A stretch of DNA of 64,000 bases from Nannocystis bainbridge (GTDB lineage Bacteria; Myxococcota_A; Polyangia; Nannocystales; Nannocystaceae), in assembly GCF_028368995.1 (NCBI RefSeq), contig NZ_JAQNDL010000001.1, positions 1,600,001 through 1,664,000 on the forward strand. Reading direction: 5' to 3'. Both the position numbers and the translations under genes were made by a program. Below are positions 1 through 64,000 of this stretch, piece by piece. The first letter of the stretch is position 1. The number at the start of each line of letters is the position of its first letter. The notes beneath the pieces were generated by a model. That model worked only from the letters and a program-made list of their open reading frames with translations. It was not told the origin of the DNA and did not search any database.

Positions 1-1837
<1,837 letters not shown>

Positions 1838-2094
1838 GAGACTTCGCACGAGGCTGAAACCACAATACCAACATTCACGCCGTTACGTGATCCGACCCCG
1901 ATCGGAACGGAAGAAACATCCTCACGAGCGGACTTGCCGCCGATTCCCCCCAAACCGCCGAAGCTCCGCCGCGGGCCCTCGTGACGGCGCGGACTGGCCG
2001 CCGGCGGCCTCGAAGGGCGCCTGCAGGTGCGCGAAGCCGCTCACGGGCCCCGCGACGGAGCAGCCCGAGCGACGCGGCGGCTCCGGCGCGCCTC

Positions 2095-2970
2095 TCAGCG
2101 CGAGTCCAGCCGGAACGGTCGGCCGTCGCGGCCCTCGAGCAGCGGCACCAGCTCGGCCACGGTCGCCGGCAGCGCGACCCCCTCGGCCTCCGGCGCGCGC
2201 GTGAGCGGCACCCCGAGCTGGCGCACGGCGGCGGCCGTCTTGCCGCCCAGCTGCCACGCGACGGCCAGCAGGGTCGGAAAATCGACCCCCTCGCAGCGGC
2301 ACTGCTCGAGCGCGCCGGGCAGGCCGTCGAGCAGGACCTGACTGCGCTGGTCGGGCGCGGCGTCGCGGACCGCCTCGAACACCCCGCCGATCGGCGCGCA
2401 GGCCTTCGCGCTCGGCTCCAGCAGCGCCGCCAGCGTGCTCGCCCGCTGCTCGGCGGGCGCGGCGAGCACGGCCTGCACGGCCGGCGGCGTCGACGGCGGC
2501 GCGGGCACCACGTCCCCGGCGACGGCCACGACGAGCGCGACGGTCGTGCCCTCGGGCACCATCCCCGCGACCTCGGCCAGCGCGCGCGCCGGCGCCCCTG
2601 CGTCGGCGGCCAACAGGAGGTGGGCCGACCGCGCCTGACCGGTGTTGCGCGCCAGCTGACCCGCCCGCTCGAGCTCCTCCGCGAGCCGCTCCTGGAGGCC
2701 CGCGGCGGTCAGCGGCTGGGTGTCGAACACATAACCGCCGTCGGCCATGACGAACACCGGCAGGCCGTCTGCCACGGCGACCCCGCGGCTCGACGGCGGG
2801 AACTGCCCGCCCCCTGGCAATTGCAGGACCACCGGCTCGCCCGCGCCCTGGGCGAACTGGGCCCGCATCTGCGCGACCTTGGCGGCGCACTCGCTCACGG
2901 GCGCCTCCGGTGCCACGGCGGACGAGGTGCAGGCGAACAGACAGGCGAGGGCGAGCCATGCGCGCGACAT
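2095..2970 (-). CDS. Putative lipoprotein with ExbD/TolR-like periplasmic segment
   Basis: MSRAWLALACLFAC lipobox-like start at 2970; VFVMADGGYVFD...LQERL...LLLAADAGAP resembles the ExbD fold. Confidence 0.6.
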   Translation of the reverse strand: MSRAWLALACLFACTSSAVAPEAPVSECAAKVAQMRAQFAQGAGEPVVLQLPGGGQFPPSSRGVAVADGLPVFVMADGGYVFDTQPLTAAGLQERLAEELERAGQLARNTGQARSAHLLLAADAGAPARALAEVAGMVPEGTTVALVVAVAGDVVPAPPSTPPAVQAVLAAPAEQRASTLAALLEPSAKACAPIGGVFEAVRDAAPDQRSQVLLDGLPGALEQCRCEGVDFPTLLAVAWQLGGKTAAAVRQLGVPLTRAPEAEGVALPATVAELVPLLEGRDGRPFRLDSR

Positions 2971-3239
2971 CCGGCCATGGTAGCGGATCTCGCAGGCCGC
3001 GAGCGCGCGCCCCGGCGGCTCGCCGGTGCCCAACGCGAACCGCCGGGCGCGGAGGAGACGCCTGACCCAAGAGACAGCCTCGCTCGCGCGGCCCCCCGAG
3101 GCGCGGACGAGGACGACGGTTCGGCGACGAGACATCGATCTCGCGGCGACCGGCCCCCGGCGCGCGCCCGGGTCGGCGTCGTCCGACGCGGGGCGGTCGC
3201 GCAGCCGCGCGAGCCGAGGAGGTTGCAGGGGGAGCCTCA

Positions 3240-3277
3240 CCGCATGTCCGCGAGGACATGTCTGTTCGGACATCCGC
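3240..3277. repeat. 14-bp-phased CATG palindrome array (3 units)
   Basis: catgtcc-gcga-ggacatgtct-gttc-ggacatc; cores at 3243, 3257, 3271. Confidence 0.85.
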
Positions 3278-3328
3278 GCGCGCCCGAGCGCCTGTCGAAC
3301 GGTCCGCGCCTGTGGCATCGTCCCGGCC

Positions 3329-4045
3329 ATGCGTCCCCTCGCCGCCGCCCTCGCCGTCCTGCTGGTCCCGCTCGCCGCCCGCGCCGACATGCTGCCCGAC
3401 GGGCACAAGGGCGTCGAACTGTCCGTGCGCGTCGAGGCCCAGGTCCCGAAGGGCAAGGCGCTGGTGCTGGCCAACACCTTCGAGGGCGGCACCCTCATCG
3501 TCCCCGGCACCGACCAGAAGATCTCGTGGCACCCGCTCGGCGGCGAGATGCAGCTGCGCCTGATCGCCGCCGGCGACACCGATGCGATCAAGGCCGCCGG
3601 CGCCGACCTCGACCGCGACAAGATCAAGCCCCTGCTCGCCGCCGGCGCCGCGTGTGGCCCGACGTTCCCCGGCGTGCGCACGATCGTCGACACCTCGCCC
3701 GCCGTCGAGGTCCGCTGGACCTGGCGCGCCACGATCGACGGCGCCAAGTGCAGCGCCGAGTTGGTCAAGCAGGAGTACCTCGACGCCACCGGCAAGGCCG
3801 TGGGCACCCCGCCGTCGCCCGAGGCGCCCAAGCCCGTGAACGCCCCGCTCGCCGACCCGCCGAAGCCGCCCGACGCTCCCGCTCCGGCCGACAAGACGCC
3901 CGCCCAGGCCCCGGTCCCCGTCAAGGCCGTCGAGCCGCCCGCCAAAGCTCCGGAGTCCGCCAGCGGCTGCGACGCCGGCGGCTCGGCCCCGGGCGGCCTC
4001 GTCGGCCTCGCCCTGGTCCTGTGGCTGCGCCGGCGCCGGGCCTGA
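3329..4045 (+). CDS. Secreted protein with Pro/Ala-rich stalk and MYXO-CTERM-like sorting signal
   Basis: Signal peptide MRPLAAALAVLLVPLAARA; C-terminus SGCDAGG...LVGLALVLWLRRRRA. Confidence 0.8.
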   Translation: MRPLAAALAVLLVPLAARADMLPDGHKGVELSVRVEAQVPKGKALVLANTFEGGTLIVPGTDQKISWHPLGGEMQLRLIAAGDTDAIKAAGADLDRDKIKPLLAAGAACGPTFPGVRTIVDTSPAVEVRWTWRATIDGAKCSAELVKQEYLDATGKAVGTPPSPEAPKPVNAPLADPPKPPDAPAPADKTPAQAPVPVKAVEPPAKAPESASGCDAGGSAPGGLVGLALVLWLRRRRA

Positions 4046-4276
4046 TGTCCAACAGGACATGTCCCGAAGTTCTTGTCAACCGCACACGCGCGGCCGCGCC
4101 GGCGCCGGTCCTGATGTCCGCAAGGACATGTCCATAAGTTCATGTCGCCCGCACACGCGCGGCCGCGCCGGCGCGCGATCCGATGTCTTCAAGGACATGT
4201 CTCGAAGCGCAGGTCACCCCCACGCGGACGCCGGGGCGAGCCGGCGCCGCTCCTGATGCCCGCAAGGACATGTCCC
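4041..4276. repeat. Higher-order tandem repeat (4 copies, 69/69/73-bp period) built from 14-bp-phased CATG units
   Basis: gatg(t/c)c...aggacatgtc with gatg cores at 4044, 4113, 4182, 4255; copies 1 and 2 share the tail cgcacacgcgcggccgcgccggcgc. Confidence 0.9.
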
Positions 4277-4712
4277 GCCCGGCGGTCGCCGACCAAGCTC
4301 CACCCGCAGCGCCCGGCTCATGGCGAGATCTCGCCCACTCCCGGCGGCGCGGTGCCCTGTCCGCGAGGCCATCTGCACGCCCCGGCTGCTCCGTTCGCGC
4401 CCGCGCGCAGGGTCGGCGGTGACCGCATTCGGCGCCCCGGGAGGGCGAGCTCGCAGCAGCCAGACGCGTGCGCCGCCCTCGTAGCATTGCGACCTCGCCC
4501 CGATGCTCGCCGCTCGCCGACCCACCGCGGCCCGGGCGCCGCCCCCCGCGAACCAGGGGCGGCGGTCGACGATCGGGGGCCGACCGACTCCGCACCGGCC
4601 GGTAGGTCCGGGCGACGCCCCGCGACCGCCCTGTCCTTGCGAGTTCGTAACGCGTAAGTTCGCGCCCGAACGCGCCGGTGGTTTTGCACGCCGGACGAGA
4701 CGACCGAGGAAC

Positions 4713-5738
4713 ATGCGGATCTGCGTCCTTCTCTCCGCCTACGAGGCGTCCCCGATGGTCGAACAGGAGACGACCTACGAGCCGGCGCGCTGGCTGACCG
4801 GCCACGAGGTCGAGGTCGTGACGCTCGGCAAATCGAGCTCCGCCGCGACCCTCCGGCGCCTGGCCGCCCGCGGATTCGACGTGTTCCTCAACCTCTGCGA
4901 CGGCGCGTGGTTCGAGGAAGTCGCCGGCCTCGAGGTCGTCGAGGAGCTCGAGCGGCTCGGCGTCGCCTTCACCGGCCCGACCTCGCGGGCCTACGCGCTC
5001 ACCAAGGCCGACATGAAGCGGACCGCGCTGGCCCTCGGCGTCGCCACCCCGGCCCACGCCTTTGTCACGGCCGACATCGAGGTCGAGCGCGCCGCCCGGT
5101 CGCTGCGCCTGCCGGTCATCGTCAAGCACTTCGACGGCTGCGCCAGCATCGGCCTCACCCCGGAGTCGCGCGTGCGCACGCCCGACGAGCTGCTCGCGCG
5201 GGCCCGCGGCACGATCGACGAGTTCGGCGGCGCGCTGCTCGAGGAGTTCGTCGAAGGCCACGAATACACCGTGCTGGTCGCCGAGAACCCCGACGACCCG
5301 GCGCGGCCGCTGGTGTTCCCGCCGGTGGTCTGCACATTCCCCCCGGGCGAGAGCTTCAAGCACTTCGCCCTCAAATGGCACGAGTACCAGGGCATGCGCT
5401 GGTCCCCGTGCGCCGACCCGCAGCTGGCCGAGCGATTGGTGGCAGCGACGCGGCAGATCTTCCTCGCCACCGACGGCGTCAGCTACGCGCGCTGCGACTT
5501 CCGCGTCGACGCCGACGGCCAGCCCTGGTACCTCGAGATCAACACCTCCTGCGGGATCTTCTACCCGCCCGGCGCCGAGGGCAGCGCCGACATGATCCTG
5601 CAGAACGACCCCACCCTCGGTCACCGCGGGTTCATGGACCACATCCTGCGCTGCGCCCTGCTCCGGGCCCGAAAGCCGGCGCGGAGGCCCCGCCGCGGCT
5701 TCGCGGCGACCTTCTCGCCCGAGCCCGAGCCGGCGTAG
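4713..5738 (+). CDS. ATP-grasp protein, D-Ala-D-Ala ligase-like
   Basis: FDVFLNLCDG, GVAFTG, LPVIVKH, LLEEFVEGHEYTV, YARCDFRVD, YLEIN; ATG at 4713. Confidence 0.85.
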   Translation: MRICVLLSAYEASPMVEQETTYEPARWLTGHEVEVVTLGKSSSAATLRRLAARGFDVFLNLCDGAWFEEVAGLEVVEELERLGVAFTGPTSRAYALTKADMKRTALALGVATPAHAFVTADIEVERAARSLRLPVIVKHFDGCASIGLTPESRVRTPDELLARARGTIDEFGGALLEEFVEGHEYTVLVAENPDDPARPLVFPPVVCTFPPGESFKHFALKWHEYQGMRWSPCADPQLAERLVAATRQIFLATDGVSYARCDFRVDADGQPWYLEINTSCGIFYPPGAEGSADMILQNDPTLGHRGFMDHILRCALLRARKPARRPRRGFAATFSPEPEPA

Positions 5739-5788
5739 ACCGTCGACGCTGCGACGGCGCGACGGCCCTCGCCGTCACGCCGCGGCCG

Positions 5789-7339
5789 TCAGCCGCAGGT
5801 CGGCCCGTACGACAGGTCGTTGATGCTGGCCTCGAGGTCCGGCAGCTGCATGTAGTCGTTCGAGCCGTCGAGCGAGATCTGGTACAGCTCGTCGCCGTTG
5901 TTCGAGAACGCCTGCTTCGTCACCGGGTCGAACTCGAGCCCGACCGAATTCCACTGACCCTCGGGGATGTCGGCGACCACCGTGCCCTCGCCGGTCGCGG
6001 GGTCGATGCTGAGGATCCGGCTGTTCTGGCCGTCGGTGACGAGCATGCGCTCGCCGACGCAGTCGACCGCCATGCCGCAGGCCTGGATGTTGACCCCGTT
6101 GCCGCCGGCGGTGATCGGCTTGGCGTCGGTGACCTCGCCGGTGGCCGGGTCGAAGGTGACGAGCTCGTCGGCGTCGGAGTCGACGCCGTAGAGGGTGCCG
6201 TCGTCGAGGAAGCCGAGGCCGCAGATCGATCGCCCGTGGTCGGCCAGCTCGGTCGGGGTGTCGCCGCTGCAGTAGTCGACGACGATGAGGACCTGCTTGG
6301 CCGACTGCGAGCAATAGATGCTGCCGTCGGCCGGGGAGATCGCGCAGGTGATCACCGCGTAGGGCGGCGCCAGCGGGCCGATGTCGACGCTGGCGAACGG
6401 CGTGATGTCGCCGTTCTCGACGTTGACCTCGGCGAACTCGCCGTTGTCGAGCGCGGTGTAGAGCACGCGGTCGCCCGGGTTGATGTCCGCGTTCGAATCA
6501 TAGCAGTCGGAGCCGACATCGACCCCCGGAGGGACGCTGGTGTCGCCCCAGCCGTCGCCGTCCTCGTCCTTCATGCACTTCGTCGGGTCTTCGACCTCGG
6601 CCGAGCCCGGGAAGGTGGCGGCGTCGTCGTCGTCACAGTCGGTCCCGGGCGTCACGTCCGGGTTCATCGGCATGCTCTCGCCCCAGTCGTCGCCGTCGAC
6701 GTCGGTCATGCACGCCATCGCGTCGTCGTTCGGCGCCGCCCCCGGGAAGGTGTGCTCCGAGCCGTCGTCGCAGTCGGTCCCCGGCGTCGCGTCCGGGTCG
6801 TCCGGGGTGCTGTCGCCCCAGCCGTCGCCGTCGAGGTCCTGCATGCAAGCGTCGGGCGGGTCCTCGTTCTCGGCCGCGCCCGGGAAGGTGTTCGGGTCGT
6901 CGTCGGCGCAGTCGTCGTCGTTGGGCACGAACCCGTCCGGCGGGTCCTCGCCGGGCTCCTGCGGCACGCAGTTGGCGGGGTCGCCGAAGCCGTCGCCGTC
7001 CTTGTCCTCGCACCACACCCCGCCCCCGCCGCCGGTGATCGTCTCGCTCTCGCTGTTCGAGTTCGAGTTCGAGTTCGATTCGCTGTTGCTGTTGCTGCCC
7101 TCGGTCGCGCTGCCCTCGGACGCGCTGCCCTCCGTCGGCGCCGACGCCGACCCCTCGGTGTCCGATTCGCTGCCCTCCGTCGCGCCGCTCTCGCTCGCGC
7201 TCGCGGTCAGCCCCGCCGTCATGCACGCCTCGAGCGACTGATTGAACACCGCGCCGTCGTCGACGCACGTGCTCGAACAACCGGGCGCGTGGCACAGCCC
7301 CGCCGCCAGCAACCAACCGAATCGACGCATGGAGGCCAT
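5789..7339 (-). CDS. Lipoprotein with Asp/Cys-rich putative metal-binding repeats and a C-terminal beta-propeller
   Basis: Lipobox-like HAPGC; Ser/Glu/Asn linker; repeated DxDGDGWGD...GTDCDD...TFPGAA; propeller-like tail. Start 7339 or 7330. Confidence 0.8.
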   Translation of the reverse strand: MASMRRFGWLLAAGLCHAPGCSSTCVDDGAVFNQSLEACMTAGLTASASESGATEGSESDTEGSASAPTEGSASEGSATEGSNSNSESNSNSNSNSESETITGGGGGVWCEDKDGDGFGDPANCVPQEPGEDPPDGFVPNDDDCADDDPNTFPGAAENEDPPDACMQDLDGDGWGDSTPDDPDATPGTDCDDGSEHTFPGAAPNDDAMACMTDVDGDDWGESMPMNPDVTPGTDCDDDDAATFPGSAEVEDPTKCMKDEDGDGWGDTSVPPGVDVGSDCYDSNADINPGDRVLYTALDNGEFAEVNVENGDITPFASVDIGPLAPPYAVITCAISPADGSIYCSQSAKQVLIVVDYCSGDTPTELADHGRSICGLGFLDDGTLYGVDSDADELVTFDPATGEVTDAKPITAGGNGVNIQACGMAVDCVGERMLVTDGQNSRILSIDPATGEGTVVADIPEGQWNSVGLEFDPVTKQAFSNNGDELYQISLDGSNDYMQLPDLEASINDLSYGPTCG

Positions 7340-7597
7340 GCACCACCGTATCGGCCCCGCCCCAGGCCCGCAAGAGCGCGCCGCGCGGGCGAACGTTCTC
7401 GCGCGAGGTCCACGCGTCACGAGGGGTCACGCCTGTCGCATCGCGCCGGAGATCGGGGTTCCCGATCGACACGCCCCAAGATGGGGACACGGCCCGCTCC
7501 CGAGGCGAGCCTCATGGTCACCGGAGCGACTCCGACACCCAAAGCCGCGACGAACCACACCTGCCCGAAGAGACAGGTTGGAATCGAGGCGAGGCGC

Positions 7598-9334
7598 TCA
7601 CGGGGCCAGCATCGGGTTGCGCGACGCCGGCAGCGTGCGCGTCGCCCCGACCTCCGGCAGCTCGAACGGCGCGGGACCGTGGGCCTCCCACGACCACCAG
7701 GCGAAGCTCGGGTCCTCGAGGTCGCGATCGAAGCGCATCCGCGTCGCCAGCGGCCGGCCCTCGGGCGACACCGCCACGATCTCGACGCTCATCGTGCCCG
7801 ACTCGATGCGCTCGCCGACCCGGAAGCGATCGGCCTCGGCGCGGAACAGGCGGTCGAGCGGGGCGTACAGCCAGCCGCCGTCGGGTCGCAGCTCGAGGGT
7901 GCGCGCGTCGACGCGGGTCACGGTCAGCGCGCCCAGGCCGGCGTACAGATAGCGCAGCTCGGCCGGGAACGGCAGCCCCGCCAATCGCCGCCCGGCCCGC
8001 GCATACAACATCAGCAGATCGCTCGGGGCCCGCAGCAAGACGACCCGTTCGGGCGGCGCGGCGGTCAAGTAGACGTCCGCGGCCCGCGAGGCGAGCCCGT
8101 CGATCTGCGCCAGCGACGTCGCGCGCACCGGCAGCATCACCGCGGACAGCAGCACGTGCAGCACGAACCACCCGCGGCCGAACCACCGCAGCCCGGCGCG
8201 GCGGTCCCCGGTCTCGCGCAGCTCGGCGCACAGCTGCGCCGCGAAGCCGAACACGCCGAAGCCGATCAGCAACAGCTGACGATCGGTCGGCAGCGTCGAT
8301 CCGAGAGGCAACGCGCACAACAGCGTGCCGACCGCCCAGAACCGCAGCGCCGCGCTGCGCCGCAGCTCGGCCCGAAACCACGCCGCCAGGCCCGCGAGCG
8401 TCACCGCGGCGACCAGCGCAGCCGGCAGGAACAGGCCCGGCGCCATGGCGAGCGCCTCGCCGGCGCTGATGAACACCTGCGACCATACGAGGATCAGCCC
8501 GTGCGCGAGCGAGCGGACCAGGAAGCCGGGCTGGTCGCCCGGATCGAAGTAAAACCCGGAATGTGCGGTGCCGTATCCGGCCGCGACGTAGGCGACCCGC
8601 CACGCCACCACCACCGCGGCCGCGGGCAGCAGCGACACCAGCCGCCGGGTCACCGGCCCGCGCTCGATGCACAGGGCATACGCGGCGAGGAACCCGCAGA
8701 CGGCCACCGCGCCCTCGCTGGCGAGCAATCCGAGCAGCAACAGGGCAGGAGCCAGCGCCGCGCCCGGGCGCCAGCCCTCACGCCAGCGCACGTACGCGGC
8801 CAGGCACCCGAGCGCCAGCGTGGCGCCCATCATGCCGTTGCGCGCCGCGAGCCAGCCGACCACCATGCCGTGGCTGTGATCGATCGCGTAAAGCAGCGTC
8901 GCCAGCCCGCAGGCCCAGCGCGCCGGGATCAGCCGGCCGTAGACCCGCGCCGCGACGACCAGCAGCAGCGCGTACCACCCCAGGCTTTGCACGTGCATCC
9001 ACACGGGCTGTCCGGGCCACAGGCGCAGATCGACGAGGTGGGTGACGGCCGCGAGCGGACGCAGGAGCGCGAGTGACATCGCCTCGTGCTTCCACCACGG
9101 CGCGTCGGCGCCGGCGAACAGCGGCGTCGGCCCGCCGAACAGCACGAACAGATCCCCCGGGTCGCCGCCGCCGTCGGCCACGCGGGCCGCCTGCAGCAGG
9201 TCGTCGAGGTTGAGCCCGTTGGCGAGGCTGGGCGCGCAGAGCAACACCCCGAGCAACACCGCGACCCACGTCGCCCCGGGCCGGGCGAGCGCGCGGACGT
9301 ACAGCGGTTCGGTGCTCGCATTCACTCGCTCCAA
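7598..9334 (-). CDS. Polytopic membrane protein, GT-C glycosyltransferase-like
   Basis: About 11 hydrophobic segments; LNLDD after TM1, LLRPL, WLAARN, LLASE motifs. Start may be GTG 9325. Confidence 0.7.
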   Translation of the reverse strand: MERVNASTEPLYVRALARPGATWVAVLLGVLLCAPSLANGLNLDDLLQAARVADGGGDPGDLFVLFGGPTPLFAGADAPWWKHEAMSLALLRPLAAVTHLVDLRLWPGQPVWMHVQSLGWYALLLVVAARVYGRLIPARWACGLATLLYAIDHSHGMVVGWLAARNGMMGATLALGCLAAYVRWREGWRPGAALAPALLLLGLLASEGAVAVCGFLAAYALCIERGPVTRRLVSLLPAAAVVVAWRVAYVAAGYGTAHSGFYFDPGDQPGFLVRSLAHGLILVWSQVFISAGEALAMAPGLFLPAALVAAVTLAGLAAWFRAELRRSAALRFWAVGTLLCALPLGSTLPTDRQLLLIGFGVFGFAAQLCAELRETGDRRAGLRWFGRGWFVLHVLLSAVMLPVRATSLAQIDGLASRAADVYLTAAPPERVVLLRAPSDLLMLYARAGRRLAGLPFPAELRYLYAGLGALTVTRVDARTLELRPDGGWLYAPLDRLFRAEADRFRVGERIESGTMSVEIVAVSPEGRPLATRMRFDRDLEDPSFAWWSWEAHGPAPFELPEVGATRTLPASRNPMLAP

Positions 9335-9533
9335 TCGATCTCACGCCGCCGCGCCCCGGGCAAGGGGTGGCCGAGCCTCACAGGTGCCCCCCAGCCACGC
9401 GTAACGCCGTGCTCTCGATGGTTGCGCGCGACAGCCTCGGTGTTGCGCTTCGGCACTCGAACGACGCTCCGCCGGCTCCCCGCGAGCGCGGGGGCCCGGT
9501 GCACCGAGCTCGCCACACCCGGCCCGCCTCACC

Positions 9534-9613
9534 GGACATGGCTCAAAAATTATGCCCGCATGGACATGTCCACTCGAACATGCTCTTCCATGCATGTCCT
9601 TAGGGACATGCAT
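9534..9613. repeat. 14-bp-phased CATG palindrome array (6 units)
   Basis: Cores at 9537, 9551 (tatg), 9565, 9579, 9593, 9607. Confidence 0.95.
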
Positions 9614-9757
9614 GTTCTCCGCTCAGCTGGCGCACGCGAGCTCGCCGCCCTGACCATGCCGCCGTCGCTCGTGCTGGCGACCGCTGCTCGCCTGCGCGAC
9701 GGGCCTGCGCCGCGCAGGTCGGTGAGCTCGAGCTACGACCCTTCGCGCCGTGGACGT

Positions 9758-10882
9758 TCACAGGCGACGCACGCGGAAGTCCGGCGAAAAATAATCCTCG
9801 TAGTTCGGGTCGTTACGCCATACCCAGATCTCGTAGGTCCCCGCCGGCAGCTCGAGCGGGTTGTCCTGTTCCCCGATCAAGCCCACCGACTCCGGCGTCG
9901 GCTCCAGGCTGACATCGTCGCCCACCCGCCGCGGAAGAATCGGCAATTCGTCCTCGTCGGCCGGCTCGCTCAGGCAGCGCAGCAAACTAAAGACCCGCCC
10001 GCCAGTCTCGAACGCATAGCGACCGTCCTCCGCCAGCTCGAGCGTCCTCCGATTACGGCCGAAGTCGGTCGAGAGCGCGTACCACCCCCCGGTCGCACAG
10101 GCGCCCGACATCGTCCAGCTCGCCGAGTCGCCCTGCCACTCGATCGGCTCCGCCGTTCCGCACGCGAGACCGCCGGCCCCCGGGTAGTACTGCTTCGAAT
10201 GCTTCGAGTAGTCGTCCATGACAGCTTGCGACGAGCTGCCCAGCACCTCGACGAACAGCGCCGAGATCGCGGCGGGCTGCATACCCCGCGAGCTCCGCAC
10301 GTACAGATCCATGAAGCGCTCGACCCCGTAGGTCTCGATCAGCCAGGCGACGAAGTGCCCGGCCGACGGATACTTCTCCCATGGCACGGCCGCTGCCAGA
10401 TCCTCGACGGTCAGCGGCAGCAGAGTGCGCTGAGCGTTGCCCTGCAGGCGGACCGCGATGCCCTCCTTCAGCAGCGTCAACGGATTGCTGCGAGCCATCG
10501 CCGTCCAGGCGTGCACGATCTCGTGCGCTGCTACCTCGAGGGTCGTGCGCACCACCGGCGACTTGTAACACCCCCTGAGTTCGTGGTCCCGGCCGCAGTC
10601 GGCCCCGATCGCCGCCAGCTCCTCGTCGGCGTACAGATACAGCCACACGTATTCGCGCGAGACCCCGAGCATCGCCTCGATCGCGTCGATCTGCGCCTCC
10701 CAGCCATCCATGACCTCCTGGCACAGCTCGGCCTCGAACGAGGTCCCGATCCGCAGCCGCTCCGTCGCGTAGCGCGGCACGAACGGCGCCTCGACCTCGG
10801 CCTCGCAGGCCGCCGCCGCAATGGCCAGGGCGACCAGCGACCGCTTCGCCGTCCGGGTGATTGACGCCTCATACTCGTGCAT
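9758..10882 (-). CDS. Lipoprotein with HExxH (zincin-like) motif
   Basis: LVALAIAAAAC lipobox; AAHEIVHAW followed by LKEGIA; ATG at 10882. The upstream part of the track ORF is a shadow of 11042-12781. Confidence 0.75.
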   Translation of the reverse strand: MHEYEASITRTAKRSLVALAIAAAACEAEVEAPFVPRYATERLRIGTSFEAELCQEVMDGWEAQIDAIEAMLGVSREYVWLYLYADEELAAIGADCGRDHELRGCYKSPVVRTTLEVAAHEIVHAWTAMARSNPLTLLKEGIAVRLQGNAQRTLLPLTVEDLAAAVPWEKYPSAGHFVAWLIETYGVERFMDLYVRSSRGMQPAAISALFVEVLGSSSQAVMDDYSKHSKQYYPGAGGLACGTAEPIEWQGDSASWTMSGACATGGWYALSTDFGRNRRTLELAEDGRYAFETGGRVFSLLRCLSEPADEDELPILPRRVGDDVSLEPTPESVGLIGEQDNPLELPAGTYEIWVWRNDPNYEDYFSPDFRVRRL

Positions 10883-11041
10883 AAAAAACCTGCGCCCGCG
10901 CCTCCACGCATACCCGGCAGGCGCCCCCGCGTCGAGCGTCTCGCCCCTCGGCATCGACCCCCTCGCGTCCCGCACAGCCGTGATGACCCCCACGGGCGCC
11001 CGCGTTGACGCGCGCGGGCGCGTACGCGAGCCTGCTCGAAG

Positions 11042-12781
11042 ATGCCCCGTCCTCACGCCTCTGCCCTCTCGCTCATCGTCCTCGGGCTCGCGCAGGCCGC
11101 CTGCGGCGACTCGGCCGGCAATACTGCCGGCGCGACCACCACCGGACTGACGAGCGCGACCGCGCCGACCGGCACCGACGCCACCACCACCACCACCACC
11201 GGCGTCCCGACCACCAGCGTCGGCAGCGAGAGCGCCACCGGCTCGACCTCGACCGCCAGCACCACCGACGAGGTCTCGGCCAGCGGCAGCAGCACCGGCT
11301 TCAAGTTCGACACCCCGCAGGGCGGCGACATCGGCGACATCGAGACCGACGGCCCCGCGTCGACCTGCCACGTCGTCGACGACATGGACGCGATCGGCGA
11401 TTGCAACAAGGAGGCCCCGCCTGACAGCTTCGAGCCCGAGGTCCAGTGGTCGTGGGGCAATCAGGGCACCGGCGGCAGCTCGACCACCCCGCTGGTCGCC
11501 AACCTCACCGACGACAACGGCGACGGCGCGATCGACCTGTGCGACATCCCGGACATCGTCGTCGTCACCGGCGGCCCGATCGGCGGCAAGATCCACGTCC
11601 TCGACGGCGCCACCGGCGTCGAGCACTTCGCCATCCCCACCCCCGTCGACGGCTTCGTGACCCCGGCGATCGGCGACATCGACAACGACGGCCTGCCCGA
11701 GATCGTCGCTGCCACCCCTGGCGGCACCTTCCTCGGCCCCAGCGCGCTGCTGGCGTTCGAGCACGACGGCGCGCTCAAGTGGACCTCCGCCGACAAGTTC
11801 AACCACGACCAGGGCGGCGCCGTCGCTCTCGGCGACCTCGACAACGACGGCGACGTCGAGATCGTGTGCGACGACCTCGTCGTCGACCACGAGGGCAAGA
11901 CCCTGTTCATCGCCCCCGAGCAGGCGCTGTGGGACATCGTGTTTCACTGCACCGCCACCACCCTCGCCGACCTCGACGGCGACCTCGACCTCGAGATCGT
12001 CCTCGGTCAGGCCGCGTATCACCACGACGGCACCGTCTACTACAACGACGTCACGCTCAAGCCCGGCTTCCCCGCGGTCGCCAACCTCGACCCCGACCCG
12101 ATGCCGGAGATCCTCCTCACCAACAACAATGGCATCACCGTGCTCGAGCACGACGGCAAGGTGAAGTTCAAGGACATCAAGCCGACCGGCGACAACGGCC
12201 CCGGCGCGTGGTTCCGGCCCTCGACGATCCACGACTTCGACGGCGACAAGCAGAGCGAGTTCGCCACCAGCTCCGCCGCCCGCTATTCGATGTTCGAGCC
12301 CGGCGGCAAGGTCGCGTGGTCGGCCAACGTCCAGGACAGCAGCGGCTGGGCCGCCGGCACCGCCTTCGATTTCCTCGGCGACGGCGTCGCCGAGGCCATG
12401 TACGCCGACGAGGTCAAGCTGTTCGTGTTCGACGGCGCCGGCGTGCCGCTGCTGGCGGTCCCGCGCAGCTCCAAGACCCTGATCGAGTACCCCGTGGTCG
12501 CCGACGTCGACAACGACGGCTCGGCCGAGATCGTCGTCGTCTCCAGCGCCGGCTACGACGACCTCCAGACCGCCCCCACCGTCCAGGTCATCCGCGACAA
12601 GCAGGACCGGTGGATCCAGGCGCGACGGATCTGGAATCAGCACACTTATCACGTGACCAACGTCCGCGAGGATTCGACCATCCCGCAGTACGAGCCGCGC
12701 TCGTGGGAGCTGCTCAACACCTTCCGCACCAACGCGCAGATCGAAGGCGGCGCCCTCTGCAAGCCCGAGCCGCCGATGTGA
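11042..12781 (+). CDS. FG-GAP/VCBS-repeat lipoprotein
   Basis: LAQAAC lipobox; Thr-rich linker; repeats GDIDNDGLPEIV, GDLDNDGDVEIV, ADLDGDLDLEIV, ADVDNDGSAEIV. Confidence 0.9.
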   Translation: MPRPHASALSLIVLGLAQAACGDSAGNTAGATTTGLTSATAPTGTDATTTTTTGVPTTSVGSESATGSTSTASTTDEVSASGSSTGFKFDTPQGGDIGDIETDGPASTCHVVDDMDAIGDCNKEAPPDSFEPEVQWSWGNQGTGGSSTTPLVANLTDDNGDGAIDLCDIPDIVVVTGGPIGGKIHVLDGATGVEHFAIPTPVDGFVTPAIGDIDNDGLPEIVAATPGGTFLGPSALLAFEHDGALKWTSADKFNHDQGGAVALGDLDNDGDVEIVCDDLVVDHEGKTLFIAPEQALWDIVFHCTATTLADLDGDLDLEIVLGQAAYHHDGTVYYNDVTLKPGFPAVANLDPDPMPEILLTNNNGITVLEHDGKVKFKDIKPTGDNGPGAWFRPSTIHDFDGDKQSEFATSSAARYSMFEPGGKVAWSANVQDSSGWAAGTAFDFLGDGVAEAMYADEVKLFVFDGAGVPLLAVPRSSKTLIEYPVVADVDNDGSAEIVVVSSAGYDDLQTAPTVQVIRDKQDRWIQARRIWNQHTYHVTNVREDSTIPQYEPRSWELLNTFRTNAQIEGGALCKPEPPM

Positions 12782-12846
12782 CGCCCCGCGCGGCGGGCCG
12801 CTGCCTTCTTTACGGCGGCCCGCCGCTTCGCATCCGGAATCGAAGC

Positions 12847-13530
12847 ATGCGCGTCCCCACCACGATCGGCTGCGCCCTCCCGCTCCTGCTCGCCCTCGCC
12901 TGCGGCCCCGCGCCGGCGCCCGGGGACACCGACGCCGAACCCACGAGCACCACCACCTCGAGCACCACCGGCACCACGACGGGCACCACGCTCGCGCCGA
13001 CCACGAGCGAGGGCGACACCACCACCGGCGAGGCCTGTCTGGAAGCCACGCGTCCAGGCGAGCTGTGGTCCGACCAGGAGCCGGCGTTGACCTGCGGCGG
13101 CCCTGAGCTGTGCCCTGGCGGCGACCCGATCTACTTCGAGCTCGACGGCCCGATCTTCGACGGCGACTTCTCGGCCCCGACCTCCGCCGTGACCGACCTC
13201 GAGCGCGCCCGCTGCCTCGCCGTCGCCCTGCGCGATCGCACCCCCGGCCAGTTCATGTTCATGCCGGGCCACTCGCCGCAGGTCTTGCACGTCTTCGGCC
13301 TCGAGATCGTCGGCGAGTTCGCCGTGACGCGCAGCGATCGCTCGGGCTGCGAGCTGAGTCACCCCGAGCCCAAATCGTGCCACGTGCGCGAGCGACTGCG
13401 GCAGCTCCGCCCGCCGGCGTTCTTCGCCGACTGCGTCGACGGTGACGCCCTCGCGCTGTGGCAATGCCTGTACCACGCCGCCGAGCCCGAGCCGGCCTGC
13501 GCCGCCGGCCCGCTCGTATGTCCGCCGTAG
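12847..13530 (+). CDS. Cys-rich lipoprotein (paralog of 54367-55116)
   Basis: LLLALAC lipobox; Thr linker; CGGPELCP...RCLAVALRDRTPG...LRPPAFFADC. Confidence 0.8.
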   Translation: MRVPTTIGCALPLLLALACGPAPAPGDTDAEPTSTTTSSTTGTTTGTTLAPTTSEGDTTTGEACLEATRPGELWSDQEPALTCGGPELCPGGDPIYFELDGPIFDGDFSAPTSAVTDLERARCLAVALRDRTPGQFMFMPGHSPQVLHVFGLEIVGEFAVTRSDRSGCELSHPEPKSCHVRERLRQLRPPAFFADCVDGDALALWQCLYHAAEPEPACAAGPLVCPP

Positions 13531-13598
13531 CCGTATAACGCTCGAAGCCCGCTGCCAGCATTCGCGCCGACCGCCACGAATCTCCGGAGTAACCGCCC

Positions 13599-14363
13599 TT
13601 GACCGAGTCCAGTGATTCACCCCGCACCGTCCTTATCACCGGCGCCGGTCGCGGCATCGGGGCTGCCACCGCGCGGCTCGCCGCTCGCGCTGGCTATCGC
13701 GTGTGCATCAACTACGCCGCCGACGACGCCAGCGCCCAGCAGGTCGTCGCCGACTGTCGCGCCTGCGGCGTCGATGCGATCGCCGTCAAGGCCGACGTCG
13801 CCGCGCCCGCCGATGTCGAGCGCCTCTTCCTCACCTGCGAGCGCGACCTCGGCAGGGTCACCCACCTCGTCAACAACGCCGGCATCATCGGCGCCCCCGC
13901 GCGGGTCGAGGACATCGCCGCCGCCACCGTTCACGCCGTGCTCGCCGTCAACGTCGCCGGCGCCATCTTCTGCGCCCAGCAGGCCATCCGGCGCATGTCG
14001 AACGAACGCGGCGGGCGCGGCGGCGTCATCGTCAACGTCTCCTCGATCGCCGCCGTCACCGGCAGCCCCGGCGAGTACGTGCATTACGCTGCATCCAAGG
14101 CCGCGCTCGAGACCTTCACGGTCGGCCTCGCCCGCGAGGTCGGCCCGCTCGGGATCCGCGTCAACGCCGTCCAGCCCGGCACCACCGCCACCGAGATCCA
14201 CGCCCGCTCCGGCAACCCCGACCGCCCGGCGATGGTCGCCCGGATCGCCCCCTTGCGCCGCGTCGCGGACGCCGACGAGGTCGCCGAGGCGATCCTGTGG
14301 CTGCTCTCCGACCGCGCGGCCTACGTCTCCGGCGCCGTCCTCAAGGTCACCGGCGGTTTGTGA
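13599..14363 (+). CDS. Short-chain dehydrogenase/reductase (SDR)
   Basis: TGAGRGIG, NNAG, NVSS, YAASK. Confidence 0.95.
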   Translation: MTESSDSPRTVLITGAGRGIGAATARLAARAGYRVCINYAADDASAQQVVADCRACGVDAIAVKADVAAPADVERLFLTCERDLGRVTHLVNNAGIIGAPARVEDIAAATVHAVLAVNVAGAIFCAQQAIRRMSNERGGRGGVIVNVSSIAAVTGSPGEYVHYAASKAALETFTVGLAREVGPLGIRVNAVQPGTTATEIHARSGNPDRPAMVARIAPLRRVADADEVAEAILWLLSDRAAYVSGAVLKVTGGL

Positions 14364-14373
14364 GCTGATGAAT

Positions 14374-14397
14374 GGGCATGTCTTTTAAGACATGTCT
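14374..14397. repeat. 14-bp-phased CATG pair just after the SDR stop
   Basis: gggcatgtct-ttta-agacatgtct; cores at 14377, 14391. Confidence 0.85.
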
Positions 14398-14524
14398 ATG
14401 CGCACAGCCCGGAGTCTGGGCCCAGGAGGTTGTGACGGTGGGAGCGGGCGGAGTACAGTCGAGGCCGATGCGAGCGGATTTTCGCTACAGGTCCTCGGAG
14501 CCGCGGAGGAATCGGACGAAGTCG

Positions 14525-15583
14525 GTGCGTGGCTTGTGCGCAGCACTGGCGGGGCTGTGCCTGGGCGCGTGCGTGGCGGAGGGGTCGCGGGAGGGCAAGC
14601 GCGTCGATTTCGTGTATGAGACCCACGAATACGAGTTGTGTGCTGGCACCGCCACGCACCTCGATGGTTACATCGAGCGGGTGTTCGGGTTCCTGGGCGC
14701 GGCGCCGGGCGACTTCCTGGTCCCGGTCGATGTCGTCGCTACGGTGACGTGCGGGGAGCGGGAGGACGCGACCGGGTGCTACGATCCGAACGACGAGCGG
14801 GTGATCGTGAGCCTCGCCGAGCACTTTCGCTTTCGACCGACAGCGGTGCTCCGTCACGAGGTCACGCACGCGGTCGTCCACCGGGTCTGGGGGAAGAGCA
14901 TCCCCTTCTTCCAGGAGGGGCTCGCCGAATCGCTGTCGCGCACGGAGGCGGTGAACACGGAGTGGACGCCCGAGCCCGGTCCGATTCTGGACATGCTCGA
15001 CAAGCCGGCCGAGGAGGTCGACTACGAGGCCGCGGCGTTGTTCACGCGCTACCTGATCGATCGCGTGGGGGTCGCGTCGTTTCGCGCGATCTACCAGGGG
15101 GTCCGTGACGGGACACGGGGCGAGATCGTGGCGCAGATCGAAGCTGGCACGGGGGAGGCTTTCGCCACGCTCGAGGCGGACTTCCTGTCCGGCGCCCCGC
15201 GTTGTACCTTCGCAATCGATCTCTGCGATTCGCAGGGCGCAGTGACGGTGGCGGCGGGCGACTCGTGGTCGACGGAGTTCACCGCGTCGTGCCTCGCCCC
15301 GGAGTTCTACGGCAGCCAATCGAGCGAGGCGATGTTCACGGCCACGCAGATGCGCGTGGAACTGCAGGGGACAGGCCGCTATCGCGTGCATCTGGTGGAC
15401 GATGCCGAGTTCGATCCCTCGGTCGAGCTGACGCGCTGCGGTGATTGTGAGGAGCAGTTCGTGCGCCGGATCTGGGACGGCGTGGAGCTCGAGCTCGAAG
15501 CCGGCCTGTACGCGGTGGAGGTCACCGTCAAGCCGTTCGCGCACCACGTCGAGTTCGGGCTCGAGTACCTGGGCTCCGGGTGA
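14525..15583 (+). CDS. Lipoprotein with HExxH (zincin-like) motif, paralog of 9758-10882
   Basis: LCLGAC lipobox; GCY...LRHEVTHAV...FFQEGLAE. Start uncertain (GTG 14525 or ATG 14468). Confidence 0.75.
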   Translation: MRGLCAALAGLCLGACVAEGSREGKRVDFVYETHEYELCAGTATHLDGYIERVFGFLGAAPGDFLVPVDVVATVTCGEREDATGCYDPNDERVIVSLAEHFRFRPTAVLRHEVTHAVVHRVWGKSIPFFQEGLAESLSRTEAVNTEWTPEPGPILDMLDKPAEEVDYEAAALFTRYLIDRVGVASFRAIYQGVRDGTRGEIVAQIEAGTGEAFATLEADFLSGAPRCTFAIDLCDSQGAVTVAAGDSWSTEFTASCLAPEFYGSQSSEAMFTATQMRVELQGTGRYRVHLVDDAEFDPSVELTRCGDCEEQFVRRIWDGVELELEAGLYAVEVTVKPFAHHVEFGLEYLGSG

Positions 15584-15783
15584 ACGGCGGGGGCGCTCGG
15601 CCCGGCGAGGGTCGCCCGGGTCGCCCGCTTGCGCCGCGTCGCGGAAGCTCGATGGGCCCGCCGAGCGGTCCCTATCCCGCCGATGGGCGACGCGTCGCAA
15701 CTGTGCAATTCATGCTCGCAGCGTTGCGAGCCGCCGCGGGCACCGCCATGGGCAGGATGCCGGGGCAGAGAGAGATCGGCGAC

Positions 15784-16371
15784 ATGACGGACACCAGCAC
15801 CCCCCTGCCGCGCTTCGGACTCGACCACGAGCATTACGCCGCCCTCGTCATCGGGCGCCCCGCCACCGTCGAGGGCTCGTTTGACGGCCTCGCGGCCATC
15901 CACGCGCGCTTCGCCACGCTGTCCGCCGAGCTCGGTCTCCCCGTCGCGTTCATCGCCGGAGCGCGCGTCGAGGAGGACGAGGACCACGAGGTCGAGGGCG
16001 TGGTCGGCCTCGTGCTGGCGGTCGCGCGCTTCGGCGACCGCCCGGCGACGCCGGAGGGGGCCCTGCTGCAGCGCCACGCCGTCGCCGACGTGCCCGACGC
16101 GGTGTGGACCGCGGCCCGCGAGCTCGGGCTGACGCTCGGCGAGGATACCGGCCTCTTCCTCGCCGCCGGCGGCTGGTCGGTCGCCACGCTGCACGCGGGC
16201 GAGCCCGACGACATGGGCTGGGACGCGAGCTCGGGCCGCGACTGGCCAGGCGAGATCGTCGGCAAGAAGCTGGCGTCGGCCAGCGCCGACGGCACGCCCT
16301 ACCGCCTGCTCACCGCGGAGGTCATCGCGGCCGCGGCAGCCTCGCCGTGCCTGTCGGCGAGCTACGCGTAA
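15784..16371 (+). CDS. Hypothetical protein
   Basis: Coding-like composition and GC3 bias from MTDTSTPLP. Confidence 0.6.
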   Translation: MTDTSTPLPRFGLDHEHYAALVIGRPATVEGSFDGLAAIHARFATLSAELGLPVAFIAGARVEEDEDHEVEGVVGLVLAVARFGDRPATPEGALLQRHAVADVPDAVWTAARELGLTLGEDTGLFLAAGGWSVATLHAGEPDDMGWDASSGRDWPGEIVGKKLASASADGTPYRLLTAEVIAAAAASPCLSASYA

Positions 16372-16507
16372 ACGCGACCCAGGCGCACGGCGCCGGGACG
16401 TTGGATGCGCCCGGCGGCGTGCTCGCCGGGCCACCGGATGGTGTCGAGAGCCCACGCCAAGAGCGCGACCCGCAACAACACCTCGCCAATCACGCGAGGC
16501 GGCGCAC

Positions 16508-17869
16508 TCAGCCGCGAGAGTTCCGCGCCTTGTGAGTGTAGACGAGGCTGTGTCGCGCGAGACGAGGCTCGCGCGCCGCGCGAACGGGTTCGCTGACCAT
16601 CTGCGCCAAGCTCTTCAGCGCCAGGCTCTCCTGCGCGAGCGCCGGCGACGGACCGATCGCAAGCTGGACGAAATCAGTATAGAGCGGCGGAAGGTTGCCG
16701 ATCGTCCGGGTGAGCTCCAGCAAGCTGCCGGCCTGGGGGCCTCGCGCATATTGCAGGTTGGTCGGGAAGACCTGCGGAATCGGGCCCTCCATGGTCGATC
16801 CGTAAGCCCCGAGCGTCATGAGCCCCGGTGCCGTATTCGGATCCGGCGCGTGCAGGAACAGGAACGTCCCGTACTTCGGCACGGTCAGGTGCGCCGATGC
16901 CACGCCACGGGTCGCCTCCGCGTTCATCAACTCCCAGCGGGTCTGCGCATACGCCTGCGTGACCTCCATGAACGGGGTCCGGACGGGAGCGAACCTCTCG
17001 CGGCCGGGCAAACACAGGATCAGATTCCCGAATGGATCGAGGAAGCCGACGGCGTTGCCGTCTCCCTCCTCGCCCGCGGCCGCCACCGCCTTGAGCTCCT
17101 CGAGGATGTCTTGGCCGGGGATGCGGGCATCCTGGGTCTTCAGCATGAAGGCCCTGGGATAGACCTTGCGAAACGCCTGCTTGACGGGCGAGTCCTCGGG
17201 GAGCCCGGACGGATCTTTCAGCTTGTCGGGAGTCAGGCCGGACTCCTCGCTGCTGATCCTGCGGACCATGTTGCTGCTGTCGGCGAAGATGGCGCCGCAC
17301 CCCATCAGGTTCGCCGACGATACGGTGCCCGTCCGAAATGCGACGTGTTCACCGCCCTGGTAGGACCGCACGTAGAGCTCGGGATCCCCCTTGTGTCCGC
17401 AGGCGTAATAGCCGAACTTGTGCTTCGCGGTCCCCTGGAGGCTCGGCGGTAGGCTGTGAAACTCGAACTTCTCGTCGTAGTTGACGCCGGCATAGTCGTC
17501 GACGGCGATGACGCCAATGTTGAACCCCGCGGTGAGGAGCGCGCCGGCGCACATCACACATGGGTCGAGCGAGGTCACGACCGTCAGCTCGGATGGTGGC
17601 GGCAGTTGCAGCGCCTCGCGGTGCTCGTAGTACCAATAGACGAGCTGACGCTCCCCGTGCGCGGTCGGGTCCCAGGTGAACACCTCGCCCGAAGACAGCG
17701 GGCGCAGCACGTTATTGTGCATCCTGTGGACGAGCGCGCCGGTCTTGTTGTCCACGATGAGCCCGCCGACGGCGAACGTGCCCTGACTCGCCGCGTGCAT
17801 CGCCCGGTCGAGCACGAGAGAAGCCGCCCGGTCGGCGTCGGAAATGATGATCGAATCCTCTGGTCCCAC
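16508..17869 (-). CDS. Zn-dependent nucleoside/nucleotide deaminase with long C-terminal extension
   Basis: FAVGGLIVD, DPTAHGE, SLDPCVMCAG; GTG at 17869 preceded by GGAGGT. Confidence 0.85.
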   Translation of the reverse strand: MGPEDSIIISDADRAASLVLDRAMHAASQGTFAVGGLIVDNKTGALVHRMHNNVLRPLSSGEVFTWDPTAHGERQLVYWYYEHREALQLPPPSELTVVTSLDPCVMCAGALLTAGFNIGVIAVDDYAGVNYDEKFEFHSLPPSLQGTAKHKFGYYACGHKGDPELYVRSYQGGEHVAFRTGTVSSANLMGCGAIFADSSNMVRRISSEESGLTPDKLKDPSGLPEDSPVKQAFRKVYPRAFMLKTQDARIPGQDILEELKAVAAAGEEGDGNAVGFLDPFGNLILCLPGRERFAPVRTPFMEVTQAYAQTRWELMNAEATRGVASAHLTVPKYGTFLFLHAPDPNTAPGLMTLGAYGSTMEGPIPQVFPTNLQYARGPQAGSLLELTRTIGNLPPLYTDFVQLAIGPSPALAQESLALKSLAQMVSEPVRAAREPRLARHSLVYTHKARNSRG

Positions 17870-18359
17870 TGTACACCTCCACCGACCTAAACATCGGCCA
17901 GACATTCAACGCTGGTTCCCTCGCTCGTGTCAACCGAGGGCGAGCGACGCCTCGGGACGCCGTCTGGCGCTACACACAATCGGCAGAGAGAGCACGCGGA
18001 CAAATTCAGGACGGCGTTTCGAGAAGAACAGGCCTCAGCACAGGCCGACGCCCTCCATTTCACGAACGAGGCGCGACGATACATCGCCATTCGTATGGAA
18101 CATGGTCCCGCGGCCGCGAGACGTGGATCCGCGGCACCCGAGAGCTCGAGTCGCGGCCTGCGTCGGCAAATTTCGCGACGCGCATTCGCGCCGTACGCTG
18201 CCGGTCGCTCGCGTACGAGGACCGCGAATGCGTGCGAAGGCGGGCGCAAGAATTCGCTCGGACATCACGCGGAGCGTGCGATCGCGCGCGAACGCAACGT
18301 CGCCTCCATTTCCGCCCGTAGGGTTTCGCCGCCCGCCGACACTGCAGCGGTGGAGCCCC

Positions 18360-19253
18360 ATGCGCCTGACCATCCGCGACCTCTCGAAGACCTACCCCAA
18401 CGGCGTGCGCGCCCTGCGGGGCGTCGATTTGACGATCGACGCCGGCATGTTCGGTTTGCTCGGCCCCAACGGCGCCGGAAAGTCGACCCTCATGCGCACG
18501 ATCGCCACCTTGCAGGAGCCTGATCGCGGCGCCATCGACCTCGGCGGCCTCGACGTGCTGCGGAACAAGCCGGCCGTGCGTGAGCGCCTCGGCTACCTCC
18601 CGCAGGAGTTCGGCCTCTACCCCAACCTCAGCGCGGAGCACGTCCTCGATCACTTCGCCGTCCTCAAGGGCATCACCGACGCCCGCGAGCGGCGGGCCCA
18701 GCTCGAATTCCTGTTCGAGCAGACCAACCTCGGCGCCGCGCGCAAGCTGGCCGTCGGCGGCTTCTCCGGCGGCATGAAGCAGCGCCTCGGCATCGCCATC
18801 GCGCTCCTGGGTGCGCCGCGGCTCATCATCGTCGACGAGCCGACCGCTGGCCTCGACCCGACCGAGCGGCACCGCTTCCTCAACCTCCTGAGCGACATCG
18901 GCCACGACGTCATCGTCATCCTCGGCACCCACATCGTCGAGGACGTGGCCGAGCTGTGCCCCAAGTTCGCCATCCTCGCCGGCGGCGAGATCGTCTACAC
19001 CGGCGCGCCCGAGGCCGGCGTCGCCGAGCTGCGCGGACGGCTGTGGCGGCGCGTCGTCGCCAAGGCCGAGCTGCCCGAGCTCGCCGCGCGGCTGCACGTC
19101 ATCTCCACCCGGCTCGTCACCGGGCGCCCCGTCGTCCACGTCCACCACTTCGAGGCCCCGGGCCCGGGCTTCGAGCCGGTCGCCCCCGATCTCGAGGACG
19201 TGTACTTCTATCATATCACCCGCGCCACCCGCCTGGCCGCGCGCGCCGCCTGA
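18360..19253 (+). CDS. ABC transporter ATP-binding protein
   Basis: GPNGAGKST, FSGGMKQR, IIVDEPTAGLD, H-loop. Confidence 0.95.
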   Translation: MRLTIRDLSKTYPNGVRALRGVDLTIDAGMFGLLGPNGAGKSTLMRTIATLQEPDRGAIDLGGLDVLRNKPAVRERLGYLPQEFGLYPNLSAEHVLDHFAVLKGITDARERRAQLEFLFEQTNLGAARKLAVGGFSGGMKQRLGIAIALLGAPRLIIVDEPTAGLDPTERHRFLNLLSDIGHDVIVILGTHIVEDVAELCPKFAILAGGEIVYTGAPEAGVAELRGRLWRRVVAKAELPELAARLHVISTRLVTGRPVVHVHHFEAPGPGFEPVAPDLEDVYFYHITRATRLAARAA

Positions 19254-19308
19254 CGATCGTGCGCGCCGGGGGTGTAGGGTCTGTCGCGGCCGCGACACTG
19301 CAAGCGGC

Positions 19309-22300
19309 ATGAGTCCGTTCTCGACGTTCGCGGGCATCGAGATCCGCTACCACCTGCGCCGGCCGGTCAACTACATCTTCATGGTCCTGATGCTGCTCGG
19401 GGGCTGGCTCTACACCGCCACCCCGTTCGCGTGGGCGGGGCCGTTCGGCGGGGCGGTCGACAACGACGCCCCACACAAGCTGAACACCATCGTCATGTTC
19501 ATGACGCTGTTCGGCGCGATCTTCACCCCCGCGATCGCCGGCACCGCGCTGCTGCGCGACTTCGAGTTTCGCAGCCACGAGCTGCTCTTCACCACCCGCC
19601 TGCGCAAGTTCGATTTCGTGCTCGGCCGCTTCCTCGGCGCGTGTCTGTTCACCGCCCTGGTCACCGGCTGCTCCGCGCTCGGCCTGTGGCTCGGCGCGCA
19701 CATGCCATGGGTCGACCCGGCCCGCCTCGGCCCCGGCGGCGCCCTCGCCTACGTGTGGCCGGTGCTCGTCTACGTGGTGCCCAACGCCTTTGTCACCTGC
19801 GCCGTCTTCATCGCCGTCGGCGTGCTGACCCGCAGCTTCCTCGCCGTCTACGTCGCCGGCATCGTCATGTTCGTCGGCCGCCAGATCGGCCTGAGCGTCA
19901 TGGACGGGGCCTTCCATGCCGGCCCGCAGATCGAGCGCATCATCGCCCTGATCGATCCGTTCGGCCTCGCGGCCAGCGGGCTCGTCACTCGCCACTGGAC
20001 GATCGACGAGCAGAACACGCGGCTCATCGCCGTTGTCGACGCCCTGCTGTGGAACCGCCTGCTGTGGCTCGCCCTCGGCGGCCTCTTGCTGCTCGTCGCC
20101 TATCGCTGGTTCCGCATGGAGGCGTCCCCAGGCGTGCGCCGTCGCGCCCGCTCGATCGTCGATCTGCCCGTCGTCGACCCGCACCGCCCCCCGCGGCCGC
20201 GACCGCCGGTCCGCCCGCGCTCGGGCCCCGCCGCCACCTGGGCCGCCTTCGTCGCCATGACGCGCCTCTACTTCCGCGACGTCACGCGGGCGCGCCCGTT
20301 TCAGGCGGTCGTCGCCGTGCTGCTGCTGTTCATGCTGCACGCCGTCGACCTCAACTTCCAGATGATGATCACGCTGCCCGTGACCCACACGATGGTGCTC
20401 ATCGTCCAGGAGTTCGGCCTGTTCTTCTCGATCCTGCTCGCGGTCTACGCCGGCCAGTTGATCTGGCGCGAGCGCGACCTGCACTGCGACCAGCTCCTCG
20501 ACGCCACGCCGGTCGCCTCGGTCGCGGTGATCGCCGCCAAGATCGCCGCCCTCCTGCTCGTCCAGATCGTGCTCCTGGGCCTGCTGCTCGGCTGCGGCGT
20601 GATCTTCCAGGCGCTGTCCGGGTACATGCATTTCGAGCTCCCGGTCTATTTCGGCCACCTCTTCGGCCTCGACGTCCCCAGGCACACGCTCACGATCCTG
20701 CTCGCGGTCGCCCTCCAGCTGCTGGTCCCGCACAAGGGCCTCGGCGTCGCCCTGCTGGTCGCCTATTACGTGCTGTTCCCCCTGCTCAAGGACATCGGGC
20801 TCGAGCACCGCCTGCTGCGCTACGCCGACCTGCCGCAGATCCTCTATTCGGACATGAACGGGTTCGGCCCCAACGTGTGGTCCTTCGCGGTCCTGTGGGC
20901 TTATTACTTCGCGTTCGCCATGCTCCTGCTGGCATTCGGGCGCCTGCTGCTCGTCCGCGGCACCCCGGGCGGCCTGCGCGCCCGCCTGCGCATCGCCAGG
21001 GGGCGGGCCACCGGGGCGTGGTGGCGATTCGTCGGCCTCGCCGCCGCCGCCTGGCTCGGCCTCGGGGCCTACGCCGCCCACAACTTCCACGTGCGCAACA
21101 CCTACGTGACCGAGCGCGGCGTCGAGGCGCTGCAGGCCGTGTACGAGCGCGCGTACAAACAATACGAGGGGCTGTTGCAGCCGCAGCTGGCCGCGGTCGA
21201 GCTCCGGATCGACCTGTCCCCCGAGACAGCCTCGGCGCGGGTCCGCGGCACTTACCGGATCGTCAATACGCACGAGGTCGCGGTGCCCGACGTCCACCTG
21301 CACCTCCCCGAAGAGGTGACGATCCACGCACTCTCGTTCGCCGGCGGCGCCACGCTCGTGCACGAGGATCCGCGGATCCGCCACCAGATCTGGCAGCTCG
21401 CGGCGCCGCTCGCCCCGGGCGCCGAGACGACCCTGCGCTTCGAGCTCGGCGTCGAGCGGACCGGCTTCGCCCACCGCGATCGTGACACCGAGATCCACGC
21501 CAACGGCGCGCTCCAGAGCGAGTCGCAGCTGCTGCCGTGGATCGGCTACGACCGCGACGGCGAGGTCGCGGACCGCGACGCGCGCCGGCGCCTCGGCCTG
21601 CCCGAGCGCGCCCGCATGCTGGCGGTCGACGACCCGCTGGCCAAGGGTGGCCTTGTCGTCCGCCACACCCACGCGCGCATCGATTTCTCGACCACCGTCT
21701 GCACCGCGCCCGACCAGATCGCCGTGGCCCCCGGCGCGCTCGTCCGCGAATGGCAGCAAGACGGCCGGCGCTGCTTCGCCTATGTCGTCGACAACCCGAT
21801 CCTCAACTCCTGGGTGGTGCAGTCGGCCCGCTACGAGGTGGCTCGCGAGCGCCACGCCGGCATCGACCTCGAGATCTACTATCACGCCGATCACCCCTAC
21901 AACATCGCGCGCATGATGACGGCGATGAAGCGGTCGCTCGATTATTATCAGGCCCAATTCACCCCGTACCAGGCGCGTCAGCTCCGCATCCTCGAGTTCC
22001 CGCGGCGGCACCAGGACTTCGCCATGGCCATGCCGGGCACCATCCCGTTCTCCGAGGGCATCGGCTTCATCCTCAAGTTCGACCCCGACGACGCGACCAC
22101 CTACGATCGCCCGTTCTGGATCACCGCCCACGAGGTCGCCCACCAGTGGTGGGGCCACCAGGTGTCGGCGCGCTTCGTCCAGGGCGGGACGATGGTGATC
22201 GAGTCGCTGTCCGAGTACTTTGCGATCCTGGTGATGGAGCAGGAGTACGGGATCGAAGGCGTGGCGCCGATGCTGCGCGAGAAGCTCGAGATCTACCTGC

Positions 22301-22926
22301 GGGGCCGCGCGCAGGAGCGCGAGCGCGAGGTCCCGCTGGTCCGCAGCGAGGGCCAGGAGTACATCCGCTACGCGAAGGGCATGATCGCGTTTTATGGCCT
22401 CGCCGACCTCGTCGGCAAGGACCGCGTCAACGCGGCGCTGGCCGAGTTCTTGCGCGCCCGCGGCTTCGGGCCCGTCCCGCAGCCGATCGCCGACGACGTG
22501 ATCGCGGCCCTGCGCGCCGTCACGCCGCCGCAATACCAGTACTTCATCACCGACACCTTCGAGACGATCACCCTCTACGACAACCGGATCTGCGACGCCG
22601 CCGTCACCGAGGAGCAGGGCCGATTCCGCGTGCGGGTCACCGCCTGCGCCCGCAAGGTCCGCGCCGACGAGCACGGCCGCGAGACCCCGGCGCCGCTGGC
22701 CGACACCATCGAAGTCGGCGTGTTCACGGCCCCGGGCCCGCGGCAGCTCCGGCTCGGCAAGCCGCTCGCGCTCGAGAAGCACGTGTTCACCTCGAAATCC
22801 GCCGACGACCCGGGCGCCGAGCTCGTGCTCGAGTTCGTGGTCGACGAGCGCCCCGCCGTGGTCGCCATCGACCCGTACTACAAGCTGATCGAGAGCCGGT
22901 CGAACGACAATTTCTTCGACCTGTGA
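19309..22926 (+). CDS. ABC-2 permease fused to an M1-family aminopeptidase domain
   Basis: Two multi-TM halves, then AHEVAHQWWG...IESLSEY and YAKG. Confidence 0.9.
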   Translation: MSPFSTFAGIEIRYHLRRPVNYIFMVLMLLGGWLYTATPFAWAGPFGGAVDNDAPHKLNTIVMFMTLFGAIFTPAIAGTALLRDFEFRSHELLFTTRLRKFDFVLGRFLGACLFTALVTGCSALGLWLGAHMPWVDPARLGPGGALAYVWPVLVYVVPNAFVTCAVFIAVGVLTRSFLAVYVAGIVMFVGRQIGLSVMDGAFHAGPQIERIIALIDPFGLAASGLVTRHWTIDEQNTRLIAVVDALLWNRLLWLALGGLLLLVAYRWFRMEASPGVRRRARSIVDLPVVDPHRPPRPRPPVRPRSGPAATWAAFVAMTRLYFRDVTRARPFQAVVAVLLLFMLHAVDLNFQMMITLPVTHTMVLIVQEFGLFFSILLAVYAGQLIWRERDLHCDQLLDATPVASVAVIAAKIAALLLVQIVLLGLLLGCGVIFQALSGYMHFELPVYFGHLFGLDVPRHTLTILLAVALQLLVPHKGLGVALLVAYYVLFPLLKDIGLEHRLLRYADLPQILYSDMNGFGPNVWSFAVLWAYYFAFAMLLLAFGRLLLVRGTPGGLRARLRIARGRATGAWWRFVGLAAAAWLGLGAYAAHNFHVRNTYVTERGVEALQAVYERAYKQYEGLLQPQLAAVELRIDLSPETASARVRGTYRIVNTHEVAVPDVHLHLPEEVTIHALSFAGGATLVHEDPRIRHQIWQLAAPLAPGAETTLRFELGVERTGFAHRDRDTEIHANGALQSESQLLPWIGYDRDGEVADRDARRRLGLPERARMLAVDDPLAKGGLVVRHTHARIDFSTTVCTAPDQIAVAPGALVREWQQDGRRCFAYVVDNPILNSWVVQSARYEVARERHAGIDLEIYYHADHPYNIARMMTAMKRSLDYYQAQFTPYQARQLRILEFPRRHQDFAMAMPGTIPFSEGIGFILKFDPDDATTYDRPFWITAHEVAHQWWGHQVSARFVQGGTMVIESLSEYFAILVMEQEYGIEGVAPMLREKLEIYLRGRAQEREREVPLVRSEGQEYIRYAKGMIAFYGLADLVGKDRVNAALAEFLRARGFGPVPQPIADDVIAALRAVTPPQYQYFITDTFETITLYDNRICDAAVTEEQGRFRVRVTACARKVRADEHGRETPAPLADTIEVGVFTAPGPRQLRLGKPLALEKHVFTSKSADDPGAELVLEFVVDERPAVVAIDPYYKLIESRSNDNFFDL

Positions 22927-23033
22927 CGCCCGCGGCCCGGCGCGGGCGATGCCGCGTCCTCACGGCATCGTCCGCCGGGTCGGGGCATCGTCGGCGCCGG
23001 GCGGCCGACCTGCGACAGTCGGCCCGACGCGCC

Positions 23034-23468
23034 TCATTTCTTCTGCTGCTGCTCGAGCTCGGCGCGGAGGCGGTCCTCCTGCGCGCGAATCTCCGGCGTG
23101 TATTCCTCGCCGAAGTCCTCCGCCTCGAAGATCGGCCGGATCTCGAGCTCGGCCTCCTCGTTCGGCATCGGCTCCGGGCAGCGGCGCGCCCACTCGACCG
23201 CCTCGTCCATCGATCGCACCTGCCAGATCCAGTAGCCGGCCACCAGCTCCTTGGTCTCGGCGAATGGACCGTCGATCACGTCGCGCGTCTTACCCGAGAT
23301 CCGGATCCGCTTGCCCTTCACGCTCGGGTGCAGGCCGTCGCCGCCCAGCATCACGCCCGCCTTGACCAGCGCCTCGTTGTAGTTGCCCATCTCGGCCATC
23401 AGCTTCTCGCTCGGCATGACGCCCGCTTCGCTGTTCTTCGTGGCCTTTACGATCACCATGACCTTCAT
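23034..23468 (-). CDS. YciI/DGPF-family protein
   Basis: MKVMVIVKAT...GLHPS...IDGPFAETKELVAGYW. Confidence 0.92.
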   Translation of the reverse strand: MKVMVIVKATKNSEAGVMPSEKLMAEMGNYNEALVKAGVMLGGDGLHPSVKGKRIRISGKTRDVIDGPFAETKELVAGYWIWQVRSMDEAVEWARRCPEPMPNEEAELEIRPIFEAEDFGEEYTPEIRAQEDRLRAELEQQQKK

Positions 23469-23524
23469 CGTCGTGTCCTTTCGCTGCGGCACCGCGCCGG
23501 TGCCGGTAGGTTGTTCGTACACGC

Positions 23525-23551
23525 GACGAACGGCCAGCCGCCAGATCGACA
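23525..23551 (-). promoter_or_regulatory. ECF42-type promoter upstream of the DGPF gene
   Basis: Minus strand TGTCGA-17 nt-CGTC matches the reported ECF42 consensus; ECF42 regulons are known to contain DGPF genes. Confidence 0.6.
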
Positions 23552-23747
23552 CGGCCTCGACGAATTTTTTCGTCGGCCCGCGCGGTGGGCGAAATTCTGT
23601 TTCATGACGATGATTTATGCGATCCGCCCCGGACCGCTGCGGCCTGAGCCGTGGCGCCTCGCGCCGGGCCCCTCCCCAGGTCCCTCGCCCGCGGCCGAGT
23701 CCGCGGAGACGACGCGGTTCATCTCCCGCCATCCCGGCGCGAACCAC

Positions 23748-23785
23748 AAGGCTGTCTTTTAAGGCATGTCCTTCCAGACATGAAA
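23748..23785. repeat. 14-bp-phased CATG array (3 units)
   Basis: Cores at 23751 (gctg), 23765, 23779. Confidence 0.8.
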
Positions 23786-23860
23786 CGAGACCCTCGCCGC
23801 GCAGATCCGAGCCATGATCGTCTGTCACGCCCGGGCCCGCTTTGTTAGCCTCGCCGGACG

Positions 23861-24466
23861 ATGAGCAAGGGCAAGAGCATCCACGGGTGCGTCGAGGGCG
23901 ACCTGACCGCCGACGAGGACGAATACCCGCACGGCCTGCCGACCGAGATCCGGCCGCCGAAGTTGTTCCGCGACGGCGGCTTCGAGCCGCGCGGCGGCCT
24001 CGTGCTCGCCGTCAAGACCCCGCTCGGCACCTACGGCATGGGCGGCCCCGGCTTCCTCGGCATCCAAGTCGGCGGCGGCCGCCCGCACGAGCCGCGCTGG
24101 CTCGTCGTGACGCTGTGGGCCGCGGCGGGCTGGGCCACGATCGACGGCGACCTCGTGAGCGAAGAATTCTTCGAGTGCGACCGCATCGCGCTCGCGGCCG
24201 CGGGGCGTCGCTTTCGCAGCATCACGACGGCGCTCACCGGGACCACGCTGATCGCCGCCGATTGCAGCGACGACCTGCTGGTGCTGGTGTTCGAGCGAGA
24301 CGGTGCGCGCCAGCGCCTCGAGATCTGGCGCGACGGCCGGGACGTGCCGCCGTGGCGCGGCAGCGGCCAGCCGCGCACGCTCGGGCCCGACGAGTCGATG
24401 CGCGACGCCGTGGTCGTCAGCGAGTCCGGCTACCTGTGGACAGCGGACGACGACGACGACGAGTGA
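23861..24466 (+). CDS. Hypothetical protein
   Basis: Clean ORF with coding-like composition; GTYGMGGPGFLG motif. Confidence 0.7.
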   Translation: MSKGKSIHGCVEGDLTADEDEYPHGLPTEIRPPKLFRDGGFEPRGGLVLAVKTPLGTYGMGGPGFLGIQVGGGRPHEPRWLVVTLWAAAGWATIDGDLVSEEFFECDRIALAAAGRRFRSITTALTGTTLIAADCSDDLLVLVFERDGARQRLEIWRDGRDVPPWRGSGQPRTLGPDESMRDAVVVSESGYLWTADDDDDE

Positions 24467-24482
24467 GCCGCGCTCGCCTGCT

Positions 24483-24872
24483 TCACTGCGCCACGCGCAG
24501 GCGGACCTCGATGTCGATGTCCCAGCCCGAGGTCTCGTTGTTGGTGAGGCGGTAGAGCGTGCCGTACTCGATGCGGCGGATGATGTAGCTGGTGGTCCGC
24601 TGGCCGCCGCGCGGCCCCTGCGTCACCTTGACCTCGATCTGGCTCGGCCCGCGCAGGACCACGAAGTCGCCGCGGTCTCCCAGCCGAATGGCGTCGTTCT
24701 CGACCGAGTCCAGCCCCTGGCTGTCGTCGATGTAGTCGAGGATCGAGGTCATCGCGCGGGCGTCCTCGGCGTCGGGCTCGGCCGCGATCGCGGGGGCGGA
24801 CAGGGCGACCAGGGCGACCAGCAGCGCCGCGGGGCCAGCTTTCGTGGTGATGTCGAAGATCCACATGAGCAT
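24483..24872 (-). CDS. Small secreted hypothetical protein
   Basis: AGGAG upstream of ATG 24872; signal peptide ...LLVALVALSAPAIA. Confidence 0.7.
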   Translation of the reverse strand: MLMWIFDITTKAGPAALLVALVALSAPAIAAEPDAEDARAMTSILDYIDDSQGLDSVENDAIRLGDRGDFVVLRGPSQIEVKVTQGPRGGQRTTSYIIRRIEYGTLYRLTNNETSGWDIDIEVRLRVAQ

Positions 24873-25552
24873 CGTCTCCTTGCGAAAATCGCGGGCGCCG
24901 CCCAATCGACGGCCCCGCAAGATTGAGCCGACCCGCGCTGGCGTCCAGCGAACGGCCGCAGAAATCAGCGCCTGTCCGCCCGCCGCGAGCGTCCGCTCGC
25001 ACGCCCGGCCCGCGCCCCTCGGCCGCTCGGATCGAGTCGCGGCGCTCGTCGCGATTGCATGGACTCGATCGATCGCCGAACACCGACAATCACAGCACCG
25101 CATGCCCCCGATCCCGGGGACTCTTATCGCGCTGCGGATCTCCGACCACGGTTCATTTCGACGTGAGGATGCGCCCGCGCCGCAAGCCGATCTCCCGCGC
25201 CACGATCGACGCGCTGCGGCCTGACGACCCTATGCATATCCGCGCCGGTGACATCGCGGCAATTGGCGAGAGCGCGCGTCGGTGGCGGATCGGCGCTTGT
25301 GCCATTCGCGCACCGCGAATTCGTGCTGCATTCGCCCGCGGCTCTCGTCGCGCCCCCGGCGGACCCGGGCGCGGGGCGGGCTCTGCAGCCATTCGCTGCC
25401 GCGCACGCGCGACGAAAGGGCGCCCGCGGGCCGGGGTTTCACGCGCGCCAGCGGATGTTCCTCTCGCGCGATTGCATCGAAGGACCCTGGTCACTGGCAT
25501 TTCGGATCCTATCCTTCATGACCCTTTTCCAACCAAAGGGTTCGGAGACATC

Positions 25553-26269
25553 ATGCGAAAATACCTTAGGCATCTCACCCACCTCACCCTCGTTCTCACC
25601 GCTTTCGCCGCCTGCGATTCCGGGGACATCACGCCGCGCGAGGCCGATCCGCTGGTCTGCGGCGGCTTCGCGGGCCTCGAATGCCCGGCCGGCCTCGTCT
25701 GCGTCGACGACCCGAGCGACGATTGCGACCCGCTCAAGGGCGGCGCCGATTGCATCGGCATCTGCGAGGACCCCGGCCCCGCGACCTGCGGCGGCTTCCT
25801 CGGAACCGAATGCCCCGAAGGACAGGTCTGCGTCGACGACCCGAACGACGATTGCGACCCGCAGAACGGCGGCGCCGACTGCATCGGCGTCTGCGAGGAG
25901 GCCCCCGCGACCTGCGGCGGCTTCCTCGGCACCGAATGCCCCGACGGCCAGGTCTGCGTCGACGACCCGAACGACGATTGCGACCCGCAGAACGGCGGCT
26001 CCGACTGCATCGGCGTCTGCGAGGACGGCCCGGCCGTGTGCGGCGGGATCCTCGGCACCGCCTGCCCCAAGGGCCAGACCTGCGTCGACGACCCCAGCGA
26101 CGACTGCGACCCGGAGAAGGGCGGGGACGACTGCATCGGCGTCTGCACCGACTCCGGCCGGGTGTACGTGAACCACGATCCGGCCGCCTGCCTGGCGATC
26201 AAGTTCGCGTGCCCCAAGGGCATGAAGCACTTCTTCGACGCGACCGGCTGCGGCTGCGAGCCGGAGTGA
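25553..26269 (+). CDS. Lipoprotein with four Cys/Asp-rich tandem repeats
   Basis: LTAFAAC lipobox; 4x CGGxxGxxCPxGxxCVDDPxDDCDPxxGGxDCIGxC. Confidence 0.9.
   Translation: MRKYLRHLTHLTLVLTAFAACDSGDITPREADPLVCGGFAGLECPAGLVCVDDPSDDCDPLKGGADCIGICEDPGPATCGGFLGTECPEGQVCVDDPNDDCDPQNGGADCIGVCEEAPATCGGFLGTECPDGQVCVDDPNDDCDPQNGGSDCIGVCEDGPAVCGGILGTACPKGQTCVDDPSDDCDPEKGGDDCIGVCTDSGRVYVNHDPAACLAIKFACPKGMKHFFDATGCGCEPE
25658..26146 (+). repeat. Intragenic tandem repeat, 126-129-bp period
   Basis: Unit starts at 25658, 25787, 25913, 26039; copies 2 and 3 are nearly identical. Confidence 0.9.
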
Positions 26270-26428
26270 GCCTGGCGACGCGGCGATCCTGACCGCGCAC
26301 CGGGCCGCCCAGCCCGCCTTTGCGCGGCCCCGGACGGTCCAGCCCGCCCGCGCGCGCGCGGCGGCGTGTCCAACGGCACGCCGCCGCGCGCCCCGCGGGC
26401 GTTTTTAATCGGGTAGACGTTGCCGCGC

Positions 26429-28141
26429 ATGAGCGACGACGAAGACCTCCCCCCGCCGACCGGCTTCGCCGCGCTCGACCTGCCCGAGCCGCTCCTCAAG
26501 GCCCTGAGCGACGTCGGCTACGAGACGCCGTCACCGATCCAGTCGCAGACGATCCCGCACCTGCTGGCCGGACGCGACCTGCTCGGCCAGGCCCAGACCG
26601 GCACCGGCAAGACCGCGGCGTTCGCCCTGCCGATCCTCGCGCGCCTCGACCGGACCCGGCCGACCCTGCAGGCGCTGGTGCTCACGCCCACGCGCGAGCT
26701 GGCGATCCAGGTCGCCGAGGCGCTGCACCGCTACGCCGCCCACATGCCGGGCTTCCGCGTGCTGCCGATCTACGGCGGCCAGAGCTACGGCCCGCAGCTG
26801 CAAGCGCTCGGGCGCGGGGTCCATGTCGTCGTCGGCACCCCGGGGCGCATCATCGATCACCTCGGCCGCGGCTCGCTCGACCTGACGCAGCTGCGCCAGG
26901 TCGTGCTCGACGAGGCCGACGAGATGCTGCGCATGGGCTTCATCGACGACGTCGAGCACATCCTGCGCGCGACCCCGGCCGCGCGGCAGACCGCGCTGTT
27001 CTCGGCCACCCTGCCGCCGCCGATCCGGCGGATCGCCCAGACCTACCTGCGCGACCCGGTCGAGGTCACGATCGCCGGCAAGAGCCGCACCGCCGACAAC
27101 ATCCGCCAGCGCTACTGGGTCGTCAGCGGCATGCACAAGCTCGACGCGCTGACGCGGATCCTCGAGGCCGAGACGTTCGACGCGATGATCGTGTTCGCCC
27201 GCACCAAGGTCGCCACCGACGACCTGGCCGAGCGCCTGCAGGCCCGCGGCTTCGCGGCCGCGGCGATCAACGGCGACATCCCGCAGGCCCAGCGCGAGCG
27301 CACGATCGCCATGCTGCGCGACGGCGCGATCGACATCCTCGTCGCCACCGACGTCGCCGCCCGCGGGCTCGACGTCGACCGCATCAGCCACGTCATGAAC
27401 TACGACGTGCCGACCGACCCGGAGAGCTACGTCCACCGGATCGGCCGCACGGGCCGCGCCGGCCGCAGCGGCGAGGCGGTCCTGTTCATCGCCCCGCGCG
27501 AGCGCGGCCTGCTGCGCATGATCGAGCGCGCGACCCGACAGCCGATCACGCCGATGGAGCTGCCGACCATCAAGATGGTCAACGACGTGCGGCTGGCGCG
27601 GTTCAAGCAGCAGATCCGCGACAGCATCGCCGCTGGCGGCCTCGAGCCGTTCCAGAACGCGATCGAGGAGCTCGAGAAGGAGGACAACATCCCCGCGCTC
27701 GAGATCGCGGCCGCCCTGGCCAAGATGGTCCGCAAGGGCGAGCCGTTCATGCTGGCGGCCGAGCGCCGCGAGCCCGAGGAGCGGCACACGCACGAGGAGC
27801 GGCCGCCGGCGCGCGGCCCCGACCCCGGCATGGCCGCCTACCGCGTCGAGGTCGGCCACCTCCACGGCCTCCGGCCCGGCAACCTGGTCGGCGCGATCGC
27901 CAACGAGGCCCGGCTGACGAGCAAGCAGATCGGCCGCATCGACATCCAGAAGGACCACGCCTTCGTCGAGCTGCCCGCCGAGCTGCCCGACGAGCTGCTG
28001 CAGCACCTGAAGAACGTGTGGGTCGCCGGCGGCCAGCTGCGGATCACCCGCGACGGCGAGCCGCCCGACGACGAGGGCAAGCGCCCGCCCAAGCGCAACC
28101 TGCTGCGCGGGCGCCTGTTCGGCAAGCCGCGCCGGAACTGA
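26429..28141 (+). CDS. deaD: DEAD-box RNA helicase DeaD/CsdA with DbpA-type RNA-binding domain
   Basis: AQTGTGKT, PTRELA, DEAD, SAT, ARGLD, HRIGRTGRAG; C-terminal PGNLVGAIANE. Confidence 0.93.
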   Translation: MSDDEDLPPPTGFAALDLPEPLLKALSDVGYETPSPIQSQTIPHLLAGRDLLGQAQTGTGKTAAFALPILARLDRTRPTLQALVLTPTRELAIQVAEALHRYAAHMPGFRVLPIYGGQSYGPQLQALGRGVHVVVGTPGRIIDHLGRGSLDLTQLRQVVLDEADEMLRMGFIDDVEHILRATPAARQTALFSATLPPPIRRIAQTYLRDPVEVTIAGKSRTADNIRQRYWVVSGMHKLDALTRILEAETFDAMIVFARTKVATDDLAERLQARGFAAAAINGDIPQAQRERTIAMLRDGAIDILVATDVAARGLDVDRISHVMNYDVPTDPESYVHRIGRTGRAGRSGEAVLFIAPRERGLLRMIERATRQPITPMELPTIKMVNDVRLARFKQQIRDSIAAGGLEPFQNAIEELEKEDNIPALEIAAALAKMVRKGEPFMLAAERREPEERHTHEERPPARGPDPGMAAYRVEVGHLHGLRPGNLVGAIANEARLTSKQIGRIDIQKDHAFVELPAELPDELLQHLKNVWVAGGQLRITRDGEPPDDEGKRPPKRNLLRGRLFGKPRRN

Positions 28142-28170
28142 GCCGCACGAGCGGCCGCCGATGACACGAG

Positions 28171-28236
28171 AGACATGTCCTAACGGACATGTCTCTTTTC
28201 ATATGTCTGTCGAGGCATGTCCTCTCGAACATGTCC
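28171..28236. repeat. 14-bp-phased CATG array (5 units)
   Basis: Cores at 28174, 28188, 28202 (tatg), 28216, 28230. Confidence 0.95.
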
Positions 28237-28290
28237 CGAGACGCTGCGAGGCGGGCTCGCGCGCCGCTCGCCGTCGGCCGCGCCCGACCC

Positions 28291-28425
28291 GCCTTCGCCC
28301 GCGACCTCGACCGGGGCACGGCGATCGCCCCGAGCTTCCGCGACGCGGTCAAGCTGCACCACCTCGTCGACACCATCGCCGAGGCGTCCGCCAGCGGCCA
28401 GCGCAAGCTGTGGCAGCGACCGTAA
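28291..28425 (+). pseudogene. Probable C-terminal remnant of a Gfo/Idh/MocA oxidoreductase
   Basis: AFARDLDRGTAIAPSFRDAVKLHHLVDTIAEASASGQR* resembles that family's terminal helix; no upstream gene body. Confidence 0.5.
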
Positions 28426-28475
28426 AACCAATGCCATGAGCCGCACGCGATCGCCGGTCCGCGGCGTGTGGTAGC

Positions 28476-31400
28476 GTGGCCGCGATGACCCCGGCGGTCG
28501 CCCTGCACGAGTACCTCGTCCGCCGCTACCCCGACCCGCGCGACCTGCGACAGCTCGTCGAACTCCACCTCGGCGCGGAGATCGGCAGTGCGCTGCCCGT
28601 CGAGGTGCACGCGCAGAGGTTGGCATTCGTGCTGCTGCAGCACTGCGAACATCGCGGGCAGACGCTCGAGCTGTTCGCGGCCCTGCAGCACGACGCCGGC
28701 GGCCGCGGCGAGGAGCTCGCCCGCGTCGTCGCCGACTACCTGGCCGCGCACCCCGACCCGTCGCTGCGCCGCGCGATCGATCGCTACGCCGAGCACGCCC
28801 GCCTCACGGCCCGCCGCCCGCCGCTCGAGCAGCAAGTCGGCAAGTTCCTCGACGGCGCCGACCACGACCTCGACCGGGTGTGGATCTCGCTGACCTCACG
28901 ACCCGTCCCGGCGCCGCAGCTGCAGCCGCCGACCGACGCGCAGGGGCCGATGCCGCTGCCGGTGCTCGAGGTCGCCGCGCCGGTGCTCGAGCTGTGGCCG
29001 GCACAGGCGCCGTGGCTGCTGCTGCTCGGCGACCCGGGCGCGGGCAAGAGCGTGGTGGCCCGCCGGGCGCTGATCGAGCAGCTGGAGGCCGGAGGTCGGA
29101 CGCCGGTCCGCGTCGAGCTGGGGCGCTATGCGGCCTGGACGACCCGGGCGACCGGTCCGCACAGCTTCCTGCGCTTCCTCGGCGAGACCTTCGCTACCAC
29201 GGGCGTGCCGCTGTCGGCGACGCAGCTCCGCGGGCTGGCGCTGGCCGGCGAGGTGACGTGGATCGTCGACGGCCTCGACGAGGTGGCCGACGCCGAGCTG
29301 CGATCGCACTGCGTCGAACAGCTGATCCACCTGCGCGACCGCGGACCAGTGCTCGTCACCAGCCGCCCGCGCGGCGTGACCCCGGCCCGCGAGACCCTGC
29401 GTGAGGCCGGCTTCGCCATCCACGAGCTGGTCCCGCTCGACGATCCGATGCTGGCGAAGCTCGGAAACAACTGGTTCGGCGCGGGCCTCATCGACGCGGC
29501 GGCGCTGCAGCGCGCGCTCGGGACCGCGGCGGTGCGCGAGCAGATGCGGTCGCCGCTGATCGCCACGTTCGTGCTGGTGCTGGCCCGCCGGGGCATGCCG
29601 CTGCAGCAGCGCCACGCGGTGCTGTCGCAGATCTGCGCGCTCACGGTGCGCACCTGGGCCGACCGCCGCGGGCCGCTCTCGCTCGACGCCCGCGCCCGCA
29701 TGGCGTTCCTGCGCGGGCTGGCATGGACGATGCTGACCGCGCCCGGCCAAGGGGCCGAGAACATCGTCGAGCACGCCGCGCTGCACCGCTTCGCCGCCAG
29801 CTTCTTCCGCGAGCGCGAGCCGGGCCTGAGCCGCGACGAGGCGGTCGCGCGGGCCGAGTCGCTGATCGCCGAGCTCAACGAGGAGGTCCACGCGATCTCG
29901 CCGCTCGGCGGCGCTAGCTTCGGCTTCGTGCATCGCTCGCTGCTCGAGTTCTTCGCCGCCGACGCGCTGGCAGAGTCACAGGACCCGGATGTGGTGGCAC
30001 GATTCGCCGCCGATTGGCACCACAGCACCTGGACCGAGGTCCTGCCGATGGCCTGCGGGCTGATCGCGGAGAGTCGACCGGCGCTGGCGGTGCGGGCCTT
30101 GCGAGCGGTCGTCGCCGGCGGCCCCTCGCTCGCGGCCGCGCGCTTGCTGGCGGCCAGCGAGTTCGTGGTGCGCTGCTTCGCCGAGGTCGAGCCCATCGGT
30201 CCCGATCTGGCCGCGCTGGCAGATGCGCTGAGCGAGGCGTGGATCTCGCTCGCCGCGCTGGGCGAGCTCGACATGCGCGGGCTGGCGGCCGTGCTGCGCC
30301 CGATCGGCCCGCGCTGGCCCGGTGCGCGCCGGCTGGGCGAATGGTTCGAGGCGACCGGCGGGAGCGGACGGCTGCTGGGGATCCCGGAGTTTAACGTGCA
30401 GCTGTCGCACGGCAGCTCGACCCAGGTGTCGCTCGTCCACGCGGTGATCGCCGTGACCGCCGTCGCGTCCCGCCCGCGCCTGCTCGCGCGTCTGCTCGCC
30501 AGGTCGCCGGCCGTGCTCATGCCATTCGCCGATGGCCTGGCGAGCATGGGCCCGTGGACCGACGGCGAGCTCGAACAGCTGATCCGCAGCCTGGATCGCT
30601 TCGGCTGGGCGTGGGACGCCCAGGTCGTGGCCTGGCTCGGCGACCTCGCCGGCACCGCGGCCGAGCCCGAGCTGGCGCTGAGGATGCTCGACGAGGGCCG
30701 TGATTCGCTCGAGCGCATGTTCACCGCCGCTCTGCTGATCTCGTCGTCGACGATGCGTAGCGAGGCGATCTCCGCCCTCGATGGTGAGATTTCGGCGATC
30801 GCCGCCCACCAACCGAGCGTGATCTTGCAAGAGATCAACGCTCAAATCGTCGCCACCGCGCTGCGCCTCGAACCGACCGCCGCGGTCGACCTGTGTCGGC
30901 GATTGATGGCCCTCGGGGCCCCCGAGCCGCGTGCGACTGCCTGTCTGCTCGCGGCGCATTTCGGCGACGAAGAGGCCGCCGCCGCGCTGGTGACGATGTT
31001 GCGCTCCCAGGATCGCCGCACTCACGACGCGGCCAACTGGGCGCTCACCCACGGCCGCCTGCGCGACGGCATCGATCGGGTGCTGGCCTCGCTGGGCGAC
31101 GATATCGGCTGCGTGACGCTGGCGTGGGCGGCGATGACCCTGCCGCCGGTGGCCGAGCAACACGGCCGCTGGGCCGCCGCGCGGGCGCTGTGGTGCCATT
31201 TGGCCGATGCCGGCGAATGGAGCGGTCAATTGCGCTGGATGGCCGTCGCTGCCTTGATCAGCCGGCCGACCTGGCGCGACGCCGGGATCGAGCGTCTGTT
31301 ACGATTGCAGCCGGACACCCCGCCGAACAGCCCCAACATCGACACCGCCCTGCGCCGCCTCGGCGAGTACCCCGACGGCCCCGAGCACCTGCGGCGATTG

Positions 31401-31805
31401 CTGGCCGCCGAGCCCGGGCGTGTCCGTCGGCGGTGGATCGCCCAGGCGCTGCTCGAGCGCGACCCCGACAATCTCGCCGCCCGCGACGAGCTGCGCGCGC
31501 AGGCCGATTCCAGCGGTGATCGCCAGGAGCAGCACCTCCTCGCCCATGCGATGCGTCGCCTCGGTCTGCCGCGCGCCGACTGGGAGGCGGTCGCCCGCAA
31601 GGTCGCCGGCCACGGCGACGACCCGATCTCGCGCTGCGCCGTCGCCGTCCTGCTCGCCGACGTCGAGGCCCTGCGCAGCCTCGACGCCGAGCTCGCGGCG
31701 CGGACCGACGACCCCCGGCGCCCCTCGATCGACCCCGACGTGCGCGAGCTCGCCGGCCTGCTGCTGCGCGTCGAGGACCTCCGGCTGCGGCTCGCCGGCG
31801 GCTGA
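28476..31805 (+). CDS. NACHT (STAND) NTPase with N-terminal effector-associated-like domain and C-terminal helical (HEAT-like) repeats
   Basis: LLLLGDPGAGKS, WIVDGLDEV, LVTSRP, SPL, FGFVHRSLLEFFAA, WTEVL. Confidence 0.88.
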   Translation: MAAMTPAVALHEYLVRRYPDPRDLRQLVELHLGAEIGSALPVEVHAQRLAFVLLQHCEHRGQTLELFAALQHDAGGRGEELARVVADYLAAHPDPSLRRAIDRYAEHARLTARRPPLEQQVGKFLDGADHDLDRVWISLTSRPVPAPQLQPPTDAQGPMPLPVLEVAAPVLELWPAQAPWLLLLGDPGAGKSVVARRALIEQLEAGGRTPVRVELGRYAAWTTRATGPHSFLRFLGETFATTGVPLSATQLRGLALAGEVTWIVDGLDEVADAELRSHCVEQLIHLRDRGPVLVTSRPRGVTPARETLREAGFAIHELVPLDDPMLAKLGNNWFGAGLIDAAALQRALGTAAVREQMRSPLIATFVLVLARRGMPLQQRHAVLSQICALTVRTWADRRGPLSLDARARMAFLRGLAWTMLTAPGQGAENIVEHAALHRFAASFFREREPGLSRDEAVARAESLIAELNEEVHAISPLGGASFGFVHRSLLEFFAADALAESQDPDVVARFAADWHHSTWTEVLPMACGLIAESRPALAVRALRAVVAGGPSLAAARLLAASEFVVRCFAEVEPIGPDLAALADALSEAWISLAALGELDMRGLAAVLRPIGPRWPGARRLGEWFEATGGSGRLLGIPEFNVQLSHGSSTQVSLVHAVIAVTAVASRPRLLARLLARSPAVLMPFADGLASMGPWTDGELEQLIRSLDRFGWAWDAQVVAWLGDLAGTAAEPELALRMLDEGRDSLERMFTAALLISSSTMRSEAISALDGEISAIAAHQPSVILQEINAQIVATALRLEPTAAVDLCRRLMALGAPEPRATACLLAAHFGDEEAAAALVTMLRSQDRRTHDAANWALTHGRLRDGIDRVLASLGDDIGCVTLAWAAMTLPPVAEQHGRWAAARALWCHLADAGEWSGQLRWMAVAALISRPTWRDAGIERLLRLQPDTPPNSPNIDTALRRLGEYPDGPEHLRRLLAAEPGRVRRRWIAQALLERDPDNLAARDELRAQADSSGDRQEQHLLAHAMRRLGLPRADWEAVARKVAGHGDDPISRCAVAVLLADVEALRSLDAELAARTDDPRRPSIDPDVRELAGLLLRVEDLRLRLAGG

Positions 31806-31827
31806 CCGCCGGTCTATCCTCGCCGCG

Positions 31828-32541
31828 ATGTCGCCCTTCTCCGCCGAGTTCCTCGGGACCGCGCTCCTCATCGTGCTCGGCGACGGCGTGGTCGCCAACG
31901 TCGCCCTGGCGCGCACGCACGGGCACGGCGGCGGCCTCATGGCCATCACCGCCGGCTGGGCCGCCGCGGTGTTCGTCGCCGTCTACGCGGTCGCCTCGAC
32001 CAGCGGCGCGCACCTCAACCCGGCGGTCACCCTGGCGCTGGCGCTGCGCGGCAAGTTCCTGTGGCAGGATGTCCCTTCGTACATGTGCGCCCAATTGCTC
32101 GGCGCCTTCGTCGGCGCCACGATCGTGTGGCTCGCCTATCGGCGCCAGTTCGACGCCACCGCCGACCCCGCGACCGTGCGCGGGGTGTTCTGCACCGCGC
32201 CGGCGATCCGCGACCTCGGCAGCAACTTCCTCACCGAGGCGATCGCCACCTGCGTGTTCGTGCTCGGGGTGCTGCAGATCGCCGCGCCGACGCACGGGCT
32301 CGGGGCCCTCGACGCCCTGCCGGTCGCGCTGCTGGTGCTGGCGATCGGCCTGTCGCTCGGCGGCCCGACCGGCTACGCCATCAACCCGGCGCGCGACCTC
32401 GGGCCGCGGCTGGCCCACGCGATCCTGCCGCTGCGCGGCAAGGGCGACAGCGACTGGGGCTACGCGTGGGTGCCGATCGCCGGCCCGCTGGTGGGCGCGA
32501 CCGCGGCGGCGCTGCTGCACGGGGCCCTGTTCGGGGGGTGA
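31828..32541 (+). CDS. glpF: MIP-family aquaglyceroporin (glycerol facilitator)
   Basis: AEFLGT, SGAHLNPAVT, GGPTGYAINPARDLGPR. Confidence 0.9.
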   Translation: MSPFSAEFLGTALLIVLGDGVVANVALARTHGHGGGLMAITAGWAAAVFVAVYAVASTSGAHLNPAVTLALALRGKFLWQDVPSYMCAQLLGAFVGATIVWLAYRRQFDATADPATVRGVFCTAPAIRDLGSNFLTEAIATCVFVLGVLQIAAPTHGLGALDALPVALLVLAIGLSLGGPTGYAINPARDLGPRLAHAILPLRGKGDSDWGYAWVPIAGPLVGATAAALLHGALFGG

Positions 32542-33030
32542 CACCTCGCGCCCGCGTCGCCGCGGGCTCCGGCGACGCGGACGCGTGGCATCACAGCGCG
32601 GAGAGGACTCGGAGCGTCACGAAGGCCGCGACGCGGATGCATCGCCGATCTGCCAGTGGAGCTCGCTCCGAGAGGCATCGATGCGAAGTTCACGGCGGTC
32701 CCGCGCGCGAATGCGAGGACCTGGACAGTCGCGCCGCTGATCGGTCGGACCTGACGGTCCGTGGCCGGGCCAGCGGGCGCGAGCTCGGGGGCGATAAGGG
32801 GAGTGTGAATAGAGGGAGTGTCGGCCCCGGCGTCGAAGATAGCGGCGACGACGAGGTCTTCCCATAACGCGGACCGCGGCAGCGCGGGCGGATACAGATA
32901 CTGCGCATGACGGACCCTCGGTATCGCCAAGGATGAACAGCCTCGGACGGACTGCCACCGCCCTCGCCTACCTGTGTGATACCCGCCGCGCCTCGGCGGC
33001 ACGGACCTGCACGCCGCCACAGCCCTGGCC

Positions 33031-34968
33031 TCAGGGGCCCTGTTCGAGCACGAATTCGGCCGGCAGCGTCGGCCCCCCCACGACCCGGATAAACCCCGTT
33101 TCGTCGCCCTCGACCGGCTCGCGCTCGATCTGGCAATCGATGTTCGCGACCTCGCTGCGGCAGCGCAGCTCCTGCAACCAGTGAAATCGCAGCACCAGCT
33201 CCTGCGTGCCGGGCGCCGGCTTCGCCGCCGACACGGCGATCCGTCCGAGCCCCGCCTCGACGCGGGCGCTGCCGCGGACCAGGTACCCGGCCGGCTTGCG
33301 CACGCGGTAGGCGCGATAGCGGCCGCCGACGATCCCGCGCGGCTCGAGCAGGTCGAGGCGGCGCTCGATCGCCGGGATGTGCGGCACCGACATCAGCACG
33401 TACGCGACGTTGAAGGTCTGCAGATAGCGCTCGAGGCCCTCGTTGTAGCGCTCGTCGCTGTCGAGCCAGTGGAACAGGTTGGCCTGCTCGTGGATGGTCC
33501 GGCGATCGGGGAAGCCGCCGAGGATCGGCCGGTCGGTGGCCCAGCGCAGGTACTCGCCGAGGGCCCAGTAGTGCACGAGGAACCGGCCCTCGTCGGGCTG
33601 CGCGGCGACCCACGCGGCGACCTCCTGGAAATCGTCGCTGATCGGCTTCAGGCGCATGCTCGGGAAGAACTGCTCCTCCTGCACCACGCTCTTGAGGAAG
33701 CCCATCGGCGACACGTCGACGCCGGGCAAGAAGGTCGCCAGCTGGGCGTAGACCCGCGGCGCCAGCAGCACGAGCAGGCCGATCGCCAGCCCGCGCAGGC
33801 CCGCGGGGATCTGCGACCATGTCCTTCGGGTCAGGTTGTCGGCGAGCCACGGCCCGGCCAGCACCGCGGCCCAGCAGGCCATCGGCGCCGCGAACCGGTA
33901 CGGCTCGGTGGCCGGCACCAGCGGCAGCAGGGCGCCTATGTAGCTGAGCCCGAACAGCCACGCCAGCGTGCCGCCGGCGAAGCCGAGCGCCGGTTCGCGC
34001 GTGCGTCGCCAGGCCAGCAAGGTCCCGATCGCGGCCAGCACCGCGATGGTGCGCACGAACGTGCGCTGGCGGACGAACCCGGTCGTCAGCGGATCGACGA
34101 ACACCTCGAGCAGGTCGTAGAAGAAGAACGCGGGCGTGGCCTGGCCGAGCTTGTGCGACGGCGCCATCAGCTCCATGTGCGTCAGGGCGGGCCACAGCCA
34201 GTAAGCATTGACGGCGATCGTCAGCGCCGCCAGGCCCCACACGCGCGCGTGGCCGGCGAGCGCGAGCCCGCGGGCGCGCGCGACGTAGAGGCCGATCATC
34301 GGCCCCGCGAGCGCGGCGAAGCTCCACACGTGGGTCAGCAGCGTCAGCGGCAGCAGCACCAGCAGCGCCGCCCAGCCGCCGCGTGCCGGTGCGGCGCCGA
34401 GCTGGCGCCAGAACAGCGCCAGCACCAGCACGCACAGGTGCGAGACGGTCGCGAACGAGATCATGCCGCCGCCCCAGAAGAAGCGGATCAGCGACTCGAA
34501 GTGCCACAGCAGCACGCCGAGCCCGAACGTCCACGCCTGCGACCGGGCCGACACGCCGAGCAGCCGCGCCGCCAGCGTCAGCGAGATCGGCATGGCGATC
34601 GCCGAGACCAGCGTGTAGAGGTTGAACGCCATCGTCAGCGGCAGGCCCAGCCGGTGCAGCACGGTGCAGAACAGGAAGTGGGCCTTGTTGTCGACGTCGA
34701 AGAACAGGCCCGCCGGATAGCCGGCCAGCATCATCGGGTCGTAGACCCACAGCCGACCCTCGGCCAGCGCCCGCGTCAGCGTGTGCGTGTGCTGAAAGTG
34801 GGTCTGGTAGTCGGGCCCGCTGAACGGCTGGGCGCCGAACACCACCCGCAGCGGGATGGCGTTGAGCACCAGACCGGCGTGGATCGCCGCGAACCCGAGG
34901 AACATGCCCCGGTGCCCGCGCAGCCAGGCCCAGCGCGTGCTCCCGGCCGCTGCGGTGGGGTCGGTCAT
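33031..34968 (-). CDS. Polytopic membrane protein, GT-C/YfhO-like
   Basis: Many TM segments; YDPMMLAGYP, PYRF; soluble C-terminal domain. Confidence 0.7.
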   Translation of the reverse strand: MTDPTAAAGSTRWAWLRGHRGMFLGFAAIHAGLVLNAIPLRVVFGAQPFSGPDYQTHFQHTHTLTRALAEGRLWVYDPMMLAGYPAGLFFDVDNKAHFLFCTVLHRLGLPLTMAFNLYTLVSAIAMPISLTLAARLLGVSARSQAWTFGLGVLLWHFESLIRFFWGGGMISFATVSHLCVLVLALFWRQLGAAPARGGWAALLVLLPLTLLTHVWSFAALAGPMIGLYVARARGLALAGHARVWGLAALTIAVNAYWLWPALTHMELMAPSHKLGQATPAFFFYDLLEVFVDPLTTGFVRQRTFVRTIAVLAAIGTLLAWRRTREPALGFAGGTLAWLFGLSYIGALLPLVPATEPYRFAAPMACWAAVLAGPWLADNLTRRTWSQIPAGLRGLAIGLLVLLAPRVYAQLATFLPGVDVSPMGFLKSVVQEEQFFPSMRLKPISDDFQEVAAWVAAQPDEGRFLVHYWALGEYLRWATDRPILGGFPDRRTIHEQANLFHWLDSDERYNEGLERYLQTFNVAYVLMSVPHIPAIERRLDLLEPRGIVGGRYRAYRVRKPAGYLVRGSARVEAGLGRIAVSAAKPAPGTQELVLRFHWLQELRCRSEVANIDCQIEREPVEGDETGFIRVVGGPTLPAEFVLEQGP

Positions 34969-35145
34969 CGGCGGCGCGACGATACGCCGGGCCCGCCCGC
35001 GGCGTCAAAGGTGGCGCGGCCCGGCCGCGAAGATCGGCGGCGCCGACCGCTGGATCCCGGCGCGCCCGACGAGCACGACCTCACCGCAGCCCGGGCTCGC
35101 CTCCAGCGCCCTCGCCGCGGGCCGTCGCCCGCCGACCCATTGCCA

Positions 35146-35169
35146 TCACATGTCCTTCAGGACAGCACG
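35146..35169. repeat. 14-bp-phased CATG pair
   Basis: acatgtcc-ttca-ggacagc; cores at 35149, 35163. Confidence 0.7.
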
Positions 35170-35295
35170 AAGCACGAGCGCCGCCGGTATACGCCCGGCG
35201 CGGACCTGCGCGCGTGACCGCCCCCGCCGGCCCGCCCTCCGAGGACGCGAGGAGCCGGCCTTGCCGGGCATCCGCCGGCCATCCATCCTTGCAGC

Positions 35296-36258
35296 ATGAC
35301 CTTCGCTTGTGCTCGCCTGGCCTCGTGCGCCTTGCTGCTCATCCTCTCCTGTGGCCCGGGCGTCGGTGAATCCGACACCTCGTCCACCGGGACGCCCGGG
35401 CCCTCGACCACCTCCTCGAGCGACCCCGCGAGTTCGTCCGACAGCAGCACCTCCGCTCCCACGAGCGACAGCGACGGCGCCACCTCCTCCTCCGCGAGCG
35501 ACAGCGACGCCACCGCCTCCACCTACACGAGCGACGCCACCACCACCTCCTCCACCAGCGACGCCACCGCCTCGACCAGCGAGCCCTCCACCGTCACCGG
35601 CGATCCCCCTGGCCCGGCCCTGCCAGCCGGCTGCGAGTCGACCGATCCCGAGGTCGCCGCCGGGTTCGCCATCGCGCTGCCCGGCTGGCCCCCCGACCAC
35701 ACGCTGCCACCGCTCGAGTTCGTCACCTGCGTCATCGACGAGGTCATCGTCGACGTCATCGTCGACGTCGACGTCGTGACCACGAAGTTGACTTGCGACA
35801 TCGCCGGCACCCTGCGGCCGGTCGAAGTCACCATCGACGCCGGGCCCGAGGGCCCGGTCGCCTGGGGCGCCGGGCAGTCCGTGCGTCTGCGTCACGCCGA
35901 CATCGAGGGCGACAGCATCCGCCGTTCCCTCCACATGAAGCCGATCGATGACGACGACGCCGTCCTGATCCTCGCGCTCGACATGTTGAACGGCGACGGC
36001 CTCGACGTGTTGGGGTCGCCGCTGCAGATCGACGTCGAGCTCGCCTGCGATCCGGAGATGACAGGCGAGTCCCGCCCGACCCTGCTGCGCTTCGGCCTGC
36101 CCGACGACTCGGACGCTCTGGAGCTGTTCAACGGCCACCGCGGGGTCCTCGCTATCGACGACGCCTTCGCCTACGCCATCGACCTGGCCGAGTCCCGCGG
36201 CAATGCCCTCCATCCCGACGGTCGCGTCCAATTCCTGATCCGCAGGGTCGCCGACTGA
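35296..36258 (+). CDS. Lipoprotein with Ser/Thr-rich linker
   Basis: LLLILSC lipobox; SDAT repeats; globular C-terminus. Confidence 0.8.
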   Translation: MTFACARLASCALLLILSCGPGVGESDTSSTGTPGPSTTSSSDPASSSDSSTSAPTSDSDGATSSSASDSDATASTYTSDATTTSSTSDATASTSEPSTVTGDPPGPALPAGCESTDPEVAAGFAIALPGWPPDHTLPPLEFVTCVIDEVIVDVIVDVDVVTTKLTCDIAGTLRPVEVTIDAGPEGPVAWGAGQSVRLRHADIEGDSIRRSLHMKPIDDDDAVLILALDMLNGDGLDVLGSPLQIDVELACDPEMTGESRPTLLRFGLPDDSDALELFNGHRGVLAIDDAFAYAIDLAESRGNALHPDGRVQFLIRRVAD

Positions 36259-36304
36259 CCCTCGCGTAGCGTGAACCCTCCTGGTTCTTCTAACAATGCC
36301 AATA

Positions 36305-36339
36305 GGACATGCTCCAAGAGACATGTCCTCGAGGCCAGC
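36305..36339. repeat. 14-bp-phased CATG array between convergent genes
   Basis: ggacatgctc-caag-agacatgtcc; cores at 36308, 36322, (36336). Confidence 0.85.
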
Positions 36340-36341
36340 CA

Positions 36342-36986
36342 TCACCGCGGCACCTGCCCGCCGTAGATCGTCGCCAGCCAGATCTCGAGCAGCACGTCCA
36401 CCACCCGCGCCTCGTCGATCATCGGCGCGTGGTCGGCGAAGCCGGCGTGCAGCACCCGCTCGTTCATCCAGTTGAGCGCGACGGCGAGGTCGCGCGCCGG
36501 GGCCCCGCAGCGCGCCGCTCCACGCGCGCGCTCGGCCTCGATCGCCGCCGCCGTCTCCTCCACCAGCCCCGTCATCACCTGCGACCACAGCGCGCGGACC
36601 TCCGGGTTCGTCACGCGCGCGTCCGCGGCTGCCACGCTGACGGCCCGGTGGGCGCGGAAGATCCGGTAGTACGTCTCGATCGCCGCTCGCCACCCCCGCG
36701 CCGGATCCCCGGCTGCGCTCGCCAGCGCCGCGTCGCGCTCGGCCCGCGCCTGCTCGACCATGCGATCGAGCAGCGACAGCAGCACCGCGTCCTTCGACGG
36801 GAAGTAAAAGTAGAACGTCGGCCGCGAGATGCCGGCCCCGCGGGCGATGTCGTCGATCGAGATCTCGGGCAGCGCGCGCTGCTCGAGCAGCTTCTCGAAG
36901 CTCGTAAGGATCGCCTGCTCGCGGTCGTCACCGCTCGGGCGGCGGGCCCGGCGGCCGCGCGACGGGCGGTCCTTGCCCTCGCTCAT
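36342..36986 (-). CDS. ethR: TetR-family repressor, EthR-like
   Basis: SGDDREQAIL...ISIDDIARGAGISRPTFYFYFPSKDAVLLSLLDR closely matches mycobacterial EthR; divergent from the ethA-like gene. Confidence 0.85.
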   Translation of the reverse strand: MSEGKDRPSRGRRARRPSGDDREQAILTSFEKLLEQRALPEISIDDIARGAGISRPTFYFYFPSKDAVLLSLLDRMVEQARAERDAALASAAGDPARGWRAAIETYYRIFRAHRAVSVAAADARVTNPEVRALWSQVMTGLVEETAAAIEAERARGAARCGAPARDLAVALNWMNERVLHAGFADHAPMIDEARVVDVLLEIWLATIYGGQVPR

Positions 36987-37060
36987 GGCCGACCTCGCCC
37001 GGTCGCCGATTTGCCGAAAAACGCGCTCACGGCGGCAATCTGGACCCATCCGGCCCGCCA

Positions 37061-37101
37061 GTCAACACCATGTTGACACACTCGACACGGTGTTGAACAC
37101 T
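37061..37101 (+). promoter_or_regulatory. EthR-type operator overlapping a sigma70-like promoter for ethA
   Basis: TCAAC-acca-TGTTGA and TCGAC-acgg-TGTTGA repeats; TTGACA (37073)-17-AACACT (37096); ATG at 37111 has no SD. Confidence 0.7.
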
Positions 37102-37110
37102 GTCGGGGTC

Positions 37111-38586
37111 ATGACGCCCGAACACCTCGACGTGCTGATCATCGGCGCTGGTCTGTCCGGCATCGGCGCCGCCTATCACTTGCAGCACGGGTGCCCCGGC
37201 AAGCGCTTCGCCTTGCTTGAGGGTCGGGCCGACCTCGGCGGCACCTGGGACCTGTTCCGTTACCCCGGCGTGCGCTCCGACTCCGACATGCACACGCTCG
37301 GCTACAGCTTCCGCCCGTGGGCCGAGGCGCGGGCAATCGCCGACGGCCCCTCGATCCTCAAGTACCTGCGCGACACCGCCGTCGCCTACGGCATCGATCG
37401 CAAGATCCGGTTTCATCATCGCGTCGTCGCGGCGCGTTACGCCACAGCCGACGCCCGCTGGACCGTCGACATCGTGCGCGGCGACACCGGCGAGGCCTCG
37501 CAGCTCACCTGCGATTTCCTGCTCGGGTGCACCGGCTACTACCGCTACGACGAGGGCTACACCCCGCAATTCGCCGGCACCGAGCGGTTCGCCGGTCGCA
37601 TCGTGCACCCGCAGCACTGGCCGGCCGACCTCGACTACGCCGGCAAGCGGATCGTCGTCATCGGCAGCGGCGCGACCGCGGTAACGCTCGTCCCGGCGAT
37701 GGCCGGGACCGCCTCGCACGTCACCATGCTGCAGCGTTCGCCGACCTGGATCTCCAGCCTGCCGACCGACGATCGCATCGCCGGCTCGCTGCGCCGCTGG
37801 TTGCCCGAGGCCGCCGCCGCCGCCGCCGTGCGCTGGAAGAACATCCTGTTTCAGCTCGGCATTTATCAGACCTCGCGCCGGCGCCCGCACCTCATCAAGC
37901 GCGTGCTGCGGAAGGCGCTCGAGCGCCAGCTGCCCGCCGGTTACGACATCGACCGTCACTTCACCCCGCGCTACGACCCGTGGGATCAGCGGCTGTGCCT
38001 CGCGCCCGACGGCGACTTTTTCAAGGCCATCCGTCGCGGTCACGCCTCGGTGGTCACCGACGAGATCGAGAGCTTCACCGAGACCGGCCTGCGCCTCAAG
38101 TCGGGCGACGAGCTCGCCGCCGACATCATCGTCACCGCGACCGGCCTCAACCTGCTGCTGTTCGGGGGCATCCGCGTGTTCGTCGATGGCGCCGAGGTCC
38201 CGGTCTCCGCGCGCAAGACCTACAAGGGGCTGATGCTCGAGGGCGTGCCCAACTTCGCGTTCGCGCTCGGCTACACCAACGCCTCGTGGACCCTCAAGGC
38301 CGACCTCACCGGCGCGTACGTGTGCCGCCTGCTCAAGCACATGGAGGCCCGCGGCCACCGCCAGTGCGTGCCCGTCAACGACGACGCCAACATGGCCGAG
38401 CGGCCGCTGCTCGACTTCGGCGCCGGCTACGTGCTGCGCTCGCTGGCGATGCTGCCCAAGCAGGGCGCGCACGCGCCGTGGCGGCTGCGCATGAACTACC
38501 CGTCCGACCTGCTGGCCCTGCGCCTCGGGCCCGTGACCGACAGGGCGATGCGGTTCTCGAGCCCCGAGCCCAGCGCTCGCGCGTGA
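37111..38586 (+). CDS. ethA: Flavin-containing Baeyer-Villiger monooxygenase, EthA-like
   Basis: IIGAGLSG, GGTWDLFRYPGVRSDSDM, FAGRIVHPQHW, IGSGATA, MLQRSP, WDQRLC, VTATG. Confidence 0.9.
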   Translation: MTPEHLDVLIIGAGLSGIGAAYHLQHGCPGKRFALLEGRADLGGTWDLFRYPGVRSDSDMHTLGYSFRPWAEARAIADGPSILKYLRDTAVAYGIDRKIRFHHRVVAARYATADARWTVDIVRGDTGEASQLTCDFLLGCTGYYRYDEGYTPQFAGTERFAGRIVHPQHWPADLDYAGKRIVVIGSGATAVTLVPAMAGTASHVTMLQRSPTWISSLPTDDRIAGSLRRWLPEAAAAAAVRWKNILFQLGIYQTSRRRPHLIKRVLRKALERQLPAGYDIDRHFTPRYDPWDQRLCLAPDGDFFKAIRRGHASVVTDEIESFTETGLRLKSGDELAADIIVTATGLNLLLFGGIRVFVDGAEVPVSARKTYKGLMLEGVPNFAFALGYTNASWTLKADLTGAYVCRLLKHMEARGHRQCVPVNDDANMAERPLLDFGAGYVLRSLAMLPKQGAHAPWRLRMNYPSDLLALRLGPVTDRAMRFSSPEPSARA

Positions 38587-38601
38587 GCGCGACCGCGAGC
38601 C

Positions 38602-39583
38602 TCAATCGCAGCCCATGCAATACCGGTAGACGACCGCCGCGCCGTCGACCAGCACCGTCAGCGCGGAGGGACCGCCCGGCGCGCTGGCGTGGGTGAACGC
38701 GTACGCCGGCAGGTCGAGCCAGTGCGTCCGCGTCAGCCCGCCCTCGGCCTCGTGCCAGGCCCACAGCCCGCCCTCGGCCAGGATCGTGGCCGACAGCAGG
38801 GTCGCGCCGTCGACCTCGTACCCGCCGACGTGGATCTGCCGGATCGGCGGCGTGAACCCGGGGTTGATGCGATCCCAGGTCTCGCCGTCGTCTCGACTCA
38901 CCAGCAGCGCGCCGTCAGCCGCGCCGATCATGCCCATGGCGGGGCCTCCGCCGCTCGAGGTGAGCGCCACCGTCCGCAGATCGGCGGTCGTGTCGACGGG
39001 GACAGGCGCCCAGGTCTCGCCCTCGTCGCCGCTGCGCACGATCGTGCCGCCGTCGCCGACCGCGACGGCGACCGGCCGCGCGAGCGCCACTGCCTGCAGA
39101 CGCTGGTCCGTGCCGCTGACGCGCGCTCGCCACGTCTCCAGATCGCCGCTCGCCACCAGCACCGTGCCGTCGTCGCCGACGGCGATGCCGATCCGGAACG
39201 GGCAGTGTGCCACCAGCCCGCGCAGCGCCGCCGCGGTCGCCGGAGAAGTCGGCGCATGCCAGGTCTCGCCGAGATCGTCCGACACGCGGATCGTCCCGCG
39301 ATCGCCGACGACGACATACGGACACATGGGATCGATCGAGCCGAGCGCGAACACCCCGTGCAGATCGGCGTCGGTCCCGGCGTCGCGCGGCTCGTAGCGG
39401 AAATGCCACCGCCAGCGCTCCGCCCGCCCCGACCGCGACCACGGACTCGGCCACGCGCAGCGGCTGCTCGTGGTCGAGCCGGAACCACCGATCGCAGTCG
39501 TCCTCGCGCGGGCACACGTGGCAGCTCGCCAGCGCCACGGCGACGCCCGCGACGGCGACCCGCCCGCTCGCCCCGGAGCGCAT
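38602..39583 (-). pseudogene. Frameshifted BNR/Ycf48-like beta-propeller lipoprotein
   Basis: Signal and lipobox (VAVALASC) plus VVAVGAGG lie in one frame; repeats VGDRGTI, VGDDGTV, VGDGGTI, SxDxGETW lie in the +1 frame; switch near 39400. Confidence 0.65.
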
Positions 39584-39787
39584 CGATGCGCCGCGTCTCG
39601 CTCGCGCTGCTGGCACTCGACCTCCGGGGACGGAGTCGCCGGGGCCGCAATAAAAATTGCGGCAGCGCGACGAATGCTCGCGCGTCCGTGGGCGCCGCCA
39701 CGGCCGCCCACGACCTCGTTCACGCGTCACCGAGTGCGCTCGGCGCGTCCGGGGAGCCTCAGCGCACCCGGTCGTCCGCGACTGCGG

Positions 39788-40213
39788 TTATGTGATACAC
39801 CGATCGCCCGCCTTCTTCCTGGGCGGACTGCGGTCGCGGTGGAACACGAACACCTTGCCGAACACGCCAATGGCGAGGGTCGAATGCCCGGTCGTGGCCG
39901 AGACGACCAGGTAGTCGCCGTGGATGAGCACGGGGGCGTTCAGCAGGTCCGCCGCGCGCAGCGCCGTCGCGTGCTGCGCCCGGTCCGGCTTCGTCAGGAG
40001 GGCCAGCAGGAGCAACGTCACCACGGCCACCCTGTCGATCCAGCGCGAGCGGCCGACGAACCGGCCCCGGAGCGCGACCAGGAAGAGCAGCACGAAGCCG
40101 GCGAGGACGGGGAGCACCACCGCCTGCCGCAGCAGAGGGCTGAGGGCGTCTCCAGCCACCACCGTGTTGATAAGGGTCGGTGCGGACACGAGGTCCAGCA
40201 GGTCTGGTTGCAT
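39788..40213 (-). CDS. Small membrane protein
   Basis: Two TM segments; LLTKP...H...DYLVVS...IGVFGKVF. Confidence 0.55.
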   Translation of the reverse strand: MQPDLLDLVSAPTLINTVVAGDALSPLLRQAVVLPVLAGFVLLFLVALRGRFVGRSRWIDRVAVVTLLLLALLTKPDRAQHATALRAADLLNAPVLIHGDYLVVSATTGHSTLAIGVFGKVFVFHRDRSPPRKKAGDRCIT

Positions 40214-40708
40214 CGAGAATGTCTTCCGCGATCGCGCTTGCGATCTGCGGAATGGCGGCCCGACCACTCCAGAACCTGTGACGGAACTCCCGTCACACCC
40301 TACGCGGATACGCACCGCGCACTACGTAGATAACCCACCATGGCTCAGCATGCAAGGGGCCCGCGGGCCAAAGACGGCACGGCGCGTCTGGCGCCCGAGC
40401 ATTGGCCGCCTGTCTTCAGATTACAAGGAGTTCATCTGTGACGCCCTGTCGCTCCCCGGCGCGCGGCCGGGGCGCCCGCGGCGGGGTCTTCTCCCTCGGG
40501 CTCACGACCACCGCCCGGCGCGTCCCTGGAATCGTGCCCTCCCTGCCAATGGAACACCCCACGCAATCGGTCCGAGCAATGTTTGGCCACACTGCGATGG
40601 GCGAGTTCACGCATCTCCCCCACCGCCGAACGGCCCTCGTGATTCTCGTCGCCGGCCGCGCCCCCGCCCGGCTCCCGGGCTTATCGTCCGGGGCGACTGT
40701 CCCTCGCC

Positions 40709-41203
40709 ATGCCCGTCATCGCCGAACCCGACCGCCTGCCCGCCCTGCGCCGCCTCGGCCTGTCGCCGGCCCTGCTCCGCCTCGCGGCCGGTCAAGCGCC
40801 GCACCCGGCCCTGGCGCGCTGCCTGAGCGGTCCGCCCTTCTATCTCTACCGCGGCGCCCACTCGCCGCCTGGCTCGCCGCTGGTGCCGCTGTGGGATCTG
40901 CACGACCAGGCGCTCGCCGTACGCGCCGCGACCGACGCCCTGGAATTCCTGCGCTTCAGTATCGAGGCACCGGCGCACCCCGAACACCTGGCCCGCACCG
41001 AGGCTGGCTTCTGGGCCACCCAGTTCGACGCCCTGTACGAGCTGGACCTCGACCTCGACGCCCTGCACGCCGCCGCCCAGGCCGTCGGCTACCGCCACCT
41101 GGCGCTGCAACTGGGGGCCCGCGACGCGTACGAGCGGGAGGACGCCGCCCATCCCGCATGGCTCTCGGGCCTGGTCGCGCGCATCGACGCCCTGCAGGTC
41201 TGA
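40709..41203 (+). CDS. Hypothetical protein
   Basis: Clean ORF with strong GC3 bias. Confidence 0.65.
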   Translation: MPVIAEPDRLPALRRLGLSPALLRLAAGQAPHPALARCLSGPPFYLYRGAHSPPGSPLVPLWDLHDQALAVRAATDALEFLRFSIEAPAHPEHLARTEAGFWATQFDALYELDLDLDALHAAAQAVGYRHLALQLGARDAYEREDAAHPAWLSGLVARIDALQV

Positions 41204-41336
41204 GCCCGCGCCCGCGCCCCCGAATGCCACGACACCGCGGTCCATGGCAATGGCATGACTCTGTCGAGCGCGGCGGTACCTGCCGCGGAGCGCCAAGAAT
41301 CGGGCGCCCCGACTGCGACACCGCCGGCCAATGGCC

Positions 41337-42482
41337 TCACGCGCCGGCGACCTTGAGGCGGATCCGGTACACGCGGGCCTGGGCGGTGATGAACAGCGCC
41401 TTGCCGTCGGGGTCGCCGAACTTGCAGTTGGTCACCTGCTCCGGCACCTCGATCGTGCCGAGCAGCTGGCCCGCCGGCGTGACCACGCGGACGCCGCCGC
41501 CGCCGCTGACGAACAGGTCGCCGAAGCTGTCGACCGCCATGCCGTCGGGGTTGCCCGGCAGATCGCTCTGCAGGTCGATGAACACCTCGCCGCCCATCGC
41601 CTGGCCGTCGGGCTGGACCTCGAACACGCGCACGTGCTCGCCGTTGGTGTCGGCGACGTACAGCCGCGTCTCGTCGGGCGACAGGGCGATGCCGTTGGGG
41701 CGGTCGAAGTCGTCGGCGATCAGCGACAGCTGGCCCTGCGGGTCGACGCGGAACACGCCCTGGAAATCGAGCTCCTGCTGGTTGGGCTGGATGCCGTAGG
41801 GCGGGTCGGTGAAGTAGATCGTGCCGTCGGAGCGGACCGCGATGTCGTTGGGGCTGTTGAGGCTGTTGCCCTCGAACTCGCCGGCCACCGTCTCGGCGTT
41901 GGCCTCGCCGACGACCCGGCGCGACAGCCGACGCCCGCCGTGCTCCGCCGCCAGGAGCCGCCCCTCGAGGTCGAACGCGAGGCCGTTCGAGTTGCCGCTC
42001 GGGTTGATGAACGGCGCCGCCTGCTCGCCCTCGGCCCAGCGGAAGATCGTGTTGGCCGGGATGTCGCTGAACAGCAGGAAGCCCTCGGGGCTCCAGATCG
42101 GGCCCTCGGTGAACTGATGCCCGTCGGAGATCAGCTCGAGCTCGCCGTCGACGATGTCGTCGAGCGACATCGGCGGGTCGACGGCGCCGGTGGTGGTAGT
42201 CGTGGTCCCGTCGGTGGCAGGTTCGGTGCTCGCGTCGGTGGTCGTGCTCGTCGTCGTCGCGTCGGTGGTGGAGGTCGGGTCGCTCGTGCTCGTCGGCGCG
42301 ATCGAGGTCGACGCCTCGGTGGTGTCGGTGCCGACCGTGGTGCCGGTCGCGTCGGTGCTCGTGGCGTCGGTGCCGGTCCCGGTCGGATCGGTGCCGGTCC
42401 CGGTGTCCGTGGTGGTCTCGCCGGAGCCGCCGCCGCACGCGAGCGCGAGTGAAAACATCCAACCTGAGGCGCGCTTCATCAT
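41337..42482 (-). CDS. SMP-30/gluconolactonase-family lipoprotein
   Basis: SLALAC lipobox; Thr linker; FTEGPIW, SNGL, NSPND, PNGIALSPDE, PDGMAVD; GGAGG SD. Confidence 0.92.
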   Translation of the reverse strand: MMKRASGWMFSLALACGGGSGETTTDTGTGTDPTGTGTDATSTDATGTTVGTDTTEASTSIAPTSTSDPTSTTDATTTSTTTDASTEPATDGTTTTTTGAVDPPMSLDDIVDGELELISDGHQFTEGPIWSPEGFLLFSDIPANTIFRWAEGEQAAPFINPSGNSNGLAFDLEGRLLAAEHGGRRLSRRVVGEANAETVAGEFEGNSLNSPNDIAVRSDGTIYFTDPPYGIQPNQQELDFQGVFRVDPQGQLSLIADDFDRPNGIALSPDETRLYVADTNGEHVRVFEVQPDGQAMGGEVFIDLQSDLPGNPDGMAVDSFGDLFVSGGGGVRVVTPAGQLLGTIEVPEQVTNCKFGDPDGKALFITAQARVYRIRLKVAGA

Positions 42483-42841
42483 GCCTCCGGGGGTATCACG
42501 CCGACCGCACGAGCACCAGGCGCGTGGCGATCGCGCGACCCTCACGCGGCCCTCGCATCACCGCGAAGGCAGGCTGCTCGCGCGCATCGACATCGACGCC
42601 GTCCCGCTCGTCACGGCGCGCTCGTGCGCGATCGGGAGGGCCTTCGGGGGCCCGCCGATCCGCGGCTGGGTGACGATGACGACAACCTCGCGCGGGCGAG
42701 CCCGGTGGCGTGCGAGCGGCGCGTGCGATGCGTTCGCCGGGCTGCGCGGGCGAGCTCCACGGAGCGCGAATGCTTGCAGCGGCCACGCGCGTCCGTCGGC
42801 CATGGCCCGGCGAGCCGAGACCGCCGAGCGTACGACGATCG

Positions 42842-42921
42842 TGCCATGACTCATGGGACATGCCCTTTCGAGCATGTCCGATACGCCATGCTCGAGAGAG
42901 CATGCCCGTTTCGCCAGGTCC
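42842..42921. repeat. 14-bp-phased CATG array (5-6 units)
   Basis: Cores at 42845, 42859, 42873, 42887, 42901, (42915 cagg). Confidence 0.92.
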
Positions 42922-43048
42922 TGGGTTCGCCCTTCGCCGCGCCCGCGATCGGCGCGGCTGGCGGGCTCGCCGGGGCGCCGCTCGCCATTCGCCGGCCGGC
43001 GAACGACTTCTCGTTGTAATCCGCCGCGGGTGCGGCATCATCCCGCGG

Positions 43049-44878
43049 GTGTCCGACCCGCGCAGCGAGTACCAGCGCCGGCTCGCCGCGCGGCAGGCCG
43101 CGGTCGCCGTCGTCGACGGCCAGATCCGCCGGATCTCCGACTGGCGGCTCGGTGTCTTCCTCGGCTTCCTCGTGCTGCTCGGGTTCGGCCTCGCCGACCG
43201 GCCCGCGGTGCTGGCCGCCGCTCTCGCGCCGCTGCTGGGCTTCGTCGCCCTCGTCGTCGTCCACGAGGGCGCCTACCGCCGCCGCGCCCGCGCCCAGTTG
43301 GCCGTCGAGCACTACCTGCGGGCGCTCCGGCGCCTCGACGACGCGTGGCGCGGCGAGGGCGTGCAGCACCGCGAGTTCGTGCCGCCCGAGCACCCCTACG
43401 CCGCCGACCTCGACCTGTTCGGTCCCGGCTCGCTGTTCGCCCTGCTGTGCACCGCGCGCACGCGCGGCGGCGAGGCCACGCTGGCGCGCTGGCTGCTGCA
43501 GCCGGCCGGCGTCGACGAGGTCCTCGCGCGTCAGGAGGCCGTGCTGGCGCTGCGCGAGCGGCTCGACCTGCGCGAGGATCTGGCGCTGCTCGGCGGCGAC
43601 GTGCGGGCCGCGGTCGCGCCCGAGGCCCTGGTCGCCTGGGGCACCGCGCCGCCGCGCATCGACGCCGCGCGGTTCGGGCGGCTGCGCCTGCTGGCCATCG
43701 CGCTGGGGCTGGCGGCGATCGTCACCGCGGTGCTCGCGTTCGCCGGCGACCTCGGCTTCGTGCCGCTGCTGATCGTCGCCGTGCTCGAGGCGCTGGTGAT
43801 GCGCACGCTGAGGCCGAGCACCGGGGCGATCGTCACCGCGGTCGAGGGCCCGCGGCGCGACCTCGAGGTCATCGCGCAACTGCTCGCTCGCGTCGAGCGC
43901 GAGCCGACCACGGGCAGCCGGCGACTGACCGAGCTCGCGGCGGACCTGCGCACCGGCACGGCGGCGACGGAGCGCACCGGCGCCGTCACGGCCTCGACGG
44001 CGATCGCCGGGCTGGCGCGCGCGGTCGACTGGCTCGAGGCGCGCAAGAGCGGCCTGTTCGCGCCGATCGCCTTCTTGTTGATGTGGGAGCTGCACGGGGC
44101 GCTGACGGTCGAGCGCTGGCGTCAGACCCATGGCCCGGCGATCGCACGCTGGCTGGCCGCGCTCGGTCAGCTCGAGGCGCTGGCGTCGCTGGCGACCTAC
44201 GCGTACGAGCGCCCGGGCGACCCGATGCCGACGGTGACGGGCGAAGGCCCGCGCGTCGAGGGCGAGGCGCTGCGCCACCCGCTGCTGCGCGCCTCGGTGC
44301 CCAACTCGGTGACGCTCGGCTCGCCGCTGCGCGTGCTGATGGTCAGCGGCTCGAACATGTCGGGCAAGAGCACGCTGATGCGCACGCTCGGGGTCAACGT
44401 GGTGCTGGCGCTGGCCGGCGCGCCGGTGTCGGCCCGGTCGATGACGCTGAGCCCGCTGCAGATCGGCGCGACCCTGCGGATCGAGGACTCGCTGCAGAAC
44501 GCGAGCTCGCGCTTTTACAGCGAGCTGCGACGCTTGCTGCAGCTGCGCGACCTGGCCCGCGCGGGCGACCCACCGCTGCTGTTCCTGCTCGACGAGATCT
44601 TCCACGGCACCAACTCGCACGACCGCAAGATCGGCGCCGAGGCGGTGCTGCGCGCGCTGGTCGAGGAGGGTGCGATCGGTCTGTGCACGACCCACGACCT
44701 GGCCCTCGCCGAGGCGATCGCCGACCTCGGCGAGCGCGCCCGCAACGTGCACTTCGCCGACGAGGTGGTCGAGGGCAAGCTGGTCTTCGATTACACGATG
44801 CGCCCGGGCCTGGTCGGCCGCAGCAACGCGATCGCGCTGATGCGCGCGATCGGGCTGCTGCCGGCGAGCGAGGCGTGA
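43049..44878 (+). CDS. MutS-related ATPase (domain V) with N-terminal TM helices
   Basis: LRHPLL, SGSNMSGKST, SRFYSEL, LLDEIFHGTNS, TTHDL; GTG start. Confidence 0.9.
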   Translation: MSDPRSEYQRRLAARQAAVAVVDGQIRRISDWRLGVFLGFLVLLGFGLADRPAVLAAALAPLLGFVALVVVHEGAYRRRARAQLAVEHYLRALRRLDDAWRGEGVQHREFVPPEHPYAADLDLFGPGSLFALLCTARTRGGEATLARWLLQPAGVDEVLARQEAVLALRERLDLREDLALLGGDVRAAVAPEALVAWGTAPPRIDAARFGRLRLLAIALGLAAIVTAVLAFAGDLGFVPLLIVAVLEALVMRTLRPSTGAIVTAVEGPRRDLEVIAQLLARVEREPTTGSRRLTELAADLRTGTAATERTGAVTASTAIAGLARAVDWLEARKSGLFAPIAFLLMWELHGALTVERWRQTHGPAIARWLAALGQLEALASLATYAYERPGDPMPTVTGEGPRVEGEALRHPLLRASVPNSVTLGSPLRVLMVSGSNMSGKSTLMRTLGVNVVLALAGAPVSARSMTLSPLQIGATLRIEDSLQNASSRFYSELRRLLQLRDLARAGDPPLLFLLDEIFHGTNSHDRKIGAEAVLRALVEEGAIGLCTTHDLALAEAIADLGERARNVHFADEVVEGKLVFDYTMRPGLVGRSNAIALMRAIGLLPASEA

Positions 44879-44883
44879 ACGAA

Positions 44884-44907
44884 GAAGATGACCGATCGGA
44901 CATGTGC
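44884..44907. repeat. Degenerate 14-bp-phased pair after the MutS-like stop
   Basis: gatg at 44887, catg at 44901. Confidence 0.45.
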
Positions 44908-44946
44908 GAACGAGCTCCAGCCCGAGGAACCGGGTAAGCTGCGGAC

Positions 44947-45678
44947 ATGCCTTGTCTTCGCGCGAATTTCTTACTCCTGAGCCTCCTGCTGGCCGCCTGC
45001 GGCGAAAAGGGCGGCGAGACCGAAAGCGTCGGCGGCAGCTCGACCACCACCGAACCGCCCGGCACCGGCAGCACCCTCGGCGAGAGCTCGACCACCGACG
45101 CGCCCACCACCGGTGAGCCGGCAGCTTGCGTCGATCCCTCGCTCGTCGAATTCGGCCCCGCCGTGCAGATCACGCTGCACAACGCCGGCGCGACCCGCCT
45201 GTTCGTCAACCTCCAGGAGGAATGCACCCGCGTCCTCCCGATCGAGCTGCGCGACGCCGACGACGTCGCGGTCGACGTCAACCGGAGCGACTGCGAATTC
45301 AGCTGCGAGACCGCGCTGGCCGGCAACTGCGGCTGCCCGGCCGGCTGCGGGCTCGGCAGCGTCATCCAGCTCGAGCCCGGCGGCACCTGGCCGCTGCAGT
45401 GGAGCGGCCAGCGCTGGGTCGAGGCCGAGCTGCCGGCCGAGTGCCCCGCGGAAGACTGCTCACCGAGCTGCCTCGCCGCCGATCAGGCCCCCGACGGCGC
45501 CTACACCGTGAGCGCGCGCGCCTTCGACACGGCCACCGAGTGCGACACGTGCACCTGCGAACCTGGCCCCGAGGGCAGCTGCGAGCTCATGTTCGCGTTC
45601 GCCAGCGGCGCCGAGGCCCTCGCCACCGCCGCGCTCGACTACCCGGCCCAGACCGCCGTCGAGCTGGTGTTCGAGTGA
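44947..45678 (+). CDS. Cys-rich lipoprotein
   Basis: LLLAAC lipobox; Ser/Thr linker; many Cys. Confidence 0.82.
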   Translation: MPCLRANFLLLSLLLAACGEKGGETESVGGSSTTTEPPGTGSTLGESSTTDAPTTGEPAACVDPSLVEFGPAVQITLHNAGATRLFVNLQEECTRVLPIELRDADDVAVDVNRSDCEFSCETALAGNCGCPAGCGLGSVIQLEPGGTWPLQWSGQRWVEAELPAECPAEDCSPSCLAADQAPDGAYTVSARAFDTATECDTCTCEPGPEGSCELMFAFASGAEALATAALDYPAQTAVELVFE

Positions 45679-45688
45679 TTCGCGGGCG

Positions 45689-46561
45689 TCAGCGATCGAA
45701 GTAGGCTGCGCTTTCGAGATCGGCGAGCAGGCCCTGCTCGGTCGGCTGCCAGCCCAGCAGCTTCTGCGTCGCCTCGCTCGCGGTCGGGGCGTCGCGCGCG
45801 AACATGGGGCCGATCCATCCGAAATGCTCGACCGGCATCGCCTTCACCGGCAGGCCCAGGCGCTTGCCGATGACCGCCGCGATCTCTCGCGTCGGGACCC
45901 CGACCTCGGCGACCGCGTGCACCCGCGTCCCCGCCGGCGCCTTCTCGACCGCGAGCCGGAACGCTCGCGCCGCGTCGAGCCGATGGACCGCGGGCCAGCG
46001 GTTGGCGCCGTCGCCCACGAAGCCCGCCACGCCCGTCTCGCGCGCGACGCGGATCAGCTCGGGCACGAAGCCGTGATCGCCGGCGCCGTGCACCGTCGGC
46101 GGCAGGCGCACGATCGACACCCGCACGTCGCGGGCCCCGAACGGCAGCGCCGCGGCCTCCGAGCGGCGGGGAAACGCCGAGCCGTCCGGCATGTCCTCGG
46201 TGGCGACCACGCCCCCCGCCGCGCCCAGCACCCCCGACGTCACCACCAGCGGCCGGCCCGAGCCCGCCAGCGCCTCGCCGAGCGCCTCGATCGCCCGCAC
46301 GTCGACCGCGACCGACGCCGCGTAGCGGGTGAAGTCGTGGATGAACGCCAGGTGAATGACGCCGTCGGCGTCCGCGGCCGCGCGCGCCAGGCTCTCGTGG
46401 TCCTCGAGCGCGCCGCGATGCGGCCGCGCGCCGGCCTCGGTGATCGCCTTCGCGGCGGCTTCGGAGCGCGCGAGGCCGATCACCGCGTGACCGGCCCCGA
46501 TCAGTTCATTGACGACGGCGCTGCCGACGAAGCCGGAGGCGCCCGTGACGAAGATCTTCAT
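45689..46561 (-). CDS. NAD-dependent epimerase/dehydratase (atypical SDR)
   Basis: MKIFVTGASGFVG, IHLAFIHDF, VRLPPTVHG, WPAVHRLDAA. Confidence 0.93.
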   Translation of the reverse strand: MKIFVTGASGFVGSAVVNELIGAGHAVIGLARSEAAAKAITEAGARPHRGALEDHESLARAAADADGVIHLAFIHDFTRYAASVAVDVRAIEALGEALAGSGRPLVVTSGVLGAAGGVVATEDMPDGSAFPRRSEAAALPFGARDVRVSIVRLPPTVHGAGDHGFVPELIRVARETGVAGFVGDGANRWPAVHRLDAARAFRLAVEKAPAGTRVHAVAEVGVPTREIAAVIGKRLGLPVKAMPVEHFGWIGPMFARDAPTASEATQKLLGWQPTEQGLLADLESAAYFDR

Positions 46562-46571
46562 GCCTGGCAAG

Positions 46572-47345
46572 CTACCGACCGGCGACCGCCGCGGCTTGGC
46601 GGTTCTTGGCGGAAAACTGGCCCGGCGTCATGCCGACGATCCGACGAAAGTGCCGATTGAGCTGGCTCTGATCGTAGAGCCCCACCTGCGGCGCGATGTC
46701 TTTCGGCTTCGCGCCGGCCGCCAGCAGCTGCTTGGCTCGCGCGATCCGCAGCTGCGTCAGGTAAGCGTGCGGCGGCATCCCGACCTGGGCCCGGAACGCC
46801 CGGCACAGGTGAAACTTGTCGAGGCCGGCATACTCCGCCAGCTCGTCCAGCGTCACGGCCTCGCTCGCGCGCTCGCGCAGCAGCCCCAACGCGCGCCGCA
46901 CCGGCCGCGTCGGCTCGAACCGCGACTCCTCGATCGCCCGCATCGCGTCGATCGCCTCGGCCAGCGCACACTCGAGCGTGAAGCGATCGGCGCCTGCCGC
47001 CACGGCGTCGTGGAGCCGCTGAAACGGCAGCCCGCGCCGATCATCCACCGCCAGGCACGACTGCACCGCCAGCGCCTCGATGTGCGGCGTCGAGAAGCCG
47101 ATGAGTTGATACGTCACCGGCCCGTCGCGCTTGAGGTCGCGGTGCACGTCGCCGGGCGCGAACACGACGACCGAGCCGGGGGCGCCTCGCCACGCGCGGC
47201 CATGCGCCCAGAACTCCGAGCGGCCGGCCTCGAACCTGCTGATCATGAAGGTCTCCTTCATGCCCACGAACGGCGCGTCGTTGGCCACCCGCGTCGCTCG
47301 CAGCCCCGGCAATGATACGGAGACAGGCTCGGCCCGCGACGCCAT
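46572..47345 (-). CDS. AraC-family transcriptional regulator
   Basis: LDELAEYAGLDKFHLCRAFR...GLYDQSQLNRHFRRIVGMTPGQF. Confidence 0.93.
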   Translation of the reverse strand: MASRAEPVSVSLPGLRATRVANDAPFVGMKETFMISRFEAGRSEFWAHGRAWRGAPGSVVVFAPGDVHRDLKRDGPVTYQLIGFSTPHIEALAVQSCLAVDDRRGLPFQRLHDAVAAGADRFTLECALAEAIDAMRAIEESRFEPTRPVRRALGLLRERASEAVTLDELAEYAGLDKFHLCRAFRAQVGMPPHAYLTQLRIARAKQLLAAGAKPKDIAPQVGLYDQSQLNRHFRRIVGMTPGQFSAKNRQAAAVAGR

Positions 47346-47456
47346 GCCCCGAGCATAGCCTGGACCCCGCCCCGGCCTTGGGCATTCTTGGCGGTTCTTC
47401 GTCCTGCAGCCCCGCCGTGCGAGCCGCGGGTCCGCGGATGCGGTCGCGGGCGGCGC

Positions 47457-48071
47457 TCACTCGAGCTTGACCGAGCCGCAGATCTTCTCGGCCCACGCGC
47501 GCGTGGCCGCGAAGCTCGGGATCGGCTTGTCGTCCGGCCTGCCCGTGCCGGTGCGCTGGATCACCGTGCAGCGCACCGCCTTGTCGCCCGCGCGATGGAT
47601 CGCCTCGACCTTGAAGAACTGGCCGTCGCTGCGCTCGGACACGCCGATCATGCCGCCGTCCGGCAGCTCCTCCTTGCGGGCCACCACCAGCGGCGGCTTG
47701 TCGTTGCCGGGCGAGACCAGGCTGCGGGCGAACGCCTCGAGGTCGCGCGGCAGCATCATCGGCTCGACGACCTTGGCGGTGATCGAGGGCTCGATGAAGG
47801 GGTTACCGTCGGCGAAGGTCCAGTTGACGTACTTGTCGCGGTCGTTCACGTCGCGCTTGAGGTCGGCCGGGAGGTCGATGCTGAACGCCACGCCGGCCAT
47901 CGTCTCCTTGGTGGTGGTGAGCGCGGCCTGGCTGCGGTCCTTGGGCTGCGGCTTCTCCGAGTCGGCGGGCTTGGCCGCCGGCTTGTCGGCGGGCTTGTCG
48001 GCGGCCGGCGGAGAGCCGCCGTCGCAGGCGACCAGCAGGGCGAACGAACAGAGGGTGAGGAGTCGAAGCAT
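47457..48071 (-). CDS. Lipoprotein, hypothetical
   Basis: FALLVAC lipobox; ADKP linker. Confidence 0.8.
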   Translation of the reverse strand: MLRLLTLCSFALLVACDGGSPPAADKPADKPAAKPADSEKPQPKDRSQAALTTTKETMAGVAFSIDLPADLKRDVNDRDKYVNWTFADGNPFIEPSITAKVVEPMMLPRDLEAFARSLVSPGNDKPPLVVARKEELPDGGMIGVSERSDGQFFKVEAIHRAGDKAVRCTVIQRTGTGRPDDKPIPSFAATRAWAEKICGSVKLE

Positions 48072-48277
48072 GGCGCGCAGGATGGCACGCGGCCGCGGCG
48101 TCGTGATGCCGAAGCGCGCCGGAGGCCGCCGGGACCTGTCCCGTGCGCCAGGCGTGAAACGTGCCTCGATCGGGCCCCGATCGGGCCTCGCGTGCAGCGC
48201 GGCCCGGGGTTCGCAATCATGCAATCATGACTCGCATGGATGCGAGGATTCCGGGGGCGCGAGGGCCGGCCCCGCGA

Positions 48278-48913
48278 TCACGAGACGAGGACGTCGTACG
48301 TGAGGGTCACGCTCGCGGCGCTGCGCTCGATCTCGAGGGCATAGTCCGTCTCCCCGACGACGTACCACAGGGCGATGATCGCCAGCCACACCTCGTATTC
48401 GCTCCCCAGCGAGTACCCGTTCAGCGCGACCATCACGTCACCGTTGCGCAGGCCCAGCTCGTAGAGGGTGTCGCCGGCGGCCGCGTTGGCGACCTGGAAC
48501 CCGACCGTGCTGCTGTAGGTGAAGACCGCGGAGTCGCACTCCCACAGCGGCGTCGGGTCGAGCATCAGCTCGGAGACCAGGCCCGCGTCGACCTCGTGGA
48601 CCGAGCTGACCACGGTGATGTCGTCGGCCGGATCCCAGCGCTCGCAGTAGCTGGGCCCGCTGGTGGGCCCAGGACAGTAGACGGCCTCGGCATCCCAGTC
48701 ATGAGACCCGATACAGGCGCCGGCACACCCGCCCGGGTCGCACGGCGTCGGATTGTCGGCCTGCGAGCTGTCGTCGCAGTCGCAGACGGGGTAGGCGTAC
48801 GTACCGATCTCGCACTGGTTGCAAGCTTCGGGGTGCCAGCCTCCGAGGCCGCAGCCGGTGGTCAGGGTGACGAGCATGGAGAACGAAGCGGTGATGAACG
48901 ATGGAACACGCAT
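48278..48913 (-). CDS. Lipoprotein with Cys-rich region and GspC-like PDZ domain
   Basis: LTTGC lipobox; LYELGLRNGDVMVALNG...LEIER. Confidence 0.7.
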   Translation of the reverse strand: MRVPSFITASFSMLVTLTTGCGLGGWHPEACNQCEIGTYAYPVCDCDDSSQADNPTPCDPGGCAGACIGSHDWDAEAVYCPGPTSGPSYCERWDPADDITVVSSVHEVDAGLVSELMLDPTPLWECDSAVFTYSSTVGFQVANAAAGDTLYELGLRNGDVMVALNGYSLGSEYEVWLAIIALWYVVGETDYALEIERSAASVTLTYDVLVS

Positions 48914-49138
48914 GATGGCTGTCCCTGCAGCAATCAGCGTGCCCGCGATTTCTTCAGTGTTCTTCCGCGGCGCCCCGATGCGTCCCTGCCCTCGCCGCAT
49001 GGGACATAGCGTCATGCCCCATGCGGCACCCGGCGGCGGAGGGTGACGATGGCCCGGCGCCTTCACGCCGTCCGCAAGCGCGCCCACGCGCCGGCCTTGC
49101 CGTCCCCGTCGCGATTCGCATACACGTGTTCCGGCTGC

Positions 49139-50536
49139 ATGATCCTCGAGCTCCCCGACCTGACGCTCACGCGGCCTCCAGCGAGCTCGAGCCCCTCGAC
49201 CGCGCCGTGCTCGATCTCCGCTGCCCCGCCGTGCGTGCCCACCTCGGCCCGGCTACCCGCGGCGCTGGGCCTGCTCGCGGCGCTCGTCTCCGGCTGCGCC
49301 AGCGCGCGCTTCGAGGCGGCGCACCGCGCCTGTGACCCGGCTGCCGAGGCCGACCGGGCCGACGCGCTCGGCTACGCCGGCCCGCCCGACGACAGCGAAT
49401 TGCGTGACCGGGCCGCGCGCAACCACGCCGCCGCCCCCCCGTGGGTCGTCGGCCAGTCGCGCGTCTATCCGCTCGATCCGTCGTTCCGCTACGAGGCGCT
49501 GTGGCCCGCCAGCGCCGGCGCCAGCACCCCGCTGCTGTGCCGGCTGACCTACGACGCTGGTCGTCGGCGCGGCCTGTTCGCCGCCGATCCGCTGACCGCG
49601 GTCGAGCTCACGACGGTCTACGAGGTCCCCGGCAAGACGCCGCCGCAGCGGGTGCTCGGGCCGGACGGCGTGCCGCAGATGTTCGTGCTCGACAGCGTGA
49701 CCGAGTTCGCGCCGGGTGACGCGCTGCGGATGGCGGTGGTCGATCGTGACGTGCAGTGGGGCGGCAGCTCGGCCACCGACGATCCGCTCATCACATTCAC
49801 CCTGCCGTACCGTTCGGGGGCCGCGCTCACCGGCACCAGCGGGACGATGTGGCGCGGCACCGTCGATGTCCGCTGCGAACACCTCGACGCCCTCGCGGCC
49901 CAGTCGGCCTACGTCGACGCGCTGATGCAGCTCGACGCGCGCCTGCAGCGGTGGGCGCCGCGGCTCGATCCCGACGACTGGGACTTCGGCCTCGCGGGCA
50001 GCGGCATGACGGACCTGCGCGCGGCGCTGGAGCGGGCGGCGTCGCTGCGCGGCTGGGACGCCCCGGAGGTGCGCGAGCGGACCGGCCGCTTGCTGGGTGC
50101 GCAGCTCTGCTTCGAGCGGGCCGCCGCGCCCGAGGTCGCGCGCCGGGCCCGCCGCTCCCACGCCGGCCGCCTCGGCGAGCTGCAGCTCGCCGCCACCGAC
50201 TATCGCTGCGAGGCCGCGTCGAGCGCCCAAACCGCGTGTCGGCTCACCGTCGACATCGCCAATCCTACGAGCAATTCGCAGCTGATCCCCGCGTATCCAC
50301 GCCTGGTGCTCGCCGGGGGCCGCGAGGTCGGGCTGCTCGTCGAGCGAGTCACGATCGCCGGACGCGAGGTCCGGGAGCTGGCGGCGAGCAGCACCGCCAC
50401 GGTGATCTACCGGCTCGATGTCCCGCTGCGCGCCGATCGGGCGCTCGCCCGCCCGCTGCTGCTGCGCGAGCGCAGGCGCCAGTTGTTCTCCGCGAGCTAT
50501 CGCGTCGAAGATGTGCCGCTGCGACTCGCGGATTGA
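49139..50536 (+). CDS. Hypothetical lipoprotein
   Basis: LLAALVSGC lipobox; start uncertain (49043-49235). Confidence 0.65.
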   Translation: MILELPDLTLTRPPASSSPSTAPCSISAAPPCVPTSARLPAALGLLAALVSGCASARFEAAHRACDPAAEADRADALGYAGPPDDSELRDRAARNHAAAPPWVVGQSRVYPLDPSFRYEALWPASAGASTPLLCRLTYDAGRRRGLFAADPLTAVELTTVYEVPGKTPPQRVLGPDGVPQMFVLDSVTEFAPGDALRMAVVDRDVQWGGSSATDDPLITFTLPYRSGAALTGTSGTMWRGTVDVRCEHLDALAAQSAYVDALMQLDARLQRWAPRLDPDDWDFGLAGSGMTDLRAALERAASLRGWDAPEVRERTGRLLGAQLCFERAAAPEVARRARRSHAGRLGELQLAATDYRCEAASSAQTACRLTVDIANPTSNSQLIPAYPRLVLAGGREVGLLVERVTIAGREVRELAASSTATVIYRLDVPLRADRALARPLLLRERRRQLFSASYRVEDVPLRLAD

Positions 50537-50590
50537 GCCGCGGCTCGACGACACCTGCAGCGCGTCGTCGAGCCGCCCGCCGGATTGCGC

Positions 50591-52084
50591 TCAGTCGATC
50601 TCGACGCCGAGGTTGGTCTCGAGGAAGACGGACAGCGCGGCGCGGTCGGCCTCCGACAGCGACGAGAAGGTGGCGACGTGGTTGCCGTCGGTGACGTCGA
50701 AGCGCACGTTGCCGCTGGTCGCCTCCGGGGTGACCGCGCCGGCCGCCCACGGGTCCTGCTCGGAGTAGACGAAGGCGACGCCCTCGCCGAGGCGGGCGAA
50801 CTCCGCCAGCGCGCTGTTCTCGGCGGCGTCGAACGTCGGCACGGCCACGCCCTCGGGCACCAGCCCGCGCTCCATGTCGACGAGGTCGGCGGGGATGAGG
50901 CCCTCGGCGACCAGCGCCTCGCGCGGCAGGGCCGGCCAGCCGCTGCTCTGCTGCGCCTCGTAGAAGTAGGCGCCGAAGAACGCCAGGTAGGCGTCGGACA
51001 TCGGGTAGGCGCCGAAGATGCTGGTGACGCCGTAGAACGCCGAGCTCAGCTCCTCCGCGGTCGCGGTCGCCGGGTCGGGCAGCTCGGCGCAGTCGTCAGG
51101 GGTGCCGTAGTACTGCCAGAACAGCCACGGGTACGACAGCGCGGCGGCCTCGAAGGCCCGCGCCGGCTCGACGCGCGTGAAGGTGTCGCCCAACTCGTCC
51201 GCGGCCGAGGCCAGCACGACGGGCTCGACGGCCGCGCGCTGGCTGCCGAGCGCGGCCCGCTGGATGGCCTCGAGGCGGTCCTGGCACGCGGCGTCGACGG
51301 TGTCGAAGAACGCCAGGAAGCGGGCGTCCTCGGGCCCCTTGAACGGCGCGCCGAAAGCGACGGTGACCGCGACGTCGTCGGGGTAGTGCCGGCGGAAGCT
51401 GACCATGTCGACGCCGCCGTTGCTGAAGCCCGAGCCGAGCCACGGGCCGGTGTAGTGGTCGCGCAGGCGGACCACCACGTCGTGGGCGTCGTCCGCGACC
51501 TGCTTGCGCGTGAAGTGAGCGTAGTCGTCGCCGTTGCCGTTGTGGAACCGCTTGTCGAGGACCAACTGGTTGCCCTTCACGAGCGTGGTCAGCTCGTCCT
51601 CGGCGAACCCGAGGTAGTTGCTGTAGCCCGTGGAGATCAGGTTCATCGGCAGGCCGAAGCCGCGATGGATGAGCGTGAGGTGCTGCTCGTGGGTGCCCGC
51701 GTTCGGGTCCTGGTGATCGTTCTGCTGCAGGAGCGTGAGGTCGTAGAGCTCGGCGCCGTCGTCGCTGGTGCCGGCCGGGCTGACGATGAAGCCGGCCGCC
51801 TCGAGCGCCGCGGTCACGCTGACGCACGCCTGCGCCTCGCCCTCGCCGTCGACGCAGACGTCGCAGACGGGGTTGTCGACGCCGGTGCCCGGCTCCGCCG
51901 CGCCGCCGCCGTCGCAGTCCGGATCGGGCACGCCGCAGCCGCAGTCGCAGGCGTCGCCGTCGTCGTAGCGCGCGGCGTCGCAGGTCCACTCCGCCGGCGG
52001 CGTCACGGGGGTCCCGCCCGGGCCGTCGCAGCCGTGGGCGAAAGAGAGGAGGAACAGCGGTGCCAACAATGCGATCGATCTCAT
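50591..52084 (-). CDS. S28/S37-family serine aminopeptidase lipoprotein
   Basis: FAHGC lipobox; CDCGCGVPDPDC module; QNDHQDP, GFSNGG nucleophile elbow, DPW, GNH. Confidence 0.82.
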   Translation of the reverse strand: MRSIALLAPLFLLSFAHGCDGPGGTPVTPPAEWTCDAARYDDGDACDCGCGVPDPDCDGGGAAEPGTGVDNPVCDVCVDGEGEAQACVSVTAALEAAGFIVSPAGTSDDGAELYDLTLLQQNDHQDPNAGTHEQHLTLIHRGFGLPMNLISTGYSNYLGFAEDELTTLVKGNQLVLDKRFHNGNGDDYAHFTRKQVADDAHDVVVRLRDHYTGPWLGSGFSNGGVDMVSFRRHYPDDVAVTVAFGAPFKGPEDARFLAFFDTVDAACQDRLEAIQRAALGSQRAAVEPVVLASAADELGDTFTRVEPARAFEAAALSYPWLFWQYYGTPDDCAELPDPATATAEELSSAFYGVTSIFGAYPMSDAYLAFFGAYFYEAQQSSGWPALPREALVAEGLIPADLVDMERGLVPEGVAVPTFDAAENSALAEFARLGEGVAFVYSEQDPWAAGAVTPEATSGNVRFDVTDGNHVATFSSLSEADRAALSVFLETNLGVEID

Positions 52085-52414
52085 GGGAAAGCGTCCTGAA
52101 GGCGTGAACCGTACTCAAGACCCTCCCCTGTGCCAGTCGCATCCACGCCAGCGGGGCTGGCAAATCTGCGAGCGCTCGCCGCAGCGCGCCGCCCTCCCCG
52201 CCCGGCTGTGAGGGCCGCAGCGCCCGCGGGGCCGATCAAGGCCCGGTCGCGCGTCGGCGCCGCGCCCCTCGAATCCGCGCCCAGGCGATCGCTCGTGGAC
52301 GGACTTCGAACTGCGCGCGAAACATGACTGCCAATATCGTGAGCGGCTGCGCGCGCCCGGGGTCGTCGCACCGTCGACCTGGCCCCGAGGCCAGGTCGGC
52401 GACGCCCGCCGCGC

Positions 52415-53041
52415 TCACTGCTGGTTCTTGAACCGCGCGCCGGCGAACCACGCCTCGATCGCGCTCGCCTCGGCGTCGAACACGGCGGGCAGGCCCTCGG
52501 CGCTGACGACGAACACGTGGTTGCCGGCGGTCTGGACCAGCTCACGCTTGCGGATCTCGCCCATGCTGGCGTGCACGGCCGAGATCCGCAGCTCGTGACC
52601 GGGGCCGCCGGCGCGGGTGGTCGGCTTCGACTCGACGACCTCGAACTTCTGGAACAGCTGCTGGTAGGTGGCCGGGAACACGTCGGTCGCCAGCTGCTCG
52701 GCGCTGCGGACCTGGTCGGGCGGGACCACGTAATCCTTGGCCAGCAGGAAGAAGAACCGGGTCCGGTCGGTGTAGCGGCACTTGATCAGCGTCGCCTCCT
52801 GCCCCGGCTCGGTCGCGGTCTGCTCGACGCACTCCCAGCCGTCGCCGGCCGGCCGCGGCGCGGCGACCAGGCCGTCCTTGCTGGCGAACAGCGCGGGATC
52901 GGCCGCGGCGGCCGGACCCGTCGGGGCGGCCGGCGCCGGCTTGGCTGTCTCTACGGGCATGGCCGAAGGGCCAGGTTGTCCGCCGTCGCACGCAACGGCC
53001 AGGAGGACGGGGAGGAGGGCGTGTGCGCGGAGAGGCCTCAT
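52415..53041 (-). CDS. Lipoprotein, hypothetical
   Basis: VLLAVAC lipobox; Pro/Ala linker. Confidence 0.78.
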   Translation of the reverse strand: MRPLRAHALLPVLLAVACDGGQPGPSAMPVETAKPAPAAPTGPAAAADPALFASKDGLVAAPRPAGDGWECVEQTATEPGQEATLIKCRYTDRTRFFFLLAKDYVVPPDQVRSAEQLATDVFPATYQQLFQKFEVVESKPTTRAGGPGHELRISAVHASMGEIRKRELVQTAGNHVFVVSAEGLPAVFDAEASAIEAWFAGARFKNQQ

Positions 53042-53349
53042 GAACCAGCGATACTGAACCGCACGGCCGCAGCGGGTCAAGCGGTGGCGCGTGCGCCTCC
53101 GGCTCAGGCCGCTCGCAATGCGTCTGCCTGGCCCCGCGTCGGCGCGACGCTGTTCGTCGACGAGGCGCGGCGTATTCGGAGATCCCCGCGAAGGTCGTGG
53201 CGCCCGCTCGTGGCGCTCGCCGACGACCGCTGCGGACTCCGAGGCGCTTGCACGCGCCACGCCGGCGGCGATGCCGTCGCTCGAAACTGGCAGCCCCGCT
53301 CGTGGCATCGGGTCCGGGCGCCGCGGGTAGCGAGCGCCGTGACGGTCGT

Positions 53350-54018
53350 TCACGCGTCGTCGGCGAGCGGTCCGTCGGGCGTCCAGCCCTGCTGCGCGCG
53401 GACCTCGGCGGCCCACGCCTCGAGGTCCGCGAGCGAGACGGTGACGGGAGTCGCGTTCGCCCGCGCGGCGAGGTGGGCCGCGATGGCGGCGCGCAGGCGC
53501 TCCTTGCCGCGCGCGAGCTGGCTGCGCAGCGTCGGCTCGGCGACGGCGAGCAGCAGCGCCGACTCGCGGCTCGTCAGGCCGCTGAAGTACCGCAGCTCGA
53601 GCACCACCTGGTCGTGGAGCGGGAGCTGGCGCAGGGCGTCGACGAGGGCCTGGGCCTGGCGTCGACTCATGATGATGGAGCTCGGCGAGGCCGGGGACAG
53701 GTCGTCGACGCACACCCCGGAGAAATCGAGGTGCTCCCGCGCGCGCTTGTATCGCTTGCGGATGTAGCCGTGGAGCACGTTGTGGGCGACCGCGTAGAGG
53801 TAGCGACGGAAGCTGGTCTCGCCGCGGAACCCCGGCAGCGACTCGAGCGCGCCGAGGAAGGTCTGATGCACGAGGTCGGCCGCGTCGTCGCCGCTGGCGA
53901 CCTTGTTGCAGAAGAACCGCGACATCTCGCGGTAGTGCCGGGAGATCAACGCATCGCCGGCCCCCGGCTGCCGGTCCCGCCAGGCCGCCGCGAGCTCCCA
54001 GTCACTCGGCTCGGACAT
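53350..54018 (-). CDS. ECF RNA polymerase sigma factor
   Basis: DAADLVHQTFL, FRRYLYAVAHN, LRQLPLHDQVVLELRYFSGL...TLRSQLARGK. Confidence 0.92.
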   Translation of the reverse strand: MSEPSDWELAAAWRDRQPGAGDALISRHYREMSRFFCNKVASGDDAADLVHQTFLGALESLPGFRGETSFRRYLYAVAHNVLHGYIRKRYKRAREHLDFSGVCVDDLSPASPSSIIMSRRQAQALVDALRQLPLHDQVVLELRYFSGLTSRESALLLAVAEPTLRSQLARGKERLRAAIAAHLAARANATPVTVSLADLEAWAAEVRAQQGWTPDGPLADDA

Positions 54019-54366
54019 CGGCGCGAGTATACCTCGCACGCGCCGGCCGCACGAGGCCGTGCCCGAGCCGGCCGCGCCAGGCGAACGCCGCGAGCGTCCG
54101 CCCCACGTCGTCGCCCTGCGCGCGCGTCGAGGGCGTGAGCGCGATCCAGGAGGCGCTCGGGGCTGGCGATCGGGCACATCGCCGGCCGACCGAGCTCGGC
54201 GGTTGCCGCGAGTGCCCATTGCAAGAGGTGCTTCGCGCCCGCGCGCACGTGATCGAAGCGCGCCCGCTGGCGGCGGACCTGCGAATCGTTCGCGTCGACC
54301 GCGGTGGCGAGTGCCGCGGCGGTGGCACGTGCGACGAGGATCCGGAGGGTCCGCTCGCCGCGTCGT

Positions 54367-55116
54367 TCACACCTCGCTGAGCGCGTACTGAACGTACTCG
54401 GTGCACGCCTCGACCGCATCGCCCGCGGTCGCGTCCTTCAGGCACGCGGTCTTGGCCTCCACCGAGTCGGCCGCGAGGCAATCGGTGAAGAAGCTGGCCG
54501 GCTTCAGCGCGCGATGCTCGACCGCCCCGACATAGCCCCCGAAGTCGAGGAAGCCCTCGGCGTAATGAAACACGGTCCCGTCGCCGAGCACATAGAAGTG
54601 GAGGGTGTCCGACCAGTAGCCCGGGAACTCGGTGTTATAGAGCTCGACCCGCAGCGAGCCGGGCACTTTCGCGGCCAGCGCCTCGAGCACGCAGTCGAGC
54701 GCGGCGTCGTCGCTGGCCGATGTGCACGGCTCCTGGCTCTGGTAATCGTCCGGACCGCCGCACGAGAGGGTGACGCTCGGGCACAGGCTCTCGCCGCCGC
54801 AGCTCACCTCGACCTCGGGCGGCGTCGGCCTGACGCCGGGGATGAGCTCGAAGCAGCAGCAGGCGTCGACGCGGCCGTGGTCCGCACAATCGCCGTCGGT
54901 CTCGGCGGCGGTGCTCGCGTCGGTGCCCGGATCGGTGGGGGCGTTCACGGTGGACGACCCTGAATCGGTGGCGCTCTCCGTCGTGGTGGTGGCGTCGTCG
55001 GTCGCGCTCCCGGCCGTCGTGTCGTTCTTCGAATCGCAGGCGACGAGGCACAGCAGCGCGCCGAGCAGAGCAGCACGGGGCGCGGACGAAGAGGCAAAAA
55101 TCGAGGTCTTATGCAT
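54367..55116 (-). CDS. Cys-rich lipoprotein (paralog of 12847-13530)
   Basis: LLCLVAC lipobox; CGGESLCP...DCVLEALAAKVPG...LKPASFFTDC. Confidence 0.8.
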   Translation of the reverse strand: MHKTSIFASSSAPRAALLGALLCLVACDSKNDTTAGSATDDATTTTESATDSGSSTVNAPTDPGTDASTAAETDGDCADHGRVDACCCFELIPGVRPTPPEVEVSCGGESLCPSVTLSCGGPDDYQSQEPCTSASDDAALDCVLEALAAKVPGSLRVELYNTEFPGYWSDTLHFYVLGDGTVFHYAEGFLDFGGYVGAVEHRALKPASFFTDCLAADSVEAKTACLKDATAGDAVEACTEYVQYALSEV

Positions 55117-55309
55117 GGTCGGCTCCAATGAAAGTAGTTCGGCGGCGCGAGAGCTCGTGGGCCGAGCCTCGTCGCTGCGGATCGACGAGTGTCGACCTCC
55201 CGGGCTTTGATCGGAGCGCGACGAAAACTTTTTTCGCGCCGCGTCGCGCGGCGAGCGCGCCGTTGTCGCCGCACACCCACGGCGATACCCTGCGGTCCGA
55301 TCTGGCGAC

Positions 55310-58300
55310 GTGGGCACCGAACGGCCGAATCTGCTTGAGCGCATCGACCAGGGCCGCGTCAAGTTCGAGCTCCTGGGCACTCCCCAGTCGCTGGCGCGGC
55401 TCGACCGCTTCGTCGTGTTCGCCCGGCTCGGCGCCGGGGGGATGGGCGTCATCTATCACGCCTACGATCCACGGCTCGATCGCGGCGTCGCCATCAAGCT
55501 GCTCCGGCCGGCCGTCACGGCCCACGGCCGCCACCGCCGGCTGTTGCGCGAGGCCCGGGCGATGGCGCGGCTGGCTCATCCCAACGTCGTCCAGGTGTTC
55601 GAGGTCGGCGAGCTCGAGGAGCACATCTACCTGGTCATGGAGTACGTCGCCGGCCAGACGCTGCGGGCCTGGCTCGCCGAGTCGCCGCGCACCTGGCGAG
55701 AGGTGGTCTCGGTGTTCCTCCAGGCCGCCGACGGCCTCGCCGCGACCCACGCCCACGGGCTGGTGCACTGCGACTTCAAGCCCGAGAACGTGCTGATCGG
55801 CGCCGATGGGCGCGCGCGCGTCGGCGACTTCGGGCTCGTGCAGGCCGAGGCCGACGCGCCCGACGAGGCGGTCGTCGCCCGCGTGCGGGTCCGCGAGCGC
55901 CCGCCGGAGACCACGTCGACGAGCACCAGCCTGGGCGGAGGCACGCCGCGGTACATGGCGCCGGAGCAGCACGAGGGGCGCGCGGCGGATGCTCGCAGCG
56001 ACCAGTACGGCTTCTGCGCCGCGTTGCTCGAGGCGCTCGCGCCGGCGCGGTTCGAATCGTTCGTGCGCGAGGCGCCGCTCGGCCTGCGCGCGCTGCGAGG
56101 CGAATCGCCGGCGCCCTTGACGGTCGCGGGCGCACCGCCGGAGCTCGGCCGCGTCCTCGCCCGCGGCCTCGAGCCCGACCCCGAGCGCCGGTGGCCGTCG
56201 ATGTCCGCGCTGCGCGAGGCGCTCGCCAGGCTCGCCGAGCCGCGGTCGCGCGGCCTCGGCTGGCGGTGGGCCCTGGCCATCGGCGTGGCGGTCGGGCTGC
56301 TCGCGGGCGCCGGCTATGGCTTCGCGGTCACCGACGCGGCCCCCTGCGACGGCGGAGCCGCCGAGCTCGCCGCGGTGTGGGGCGAGCCGCAGCGCCAGCA
56401 GCTCCGGGCCGCGGTCACGGCGACGGGCCTCGGGTTCGCGGCCGAGACCGGCGCGCGGATCGAGGCCCACCTCGACGCCCACGCGCAAGCCTGGTCTCAG
56501 GCCCATCGAGCCGCCTGCGAGGCGCACCGCGACGGGCACAGTTCGGCCGCCCTGCTCGACCGGACCATGCTGTGCCTCGCCGCCGACCGGGTCGCGCTCG
56601 CCGGCCTGGTGCAGCGCCTCGTCGCGGCCGACGCCGCCGATCTCGAGCGGGCGATGGGGGCGACGCTGGCGCTGCCGGAGCTCGCCCGCTGCCGCGACGC
56701 CCAGGCCCTGCTGGCCGAGGTCGCCCCGCCGACCGACGCCGCGACGACCCTGGCCGTGCAGGCCGTGCGGTCCCAGCTGGGCACCGTCCGCGCCGAGTGG
56801 TCGCTCGGGCACCTCGACGACGCCGCGCGCCACGCCGCCGAGGCGTTCGCGCGGGCCCTGGCCACCGGTCACGCGCCGCTGATCGTCCAGGCTCTCTATC
56901 ACCTCGGCAAGCTCCACCACTCCCGCGACGCGCGGGCCGAGGCCGAGGCCACGTTGACCCGAGCCGCGTGGATGGCCGCGGAGATCGGCGACGACGAGCA
57001 GCTCGGCCTCGTCGCCGCGGCGCTGGCCCACGTGGTCGCGCTGCCCGGCGACCGTGGGCCCGAAGCCCGCACGTGGGTGCAACTGGCGCGCGCGATGACC
57101 CACCGGACGGCCCCGCGCGGCCGCTCGTACTTCGAGGCGCTGTTCGCCTCCGGCCAGGTCGAGCACCGCGCCGGGCGCTTCGCCGCGGCCGAGGAGTGGT
57201 TCGTGCAGGCCCTCGCCCACGCCGAGCAGCACCTCGGGTCGCGCAGCCACTCGACGCTGCTCGCGCGCGGGATGGTCGCGCTGGTGCAGGGCGAGCGCGG
57301 CGAGTACGACGCCGCGCTGGCGCAGTTCGAACGGCTCGCCGAGGTCCAGGCGGAGGTGTTCGGCCCGTCGCATCCGGCGGTCGCCACCCATCACAACAAC
57401 CGGGCCGCGCTCCTCCGCCAGTCCGGCCGCGAGGACGAGGCCCTGGCCGAGTTCTCGCAAGCGCTGGCGATCTGGCGCGCCGCTTATGGGCCGGACCACC
57501 CCGACGTCGGCATGGCCCACGGCAACATCGCCTCGGCGTTGCTCACCCGCGGCCTGCCGGGCGACTTCGAGCTGGCCGAGCCGCATCTGCGTCGGGCCAT
57601 CGCCACCCGCGAGCGGAGCCTCGGCCCCGACGACCCCGATCTGGCGGTCGAGCTCAGCAACCTCGGGAGCCTGCACCTGTTCCGCCTCGAGCTCGACGAG
57701 GCGGAGCGGCAGCTCGTCCGCGCCCTCGAGATCTGCGAGCGGACCGCGGGCGCCGAGCATCCGCGGGTCGTGCTGCCGCTCCTGGTGCTCGCCGAGGCGG
57801 CCGGGCTGCGCGGCGACCTGGCGGCGCAGCGGCGGCATTACGAGCGCGCCCTGAAGATCCAGGAGGCGTCGCTCGGACCGGAGCACCCCGACCTCGCCTG
57901 GACCCTGCGTGGGCTCGCCGAGGTGGCTCTCCGCGAGGGCGCGCTCGACCTTGCCGAGGGCCTCCTCGCCCGCGCCGAGGCCCTCGACGCCAGGGCCGGC
58001 GCGGACGAAGAGCGAGCGCTCGCGGCCCTGGGCCTGCGGGGACGACTCGCGCTCCGCCGCGGCGACGTCGCGACCGCGTGCGACCTGCTGGCTCGCTCGC
58101 TCCCCGGCAGCGCACGCACCTTCGATCCGGCCCGCGCCGAGCTCTCGAGCGAGCTCGCGCGCTGCCTGGTGGCCGCGGGGCGAGCCGACGAGGCGCGCCC
58201 GCTGGCCGAGCAGGCCGCCGCGTTCTACCGCCGGGGCGGCCCGGCGCTGGCGTGGCGGGTCGACGCCCTCGCGGCGCTGGCGAGCGGTCCAGGGCCCCGT

Positions 58301-58333
58301 GGGCAGCCTCGGGCCGATGTCCGAGCCCAGTGA
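55310..58333 (+). CDS. Ser/Thr protein kinase with TM segment and TPR repeats
   Basis: LGAGGMG, VAIKLL, HCDFKPEN, DFGL, GTPRYMAPE; repeats of GPxHPxxA. Confidence 0.93.
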   Translation: MGTERPNLLERIDQGRVKFELLGTPQSLARLDRFVVFARLGAGGMGVIYHAYDPRLDRGVAIKLLRPAVTAHGRHRRLLREARAMARLAHPNVVQVFEVGELEEHIYLVMEYVAGQTLRAWLAESPRTWREVVSVFLQAADGLAATHAHGLVHCDFKPENVLIGADGRARVGDFGLVQAEADAPDEAVVARVRVRERPPETTSTSTSLGGGTPRYMAPEQHEGRAADARSDQYGFCAALLEALAPARFESFVREAPLGLRALRGESPAPLTVAGAPPELGRVLARGLEPDPERRWPSMSALREALARLAEPRSRGLGWRWALAIGVAVGLLAGAGYGFAVTDAAPCDGGAAELAAVWGEPQRQQLRAAVTATGLGFAAETGARIEAHLDAHAQAWSQAHRAACEAHRDGHSSAALLDRTMLCLAADRVALAGLVQRLVAADAADLERAMGATLALPELARCRDAQALLAEVAPPTDAATTLAVQAVRSQLGTVRAEWSLGHLDDAARHAAEAFARALATGHAPLIVQALYHLGKLHHSRDARAEAEATLTRAAWMAAEIGDDEQLGLVAAALAHVVALPGDRGPEARTWVQLARAMTHRTAPRGRSYFEALFASGQVEHRAGRFAAAEEWFVQALAHAEQHLGSRSHSTLLARGMVALVQGERGEYDAALAQFERLAEVQAEVFGPSHPAVATHHNNRAALLRQSGREDEALAEFSQALAIWRAAYGPDHPDVGMAHGNIASALLTRGLPGDFELAEPHLRRAIATRERSLGPDDPDLAVELSNLGSLHLFRLELDEAERQLVRALEICERTAGAEHPRVVLPLLVLAEAAGLRGDLAAQRRHYERALKIQEASLGPEHPDLAWTLRGLAEVALREGALDLAEGLLARAEALDARAGADEERALAALGLRGRLALRRGDVATACDLLARSLPGSARTFDPARAELSSELARCLVAAGRADEARPLAEQAAAFYRRGGPALAWRVDALAALASGPGPRGQPRADVRAQ

Positions 58334-58727
58334 CTGCAGCCCGCGCAGGCCCCGGCGCGCCACGTAGCCGGCCCGCGGGCCCGCCGACCCCGACGCACGC
58401 GCGCCTCCGCCGATACCCGCGCGGTCGCCACGATCGCCGAAGCGCTGCCGCCGGCTGCCGCGCCCCAGCCTTCGGCCCACGTCCCCGCGGCGGCATTGTC
58501 CGCGCCTTCGCCCTCGGGGCGTCCGGGATGCGCCCGGCTAGGCCGGCCGAACCAGAACGCCTGCCGGCGGCGGACCCGTGATCGCAGCCACCGAAGCTCG
58601 CGGCGCAGCTTGAAGGGGAGCGGCTCGGAGTCATGCTCCGGACGCGACAGCGCCCGTCTCGGATGCGTGCGGTGGCCCTGTTCCATGCCGCCGCGTCGCC
58701 ACTCCCGGAGCAGACAGGAGCGCCACG

Positions 58728-60011
58728 ATGCGAGACGAGAGTGAACGTGAGGACCACGGAAAGCTGTTCGTGACGAGCAGGTGTTGCGGCGCGGCGACGT
58801 GTCGCAACTTTGCGCCCGAACTCCTGGGCGAGGTGGCGACGGCGGGCGCCGTCCGTGACGGGCATCGGCTCGCTGTGTTGCCCGGGTCCTACGAGGATGG
58901 TGCCTTCACGGGGGTGCTGCGACAGCCGCACAGCGAGGAGGACCTGATCGCCGCGCGCACCGCAGTCGCGGCCTGCCCGGTCGGCGCCATCAAGCTCCTG
59001 CGTGGTGCCTCGCGGGTGCGCCGCGGCGCGTTGGGATCGCCCTGGCGCGGGTATCCCCGCCCCATCGAGGACAACGTGTGGATCGTCGGGCCTCCGTCCA
59101 TGAAGAACATCGGCGCCACGACTTACTTCATCGAGCGCGACGGCGGCGGCGTGTTGATCGACCCGCCACGACCGAGCGAGGCGCTGTTCCGCTGGCTCGC
59201 GGACCACGGCGGCGTCCGGTGGCTGTTCCTGACGCACCGCGACCACGCCCACCACCACGCCGAGATCGCCGCCCGCTTCCCCGATTGCCGCCGGCTCATC
59301 GGCGCAGCCGACGTGAACCTCCGCGAGAACAGCTTCCTCGCGACGACCGGCGACGTCGAGATCAAGCTCGGCAGCGAGCTTCGTCCGTGCACCCTCGAAG
59401 GACAGCCGCTCTCGGAAGCAGAGGCCCGACAGGCCGAACTCGTGGTGCTGCCTCAACCGGGACACACCGCAGGATCGATCTGCCTGCTGTACCGCGGTCG
59501 CTTCCTGTTCACCGGCGACCACCTCGCCTGGTCGCGCGTCCTCGGCCACATCGTGGCGTTCCGGGTGCAGTGCTGGGAGGACTGGGAGCGCCAGACCCAC
59601 TCCGTCCGTTATCTCGCCGCGGCCGCGGAGGCGGGCTGGCTGCGATTCACGTGGATCCTCCCCGGCCACGGAGAGTGGCAGCGTCTCCCGAGCGACGGCA
59701 GCGCGGCCGAGACAGCCGCGGCGCTGCGCCGCACGGTCGAGTGGATGGAGCGGCAGCCGAAGGGCCACATGCGGGCGATCCACTGGACCCCGTTCATCAT
59801 GGCCCGGTTGAAGCCGAAGAGCGCGCTGGGCCGCCTGGTGCGCGCCATCGGCCGCGGGAGCGACCTCTGGGTGTTGCCGCGTGACGTGTGGAGCTCGTTG
59901 CCCGCGCACGATCGTCGCCGCCTCGAAGCGGCGGTTCGCCGGCTTCGCGTGCTCGGGACCGTCGTGCTAGCAATCGCGGCGTTGATCGTGTGGTTCGTGG
60001 GTCGCAGATGA
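58728..60011 (+). CDS. Ferredoxin-fused MBL-fold metallo-hydrolase with C-terminal TM helix
   Basis: CCGAATCRNFAP...ACPVGAI; FLTHRDH, PGHTAGS, FTGDH, LPGHG. Confidence 0.85.
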   Translation: MRDESEREDHGKLFVTSRCCGAATCRNFAPELLGEVATAGAVRDGHRLAVLPGSYEDGAFTGVLRQPHSEEDLIAARTAVAACPVGAIKLLRGASRVRRGALGSPWRGYPRPIEDNVWIVGPPSMKNIGATTYFIERDGGGVLIDPPRPSEALFRWLADHGGVRWLFLTHRDHAHHHAEIAARFPDCRRLIGAADVNLRENSFLATTGDVEIKLGSELRPCTLEGQPLSEAEARQAELVVLPQPGHTAGSICLLYRGRFLFTGDHLAWSRVLGHIVAFRVQCWEDWERQTHSVRYLAAAAEAGWLRFTWILPGHGEWQRLPSDGSAAETAAALRRTVEWMERQPKGHMRAIHWTPFIMARLKPKSALGRLVRAIGRGSDLWVLPRDVWSSLPAHDRRRLEAAVRRLRVLGTVVLAIAALIVWFVGRR

Positions 60012-60080
60012 TTCGTGACCCACGACCCACGCGACTCAGAGCCACCTGCAATTCGGCCCGGCGAGCGACAGGCCGGCCGC

Positions 60081-60109
60081 CGACATGACCTGTCTTGAAG
60101 GTCAGGTCG
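60081..60109. repeat. Degenerate phased palindrome between convergent genes
   Basis: gacatgacctgtct-tgaa-ggtcaggtc; cores at 60089, 60103. Confidence 0.55.
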
Positions 60110-60139
60110 GCGACCTCGCCGACGCGGCAGTCGCCGCGC

Positions 60140-62347
60140 TCACCCGGTCGTCTCGGCCGAGGCCGCGACGACCTGTGCGCGTGCGTACTCGAGCACCATT
60201 GCGTTGTCGGTGCGCAGCGCCCACTCCGCGGCGAGCACCGGAGTCGCCGCCCAGCGCTCCGCGGCGTGATCGACCAGGCGCGGCCATGTCGCCCCGCCCG
60301 CCCGCACGAAGCGCTCGACCAACTGCTCGAGCGCCGGCCGCCCGAAGCAGCCGAGGAACATCGCCAGGTCGACCGAGGGATCGGTCACCCGCGCCTCCGT
60401 CCAGTCGAGGATCCCGACCACGCTCCCGTCTGTCTCGAGGAGCATGTGCCCCGGGTGCAGGTCCCCGTGCACCAGCGCGACGTGCTGCGGCCACATCGTA
60501 TCGTCGGCGAGCCAGCGCTGCCAGCGCTGCCACACCGCCTCCGAGGGCTGCAGCGCCTCGCGGGTCGCGTCCATCGACCGCGACAGCGCCGCGCGCACCT
60601 CTGCGATCGTCGTCGTCGGCGCGCCCGCGCGGCTCGCCGTCTCCGGCGCGATCGACTGCAACGCCGCCAGCGCCCGCGCGAACGACTCGAGGAACGCCTC
60701 GCAGGGCGCCGCTGGATCGAGGATGTTCCACCGCGGGCCCTCCGGCGTCACCGTCACTGCCGGCGTACCGGAGAGCCGCGGGTACGCGATCACGTCGGGT
60801 GCGTGCACCCGCCAGTCGGGCGCGGCCACCGGCAGGCGCGGGCGCACCAGCCGGAGCACCCGCGCCTCCACGTAGGTCGACGCCGTCACCTCGAGGCGAC
60901 GCGGCGTCCGCACGATCCACGGCGTGCCCGCCTCGTCGCGCGCGTGCACGACCAGGAAATCGAGCCCCATGCGATCGAAGTCGGCGTCCTCGGCCTGCAG
61001 CTCGAGCCCGTGCCGGCGGACGACCGCCAGCAGCTCCGACGGGCTGGTGATCGGCCGCACCGTCGACAGCAGGCCGCGCCAGCGCTCGAGCGCAGCCGGC
61101 TGCGCGCGCACCCGAAGCAGCGTCCCGGCCTCGGTGTAATTCTCCGCGAGCACGCGGGCGTGCGCGCGCACCTCCCCGAGCAGATGCCCGTCCGTGAAGG
61201 GCACCTCGAGCACATCGTCGACCTGTGTCGCGTCGAACGCCTCGATCAGCGCCGCGCGCAGGCGTGCGACGTCCGCGGGGTCGTGCGCGCAGACCTGCAG
61301 CGCCGCCGGCAGCTCCTCGGCCAGCGCCGCGCGCGTCGCCGCGTCGACCCGGTCGATCTTGTTGAAGATCACCAGCGAGGGCACCGCCGCCGCGCCGATC
61401 GTCGCCAGCGCCTCGCGGGTCACCGCGAGCTGCGTGCGCCACTGCAGATCCGACGCATCGACGACGACGAGCAGGAGCCCCGCGTCGCGCGCCTCGGCGA
61501 GGGTCGCGTGGAACGACGCGACCAGCTCGTGCGGCAATTCGCGGATGAAGCCGACCGTGTCCGACACCAGGATCCGCGGCGCCGTCTCCGGCGAGAGCGC
61601 CCGCACCGTGGTGTCGAGGGTCGCGAAGAGCCGGTCCTCGACCAGCACTTCACTCCCGGTCAGCGCGCGCATCAGCGACGACTTGCCAGCGTTGGTGTAG
61701 CCGACCAGCGCCGCGCGAGGCTGATCCTTGCGGCGCGCCCGCTGCGTCTCCTCGGCGGCGCGCAGGCCCGCGAGCTCGCGGCGCAGCCCGGCGATCCGTT
61801 CACGGAGCTCTCGCTTCTTCAGGGTCACGTTGCTGTGACCGCGCTCGCCCCGGCCGCCGCCGCCGCCCTCGCGCCCGCCGAGCGACCTGTCCTCGCGGAC
61901 ACGCGGGAGCGCGTGCGTGAGCGCGGCGATCTCGACCTCGAGCTGCGCGACCCGGGTCCGCGCGTGTCGCTCGAAGATCCGGAGGATCACGCTCGCGCGG
62001 TCGATCACCTCGACGCCCGCGAGCGCCTCCTCGAGGGCGCGGAGCTGGACGGGGCTGCGCGAGTCGCTGACGACGAGGAGGAGCTGCTCCTCCTCGGCGT
62101 CACCGCGGACCTCGGCGACGCGCGCCGCGAGCTCCGCGAGCTTGCCCTCGCCGATCGACGGATCGGCGGTCCGGTGGCGCTGGATCACCGAGGCGACGAC
62201 GCGGATCCCGAGCTGGGCGAGCAGGTTCTCGAGCTCGCTCATGGCCGCCTGCAAGGACGCTTCGGTGTCGCCGGGGAACTGCCGGCCGAGCACGACGGCC
62301 CGCGGCGTGGGGCGCACGGTGGATGGATGCCTGGAATGTTTGGTCAT
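60140..62347 (-). CDS. hflX: HflX GTPase fused to a macrolide 2'-phosphotransferase-like (Mph/APH) kinase
   Basis: aa 1 to ~425: IDRASVILRIFERHART, GYTNAGKS, FATLDT, DTVGFI, NKID. aa ~430-735: RHGL...GLDF...WIVRTPRR...EARVL...PDWR...HGDLHPGH...LDWTEA. Single frame; AGGAG SD 8 nt upstream. Confidence 0.92.
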   Translation of the reverse strand: MTKHSRHPSTVRPTPRAVVLGRQFPGDTEASLQAAMSELENLLAQLGIRVVASVIQRHRTADPSIGEGKLAELAARVAEVRGDAEEEQLLLVVSDSRSPVQLRALEEALAGVEVIDRASVILRIFERHARTRVAQLEVEIAALTHALPRVREDRSLGGREGGGGGRGERGHSNVTLKKRELRERIAGLRRELAGLRAAEETQRARRKDQPRAALVGYTNAGKSSLMRALTGSEVLVEDRLFATLDTTVRALSPETAPRILVSDTVGFIRELPHELVASFHATLAEARDAGLLLVVVDASDLQWRTQLAVTREALATIGAAAVPSLVIFNKIDRVDAATRAALAEELPAALQVCAHDPADVARLRAALIEAFDATQVDDVLEVPFTDGHLLGEVRAHARVLAENYTEAGTLLRVRAQPAALERWRGLLSTVRPITSPSELLAVVRRHGLELQAEDADFDRMGLDFLVVHARDEAGTPWIVRTPRRLEVTASTYVEARVLRLVRPRLPVAAPDWRVHAPDVIAYPRLSGTPAVTVTPEGPRWNILDPAAPCEAFLESFARALAALQSIAPETASRAGAPTTTIAEVRAALSRSMDATREALQPSEAVWQRWQRWLADDTMWPQHVALVHGDLHPGHMLLETDGSVVGILDWTEARVTDPSVDLAMFLGCFGRPALEQLVERFVRAGGATWPRLVDHAAERWAATPVLAAEWALRTDNAMVLEYARAQVVAASAETTG

Positions 62348-62608
62348 ACGAAGGACTCCTGCGCTCGCGGCCCGTAGGCCCGAGCGAGCTGGGAAGCCCG
62401 TGCGCGCGGCTCATGTGCCCGGCGCGGCGAGACGACGTCTCGACGCGACTGCTTCTTCCGGCGGCATGAGACGCCGCGCCCGGGCATTCCGTGGGACTGA
62501 AAGGACGGAGATGCGGGCACGACGCCGCAGCACTCGCACTCGCACCGTGCGCGCCGGATCTGCCGGAACACGCGGTCTGCGAGCGGGTACTGCGGAGCTC
62601 AGCGCAGG
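62348..62608 (-). promoter_or_regulatory. Structured 5' leader, putative translational attenuator
   Basis: 8-bp inverted repeat 62601-62608 (RLR codons) / 62358-62365 (overlaps SD); hairpins at 62525-62595 and 62417-62485; competing UACG hairpin at 62362-62386. Confidence 0.7.
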
Positions 62609-62625
62609 CGGATGAAGAAAACCAT
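62599..62625 (-). CDS. Leader peptide MVFFIRLR (macrolide-arrest R-L-R motif)
   Basis: ATG GTT TTC TTC ATC CGC CTG CGC TGA, about 250 nt upstream of hflX-mph. Confidence 0.75.
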   Translation of the reverse strand: MVFFIRLR

Positions 62626-62634
62626 GTCGCGGCC

Positions 62635-62664
62635 AGAATGCCACCACTCGCCCCCGCCGCGCAA
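62635..62664 (-). promoter_or_regulatory. Putative sigma70-like promoter for the leader/hflX-mph transcript
   Basis: TTGCGC-18-CATTCT; the -10 ends 9 nt before the leader ATG, implying near-leaderless initiation. Confidence 0.45.
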
Positions 62665-62743
62665 GCGCCTTGTGTCGTCCCCCTGTCCTTCGCGGCGAAA
62701 CACCGCGAACGCGCGGGCGGCCAGCGGGCCGAAGCAGAGAGCG

Positions 62744-63211
62744 TCACTCGATGTCGACTCGCAGGATCGTCGCCTGGCCGTCGCGCTCGATGGCGAAGCG
62801 GCTGGTGCCCGCGCTCCGCAGGTGCTCGAAGGCCGCCTCGACGTCGGCGACGTCGACCACGGGGGCGTCATCGACCGCCGTGAACAGGTCGCCGTTCTTG
62901 AGGCCGACGAGCCCTGGCAGGCTGCCCGCGCGCAGGCCGTAGACGAAGACGCCGCGAGGGACGCCGTCGTCGAGGAAGGGGATCAGCCGGGCCTGCTTTC
63001 GCACGGGCAGCGCGTTGACGGCGAGCGTGTCGACGAATCGTTGATCGAGGGTGCACCGGACGTCGCGGCAGCGCGCGAGCAGTGAGACATCGCCCATCTG
63101 GGCGGCGGCGTCAGCGGACGGATCGGCGCCGGAGATGAGGAAGAACAGCACGCCGGCGCAGGAGAGGCCGGCGCAGAACGAACCGAGAGCGGAGCGGAAG
63201 GAATTGCCCAT
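62744..63211 (-). CDS. Membrane-anchored GspC-like PDZ protein
   Basis: N-terminal TM; ARLIPFLDDGVPRGVFVYGLRAGSL...GLKNGDL...IERDG. Confidence 0.75.
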   Translation of the reverse strand: MGNSFRSALGSFCAGLSCAGVLFFLISGADPSADAAAQMGDVSLLARCRDVRCTLDQRFVDTLAVNALPVRKQARLIPFLDDGVPRGVFVYGLRAGSLPGLVGLKNGDLFTAVDDAPVVDVADVEAAFEHLRSAGTSRFAIERDGQATILRVDIE

Positions 63212-63375
63212 GCGGCGAGGCTTAGCAATTCCGGTGCCACCATCACGCAGGCCCATCTGCCGAGCGAATCGCCTGCAGACGCCGTGAGAAGTCGACATTT
63301 TGTCATGCGCACGCCGTCGCCCGCGACGAAGCGAGCTCGACGCCCCGCCGGCGAGCCGGCGGAGAGAGTCTTTCA

Positions 63376-63399
63376 GGACATGTCCCGAAGAACATGCCC
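63376..63399. repeat. 14-bp-phased CATG pair
   Basis: ggacatgtcc-cgaa-gaacatgccc; cores at 63379, 63393. Confidence 0.85.
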
Positions 63400-63423
63400 C
63401 GAGAGCCACCCGGCGAGCACGAT

Positions 63424-64000
63424 TCACTGCGCCGCGGCGGCGAAGCGCACCGCCACCAGGCTGTGCGGCGGCAGCGTCAATTGCACGCGCTCGCCGTCCT
63501 GCACGAACGGGGCCGGCTCGACGGCGACCGGCTGGTACATCGTATTGTGCTCGGCCGACGGCGGGGCCCACTGGCTGGCGGCGGTCGCGGTCCAGCCGGG
63601 CGGGAGGTCGACGGTGAACGTGTGGCTCTGCTGGAGGTCGCGGTGGAGGGCGACCAGGCTGCCGGTCTCGCTGGCGGGGTCGACGAAGGCGGCGGCGTGG
63701 ACCAGCGGGACCTTGATCGTCTCGTCTGGTCCGAAGGACATGTCCCTCTCGACCTGCTTGGTGAACTCGAGCGGGGCGGCGCGCTCGAGCAGGTGCTCGC
63801 CGACGAGGCGGGTGGCGACATAGCTGGCCATCGGCGCGGCGGTGGCCTCGGGGCCGGCGCGGAACGGGTTGTACCAGGGCTCGAGCAGCGGGTCGCGGTC
63901 CGGGCGCTCGAGGCTCTCGAACTCGAGGGCGGCTTGCTGGCAGGCCGCCTCGACGCCGAGCTGGGCGTAGAGCAGCAACATGCCGGCGACGCCGAGGCCG
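63424..64000 (-). CDS. C-terminal part of a probable glycoside hydrolase (alpha-L-arabinofuranosidase C-domain-like), truncated by the window edge
   Basis: Ends HNT...PVAVEP...VQLTLPPHSLVAVRF, typical of GH51-like beta-sandwich tails. Confidence 0.6.
   Translation of the reverse strand, partial: GLGVAGMLLLYAQLGVEAACQQAALEFESLERPDRDPLLEPWYNPFRAGPEATAAPMASYVATRLVGEHLLERAAPLEFTKQVERDMSFGPDETIKVPLVHAAAFVDPASETGSLVALHRDLQQSHTFTVDLPPGWTATAASQWAPPSAEHNTMYQPVAVEPAPFVQDGERVQLTLPPHSLVAVRFAAAAQ

Follow-up and report, generated by a model that had tools for sequence, protein, structure and literature searches.

Two described HflX proteins are the closest precedents for the locus reported here. In Listeria monocytogenes, HflXr (lmo0762; structure 8a57) is a second HflX beside the housekeeping copy, and hflX has reportedly been duplicated independently in different clades (PMC6310831). 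Its rli80 leader holds a short ORF with an Arg-Leu-Arg (R-L-R) motif that senses drug-stalled ribosomes; this leader comprises 14 codons and an intrinsic terminator (PMC6310831). R-L-R is a macrolide-arrest signature that governs hflXr and also acts in ErmDL, where arrest occurs at Arg6-Leu7-Arg8 (PMC6310831, PMC8298421), and the Listeria leader answers to lincomycin as well (PMC6310831). Mycobacterial HflX (8vkw, 8kab, 8vio) gives macrolide–lincosamide resistance by splitting stalled ribosomes according to the available part of PMC11831132, which also presents the mechanism of HflX-mediated macrolide resistance as disputed between drug displacement, an allosteric change of the binding site and mere splitting. 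Resistance-type HflX proteins are described, in the accessible portions of PMC9638945 and PMC11831132, as extended in the HD loop.

Macrolide kinases form the second line of precedent. The validated Mph enzymes (MphA, MphB, MphC, MphE and MphH) are stand-alone proteins of about 300 amino acids, and the clinical ones lie on plasmids beside mrx or msr. In the msr(E)–mph(E) and msr(A)–mph(C) plasmid operons, a ribosome-acting factor accompanies a macrolide kinase, but the factor is an ABC-F ATPase rather than an HflX and the two activities reside in separate proteins. All studied Mphs use GTP, and their macrolide-binding surface is termed ‘not at all conserved’, in the part of PMC6109786 available to us. 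Fusion of two resistance modules also occurs naturally in AAC(6′)-Ie/APH(2″)-Ia, both modules of which modify the drug (PMC5722643, as far as its available text goes).

Here we describe a gene from Nannocystis bainbridge that applies the two-pronged logic of the msr–mph operons within one polypeptide, with one module predicted to act on the drug’s target, the ribosome, and a second that would act on the drug itself. It lies in a window of 64,000 nt (the whole stretch of DNA analysed; assembly GCF_028368995.1, contig NZ_JAQNDL010000001.1, positions 1,600,001–1,664,000). The first-pass annotation knew of no characterized HflX–Mph fusion; our search of the literature, supplementary files aside (the phylogenies of PMC6310831 and PMC9638945 and the RLR-leader list), likewise found no paper describing one. 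Most likely, the locus is an undescribed two-in-one resistance gene that is predicted to be induced by drug.

An HflX GTPase and an Mph-type kinase in one reading frame

The gene opens with an ATG, preceded at 8 nt by AGGAG, and continues without interruption over 735 codons with a GC3 of 0.94. Its parts are as follows.

60140..62347, minus strand: CDS of the 735-aa HflX–Mph fusion, stop codon at 60140–60142 (ORF call, Pfam/NCBIfam)
61973..62248, minus strand: HflX N-terminal subdomain ND1, residues 34–125 (Pfam GTP-bdg_N)
61730..61966, minus strand: HflX helical domain, residues 128–206 (Pfam GTP-bdg_M; model helices 132–149 and 169–206)
61829..61894, minus strand: HD loop, residues 152–173 (clade signature GGGGRGxRGH[ST]N; disordered in the model)
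61358..61714, minus strand: GTPase core MMR_HSR1 with G1–G4, residues 212–330 (Pfam, motif check)
61067..61231, minus strand: HflX CTD, residues about 373–427 (PRK11058 match; model strands 376–415, helix 417–427)
61040..61066, minus strand: linker between HflX CTD and kinase, residues 428–436, about 9 residues (structure alignment, model, continuity in relatives and contigs)
60161..61051, minus strand: Mph-type kinase, residues 433–729 (aligned to residues 6–300 of the 301-residue MphA chain 5igh_A)
60446..60469, minus strand: catalytic loop HGDLHPGH, residues 627–634 (motif check)
60392..60406, minus strand: metal-binding motif DWTEA, residues 648–652 (motif check)

The first-pass annotation had claimed an open 735-aa frame joining HflX to Mph, and every motif it quoted is present. 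It gave no strand; the ORF is on the minus strand.

Assignment of the N-terminal half to HflX is supported by TIGR03156, which scored 304.6 bits over residues 18–369 against a cut-off of 216.75 (NCBIfam; 307.2 bits in a six-frame search of the genome), and by the PRK11058 profile, matched over positions 25–407 of 426. ND1, helical domain, G domain and CTD follow one another in the HflX order (Pfam, PRK11058, model), the four-part architecture that the fusion shares with Listeria HflXr. Among solved structures, mycobacterial HflX is closest to this half (E 9e-66, residues 16–419), above Listeria HflXr (8a57_D, E 6.9e-57). Neither of these proteins has the kinase domain of the fusion, and the N-terminal extension and 9-residue HD-loop insertion of the mycobacterial protein are both missing here. 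Mycobacterial HflX is under the control of WhiB7 and is not known to be governed by a leader peptide. The GTPase motifs are G1 GYTNAGKS (216–223), FATLDT (241–246, with T243 as G2), G3 DTVG (263–266) and G4 NKID (329–332); no variation occurs among 70 fusions at G216, Y217, T218, N219, G221, K222, S223, T243, D263, T264, G266, K330 or D332.

The HD loop is distinctive in sequence rather than length. The canonical GGIGxRGPGE(T), found in E. coli HflX and in a 582-aa paralog of the same genome, is absent, and GGGGRGERGHSN stands in its place; the loop GGREGGGGGRGERGHSN starts at residue 157, and G162–G165, R166 and G170 are invariant in the 70 fusions. The aligned stretch spans 50–51 residues versus 51 in E. 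coli and so has no extension, whereas the Listeria HflXr loop is described as extended. Three HflX genes of this genome exceed the family cut-off: the fusion, the 582-aa HflX with the canonical loop elsewhere in the genome, which provides the separate housekeeping-type copy, and a third paralog. In the HflX tree, the fusion’s HflX half falls in a separate clade on a long branch (100*, branch length 1.58). The idea that the odd loop betrays a specialized paralog is supported: the clade is separate, and the genome keeps a canonical HflX. The signature is not special to the fusion, because stand-alone clade members share GGGGRGxRGH[ST]N. The altered loop marks what we regard as an HflX subclade, recognizable from sequence and at present annotated simply as ‘GTPase HflX’, without excluding the fusion from the HflX family.

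The C-terminal half aligns with Mph kinases over its full length, C-terminal helices included. Pfam APH covers residues 460–691, and eight NCBIfam Mph models match end to end at 159–213 bits, as opposed to about 30 bits for the next kinase families (Cph and APH(3′)). Among solved structures, the best matches are MphA (5igh_A, E 5e-62), MphB (5igu_A, 5e-59) and MphH (5e-49), with Cph at just 2.5e-6. The fusion kinase is 40, 35 and 32% identical to MphA, MphC and MphE, which are 34–40% identical to each other. The curated Mph cut-offs (500–650 bits) are not reached, the best score being 213 bits against 550, which excludes a named Mph type and not the family, because such ‘exception’ models are calibrated for individual named alleles. 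Besides RHGL (445–448), GLDF (461–464) and TPRR (481–484), the domain has the HGD/E…H and DW[ST]E motifs and the fold of MphA, MphB, MphH, MphC and MphE. H627 is kept in 70 of 70 fusions, H634 in 69 and D648 in 68; position 629 is Asp in 53, Glu in 15 and another residue in 2, and Glu is the catalytic residue of the validated, active MphH (PMC5760710). By comparison of profiles, structures and motifs, membership of both families and intact catalytic motifs are demonstrated, and the proposed HflX–Mph fusion is real.

To root the kinase tree, three APH-family proteins encoded by this genome served as outgroups, and related loci were searched with a 7-sequence kinase alignment, a 29-sequence one being too diverse. 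The whole Mph-like group is set apart from other APHs (97*). The fusion’s clade falls outside the MphA/C/E subtree in the outgroup-rooted tree, a rooting that is unreliable, with outgroup branches of 5–10 and one outgroup inside the ingroup. Fused proteins occupy at least three starred places in the kinase tree; in one of them (P0069) the kinase is 57% identical to MphA and just 41% identical to that of the 735-aa fusion. Kinase domains of at least three Mph lineages occur in the fused proteins. On both domain trees, the fused state changes at least three to four times, which suggests that fusion and separation are readily interchangeable.

Could an assembly error or a frameshift have made two neighbouring genes look like one? 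In one relative (L075, from a long-read metagenome-assembled genome) a one-base offset at the junction puts the kinase half out of frame with the HflX half; because of this offset it is not counted as a natural split, and we rejected it as an hflX/mph pair. By contrast, the junction (61040–61066) is unbroken in four named Nannocystis genomes (open frames of 756–757 aa), and the continuous fused frame recurs in Chondromyces apiculatus, in 69 other protein clusters (NCBI, JGI, ENA, Logan) and in 10 of 401 genomes of the phylum. Across 61000–61100 no indel is listed, and metagenome contigs from two studies (run X7, record 26; run X18, record 10), which represent relatives 93–94% identical, cross the junction without gaps; a 163-nt contig of run X1, identical to the fusion gene, covers 61024–61186. 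The intact frame recurs far more than chance would allow, and the artefact reading, to which we give virtually no credence, is refuted for practical purposes. Among the sequencing runs with fusion sequence no RNA run is listed, the one labelled metatranscriptomic being flagged as probably DNA. We had considered that runs with a constant share of about 0.12 carry the leader only, and rejected this, as the entire gene is present in X7 and X18 in diverged form.

Leader, upstream ORFs and RNA structure

About 320 nt upstream of the fusion are almost unchanged across five Nannocystis species, and beyond that the sequences cannot be aligned. The following elements were recognized.

62348..62664, minus strand: conserved 5′ leader with putative promoter (near-invariant in five Nannocystis species)
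62635..62664, minus strand: putative promoter, TTGCGC 62659–62664, 18-nt spacer, CATTCT 62635–62640 (suggested by the sequence)
62599..62625, minus strand: uORF1, MVFFIRLR-stop, 8 codons, R6-L7-R8 motif (leader comparison, codon analysis)
62411..62467, minus strand: uORF2, 18 codons, MPPEE…, conserved in Nannocystis (leader comparison)
62353..62399, minus strand: hairpin with the main SD AGGAG (62356–62360) in its 3′ arm (invariant in five species)

A consensus scan of 59900–62900 returned neither a strict sigma-70 promoter nor an intrinsic terminator, the latter in contrast to the Listeria hflXr leader, and a permissive Rfam search of 62250–62800 gave just a chance-level match (E 0.32). The uORF1 ATG lies 9 nt 3′ of the −10-like hexamer with no visible SD, and uORF1 appears to be of the leaderless type. 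Its R-L-R motif occupies the same codon positions as Arg6-Leu7-Arg8 of ErmDL-type leaders (PMC8298421); it differs in its stop codon right after Arg8, in being apparently leaderless and in a downstream gene that is not a methyltransferase. The predicted leader resembles that of Listeria hflXr in its short R-L-R ORF.

Within the 450 nt preceding the gene, 16 of 18 fused loci have an uORF that ends in R-[LF]-R-stop. This makes 16 of 17 distinct loci, in nine lineages, as two loci (L094 and L010) share one sequence, which is the sole distinct fused locus without such an uORF. The same pattern arose in 8 of 3,600 shuffles and in 38 of 4,158 background windows, and different lineages use different synonymous codons for the R, L and R residues. 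Its occurrence follows the loop type: stand-alone HflX loci with the RGH loop have it in 3 of 3 cases, and loci with other loop types in 0 of 17 and 0 of 8. Stand-alone Mph-family genes of Paenibacillus and Brevibacillus are preceded by RLR-stop uORFs too. One study reportedly validated Mphs of these two genera.

The association recurs in another phylum. In Rossellomorea (Bacillota; loci L122 and L127), a second hflX is immediately followed by an mph-family gene, and the pair is preceded by a leader ORF with I-R-L-R and a classic terminator with a T-run. In contrast to the fusion, the two genes are separate, 36 nt apart, and the HflX loop is of the G(A)GE type. To our knowledge, this operon has not been described.

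All 100 shuffled versions of the leader RNA fold less well than the leader itself (z −3.1). In the consensus fold, the uORF2 AUG is base-paired with the stop codon of uORF1 and the Arg codon before it, and this helix holds all three compensatory pairs among 103 predicted pairs. Simulated stalling raised the accessibility of the uORF2 AUG from 0.17 to 0.35 in a static RNA model. In such models the SD hairpin was not freed by a ribosome on uORF1 or at the uORF2 stop, the SD being unpaired at 0.20–0.21 in all states.

Probable drug-induced resistance and its alternatives

We regard it as probable, on sequence and precedent, that the fusion is a macrolide-inducible, bifunctional resistance protein of this Nannocystis-like myxobacterium. 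Near-leaderless uORF1 (MVFFIRLR-stop) would be translated, and a ribosome whose exit tunnel is occupied by a macrolide or ketolide would arrest at R6-L7-R8; the arrested ribosome would melt the helix that pairs uORF1 with the uORF2 start, and the structured 280-nt leader would then turn on the main gene. Like Listeria HflXr and mycobacterial HflX, the HflX module may bind drug-stalled ribosomes and use GTP to split or recycle them, while the Mph module would phosphorylate the macrolide 2′-OH with GTP, leaving the drug unable to rebind. Fusion would secure co-induction, 1:1 dosage and a kinase near ribosomes, with no direct hand-off of drug implied. This reading is drawn from the joining of a ribosome-rescue GTPase to a macrolide kinase behind an uORF of the macrolide-stall-sensing kind. 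The case for macrolides has grown well beyond what the first-pass annotation could know, because of the RLR-stop uORF, the MphA-lineage kinases in some fusions and the hflX–mph operon of Rossellomorea.

A less probable but substantial alternative grants both activities and sees in the fusion a frozen hflX–mph operon, kept for co-expression and of no spatial benefit, whose kinase acts on free cytoplasmic drug just like a stand-alone Mph. The two-gene arrangement in Rossellomorea and the repeated changes of the fused state point this way, as does a stand-alone kinase copy with the same type of leader kept in this genome. So does the position of the HflX CTD, which docks at uL11/H43–44, the stalk base, and not at the tunnel (available parts of PMC9638945 and PMC11831132). 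Yet fused forms as little as 45% identical persist from Nannocystis to Bradymonadales, the linker remaining short and constant in length, and the HflX–Mph association recurs with several kinase lineages.

The same docking site bears on the first-pass proposal that the protein dislodges the drug and destroys it on the spot. We found no backing for such a hand-off at the ribosome. The CTD to which a linker of about 9 residues tethers the kinase docks at the stalk base, and erythromycin is not displaced by mycobacterial HflX, according to the available part of PMC11831132. When the halves were submitted as separate chains (residues 1–427 and 431–735), complex prediction gave 0.07 / 0.06 against a mark of 0.32, in runs without controls that count neither for nor against any reading. 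A related and, in our view, unlikely version makes the HflX module a targeting device, so that the kinase captures and phosphorylates drug leaving the split 50S subunit, with the two GTP-using domains possibly coupled. This would be the first drug-inactivating enzyme physically addressed to its drug’s own target, and stand-alone clinical mph(A)/mph(E) might then stem from fusions by fission in Myxococcota or Bradymonadia.

Macrolide-induced bifunctional resistance also has to be weighed against a kinase with another substrate. Here architecture, drug-stall induction and ribosome rescue by HflX would be the same, and the candidates are another ribosome-targeting natural product that myxobacteria meet or make, or a protein or ribosomal target. 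Sequence does not reveal the substrate, as the Mph macrolide-binding surface is not conserved (PMC6109786, available part), and in ComG and Cph the APH-fold kinases act on peptides, so substrate class can shift (PMC10996006). The scores below the Mph cut-offs and the position of the fusion’s clade outside the MphA/C/E group, under an unreliable rooting, fit such a shift; the lincomycin response of the Listeria leader means, moreover, that the inducer need not be a macrolide only. Against this, identity to MphA, MphC and MphE equals that among these validated enzymes, the match is full-length through the C-terminal helices, and other APH families score about 30 bits compared with 159–213 for Mph models. 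MphA-lineage kinase domains in some fusions and RLR-stop uORFs ahead of the stand-alone Mph-family genes of Paenibacillus and Brevibacillus argue likewise, and we hold a non-macrolide substrate to be improbable.

Least convincing of the functional readings is a stress or ribosome-biogenesis HflX with the kinase-like domain as a regulatory or GTP-sensing appendage that does not modify drugs: HflX proteins do act in heat stress and 50S biogenesis (available parts of PMC12493154 and PMC2686079) and no resistance genes lie in the neighbourhood, but the kinase catalytic residues are kept in 68–70 of 70 fusions (counting D/E at 629), a canonical HflX exists elsewhere in the genome and the RLR-stop leader suggests that drug-stalled ribosomes induce the gene, which makes this reading very improbable. 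The annotated neighbours, none of which suggests a resistance island or biosynthetic cluster, encode a Ser/Thr kinase with TPR repeats, a ferredoxin–MBL hydrolase, an amidohydrolase, an SDR, an ArsR-type HTH protein and a NUDIX protein.

Implications for macrolide resistance

HflX–kinase fusions with several kinase lineages and an operon in another phylum, both under an RLR leader, argue strongly on comparative grounds for cooperation between the splitting of ribosomes and the inactivation of the drug. The msr–mph operons already suggest such cooperation for ABC-F factors, and the fusion offers a clean system (fused, split and single-domain mutants) for measuring synergy. Macrolide arrest-peptide sensing would extend to GC-rich Myxococcota, with an apparently leaderless uORF of eight codons. 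Predatory soil bacteria are indicated as a reservoir of Mph-family genes, close mph(A) relatives included, and the nearest relatives of the clinical mph(A)/mph(E) lineages include fused proteins.

A single reading frame for HflX and an Mph-type kinase

The fusion gene is a single ATG-started open reading frame of 735 codons. AGGAG lies 8 nt ahead of the ATG, and the GC contents of the three codon positions (0.77, 0.51 and 0.94) are as expected for genuine genes in a genome of 72% GC. All motifs quoted in the first-pass annotation were found at the expected residues, and profile scans recovered both the HflX and the APH/Mph domains.

Fusion gene and its Pfam domains
60140-62347, minus strand: HflX–Mph fusion, 735 aa
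Residues 34-125, 128-206 and 212-330, minus strand: three HflX domains
Residues 460-691, minus strand: APH domain

Among NCBIfam models, HflX TIGR03156 scored 304.6 bits (cut-off 216.75). Eight Mph models aligned end to end with the fusion at 159–213 bits, none reaching its own allele-level cut-off (500–650), and the runner-up kinase families, capreomycin phosphotransferase and APH(3′), scored about 30 bits. Because the E. coli-type HflX profile is covered up to position 407 of 426, the fusion retains the HflX C-terminal domain. The solved structure nearest to the N-half is mycobacterial HflX (E = 8.8e-66, residues 16-419), followed by Listeria 8a57 (6.9e-57) and E. coli 5ady (1.5e-50); the C-half aligned to residues 6-300 of the 301-residue MphA chain 5igh_A (5e-62), and to MphB (5.1e-59) and MphH (about 5e-49). 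AlphaFold2, run on 70 fused sequences, gave a confident model (mean pLDDT 85.6, pTM 0.71). Confidence is low only for residues 1-12 and for the HD loop (152-170), and the halves are joined by a short link at residues ~427-436.

A word-index search of NCBI, JGI, ENA and Logan yielded 69 further clusters of 716–766 aa with all four Pfam domains, including Chondromyces apiculatus, Sandaracinus amylolyticus, Lujinxingia and Bradymonadaceae. In a phylum survey that scored the two best candidates per genome, with 370 weaker matches besides those listed, at least 10 of 401 sampled genomes had a full-length fused match among the matches listed: the window's genome and 9 of 34 sampled from another family (f20). 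Among the matches listed, the other four sampled genomes of the window's own family had none. A kinase-only alignment scan of species-representative genomes kept 80 loci, 11 of them fused, C. apiculatus among these. Also among the 11 are Nannocystis radixulma, N. punicea, N. pusilla and Nannocystis sp. RBIL2, with 87–90% identity in both halves and open frames of 756–757 aa. The junction is crossed without gaps by contigs from metagenome runs X18 (record 10, 60927-61702) and X7 (record 26, 60988-61687), relatives at 93–94% identity from two studies, and run X1 holds an identical 163-nt contig over 61024-61186. The frame is thus real, with no indel listed in the metagenome contigs over 61000-61100, where the first-pass annotation had wanted it verified. 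An assembly artefact is ruled out by the fused relatives in many genomes and the gap-free contigs over the junction.

In one long-read MAG (locus L075, 5957-6001) the two halves lie in different frames with a one-base offset at the junction, probably because a fusion has been frameshifted there (sequencing error or pseudogene) and not because the genes are naturally split. Summed metagenome contig depth is 100- to 500-fold higher at 61670-61754, a mapping effect and no gene feature, because the stretch encoding the P-loop (GYTNAGKS) is common to many other GTPases.

Family membership of the two halves and their recurrent linkage

Judged from its sequence, the kinase half belongs to the Mph family and keeps its catalytic residues: among the 70 fusions, H627 is conserved in 70, H634 in 69 and D648 in 68. 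Asp occupies position 629 in 53 fusions and Glu in 15; Glu is the catalytic residue of the validated enzyme MphH (Glu196; PMC5760710) and of two other Mph types (PMC6109786). The kinase half is 40%, 35% and 32% identical to MphA, MphC and MphE from annotated plasmids, which share 34–40% with one another. The family is small: 1.84 billion representatives gave 1,761 matches at E ≤ 0.001, 301 at E ≤ 1e-10 and 89 at E ≤ 1e-30, with fused and stand-alone proteins intermixed among the best. The Mph-like group stands apart from three APH outgroups of the window's genome (starred branch, 97), whose branches are too long for a trusted root; under that untrusted root, the window's clade falls outside the MphA/C/E subtree. 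According to PMC6109786, every Mph studied uses GTP and the macrolide-binding surface is unconserved; because of the latter, a macrolide substrate, which we infer, is beyond proof from sequence.

Three HflX genes of the window's genome exceed the cut-off (434.5, 335.6 and 307.2 bits). The 582-aa HflX has the canonical loop GGIGGRGPGETKLE, as in E. coli, the 483-aa HflX has GRGAGETELE and the fusion has GGGGGRGERGHSNVTL. In a quick IQ-TREE of 54 sequences, all 30 fused N-halves and 22 stand-alone proteins (420–496 aa) form one clade, and a branch of length 1.58 (SH-aLRT 100) separates it from E. coli HflX and the canonical paralog. The HflX half is therefore a specialized paralog with an unusual loop, as first proposed: it belongs to a separate clade, and a separate housekeeping-type gene, the canonical 582-aa HflX, is present in the same genome. 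The loop marks the specialized paralog but is not specific to the fusion, since its signature GGGGRGxRGH[ST]N is common to fused forms and many stand-alone members. Over the aligned stretch it shows no extension relative to the canonical loop (50–51 versus 51 residues). Fused and stand-alone forms are interleaved in the clade, with 8 state changes, at least 4 of them forced by starred branches. G162–G165, R166 and G170, together with the G1–G4 residues, are invariant in the 70 fusions. According to PMC9638945 and PMC11831132, the HD loop of HflX extends to the peptidyl-transferase centre, and the C-terminal domain touches uL11/H43-44 at the stalk base.

The 483-aa third paralog (contig C3 of the window's genome, 1235928-1236758; locus L002, 1072-2523), with its GRGAGE loop, has an acidic insertion in its N-terminal part and a G domain very like that of the fusion; paralogs of this type are present in most of the phylum's genomes.

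In a kinase tree of 99 rows, starred branches divide the fused proteins among at least three places. The window's protein belongs to the main clade, with a stand-alone paralog from contig C5 of the same genome nested beside it (starred, 98); a second kinase tree makes that paralog the ortholog of a stand-alone N. exedens gene (starred, 100). The second place is a fused group with HGE for HGD, beside stand-alone proteins near MphE; it shares 56% identity with the window's protein over the HflX half and 35–36% over the kinase half. In the third, the fused protein P0069, known from one metagenome contig, is sister to a stand-alone protein, then to MphA and an MphA-like myxobacterial gene (starred, 97); its HflX half is 51% identical to that of the window's protein, and its kinase is 57% identical to MphA and 41% to the window's. 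The placements agree with these identities, which are tree-independent. Several fusions, domain replacement, and one old fusion with many fissions are candidate histories that these unrooted counts cannot tell apart.

The two families are also linked in two Rossellomorea species, where a 435-aa HflX gene (460.5 bits) lies 36 nt ahead of an Mph-family gene of 299 aa, which scores 317.8 bits with the Mph(B) model; each genome has another, higher-scoring HflX.

L122, 4283-6903, and L127: operon-like hflX-mph pair, Rossellomorea sp. BNER and R. pakistanensis

Upstream of the pair is a uORF, MATIRLRFRALNH-stop, containing I-R-L-R-F, then a GC-rich hairpin and a T-run (both identified by eye). The pair, of which we found no description, seems to be a Bacillota equivalent of the fusion, made up of two genes. 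On clinical plasmids, the ribosome-protection genes msr(A) and msr(E) adjoin mph(C) and mph(E), respectively.

A chromosomal stand-alone kinase from another genome of the same class (locus L027, 2251-3177; G150, contig C7) shares 73% identity with clinical MphA; its score with the Mph(A) model is 494 bits (cut-off 550). In its surroundings a Fic-family gene is adjacent, and mrx- or mphR-like neighbours were not seen. The locus may be relevant to where mph(A) arose in the environment.

A conserved RLR-stop uORF in the leader

An alignment of the five Nannocystis orthologs shows a nearly invariant stretch of about 320 nt ahead of the start codon, clearly more conserved than the coding region (87–90% at the protein level); further upstream the five are unalignable. 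The block starts with promoter-like hexamers, TTGCGC and CATTCT, 17–18 nt apart.

uORFs of the leader
62599-62625, minus strand: uORF1, MVFFIRLR-stop, 8 codons, 9 nt past the second hexamer
62411-62467, minus strand: uORF2, 18 codons

The sister species have MAMFIRLR, MVAFIRLR and MFAFIRLR. Counting ATG-started uORFs of up to 30 codons within 450 nt, at fused loci with 450 nt of upstream sequence, an R-[LF]-R-stop uORF precedes 16 of 18 fused loci (16 of 17 distinct); L094 and L010, identical in upstream sequence, have none within that distance. Related genomes being non-independent, nine lineages is the fairer count. A uORF of this kind appeared in 8 of 3,600 dinucleotide-block shuffles and in 38 of 4,158 background 450-nt windows from the same loci, true sites still included.

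Leader uORFs of fused loci, by lineage
Nannocystis: MxxFIRLR
Chondromyces: MVKSIRLR
L070: MFLFMRFR
L095: MIDFCRLR
L110: MWTLLYARLR
L116: MRLFYYIRLR
L124: MRKFCFYIRLR
One genus of f20: MIDxF[HY]IRLR
L019: MFILCLVRLR

Because the codons of the three residues vary synonymously (CGC/CGG/CGA, CTG/TTG/CTT/TTA and CGC/CGT), conservation is at the peptide level. Arrest on the leader peptide ErmDL takes place at Arg6-Leu7-Arg8, and Leu7 then occupies the P site (PMC8298421); the codon numbers are identical in uORF1.

The uORF follows the loop type of HflX. Among stand-alone HflX loci drawn from the phylum survey, all three with the RGH-type loop have an RxR-stop uORF: L139 (the same as L164), L140 and L159, the last being truncated by the end of its contig and perhaps fused. 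It occurs at none of 17 stand-alone loci with G[AKS]GE, GPGE or related loops and at none of 8 further such loci; one more lacked upstream sequence and one was untypable. Neither the canonical HflX nor the 483-aa paralog of the window's genome has an RLR uORF upstream. Among non-fused Mph-family loci, 26 of 69 have an R-[LF]-R-stop uORF, including Labilithrix, Kofleriaceae, Polyangium, N. exedens, Paenibacillus and Brevibacillus; it is absent from most Sorangium loci. The window's genome adds one of its own, MFAFIRLR-stop, ahead of a stand-alone kinase.

C5, 57002-57904, minus strand (locus L024): stand-alone Mph-family kinase, 62% identical to the fusion's kinase half

Among various stand-alone Mph-family loci (L063–L132), four-codon MRLR-stop uORFs precede genes of Paenibacillus, Brevibacillus and Cohnella, and MTASIRLR- or MTAAIRLR-type uORFs those of Kofleriaceae and Sandaracinus MAGs.

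The leader has no Rfam match, and its fold beats 100 of 100 shuffles (z = −3.1). A five-species consensus fold has 103 predicted pairs, 3 of them with changes on both sides, all in the helix joining uORF1 with the region around the uORF2 start; there the uORF2 AUG pairs with the last Arg codon and stop codon of uORF1. The Shine–Dalgarno sequence of the fusion gene lies within the 3′ arm of an invariant hairpin. In static RNA models, the uORF2 start is unpaired with a probability of 0.17, which increases to 0.35 when a ribosome footprint covers the arrest site. The Shine–Dalgarno hairpin does not open in any model (0.20–0.21), including that in which a ribosome stands at the uORF2 stop and leaves 3 nt between its footprint and the hairpin. 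No intrinsic terminator was found in the leader region. In a putative relay, arrest on uORF1 would permit translation of uORF2, which would in turn open the Shine–Dalgarno hairpin or protect against Rho.

Two open reading frames without a Pfam match lie upstream of the leader (62744-63571 and 63424-65142, both minus strand); the former, with GC3 below its neighbours and a PDZ-like stretch by eye, is a candidate gene.

Proposed function, neighbours and earlier literature

The data fit a gene that would be turned on by macrolide-arrested ribosomes and whose product would recycle stalled ribosomes, presumably by splitting them, and inactivate the drug. Physical coupling of the halves may bring a benefit. 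The mechanism first envisaged, a kinase that catches the drug at the ribosome, finds no support in the geometry: a link of about 9 residues ties the kinase to the HflX C-terminal domain, which docks at the stalk base, and the stalk base is tens of angstroms from the tunnel entrance. Nor need HflX dislodge the drug, as had been supposed: according to PMC9638945 and PMC11831132, erythromycin stays bound alongside mycobacterial HflX and is not displaced.

The fusion gene is flanked by a 1007-aa Ser/Thr kinase with TPR repeats (55310-58333, plus strand) and, convergent with it, a 427-aa ferredoxin-MBL-fold hydrolase (58728-60011, plus strand), neither with a visible link to resistance.

Both modules and the sensor type are already known; the leader with a conserved RLR-stop uORF ahead of the fusion is an addition to the first-pass annotation. 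In the openly searchable full text of main articles, we found no description of an HflX–Mph fusion, in keeping with the first-pass annotation, which knew of no characterized example, and our literature search found no RLR leaders of mph genes. A term search for 'fusion' or 'fused' had no hits in PMC5760710, PMC9638945, PMC11831132, PMC12493154 and PMC6109786. Public annotation calls the fused proteins just 'GTPase HflX'.

Follow-up and report, generated by a model that had tools for sequence, protein, structure and literature searches.

The fusion gene hflX-mph of Nannocystis bainbridge, which lies in the 64,000-nt stretch of DNA analysed here (the window), is preceded on the same strand by a very short reading frame, ATGGTTTTCTTCATCCGCCTGCGCTGA. 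The question is whether this upstream ORF (uORF) is a regulatory leader peptide through which ribosome-targeting drugs control the gene, or something else. A sequence-only reading had proposed an 8-codon uORF, MVFFIRLR-stop, about 250 nt upstream of the fusion gene. The frame is indeed present on the minus strand at 62625..62599 (ATG GTT TTC TTC ATC CGC CTG CGC TGA), and the intergenic gap was counted as 251 nt, since the uORF stop ends at 62599 and the hflX-mph ATG lies at 62347. It thus occupies a leader position upstream of a gene of macrolide resistance type. From the comparisons described below we consider it likely that the 8-codon ORF is a functional R-L-R (+x+) macrolide-arrest regulatory leader peptide of the MefAL/MsrAL/ErmDL class, probably driving translational attenuation.

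The Pfam domains of the 735-aa product are GTP-bdg_N, GTP-bdg_M, MMR_HSR1 and APH. Against the NCBIfam HflX model TIGR03156, whose cut-off is 216.75, it scores 304.6 bits; eight NCBIfam Mph family models give full-length matches at 159-213 bits, all below the allele-level cut-offs. Its best solved relatives are MPH(2')-I (5igh, 1.4e-62), mycobacterial HflX (8vkw, 3e-66) and Listeria HflXr (8a57, 2.6e-57), and the HflX part scores 227.6 bits with mycobacterial HflX but 198.3 bits with Listeria HflXr, which places it nearer the former. Orthologues of the fusion with 88-90% identity occur in five Nannocystis genomes, and more distant fusions (47-66% identity) in five other Myxococcota genomes.

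Table 1. Features of the hflX-mph locus and its leader (positions in the window; RNA elements are predicted).
Feature	Position	Strand	Remarks
hflX-mph	60140..62347	-	735 aa; HflX GTPase (residues ~1-430) and Mph-type macrolide 2'-phosphotransferase (~434-735)
Terminal hairpin	62353..62399	-	Buries the hflX-mph Shine-Dalgarno AGGAG (62360..62356)
Anti-SD strand CCGCGCGCACGGGCUUCCC	62391..62409	-	Partner of the real SD in the OFF fold or, as proposed, of the pseudo-SD block in the ON fold
Central P2 domain	62398..62522	-	Inner hairpin UCCGU...ACGGA and long-range helices s2:s3 and s1:s4; RNAalifold, 9 fusion leaders
Pseudo-SD block GGAAUGCCCGGGCGCGGC	62473..62490	-	Most conserved leader segment; candidate anti-sequestor pairing with the anti-SD strand
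Hairpin P1	62525..62595	-	Begins 4 nt past the uORF stop; RNAalifold consensus of 9 fusion leaders
Leader ORF MVFFIRLR-stop	62599..62625	-	8 codons and TGA; R6-L7-R8 followed at once by the stop; lacks a Shine-Dalgarno site
-10-like TGG-CATTCT (extended -10-like)	62635..62643	-	18-nt spacer to the -35; ends 9 nt before the uORF ATG
-35-like hexamer TTGCGC	62659..62664	-	Orthologue sequence conservation begins here

A 90-aa frame that encloses the uORF was rejected, its 5' part overlapping the adjacent gene and being unconserved among orthologues. The orthologous locus L004 has an in-frame stop codon 18 nt before its uORF ATG, and the conserved unit is therefore the 8-codon ORF and not the longer frame. 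In a census of both strands of the 11-Mb genome, 26,895 ATG-initiated ORFs of 3-15 aa were counted, among which 863 have a +x+ ending, 28 end in RLR and two in IRLR; both of the latter precede genes with an Mph domain. When the whole genome was searched for leaders with the same promoter spacing, 53 candidates were obtained, and the convincing ones are those of the two mph loci only. A further candidate from this search, the GTG-initiated MRSMRLR before a dCTP-deaminase-like ORF, is probably a chance occurrence.

Conservation upstream of homologous genes had been named beforehand as the point on which the proposal would stand or fall, and the uORF is conserved in 5/5 Nannocystis orthologues, in 4/5 distant fusions and at standalone mph genes of Myxococcota and Firmicutes. 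The six Nannocystis fusion loci encode MVFFIRLR, MAMFIRLR, MFAFIRLR (three loci) and MVAFIRLR. All five same-genus orthologues have the form M-x-x-F-I-R-L-R-stop, F-I-R-L-R-stop is invariant, and R-L-R occupies codons 6-8 at every one of the six loci, where the leader varies most at codons 2-3 and a synonymous ATC/ATT change is found within the uORF. The genome also has a standalone mph paralogue preceded by MFAFIRLR; this paralogue and its four orthologues carry MFAFIRLR, MVASIRFR or MVASVRLR. The uORFs of the distant HflX-Mph fusions read MVKSIRLR, MFLFMRFR, MIDFCRLR and MIDCFHIRLR; at the remaining fusion locus, L126, none was detectable. No such uORF was seen upstream of the unfused hflX paralogue or its five orthologues.

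The survey was widened to 80 mph loci, 51 of Myxococcota type and 29 from other phyla. ORFs of 7-10 codons ending in R-[L/F/I/K]-R-stop lie upstream of 45/51 and 13/29 of these, respectively, counts that, like the Mann-Whitney p-value, overstate independence because related loci are kin. The 60 uORFs recovered comprise 46 distinct DNA sequences and 38 peptides. The presence of R-x-R in 46/46 distinct uORFs is by construction, this ending having been the search criterion, but positions -4 (I/M/V) and -5 (F/S/Y) are conserved though they lie outside the search rule. Among the 46, five kinds of codon are used for Arg(-3), six for Arg(-1) and six for Leu; 35 end in TGA and 11 in TAA. Varied codons, two stops and the conserved -4 and -5 positions argue that it is the peptide, not the DNA, that is under selection.

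How the uORF is initiated was addressed from its upstream sequence. A Shine-Dalgarno (SD) site is absent upstream of the uORF here and in the Myxococcota copies; the Firmicute uORFs differ in having GGAGG 7-9 nt upstream. The six aligned Nannocystis loci are unrelated upstream of the TTGCGC block and conserved from TTGCGC onward, the -10-like block reading TG[GT]CAT[TC]CT in the orthologues. Of 27 Myxococcota uORFs, 25 have a TTG beginning 34-40 nt before the ATG, as against 5.1% of 186,647 genomic ATGs. At the unfused hflX paralogue a similar block, TTGCCG-N17-CAGTCT, abuts the hflX ATG. The position of the -10-like block predicts a 5' UTR of ~2-4 nt for the uORF. Since a scan of 62200-62900 for consensus sigma-70 promoters called none, the case for a near-leaderless start is built on conservation and spacing. 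With the SD site absent and the conserved TTGCGC-N18-(TGG)CATTCT ending 9 nt before the ATG, near-leaderless translation of the uORF, as the sequence-only reading had suggested, fits the data.

The leader has a folding z of -3.58. Its predicted consensus structure contains 15 base pairs with changes on both sides, compared with 5.2 +/- 1.8 in shuffles (0/500) and 3-8 when slid; six of these pairs fall in P1 (helices 2-5) and four in the P2 domain (helices 7-10). The motif GC(U/C)CGGCAGC after the uORF stop is kept across genera, and the outer 5' strand of P1, CCGCAGUA, could be reached by a ribosome that stalls at codon 7. In the terminal hairpin the SD and anti-SD strands covary among leaders (AGGAG/CUUCC, GGAGG/UCUCC, GAAGG/CCUUC). 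In 15/16 leaders, but in 53% of 400 control gene starts, three or more of the four SD bases are predicted to be paired, and the mean probability that the SD is unpaired is 0.14 in leaders vs 0.42 in controls. The SD of the resistance gene thus appears to be sequestered in a leader hairpin, as in ermC-type systems, with which this leader would also share a leader peptide, alternative helices and a decoy strand competing for the anti-SD. ErmCL has an IFVI motif and a compact leader of four segments. Unlike in ermC, a hairpin of ~70 nt and a domain of ~125 nt separate the uORF sensor from the SD hairpin here.

The candidate decoy is the pseudo-SD block, which in 12/16 leaders is predicted to pair better with the extended anti-SD strand than any other upstream segment does (-28.3 kcal/mol in the window). 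The complementarity between the two shows compensating, lineage-specific sequences; in a MAFFT alignment of 12 diverse leaders the anti-SD block is off by a few columns. Because duplex energies in this GC-rich RNA are individually no better than those of shuffles (z -0.0 to -1.4, with the exception of two Labilithrix leaders at -3.7 and -4.9), the case for this helix comes from its recurrent homologous position and the compensating sequences. We infer that the block may serve as an anti-sequestor in the ON state.

The statement that R-x-R is a macrolide arrest motif is borne out by ErmDL (PMC8298421), the Listeria hflXr leader (PMC6310831) and the mef and msr(A) leaders (PMC4335068). On ErmDL, the arrested ribosome has Leu7 in its P site and Arg8 in its A site (PMC8298421). 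The minimal inducing ErmDL peptide, MTHSMRLR, has eight residues, as have the mef leader MTASMRLR and the msr(A) leader MTASMRLK (PMC4335068), and it is these 8-residue mef and msr(A) leaders to which the Nannocystis uORF is closest in form. Mef(E)L/Mef(A)L and Msr(A)L likewise have 8 codons, R-L-R/K at positions 6-8 followed by the stop, a long structured leader (theirs ~330 nt) and a macrolide resistance gene downstream (PMC4335068). Features of their own are a Rho-independent terminator and a consensus AGGAGG ribosome binding site, which lies 34 nt from the transcript start (PMC4335068). The Nannocystis leader, by contrast, has neither an SD for the uORF nor a U-tract terminator, carries a promoter-like block at the ATG, and its downstream SD is predicted to be sequestered; it also belongs to a Gram-negative myxobacterium, unlike the Gram-positive Mef/Msr operons, and the gene it would regulate joins an Mph kinase to HflX. 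With ErmDL (MTHSMRLRFPTLNQ) of erm(D)/erm(K) the uORF has in common an M-x-x-x-[M/I]-R-L-R core, ErmDL differing in six more codons, the presence of an SD and control of a methyltransferase.

The rli80 leader of Listeria monocytogenes hflXr (lmo0762) is similar in that a small RLR ORF lies upstream of an HflX-family resistance GTPase. There, ribosome-dependent attenuation was shown with start-codon and structure mutants (PMC6310831). rli80 has a 14-aa ORF and an intrinsic terminator of its own, and it is by motif alone that the two leaders are compared; unlike Listeria HflXr, the HflX considered here is fused to Mph and nearer to mycobacterial HflX by sequence. A parallel for the initiation mode is provided by the leaderless polycysteine short ORFs of mycobacteria, which are reported to act as ribosome-dependent attenuators at the mRNA 5' end (bioRxiv 10.1101/834739), although they sense cysteine supply, not an antibiotic, and belong to another phylum.

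Taken with these precedents, the locus might work as follows. Transcription would start a few bases before the ATG, from the conserved promoter-like block, so that translation of the uORF is leaderless or nearly so. When no drug is present, the octapeptide would be made, translation would terminate at UGA and the ribosome would depart, leaving the 250-nt leader folded as P1, the central domain and the terminal hairpin that buries the hflX-mph SD (OFF state). If a macrolide or ketolide occupies the exit tunnel, the P-site peptidyl-(..R-L)-tRNA would be unable to accept the incoming Arg-tRNA, and the stalled ribosome would cover the uORF in full as well as the opening bases of P1. The leader would then refold, the pseudo-SD block pairing with the anti-SD strand, the real SD would be exposed and HflX-Mph would be made (ON state). 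The deduced parts of this scheme are where transcription starts, that the drug stalls the ribosome and induces the gene, and that P1 passes the signal on to the SD hairpin.

Folding predictions bear on the relay. With the first 34 nt blocked in constrained folding, the SD of long leaders was not freed: the probability of its being unpaired went from 0.31 to 0.30 in the window and from 0.18 to 0.18 in most orthologues. Folding of the nascent transcript up to the anti-SD gave inconsistent partners and no consistent switch, and in a partner search with the uORF region the best partner depended on lineage (P1 3' strand, pseudo-SD block, anti-SD block or terminal hairpin). In shorter homologous leaders, blocking of the ribosome footprint raised the predicted SD accessibility in 5/5 Myxococcota and 9/12 Firmicute-type cases. 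Direct pairing of the uORF with the ribosome binding site was considered and rejected; it scores -23.5 in the window vs -21.2 for the best of 36 other windows, but is unremarkable in orthologues.

A stalled ribosome might alternatively keep its role as sensor and control a different output, either premature termination (Rho- or hairpin-dependent) or mRNA stability, with undrugged transcripts mostly ending in the leader. An example of Rho-dependent termination is tnaC. We regard such an output as possible, if rather unlikely. Among the RLR leaders, that of Listeria hflXr acts by transcription attenuation through its 14-aa ORF (PMC6310831), and so does the mef(E) leader, for which an effect of mef(E)L on mRNA stability is also described (PMC4335068). 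The C-rich conserved stretch directly after the uORF stop and the failure of constrained folding to open the SD of the long leader point in the same direction. A search of sequencing runs returned metagenome contigs only, with at least half of the sampled words in two runs and ~6% in RNA-labelled runs, and four runs aligned to the sequence showed neither starts nor ends nor strand; two RNA libraries (one study, depth ~3) contained ~237-nt contigs of a relative ~92% alike that span the leader only (62358-62594 and 62341-62579), a very weak hint at leader-only transcripts, as contigs cannot show RNA ends. In Firmicute homologues a hairpin followed by a U-rich run is seen by eye and in minimum free energy folds, without support from the consensus scan, which called promoter-like sites upstream of the uORF in two of three Firmicute leaders (L102 and L097) but terminators in none. 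Nor was an intrinsic terminator (GC hairpin and U-tract) called within 62200-62900, where the terminal hairpin is followed by GUCCUUCGUAUG. That hairpin moreover includes an SD with a covarying anti-SD, which would be needless in a pure terminator. Translational and transcriptional or stability outputs are not mutually exclusive.

Translational attenuation by a macrolide, the reading preferred here, also has to be weighed against a genuine regulatory uORF that answers to another signal, such as a tunnel or peptidyl transferase center binder from neighbours or from myxobacteria, or Arg-tRNA supply. Ketolides also act on the +x+ motif (PMC8298421), the inducers of Listeria hflXr include lincomycin besides erythromycin (PMC6310831), and Arg accounts for two of the eight codons. 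Yet the genes under this control encode, without exception, Mph-type macrolide kinases, either standalone or joined to HflX, amino-acid biosynthesis genes are not linked, and two Arg codons are few when set beside classical amino-acid attenuators, so that another signal seems improbable. It is very unlikely that the reading frame is incidental to a conserved block acting as RNA or DNA, such as a structured RNA or the operator of an MphR-like repressor. Nucleotide conservation is high along the whole leader within Nannocystis, and coding and non-coding constraint are therefore inseparable within that genus; across genera, however, peptide, frame and a length of 7-10 are kept while the DNA varies in its Arg and Leu codons and stops, and the Firmicute versions have the common peptide but a different leader RNA. 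An Rfam scan of 60000-64000 likewise yielded no family match, its five hits (E >= 0.06) all lying below gathering scores. A functionless chance ORF is effectively refuted: CGC and CTG codons are abundant in high-GC DNA and hundreds of short ORFs end in +x+, but RLR and IRLR endings are rare, both of the latter stand before Mph genes, and the frequencies among Myxococcota-type and other mph loci are far above the ~5e-4 expected per 400-nt region from the genome-wide density.

In CC-licensed PMC papers and bioRxiv preprints no paper was found on leader peptides for mph genes or HflX-Mph fusions, or on the leaderless layout. If the macrolide-arrest reading is correct, it provides an independent, regulation-based argument that the HflX-Mph and standalone Mph proteins of soil myxobacteria handle macrolide-type ribosome inhibitors. 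R-L-R leader control, as it exists for Gram-positive erm, msr, mef and hflXr genes, would then take in macrolide kinases too, and with them a Gram-negative phylum in which the sensor ORF is initiated without a Shine-Dalgarno site. More tentatively, and with less than even confidence, we suggest a leaderless, possibly one-shot, sensor, in which the arrest-peptide AUG is the mRNA 5' end, one 70S ribosome samples each transcript co-transcriptionally, and pseudo-SD, anti-SD and SD form a three-way switch; a large chromosomal Mph clade of Myxococcota and Firmicutes would have had this module as its ancestral control, and would have brought it along when Mph became fused to HflX. Were this so, it would suggest that removal of drug from the ribosome by HflX, a ribosome-splitting GTPase, and drug inactivation are physically coupled and co-induced.

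For annotation, x-[F/S]-[I/M]-R-[L/F]-R-stop at 80-450 nt upstream would be a cheap rule for recognizing inducible environmental mph genes, if the leader acts as proposed. The natural variants (R-F-R, R-I-R and R-K-R, in peptides of 7 to 10 residues) would likewise form a mutational series for studies of +x+ arrest. The uORFs of the mph-locus relatives also include MTASIRLR and MTAAIRLR.

The uORF upstream of the hflX-mph fusion gene reads ATG GTT TTC TTC ATC CGC CTG CGC TGA on the minus strand (MVFFIRLR-stop), and 251 nt separate its stop codon from the fusion ATG (62347) on the same strand, which confirms the 8-codon RLR-stop uORF that the sequence-only reading had placed about 250 nt before the fusion. 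From its database matches, the downstream gene encodes an HflX GTPase joined to a kinase of the Mph type. In NCBIfam the fusion matches HflX (TIGR03156) at 304.6 bits (cut-off 216.75), as well as 8 macrolide 2'-phosphotransferase models, full-length, at 159-213 bits, all below the allele-level cut-offs; other APH models score around 30 bits, far below these 8. The closest solved structure for the C-terminal part is MPH(2')-I 5igh (1.4e-62), and those for the N-terminal part are mycobacterial HflX 8vkw (3e-66), Listeria HflXr 8a57 (2.6e-57) and E. coli HflX 5ady (6e-51). The upstream neighbour is an ORF without Pfam match, and the convergent downstream ORF carries a 4Fe-4S ferredoxin domain and a metallo-beta-lactamase fold. 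Since the flanking genes vary among orthologous loci, the promoter-uORF-leader-gene unit behaves as a self-contained, monocistronic module.

Features of the uORF-leader-gene unit, its neighbours and the second leader ORF (window coordinates unless a contig is named)
Feature	Position	Strand	Remarks
-35-like hexamer	62664..62659	-	TTGCGC, then 18-nt spacer
-10-like element	62643..62635	-	TGG-CATTCT, then 9 nt to uORF ATG
uORF	62625..62599	-	MVFFIRLR-stop
Hairpin P1	62595..62525	-	begins 4 nt past uORF stop; RNAalifold
Central domain	62522..62398	-	RNAalifold
Pseudo-SD block	62490..62473	-	pseudo-SD then CCCGGGCGCGG; most conserved leader block; second possible partner of anti-SD strand
Terminal hairpin	62399..62353	-	3' strand holds SD AGGAG (62360..62356); RNAalifold
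hflX-mph fusion	60140..62347	-	735 aa; Pfam GTP-bdg_N, GTP-bdg_M, MMR_HSR1, APH
Upstream neighbour ORF	62744..63211	-	
Downstream ORF	58728..60011	+	
Second leader ORF (L036)	contig C5 58167..58141	-	MFAFIRLR; outside window; 182 nt upstream of standalone mph

The uORF is conserved upstream of homologues, a check that the sequence-only reading had set. In the fusion orthologues of 5 other Nannocystis genomes (88-90% identity), conservation of the upstream region starts about 50 nt before the uORF and runs through to the gene; further out, the regions are mutually unrelated. All five carry the 8-codon ORF (MAMFIRLR, MFAFIRLR three times, MVAFIRLR); F-I-R-L-R-stop is invariant, with synonymous ATC/ATT, and nowhere in the leader is variation higher than at codons 2-3. 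Orthologues of the standalone mph paralogue read MVASIRFR (three times) and MVASVRLR, with synonymous TCC/TCG and CGC/CGT. A wider scan, based on a Mph-domain alignment against one genome per species, yielded 80 loci. Among the 51 of Myxococcota type (L043-L089, L091, L095, L112, L121), an R-[L/F/K]-R-stop ORF of 7-8 codons lies within the locus in 36 cases, 16 started by ATG and 20 by GTG. Ten are HflX-Mph fusions whose upstream region lies beyond the 1,200-nt flank, namely the five Nannocystis loci and five that were re-fetched (L123-L127; full-length matches, 47-66% identity), from Chondromyces apiculatus (66%), a Myxococcales MAG, a Vulgatibacter MAG, a Lujinxingiaceae MAG and Lujinxingia vulgaris (47%). 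Four of the latter five have a uORF (MVKSIRLR, MFLFMRFR, MIDFCRLR, MIDCFHIRLR); no R-x-R-stop uORF was found upstream of the Lujinxingiaceae MAG fusion. None was seen in 5 other Myxococcota-type loci, 2 of which have only 102-251 nt of upstream sequence, giving a total of 45/51. In other phyla the uORF is present at 13 of 29 loci (Paenibacillus, Cohnella, Brevibacillus, two Bacillota MAGs and a Sericytochromatia MAG), for example as MVIHYIRLR, MCIHFMRLR, MRGIAFMRLR, MGIASMRLR or MSTPSMRLR. Among loci L056-L075 and L079-L085 (Sorangium, Polyangium and related), the leader ORF of most Sorangium/Polyangium mph loci starts with GTG, not ATG; with GTG read as fMet these include MAFSRLR, MHSIRFR, MQAIRFR and MAFIRLR, and about half have R-F-R instead of R-L-R.

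The 60 pooled uORFs reduce to 46 distinct sequences at the DNA level, which encode 38 peptides of 7-10 residues. The R-x-R ending was the search rule and is universal by construction; codon diversity, fixed length, the stop right after the motif and the residue preferences at -4 and -5 lie outside it. Arg(-3) is encoded by 5 different codons, Arg(-1) by 6 and Leu by 6, and among the 46 distinct uORFs 35 end in TGA and 11 in TAA, position -4 is I (28), M (9) or V (4), and position -5 is F (20), S (18) or Y (4). Together these features argue for selection on the peptide rather than on a DNA or RNA motif.

Chance occurrence was assessed in the whole source genome (11 Mb, 71.5% G+C; both strands). 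Of 26,895 ATG ORFs of 3-15 aa, 863 end in [RK]x[RK], 28 in RLR and 2 in IRLR; these two are the window uORF and the MFAFIRLR ORF before the standalone mph paralogue (323 aa, 62% identity to the fusion kinase domain). The latter is preceded by the same TTGCGC promoter-like block, and its leader has diverged and is shorter, with GGAGGACCGCGCGC serving as pseudo-SD block. A 90-aa frame formally encloses the window uORF; it was rejected, being unconserved and closed in orthologue L004 by a stop 18 nt before the ATG. A GTG-started 7-codon ORF on contig C1 (about 4477499, plus strand, outside the window), MRSMRLR if read from GTG, has a TTG at the same upstream spacing; it lies 287 nt before a dCTP-deaminase-like ORF and is probably a chance occurrence.

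Firmicute uORFs carry a GGAGG 7-9 nt before their start, with promoter-like sites another 45-75 nt up. No SD was found before the Myxococcota uORFs, that of the window included. A -35-like TTG begins 34-40 nt before the uORF ATG in 25 of 27 Myxococcota loci, against 5.1% of the genome's 186,647 ATGs. Since the -10 element usually lies 6-8 nt from the transcription start, the predicted 5' UTR of the uORF would be 2-4 nt. The missing SD and the promoter-like block at fixed spacing fit the proposal that the uORF is nearly leaderless, but a consensus sigma-70 scan calls no promoter there; judged by conservation and spacing, the uORF would be leaderless or nearly so.

By form, the peptide groups with the mef and msr(A) leaders of 8 residues, MTASMRLR and MTASMRLK respectively, as well as with minimal ErmDL/ErmKL, MTH[S/A]MRLR (PMC4335068), consistent with the kinship to macrolide arrest motifs proposed earlier; some relatives from the scan read MTASIRLR and MTAAIRLR. 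The Listeria hflXr leader shares the R-L-R motif and the link to HflX, but is 14 aa long and terminator-based (PMC6310831). The present system differs from known R-L-R leaders in lacking an SD, with a candidate promoter abutting the uORF ATG, and in its Gram-negative host, its regulated gene (an Mph kinase or HflX-Mph fusion) and its long leader with a pseudo-SD decoy. In mycobacteria, attenuators for cysteine are described that consist of leaderless short ORFs (bioRxiv 10.1101/834739). Among openly licensed papers and preprints, only general reviews or nothing turned up on mph leader peptides or HflX-Mph fusions. The uORF is probably a further member of the known R-L-R type of leader regulator, and its earlier interpretation is supported as far as sequence reaches; drug-dependent stalling at the uORF and induction of the fusion are predicted. 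To a specialist the surprise is moderate, since an R-L-R leader is what one would look for ahead of an inducible macrolide resistance gene. What is added is the breadth of the leader family, which spans chromosomal mph genes in two phyla, an apparently leaderless sensor ORF, and independent support for a putative macrolide-related role of the HflX-Mph fusion.

The 311-nt leader stretch has a predicted fold of -154.7 kcal/mol (z = -3.58), and an RNAalifold consensus of 9 fusion leaders (6 Nannocystis, Chondromyces and two MAGs) resolves P1, a central domain and a terminal hairpin. Pair counting on this structure gives 90.4% of cells paired, with 15 pairs changed on both sides versus 5.2 +/- 1.8 in shuffles (0/500 reach 15) and 3-8 with partners slid. 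The SD and the anti-SD strand that pairs with it covary (AGGAG/CUUCC, GGAGG/UCUCC, GAAGG/CCUUC). Sixteen leaders, related by descent and spanning the two paralogue families and ten genera or MAGs, were folded locally over their last 80 nt: at least 3 of 4 SD bases are paired in 15 of them, compared with 53% of 400 long-ORF starts with an SD in the source genome. The SD has a mean P(unpaired) of 0.14 versus 0.42 (Mann-Whitney p = 6.5e-6, which overstates independence since the leaders are kin). The pseudo-SD block is the top upstream partner of the anti-SD strand in 12/16 leaders, where predicted energies run from -23 to -37 kcal/mol, compared with -9 to -23 for SD:anti-SD pairing; the pseudo-SD:anti-SD sequences compensate between lineages (GGAAGGCCC:GGGCCUUCC, GGAAGGCCCGCGCGCG:CGCGCGCGGGUCUUCC, GGAGGUUCGUGCGCG:CGCGCGCCGAACCUCC, GGAGGACCGCGCGC:GCGCGGCCUCCU). 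With this second partner and its compensating sequences, the 3' half of the leader resembles a classical attenuator with a decoy: kept in its own hairpin, the decoy would leave the SD buried, and by capturing the anti-SD strand it would set the SD free. A terminator scan found no U-tract terminator in the leader.

ErmDL stalls with Leu7 in the P site and Arg8 in the A site (PMC8298421); by analogy, a ribosome on the uORF would stall with CUG (Leu7) and CGC (Arg8) in these sites, and would cover the entire uORF with its start codon and about 8 nt beyond the stop, including the outer 5' strand of P1. The shorter homologous leaders show direct pairing between the uORF and the gene's RBS region (e.g. 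AUGACGG...CCGUCAUG). With the footprint blocked, predicted SD accessibility rises in 5/5 short Myxococcota leaders (0.17-0.42 to 0.37-0.54) and in 9/12 Firmicute-type leaders. It stays unchanged in the window leader and other long leaders, and two further tests gave inconsistent partners. Either the relay would be kinetic and co-transcriptional or, as in the Listeria/mef systems, its output would in part be transcriptional (Rho or stability); within the overall model, translational control has roughly an even chance. In two RNA-labelled root-metagenome libraries of one study, contigs of about 237 nt from a relative about 92% alike cover only the leader between the uORF and the gene start (62341..62594, depth about 3); since contigs cannot show RNA ends, an abundant leader transcript is no more than hinted at.

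The genome also encodes a third, unfused hflX paralogue (L037, contig C3, about 1235500-1236950, plus strand), with about 51% identity to the GTPase part of the fusion; no leader ORF was found there or at its orthologues (L038-L042). It has the same layout as the window uORF, TTGCCG-N17-CAGTCT-N10-ATG without an SD, and itself looks leaderless, so that leaderless or near-leaderless starts may be ordinary in Nannocystis bainbridge. Its N-terminal 70 or so residues were matched as a piece apart from the remainder, and some of its orthologues have TGA stops within the match.
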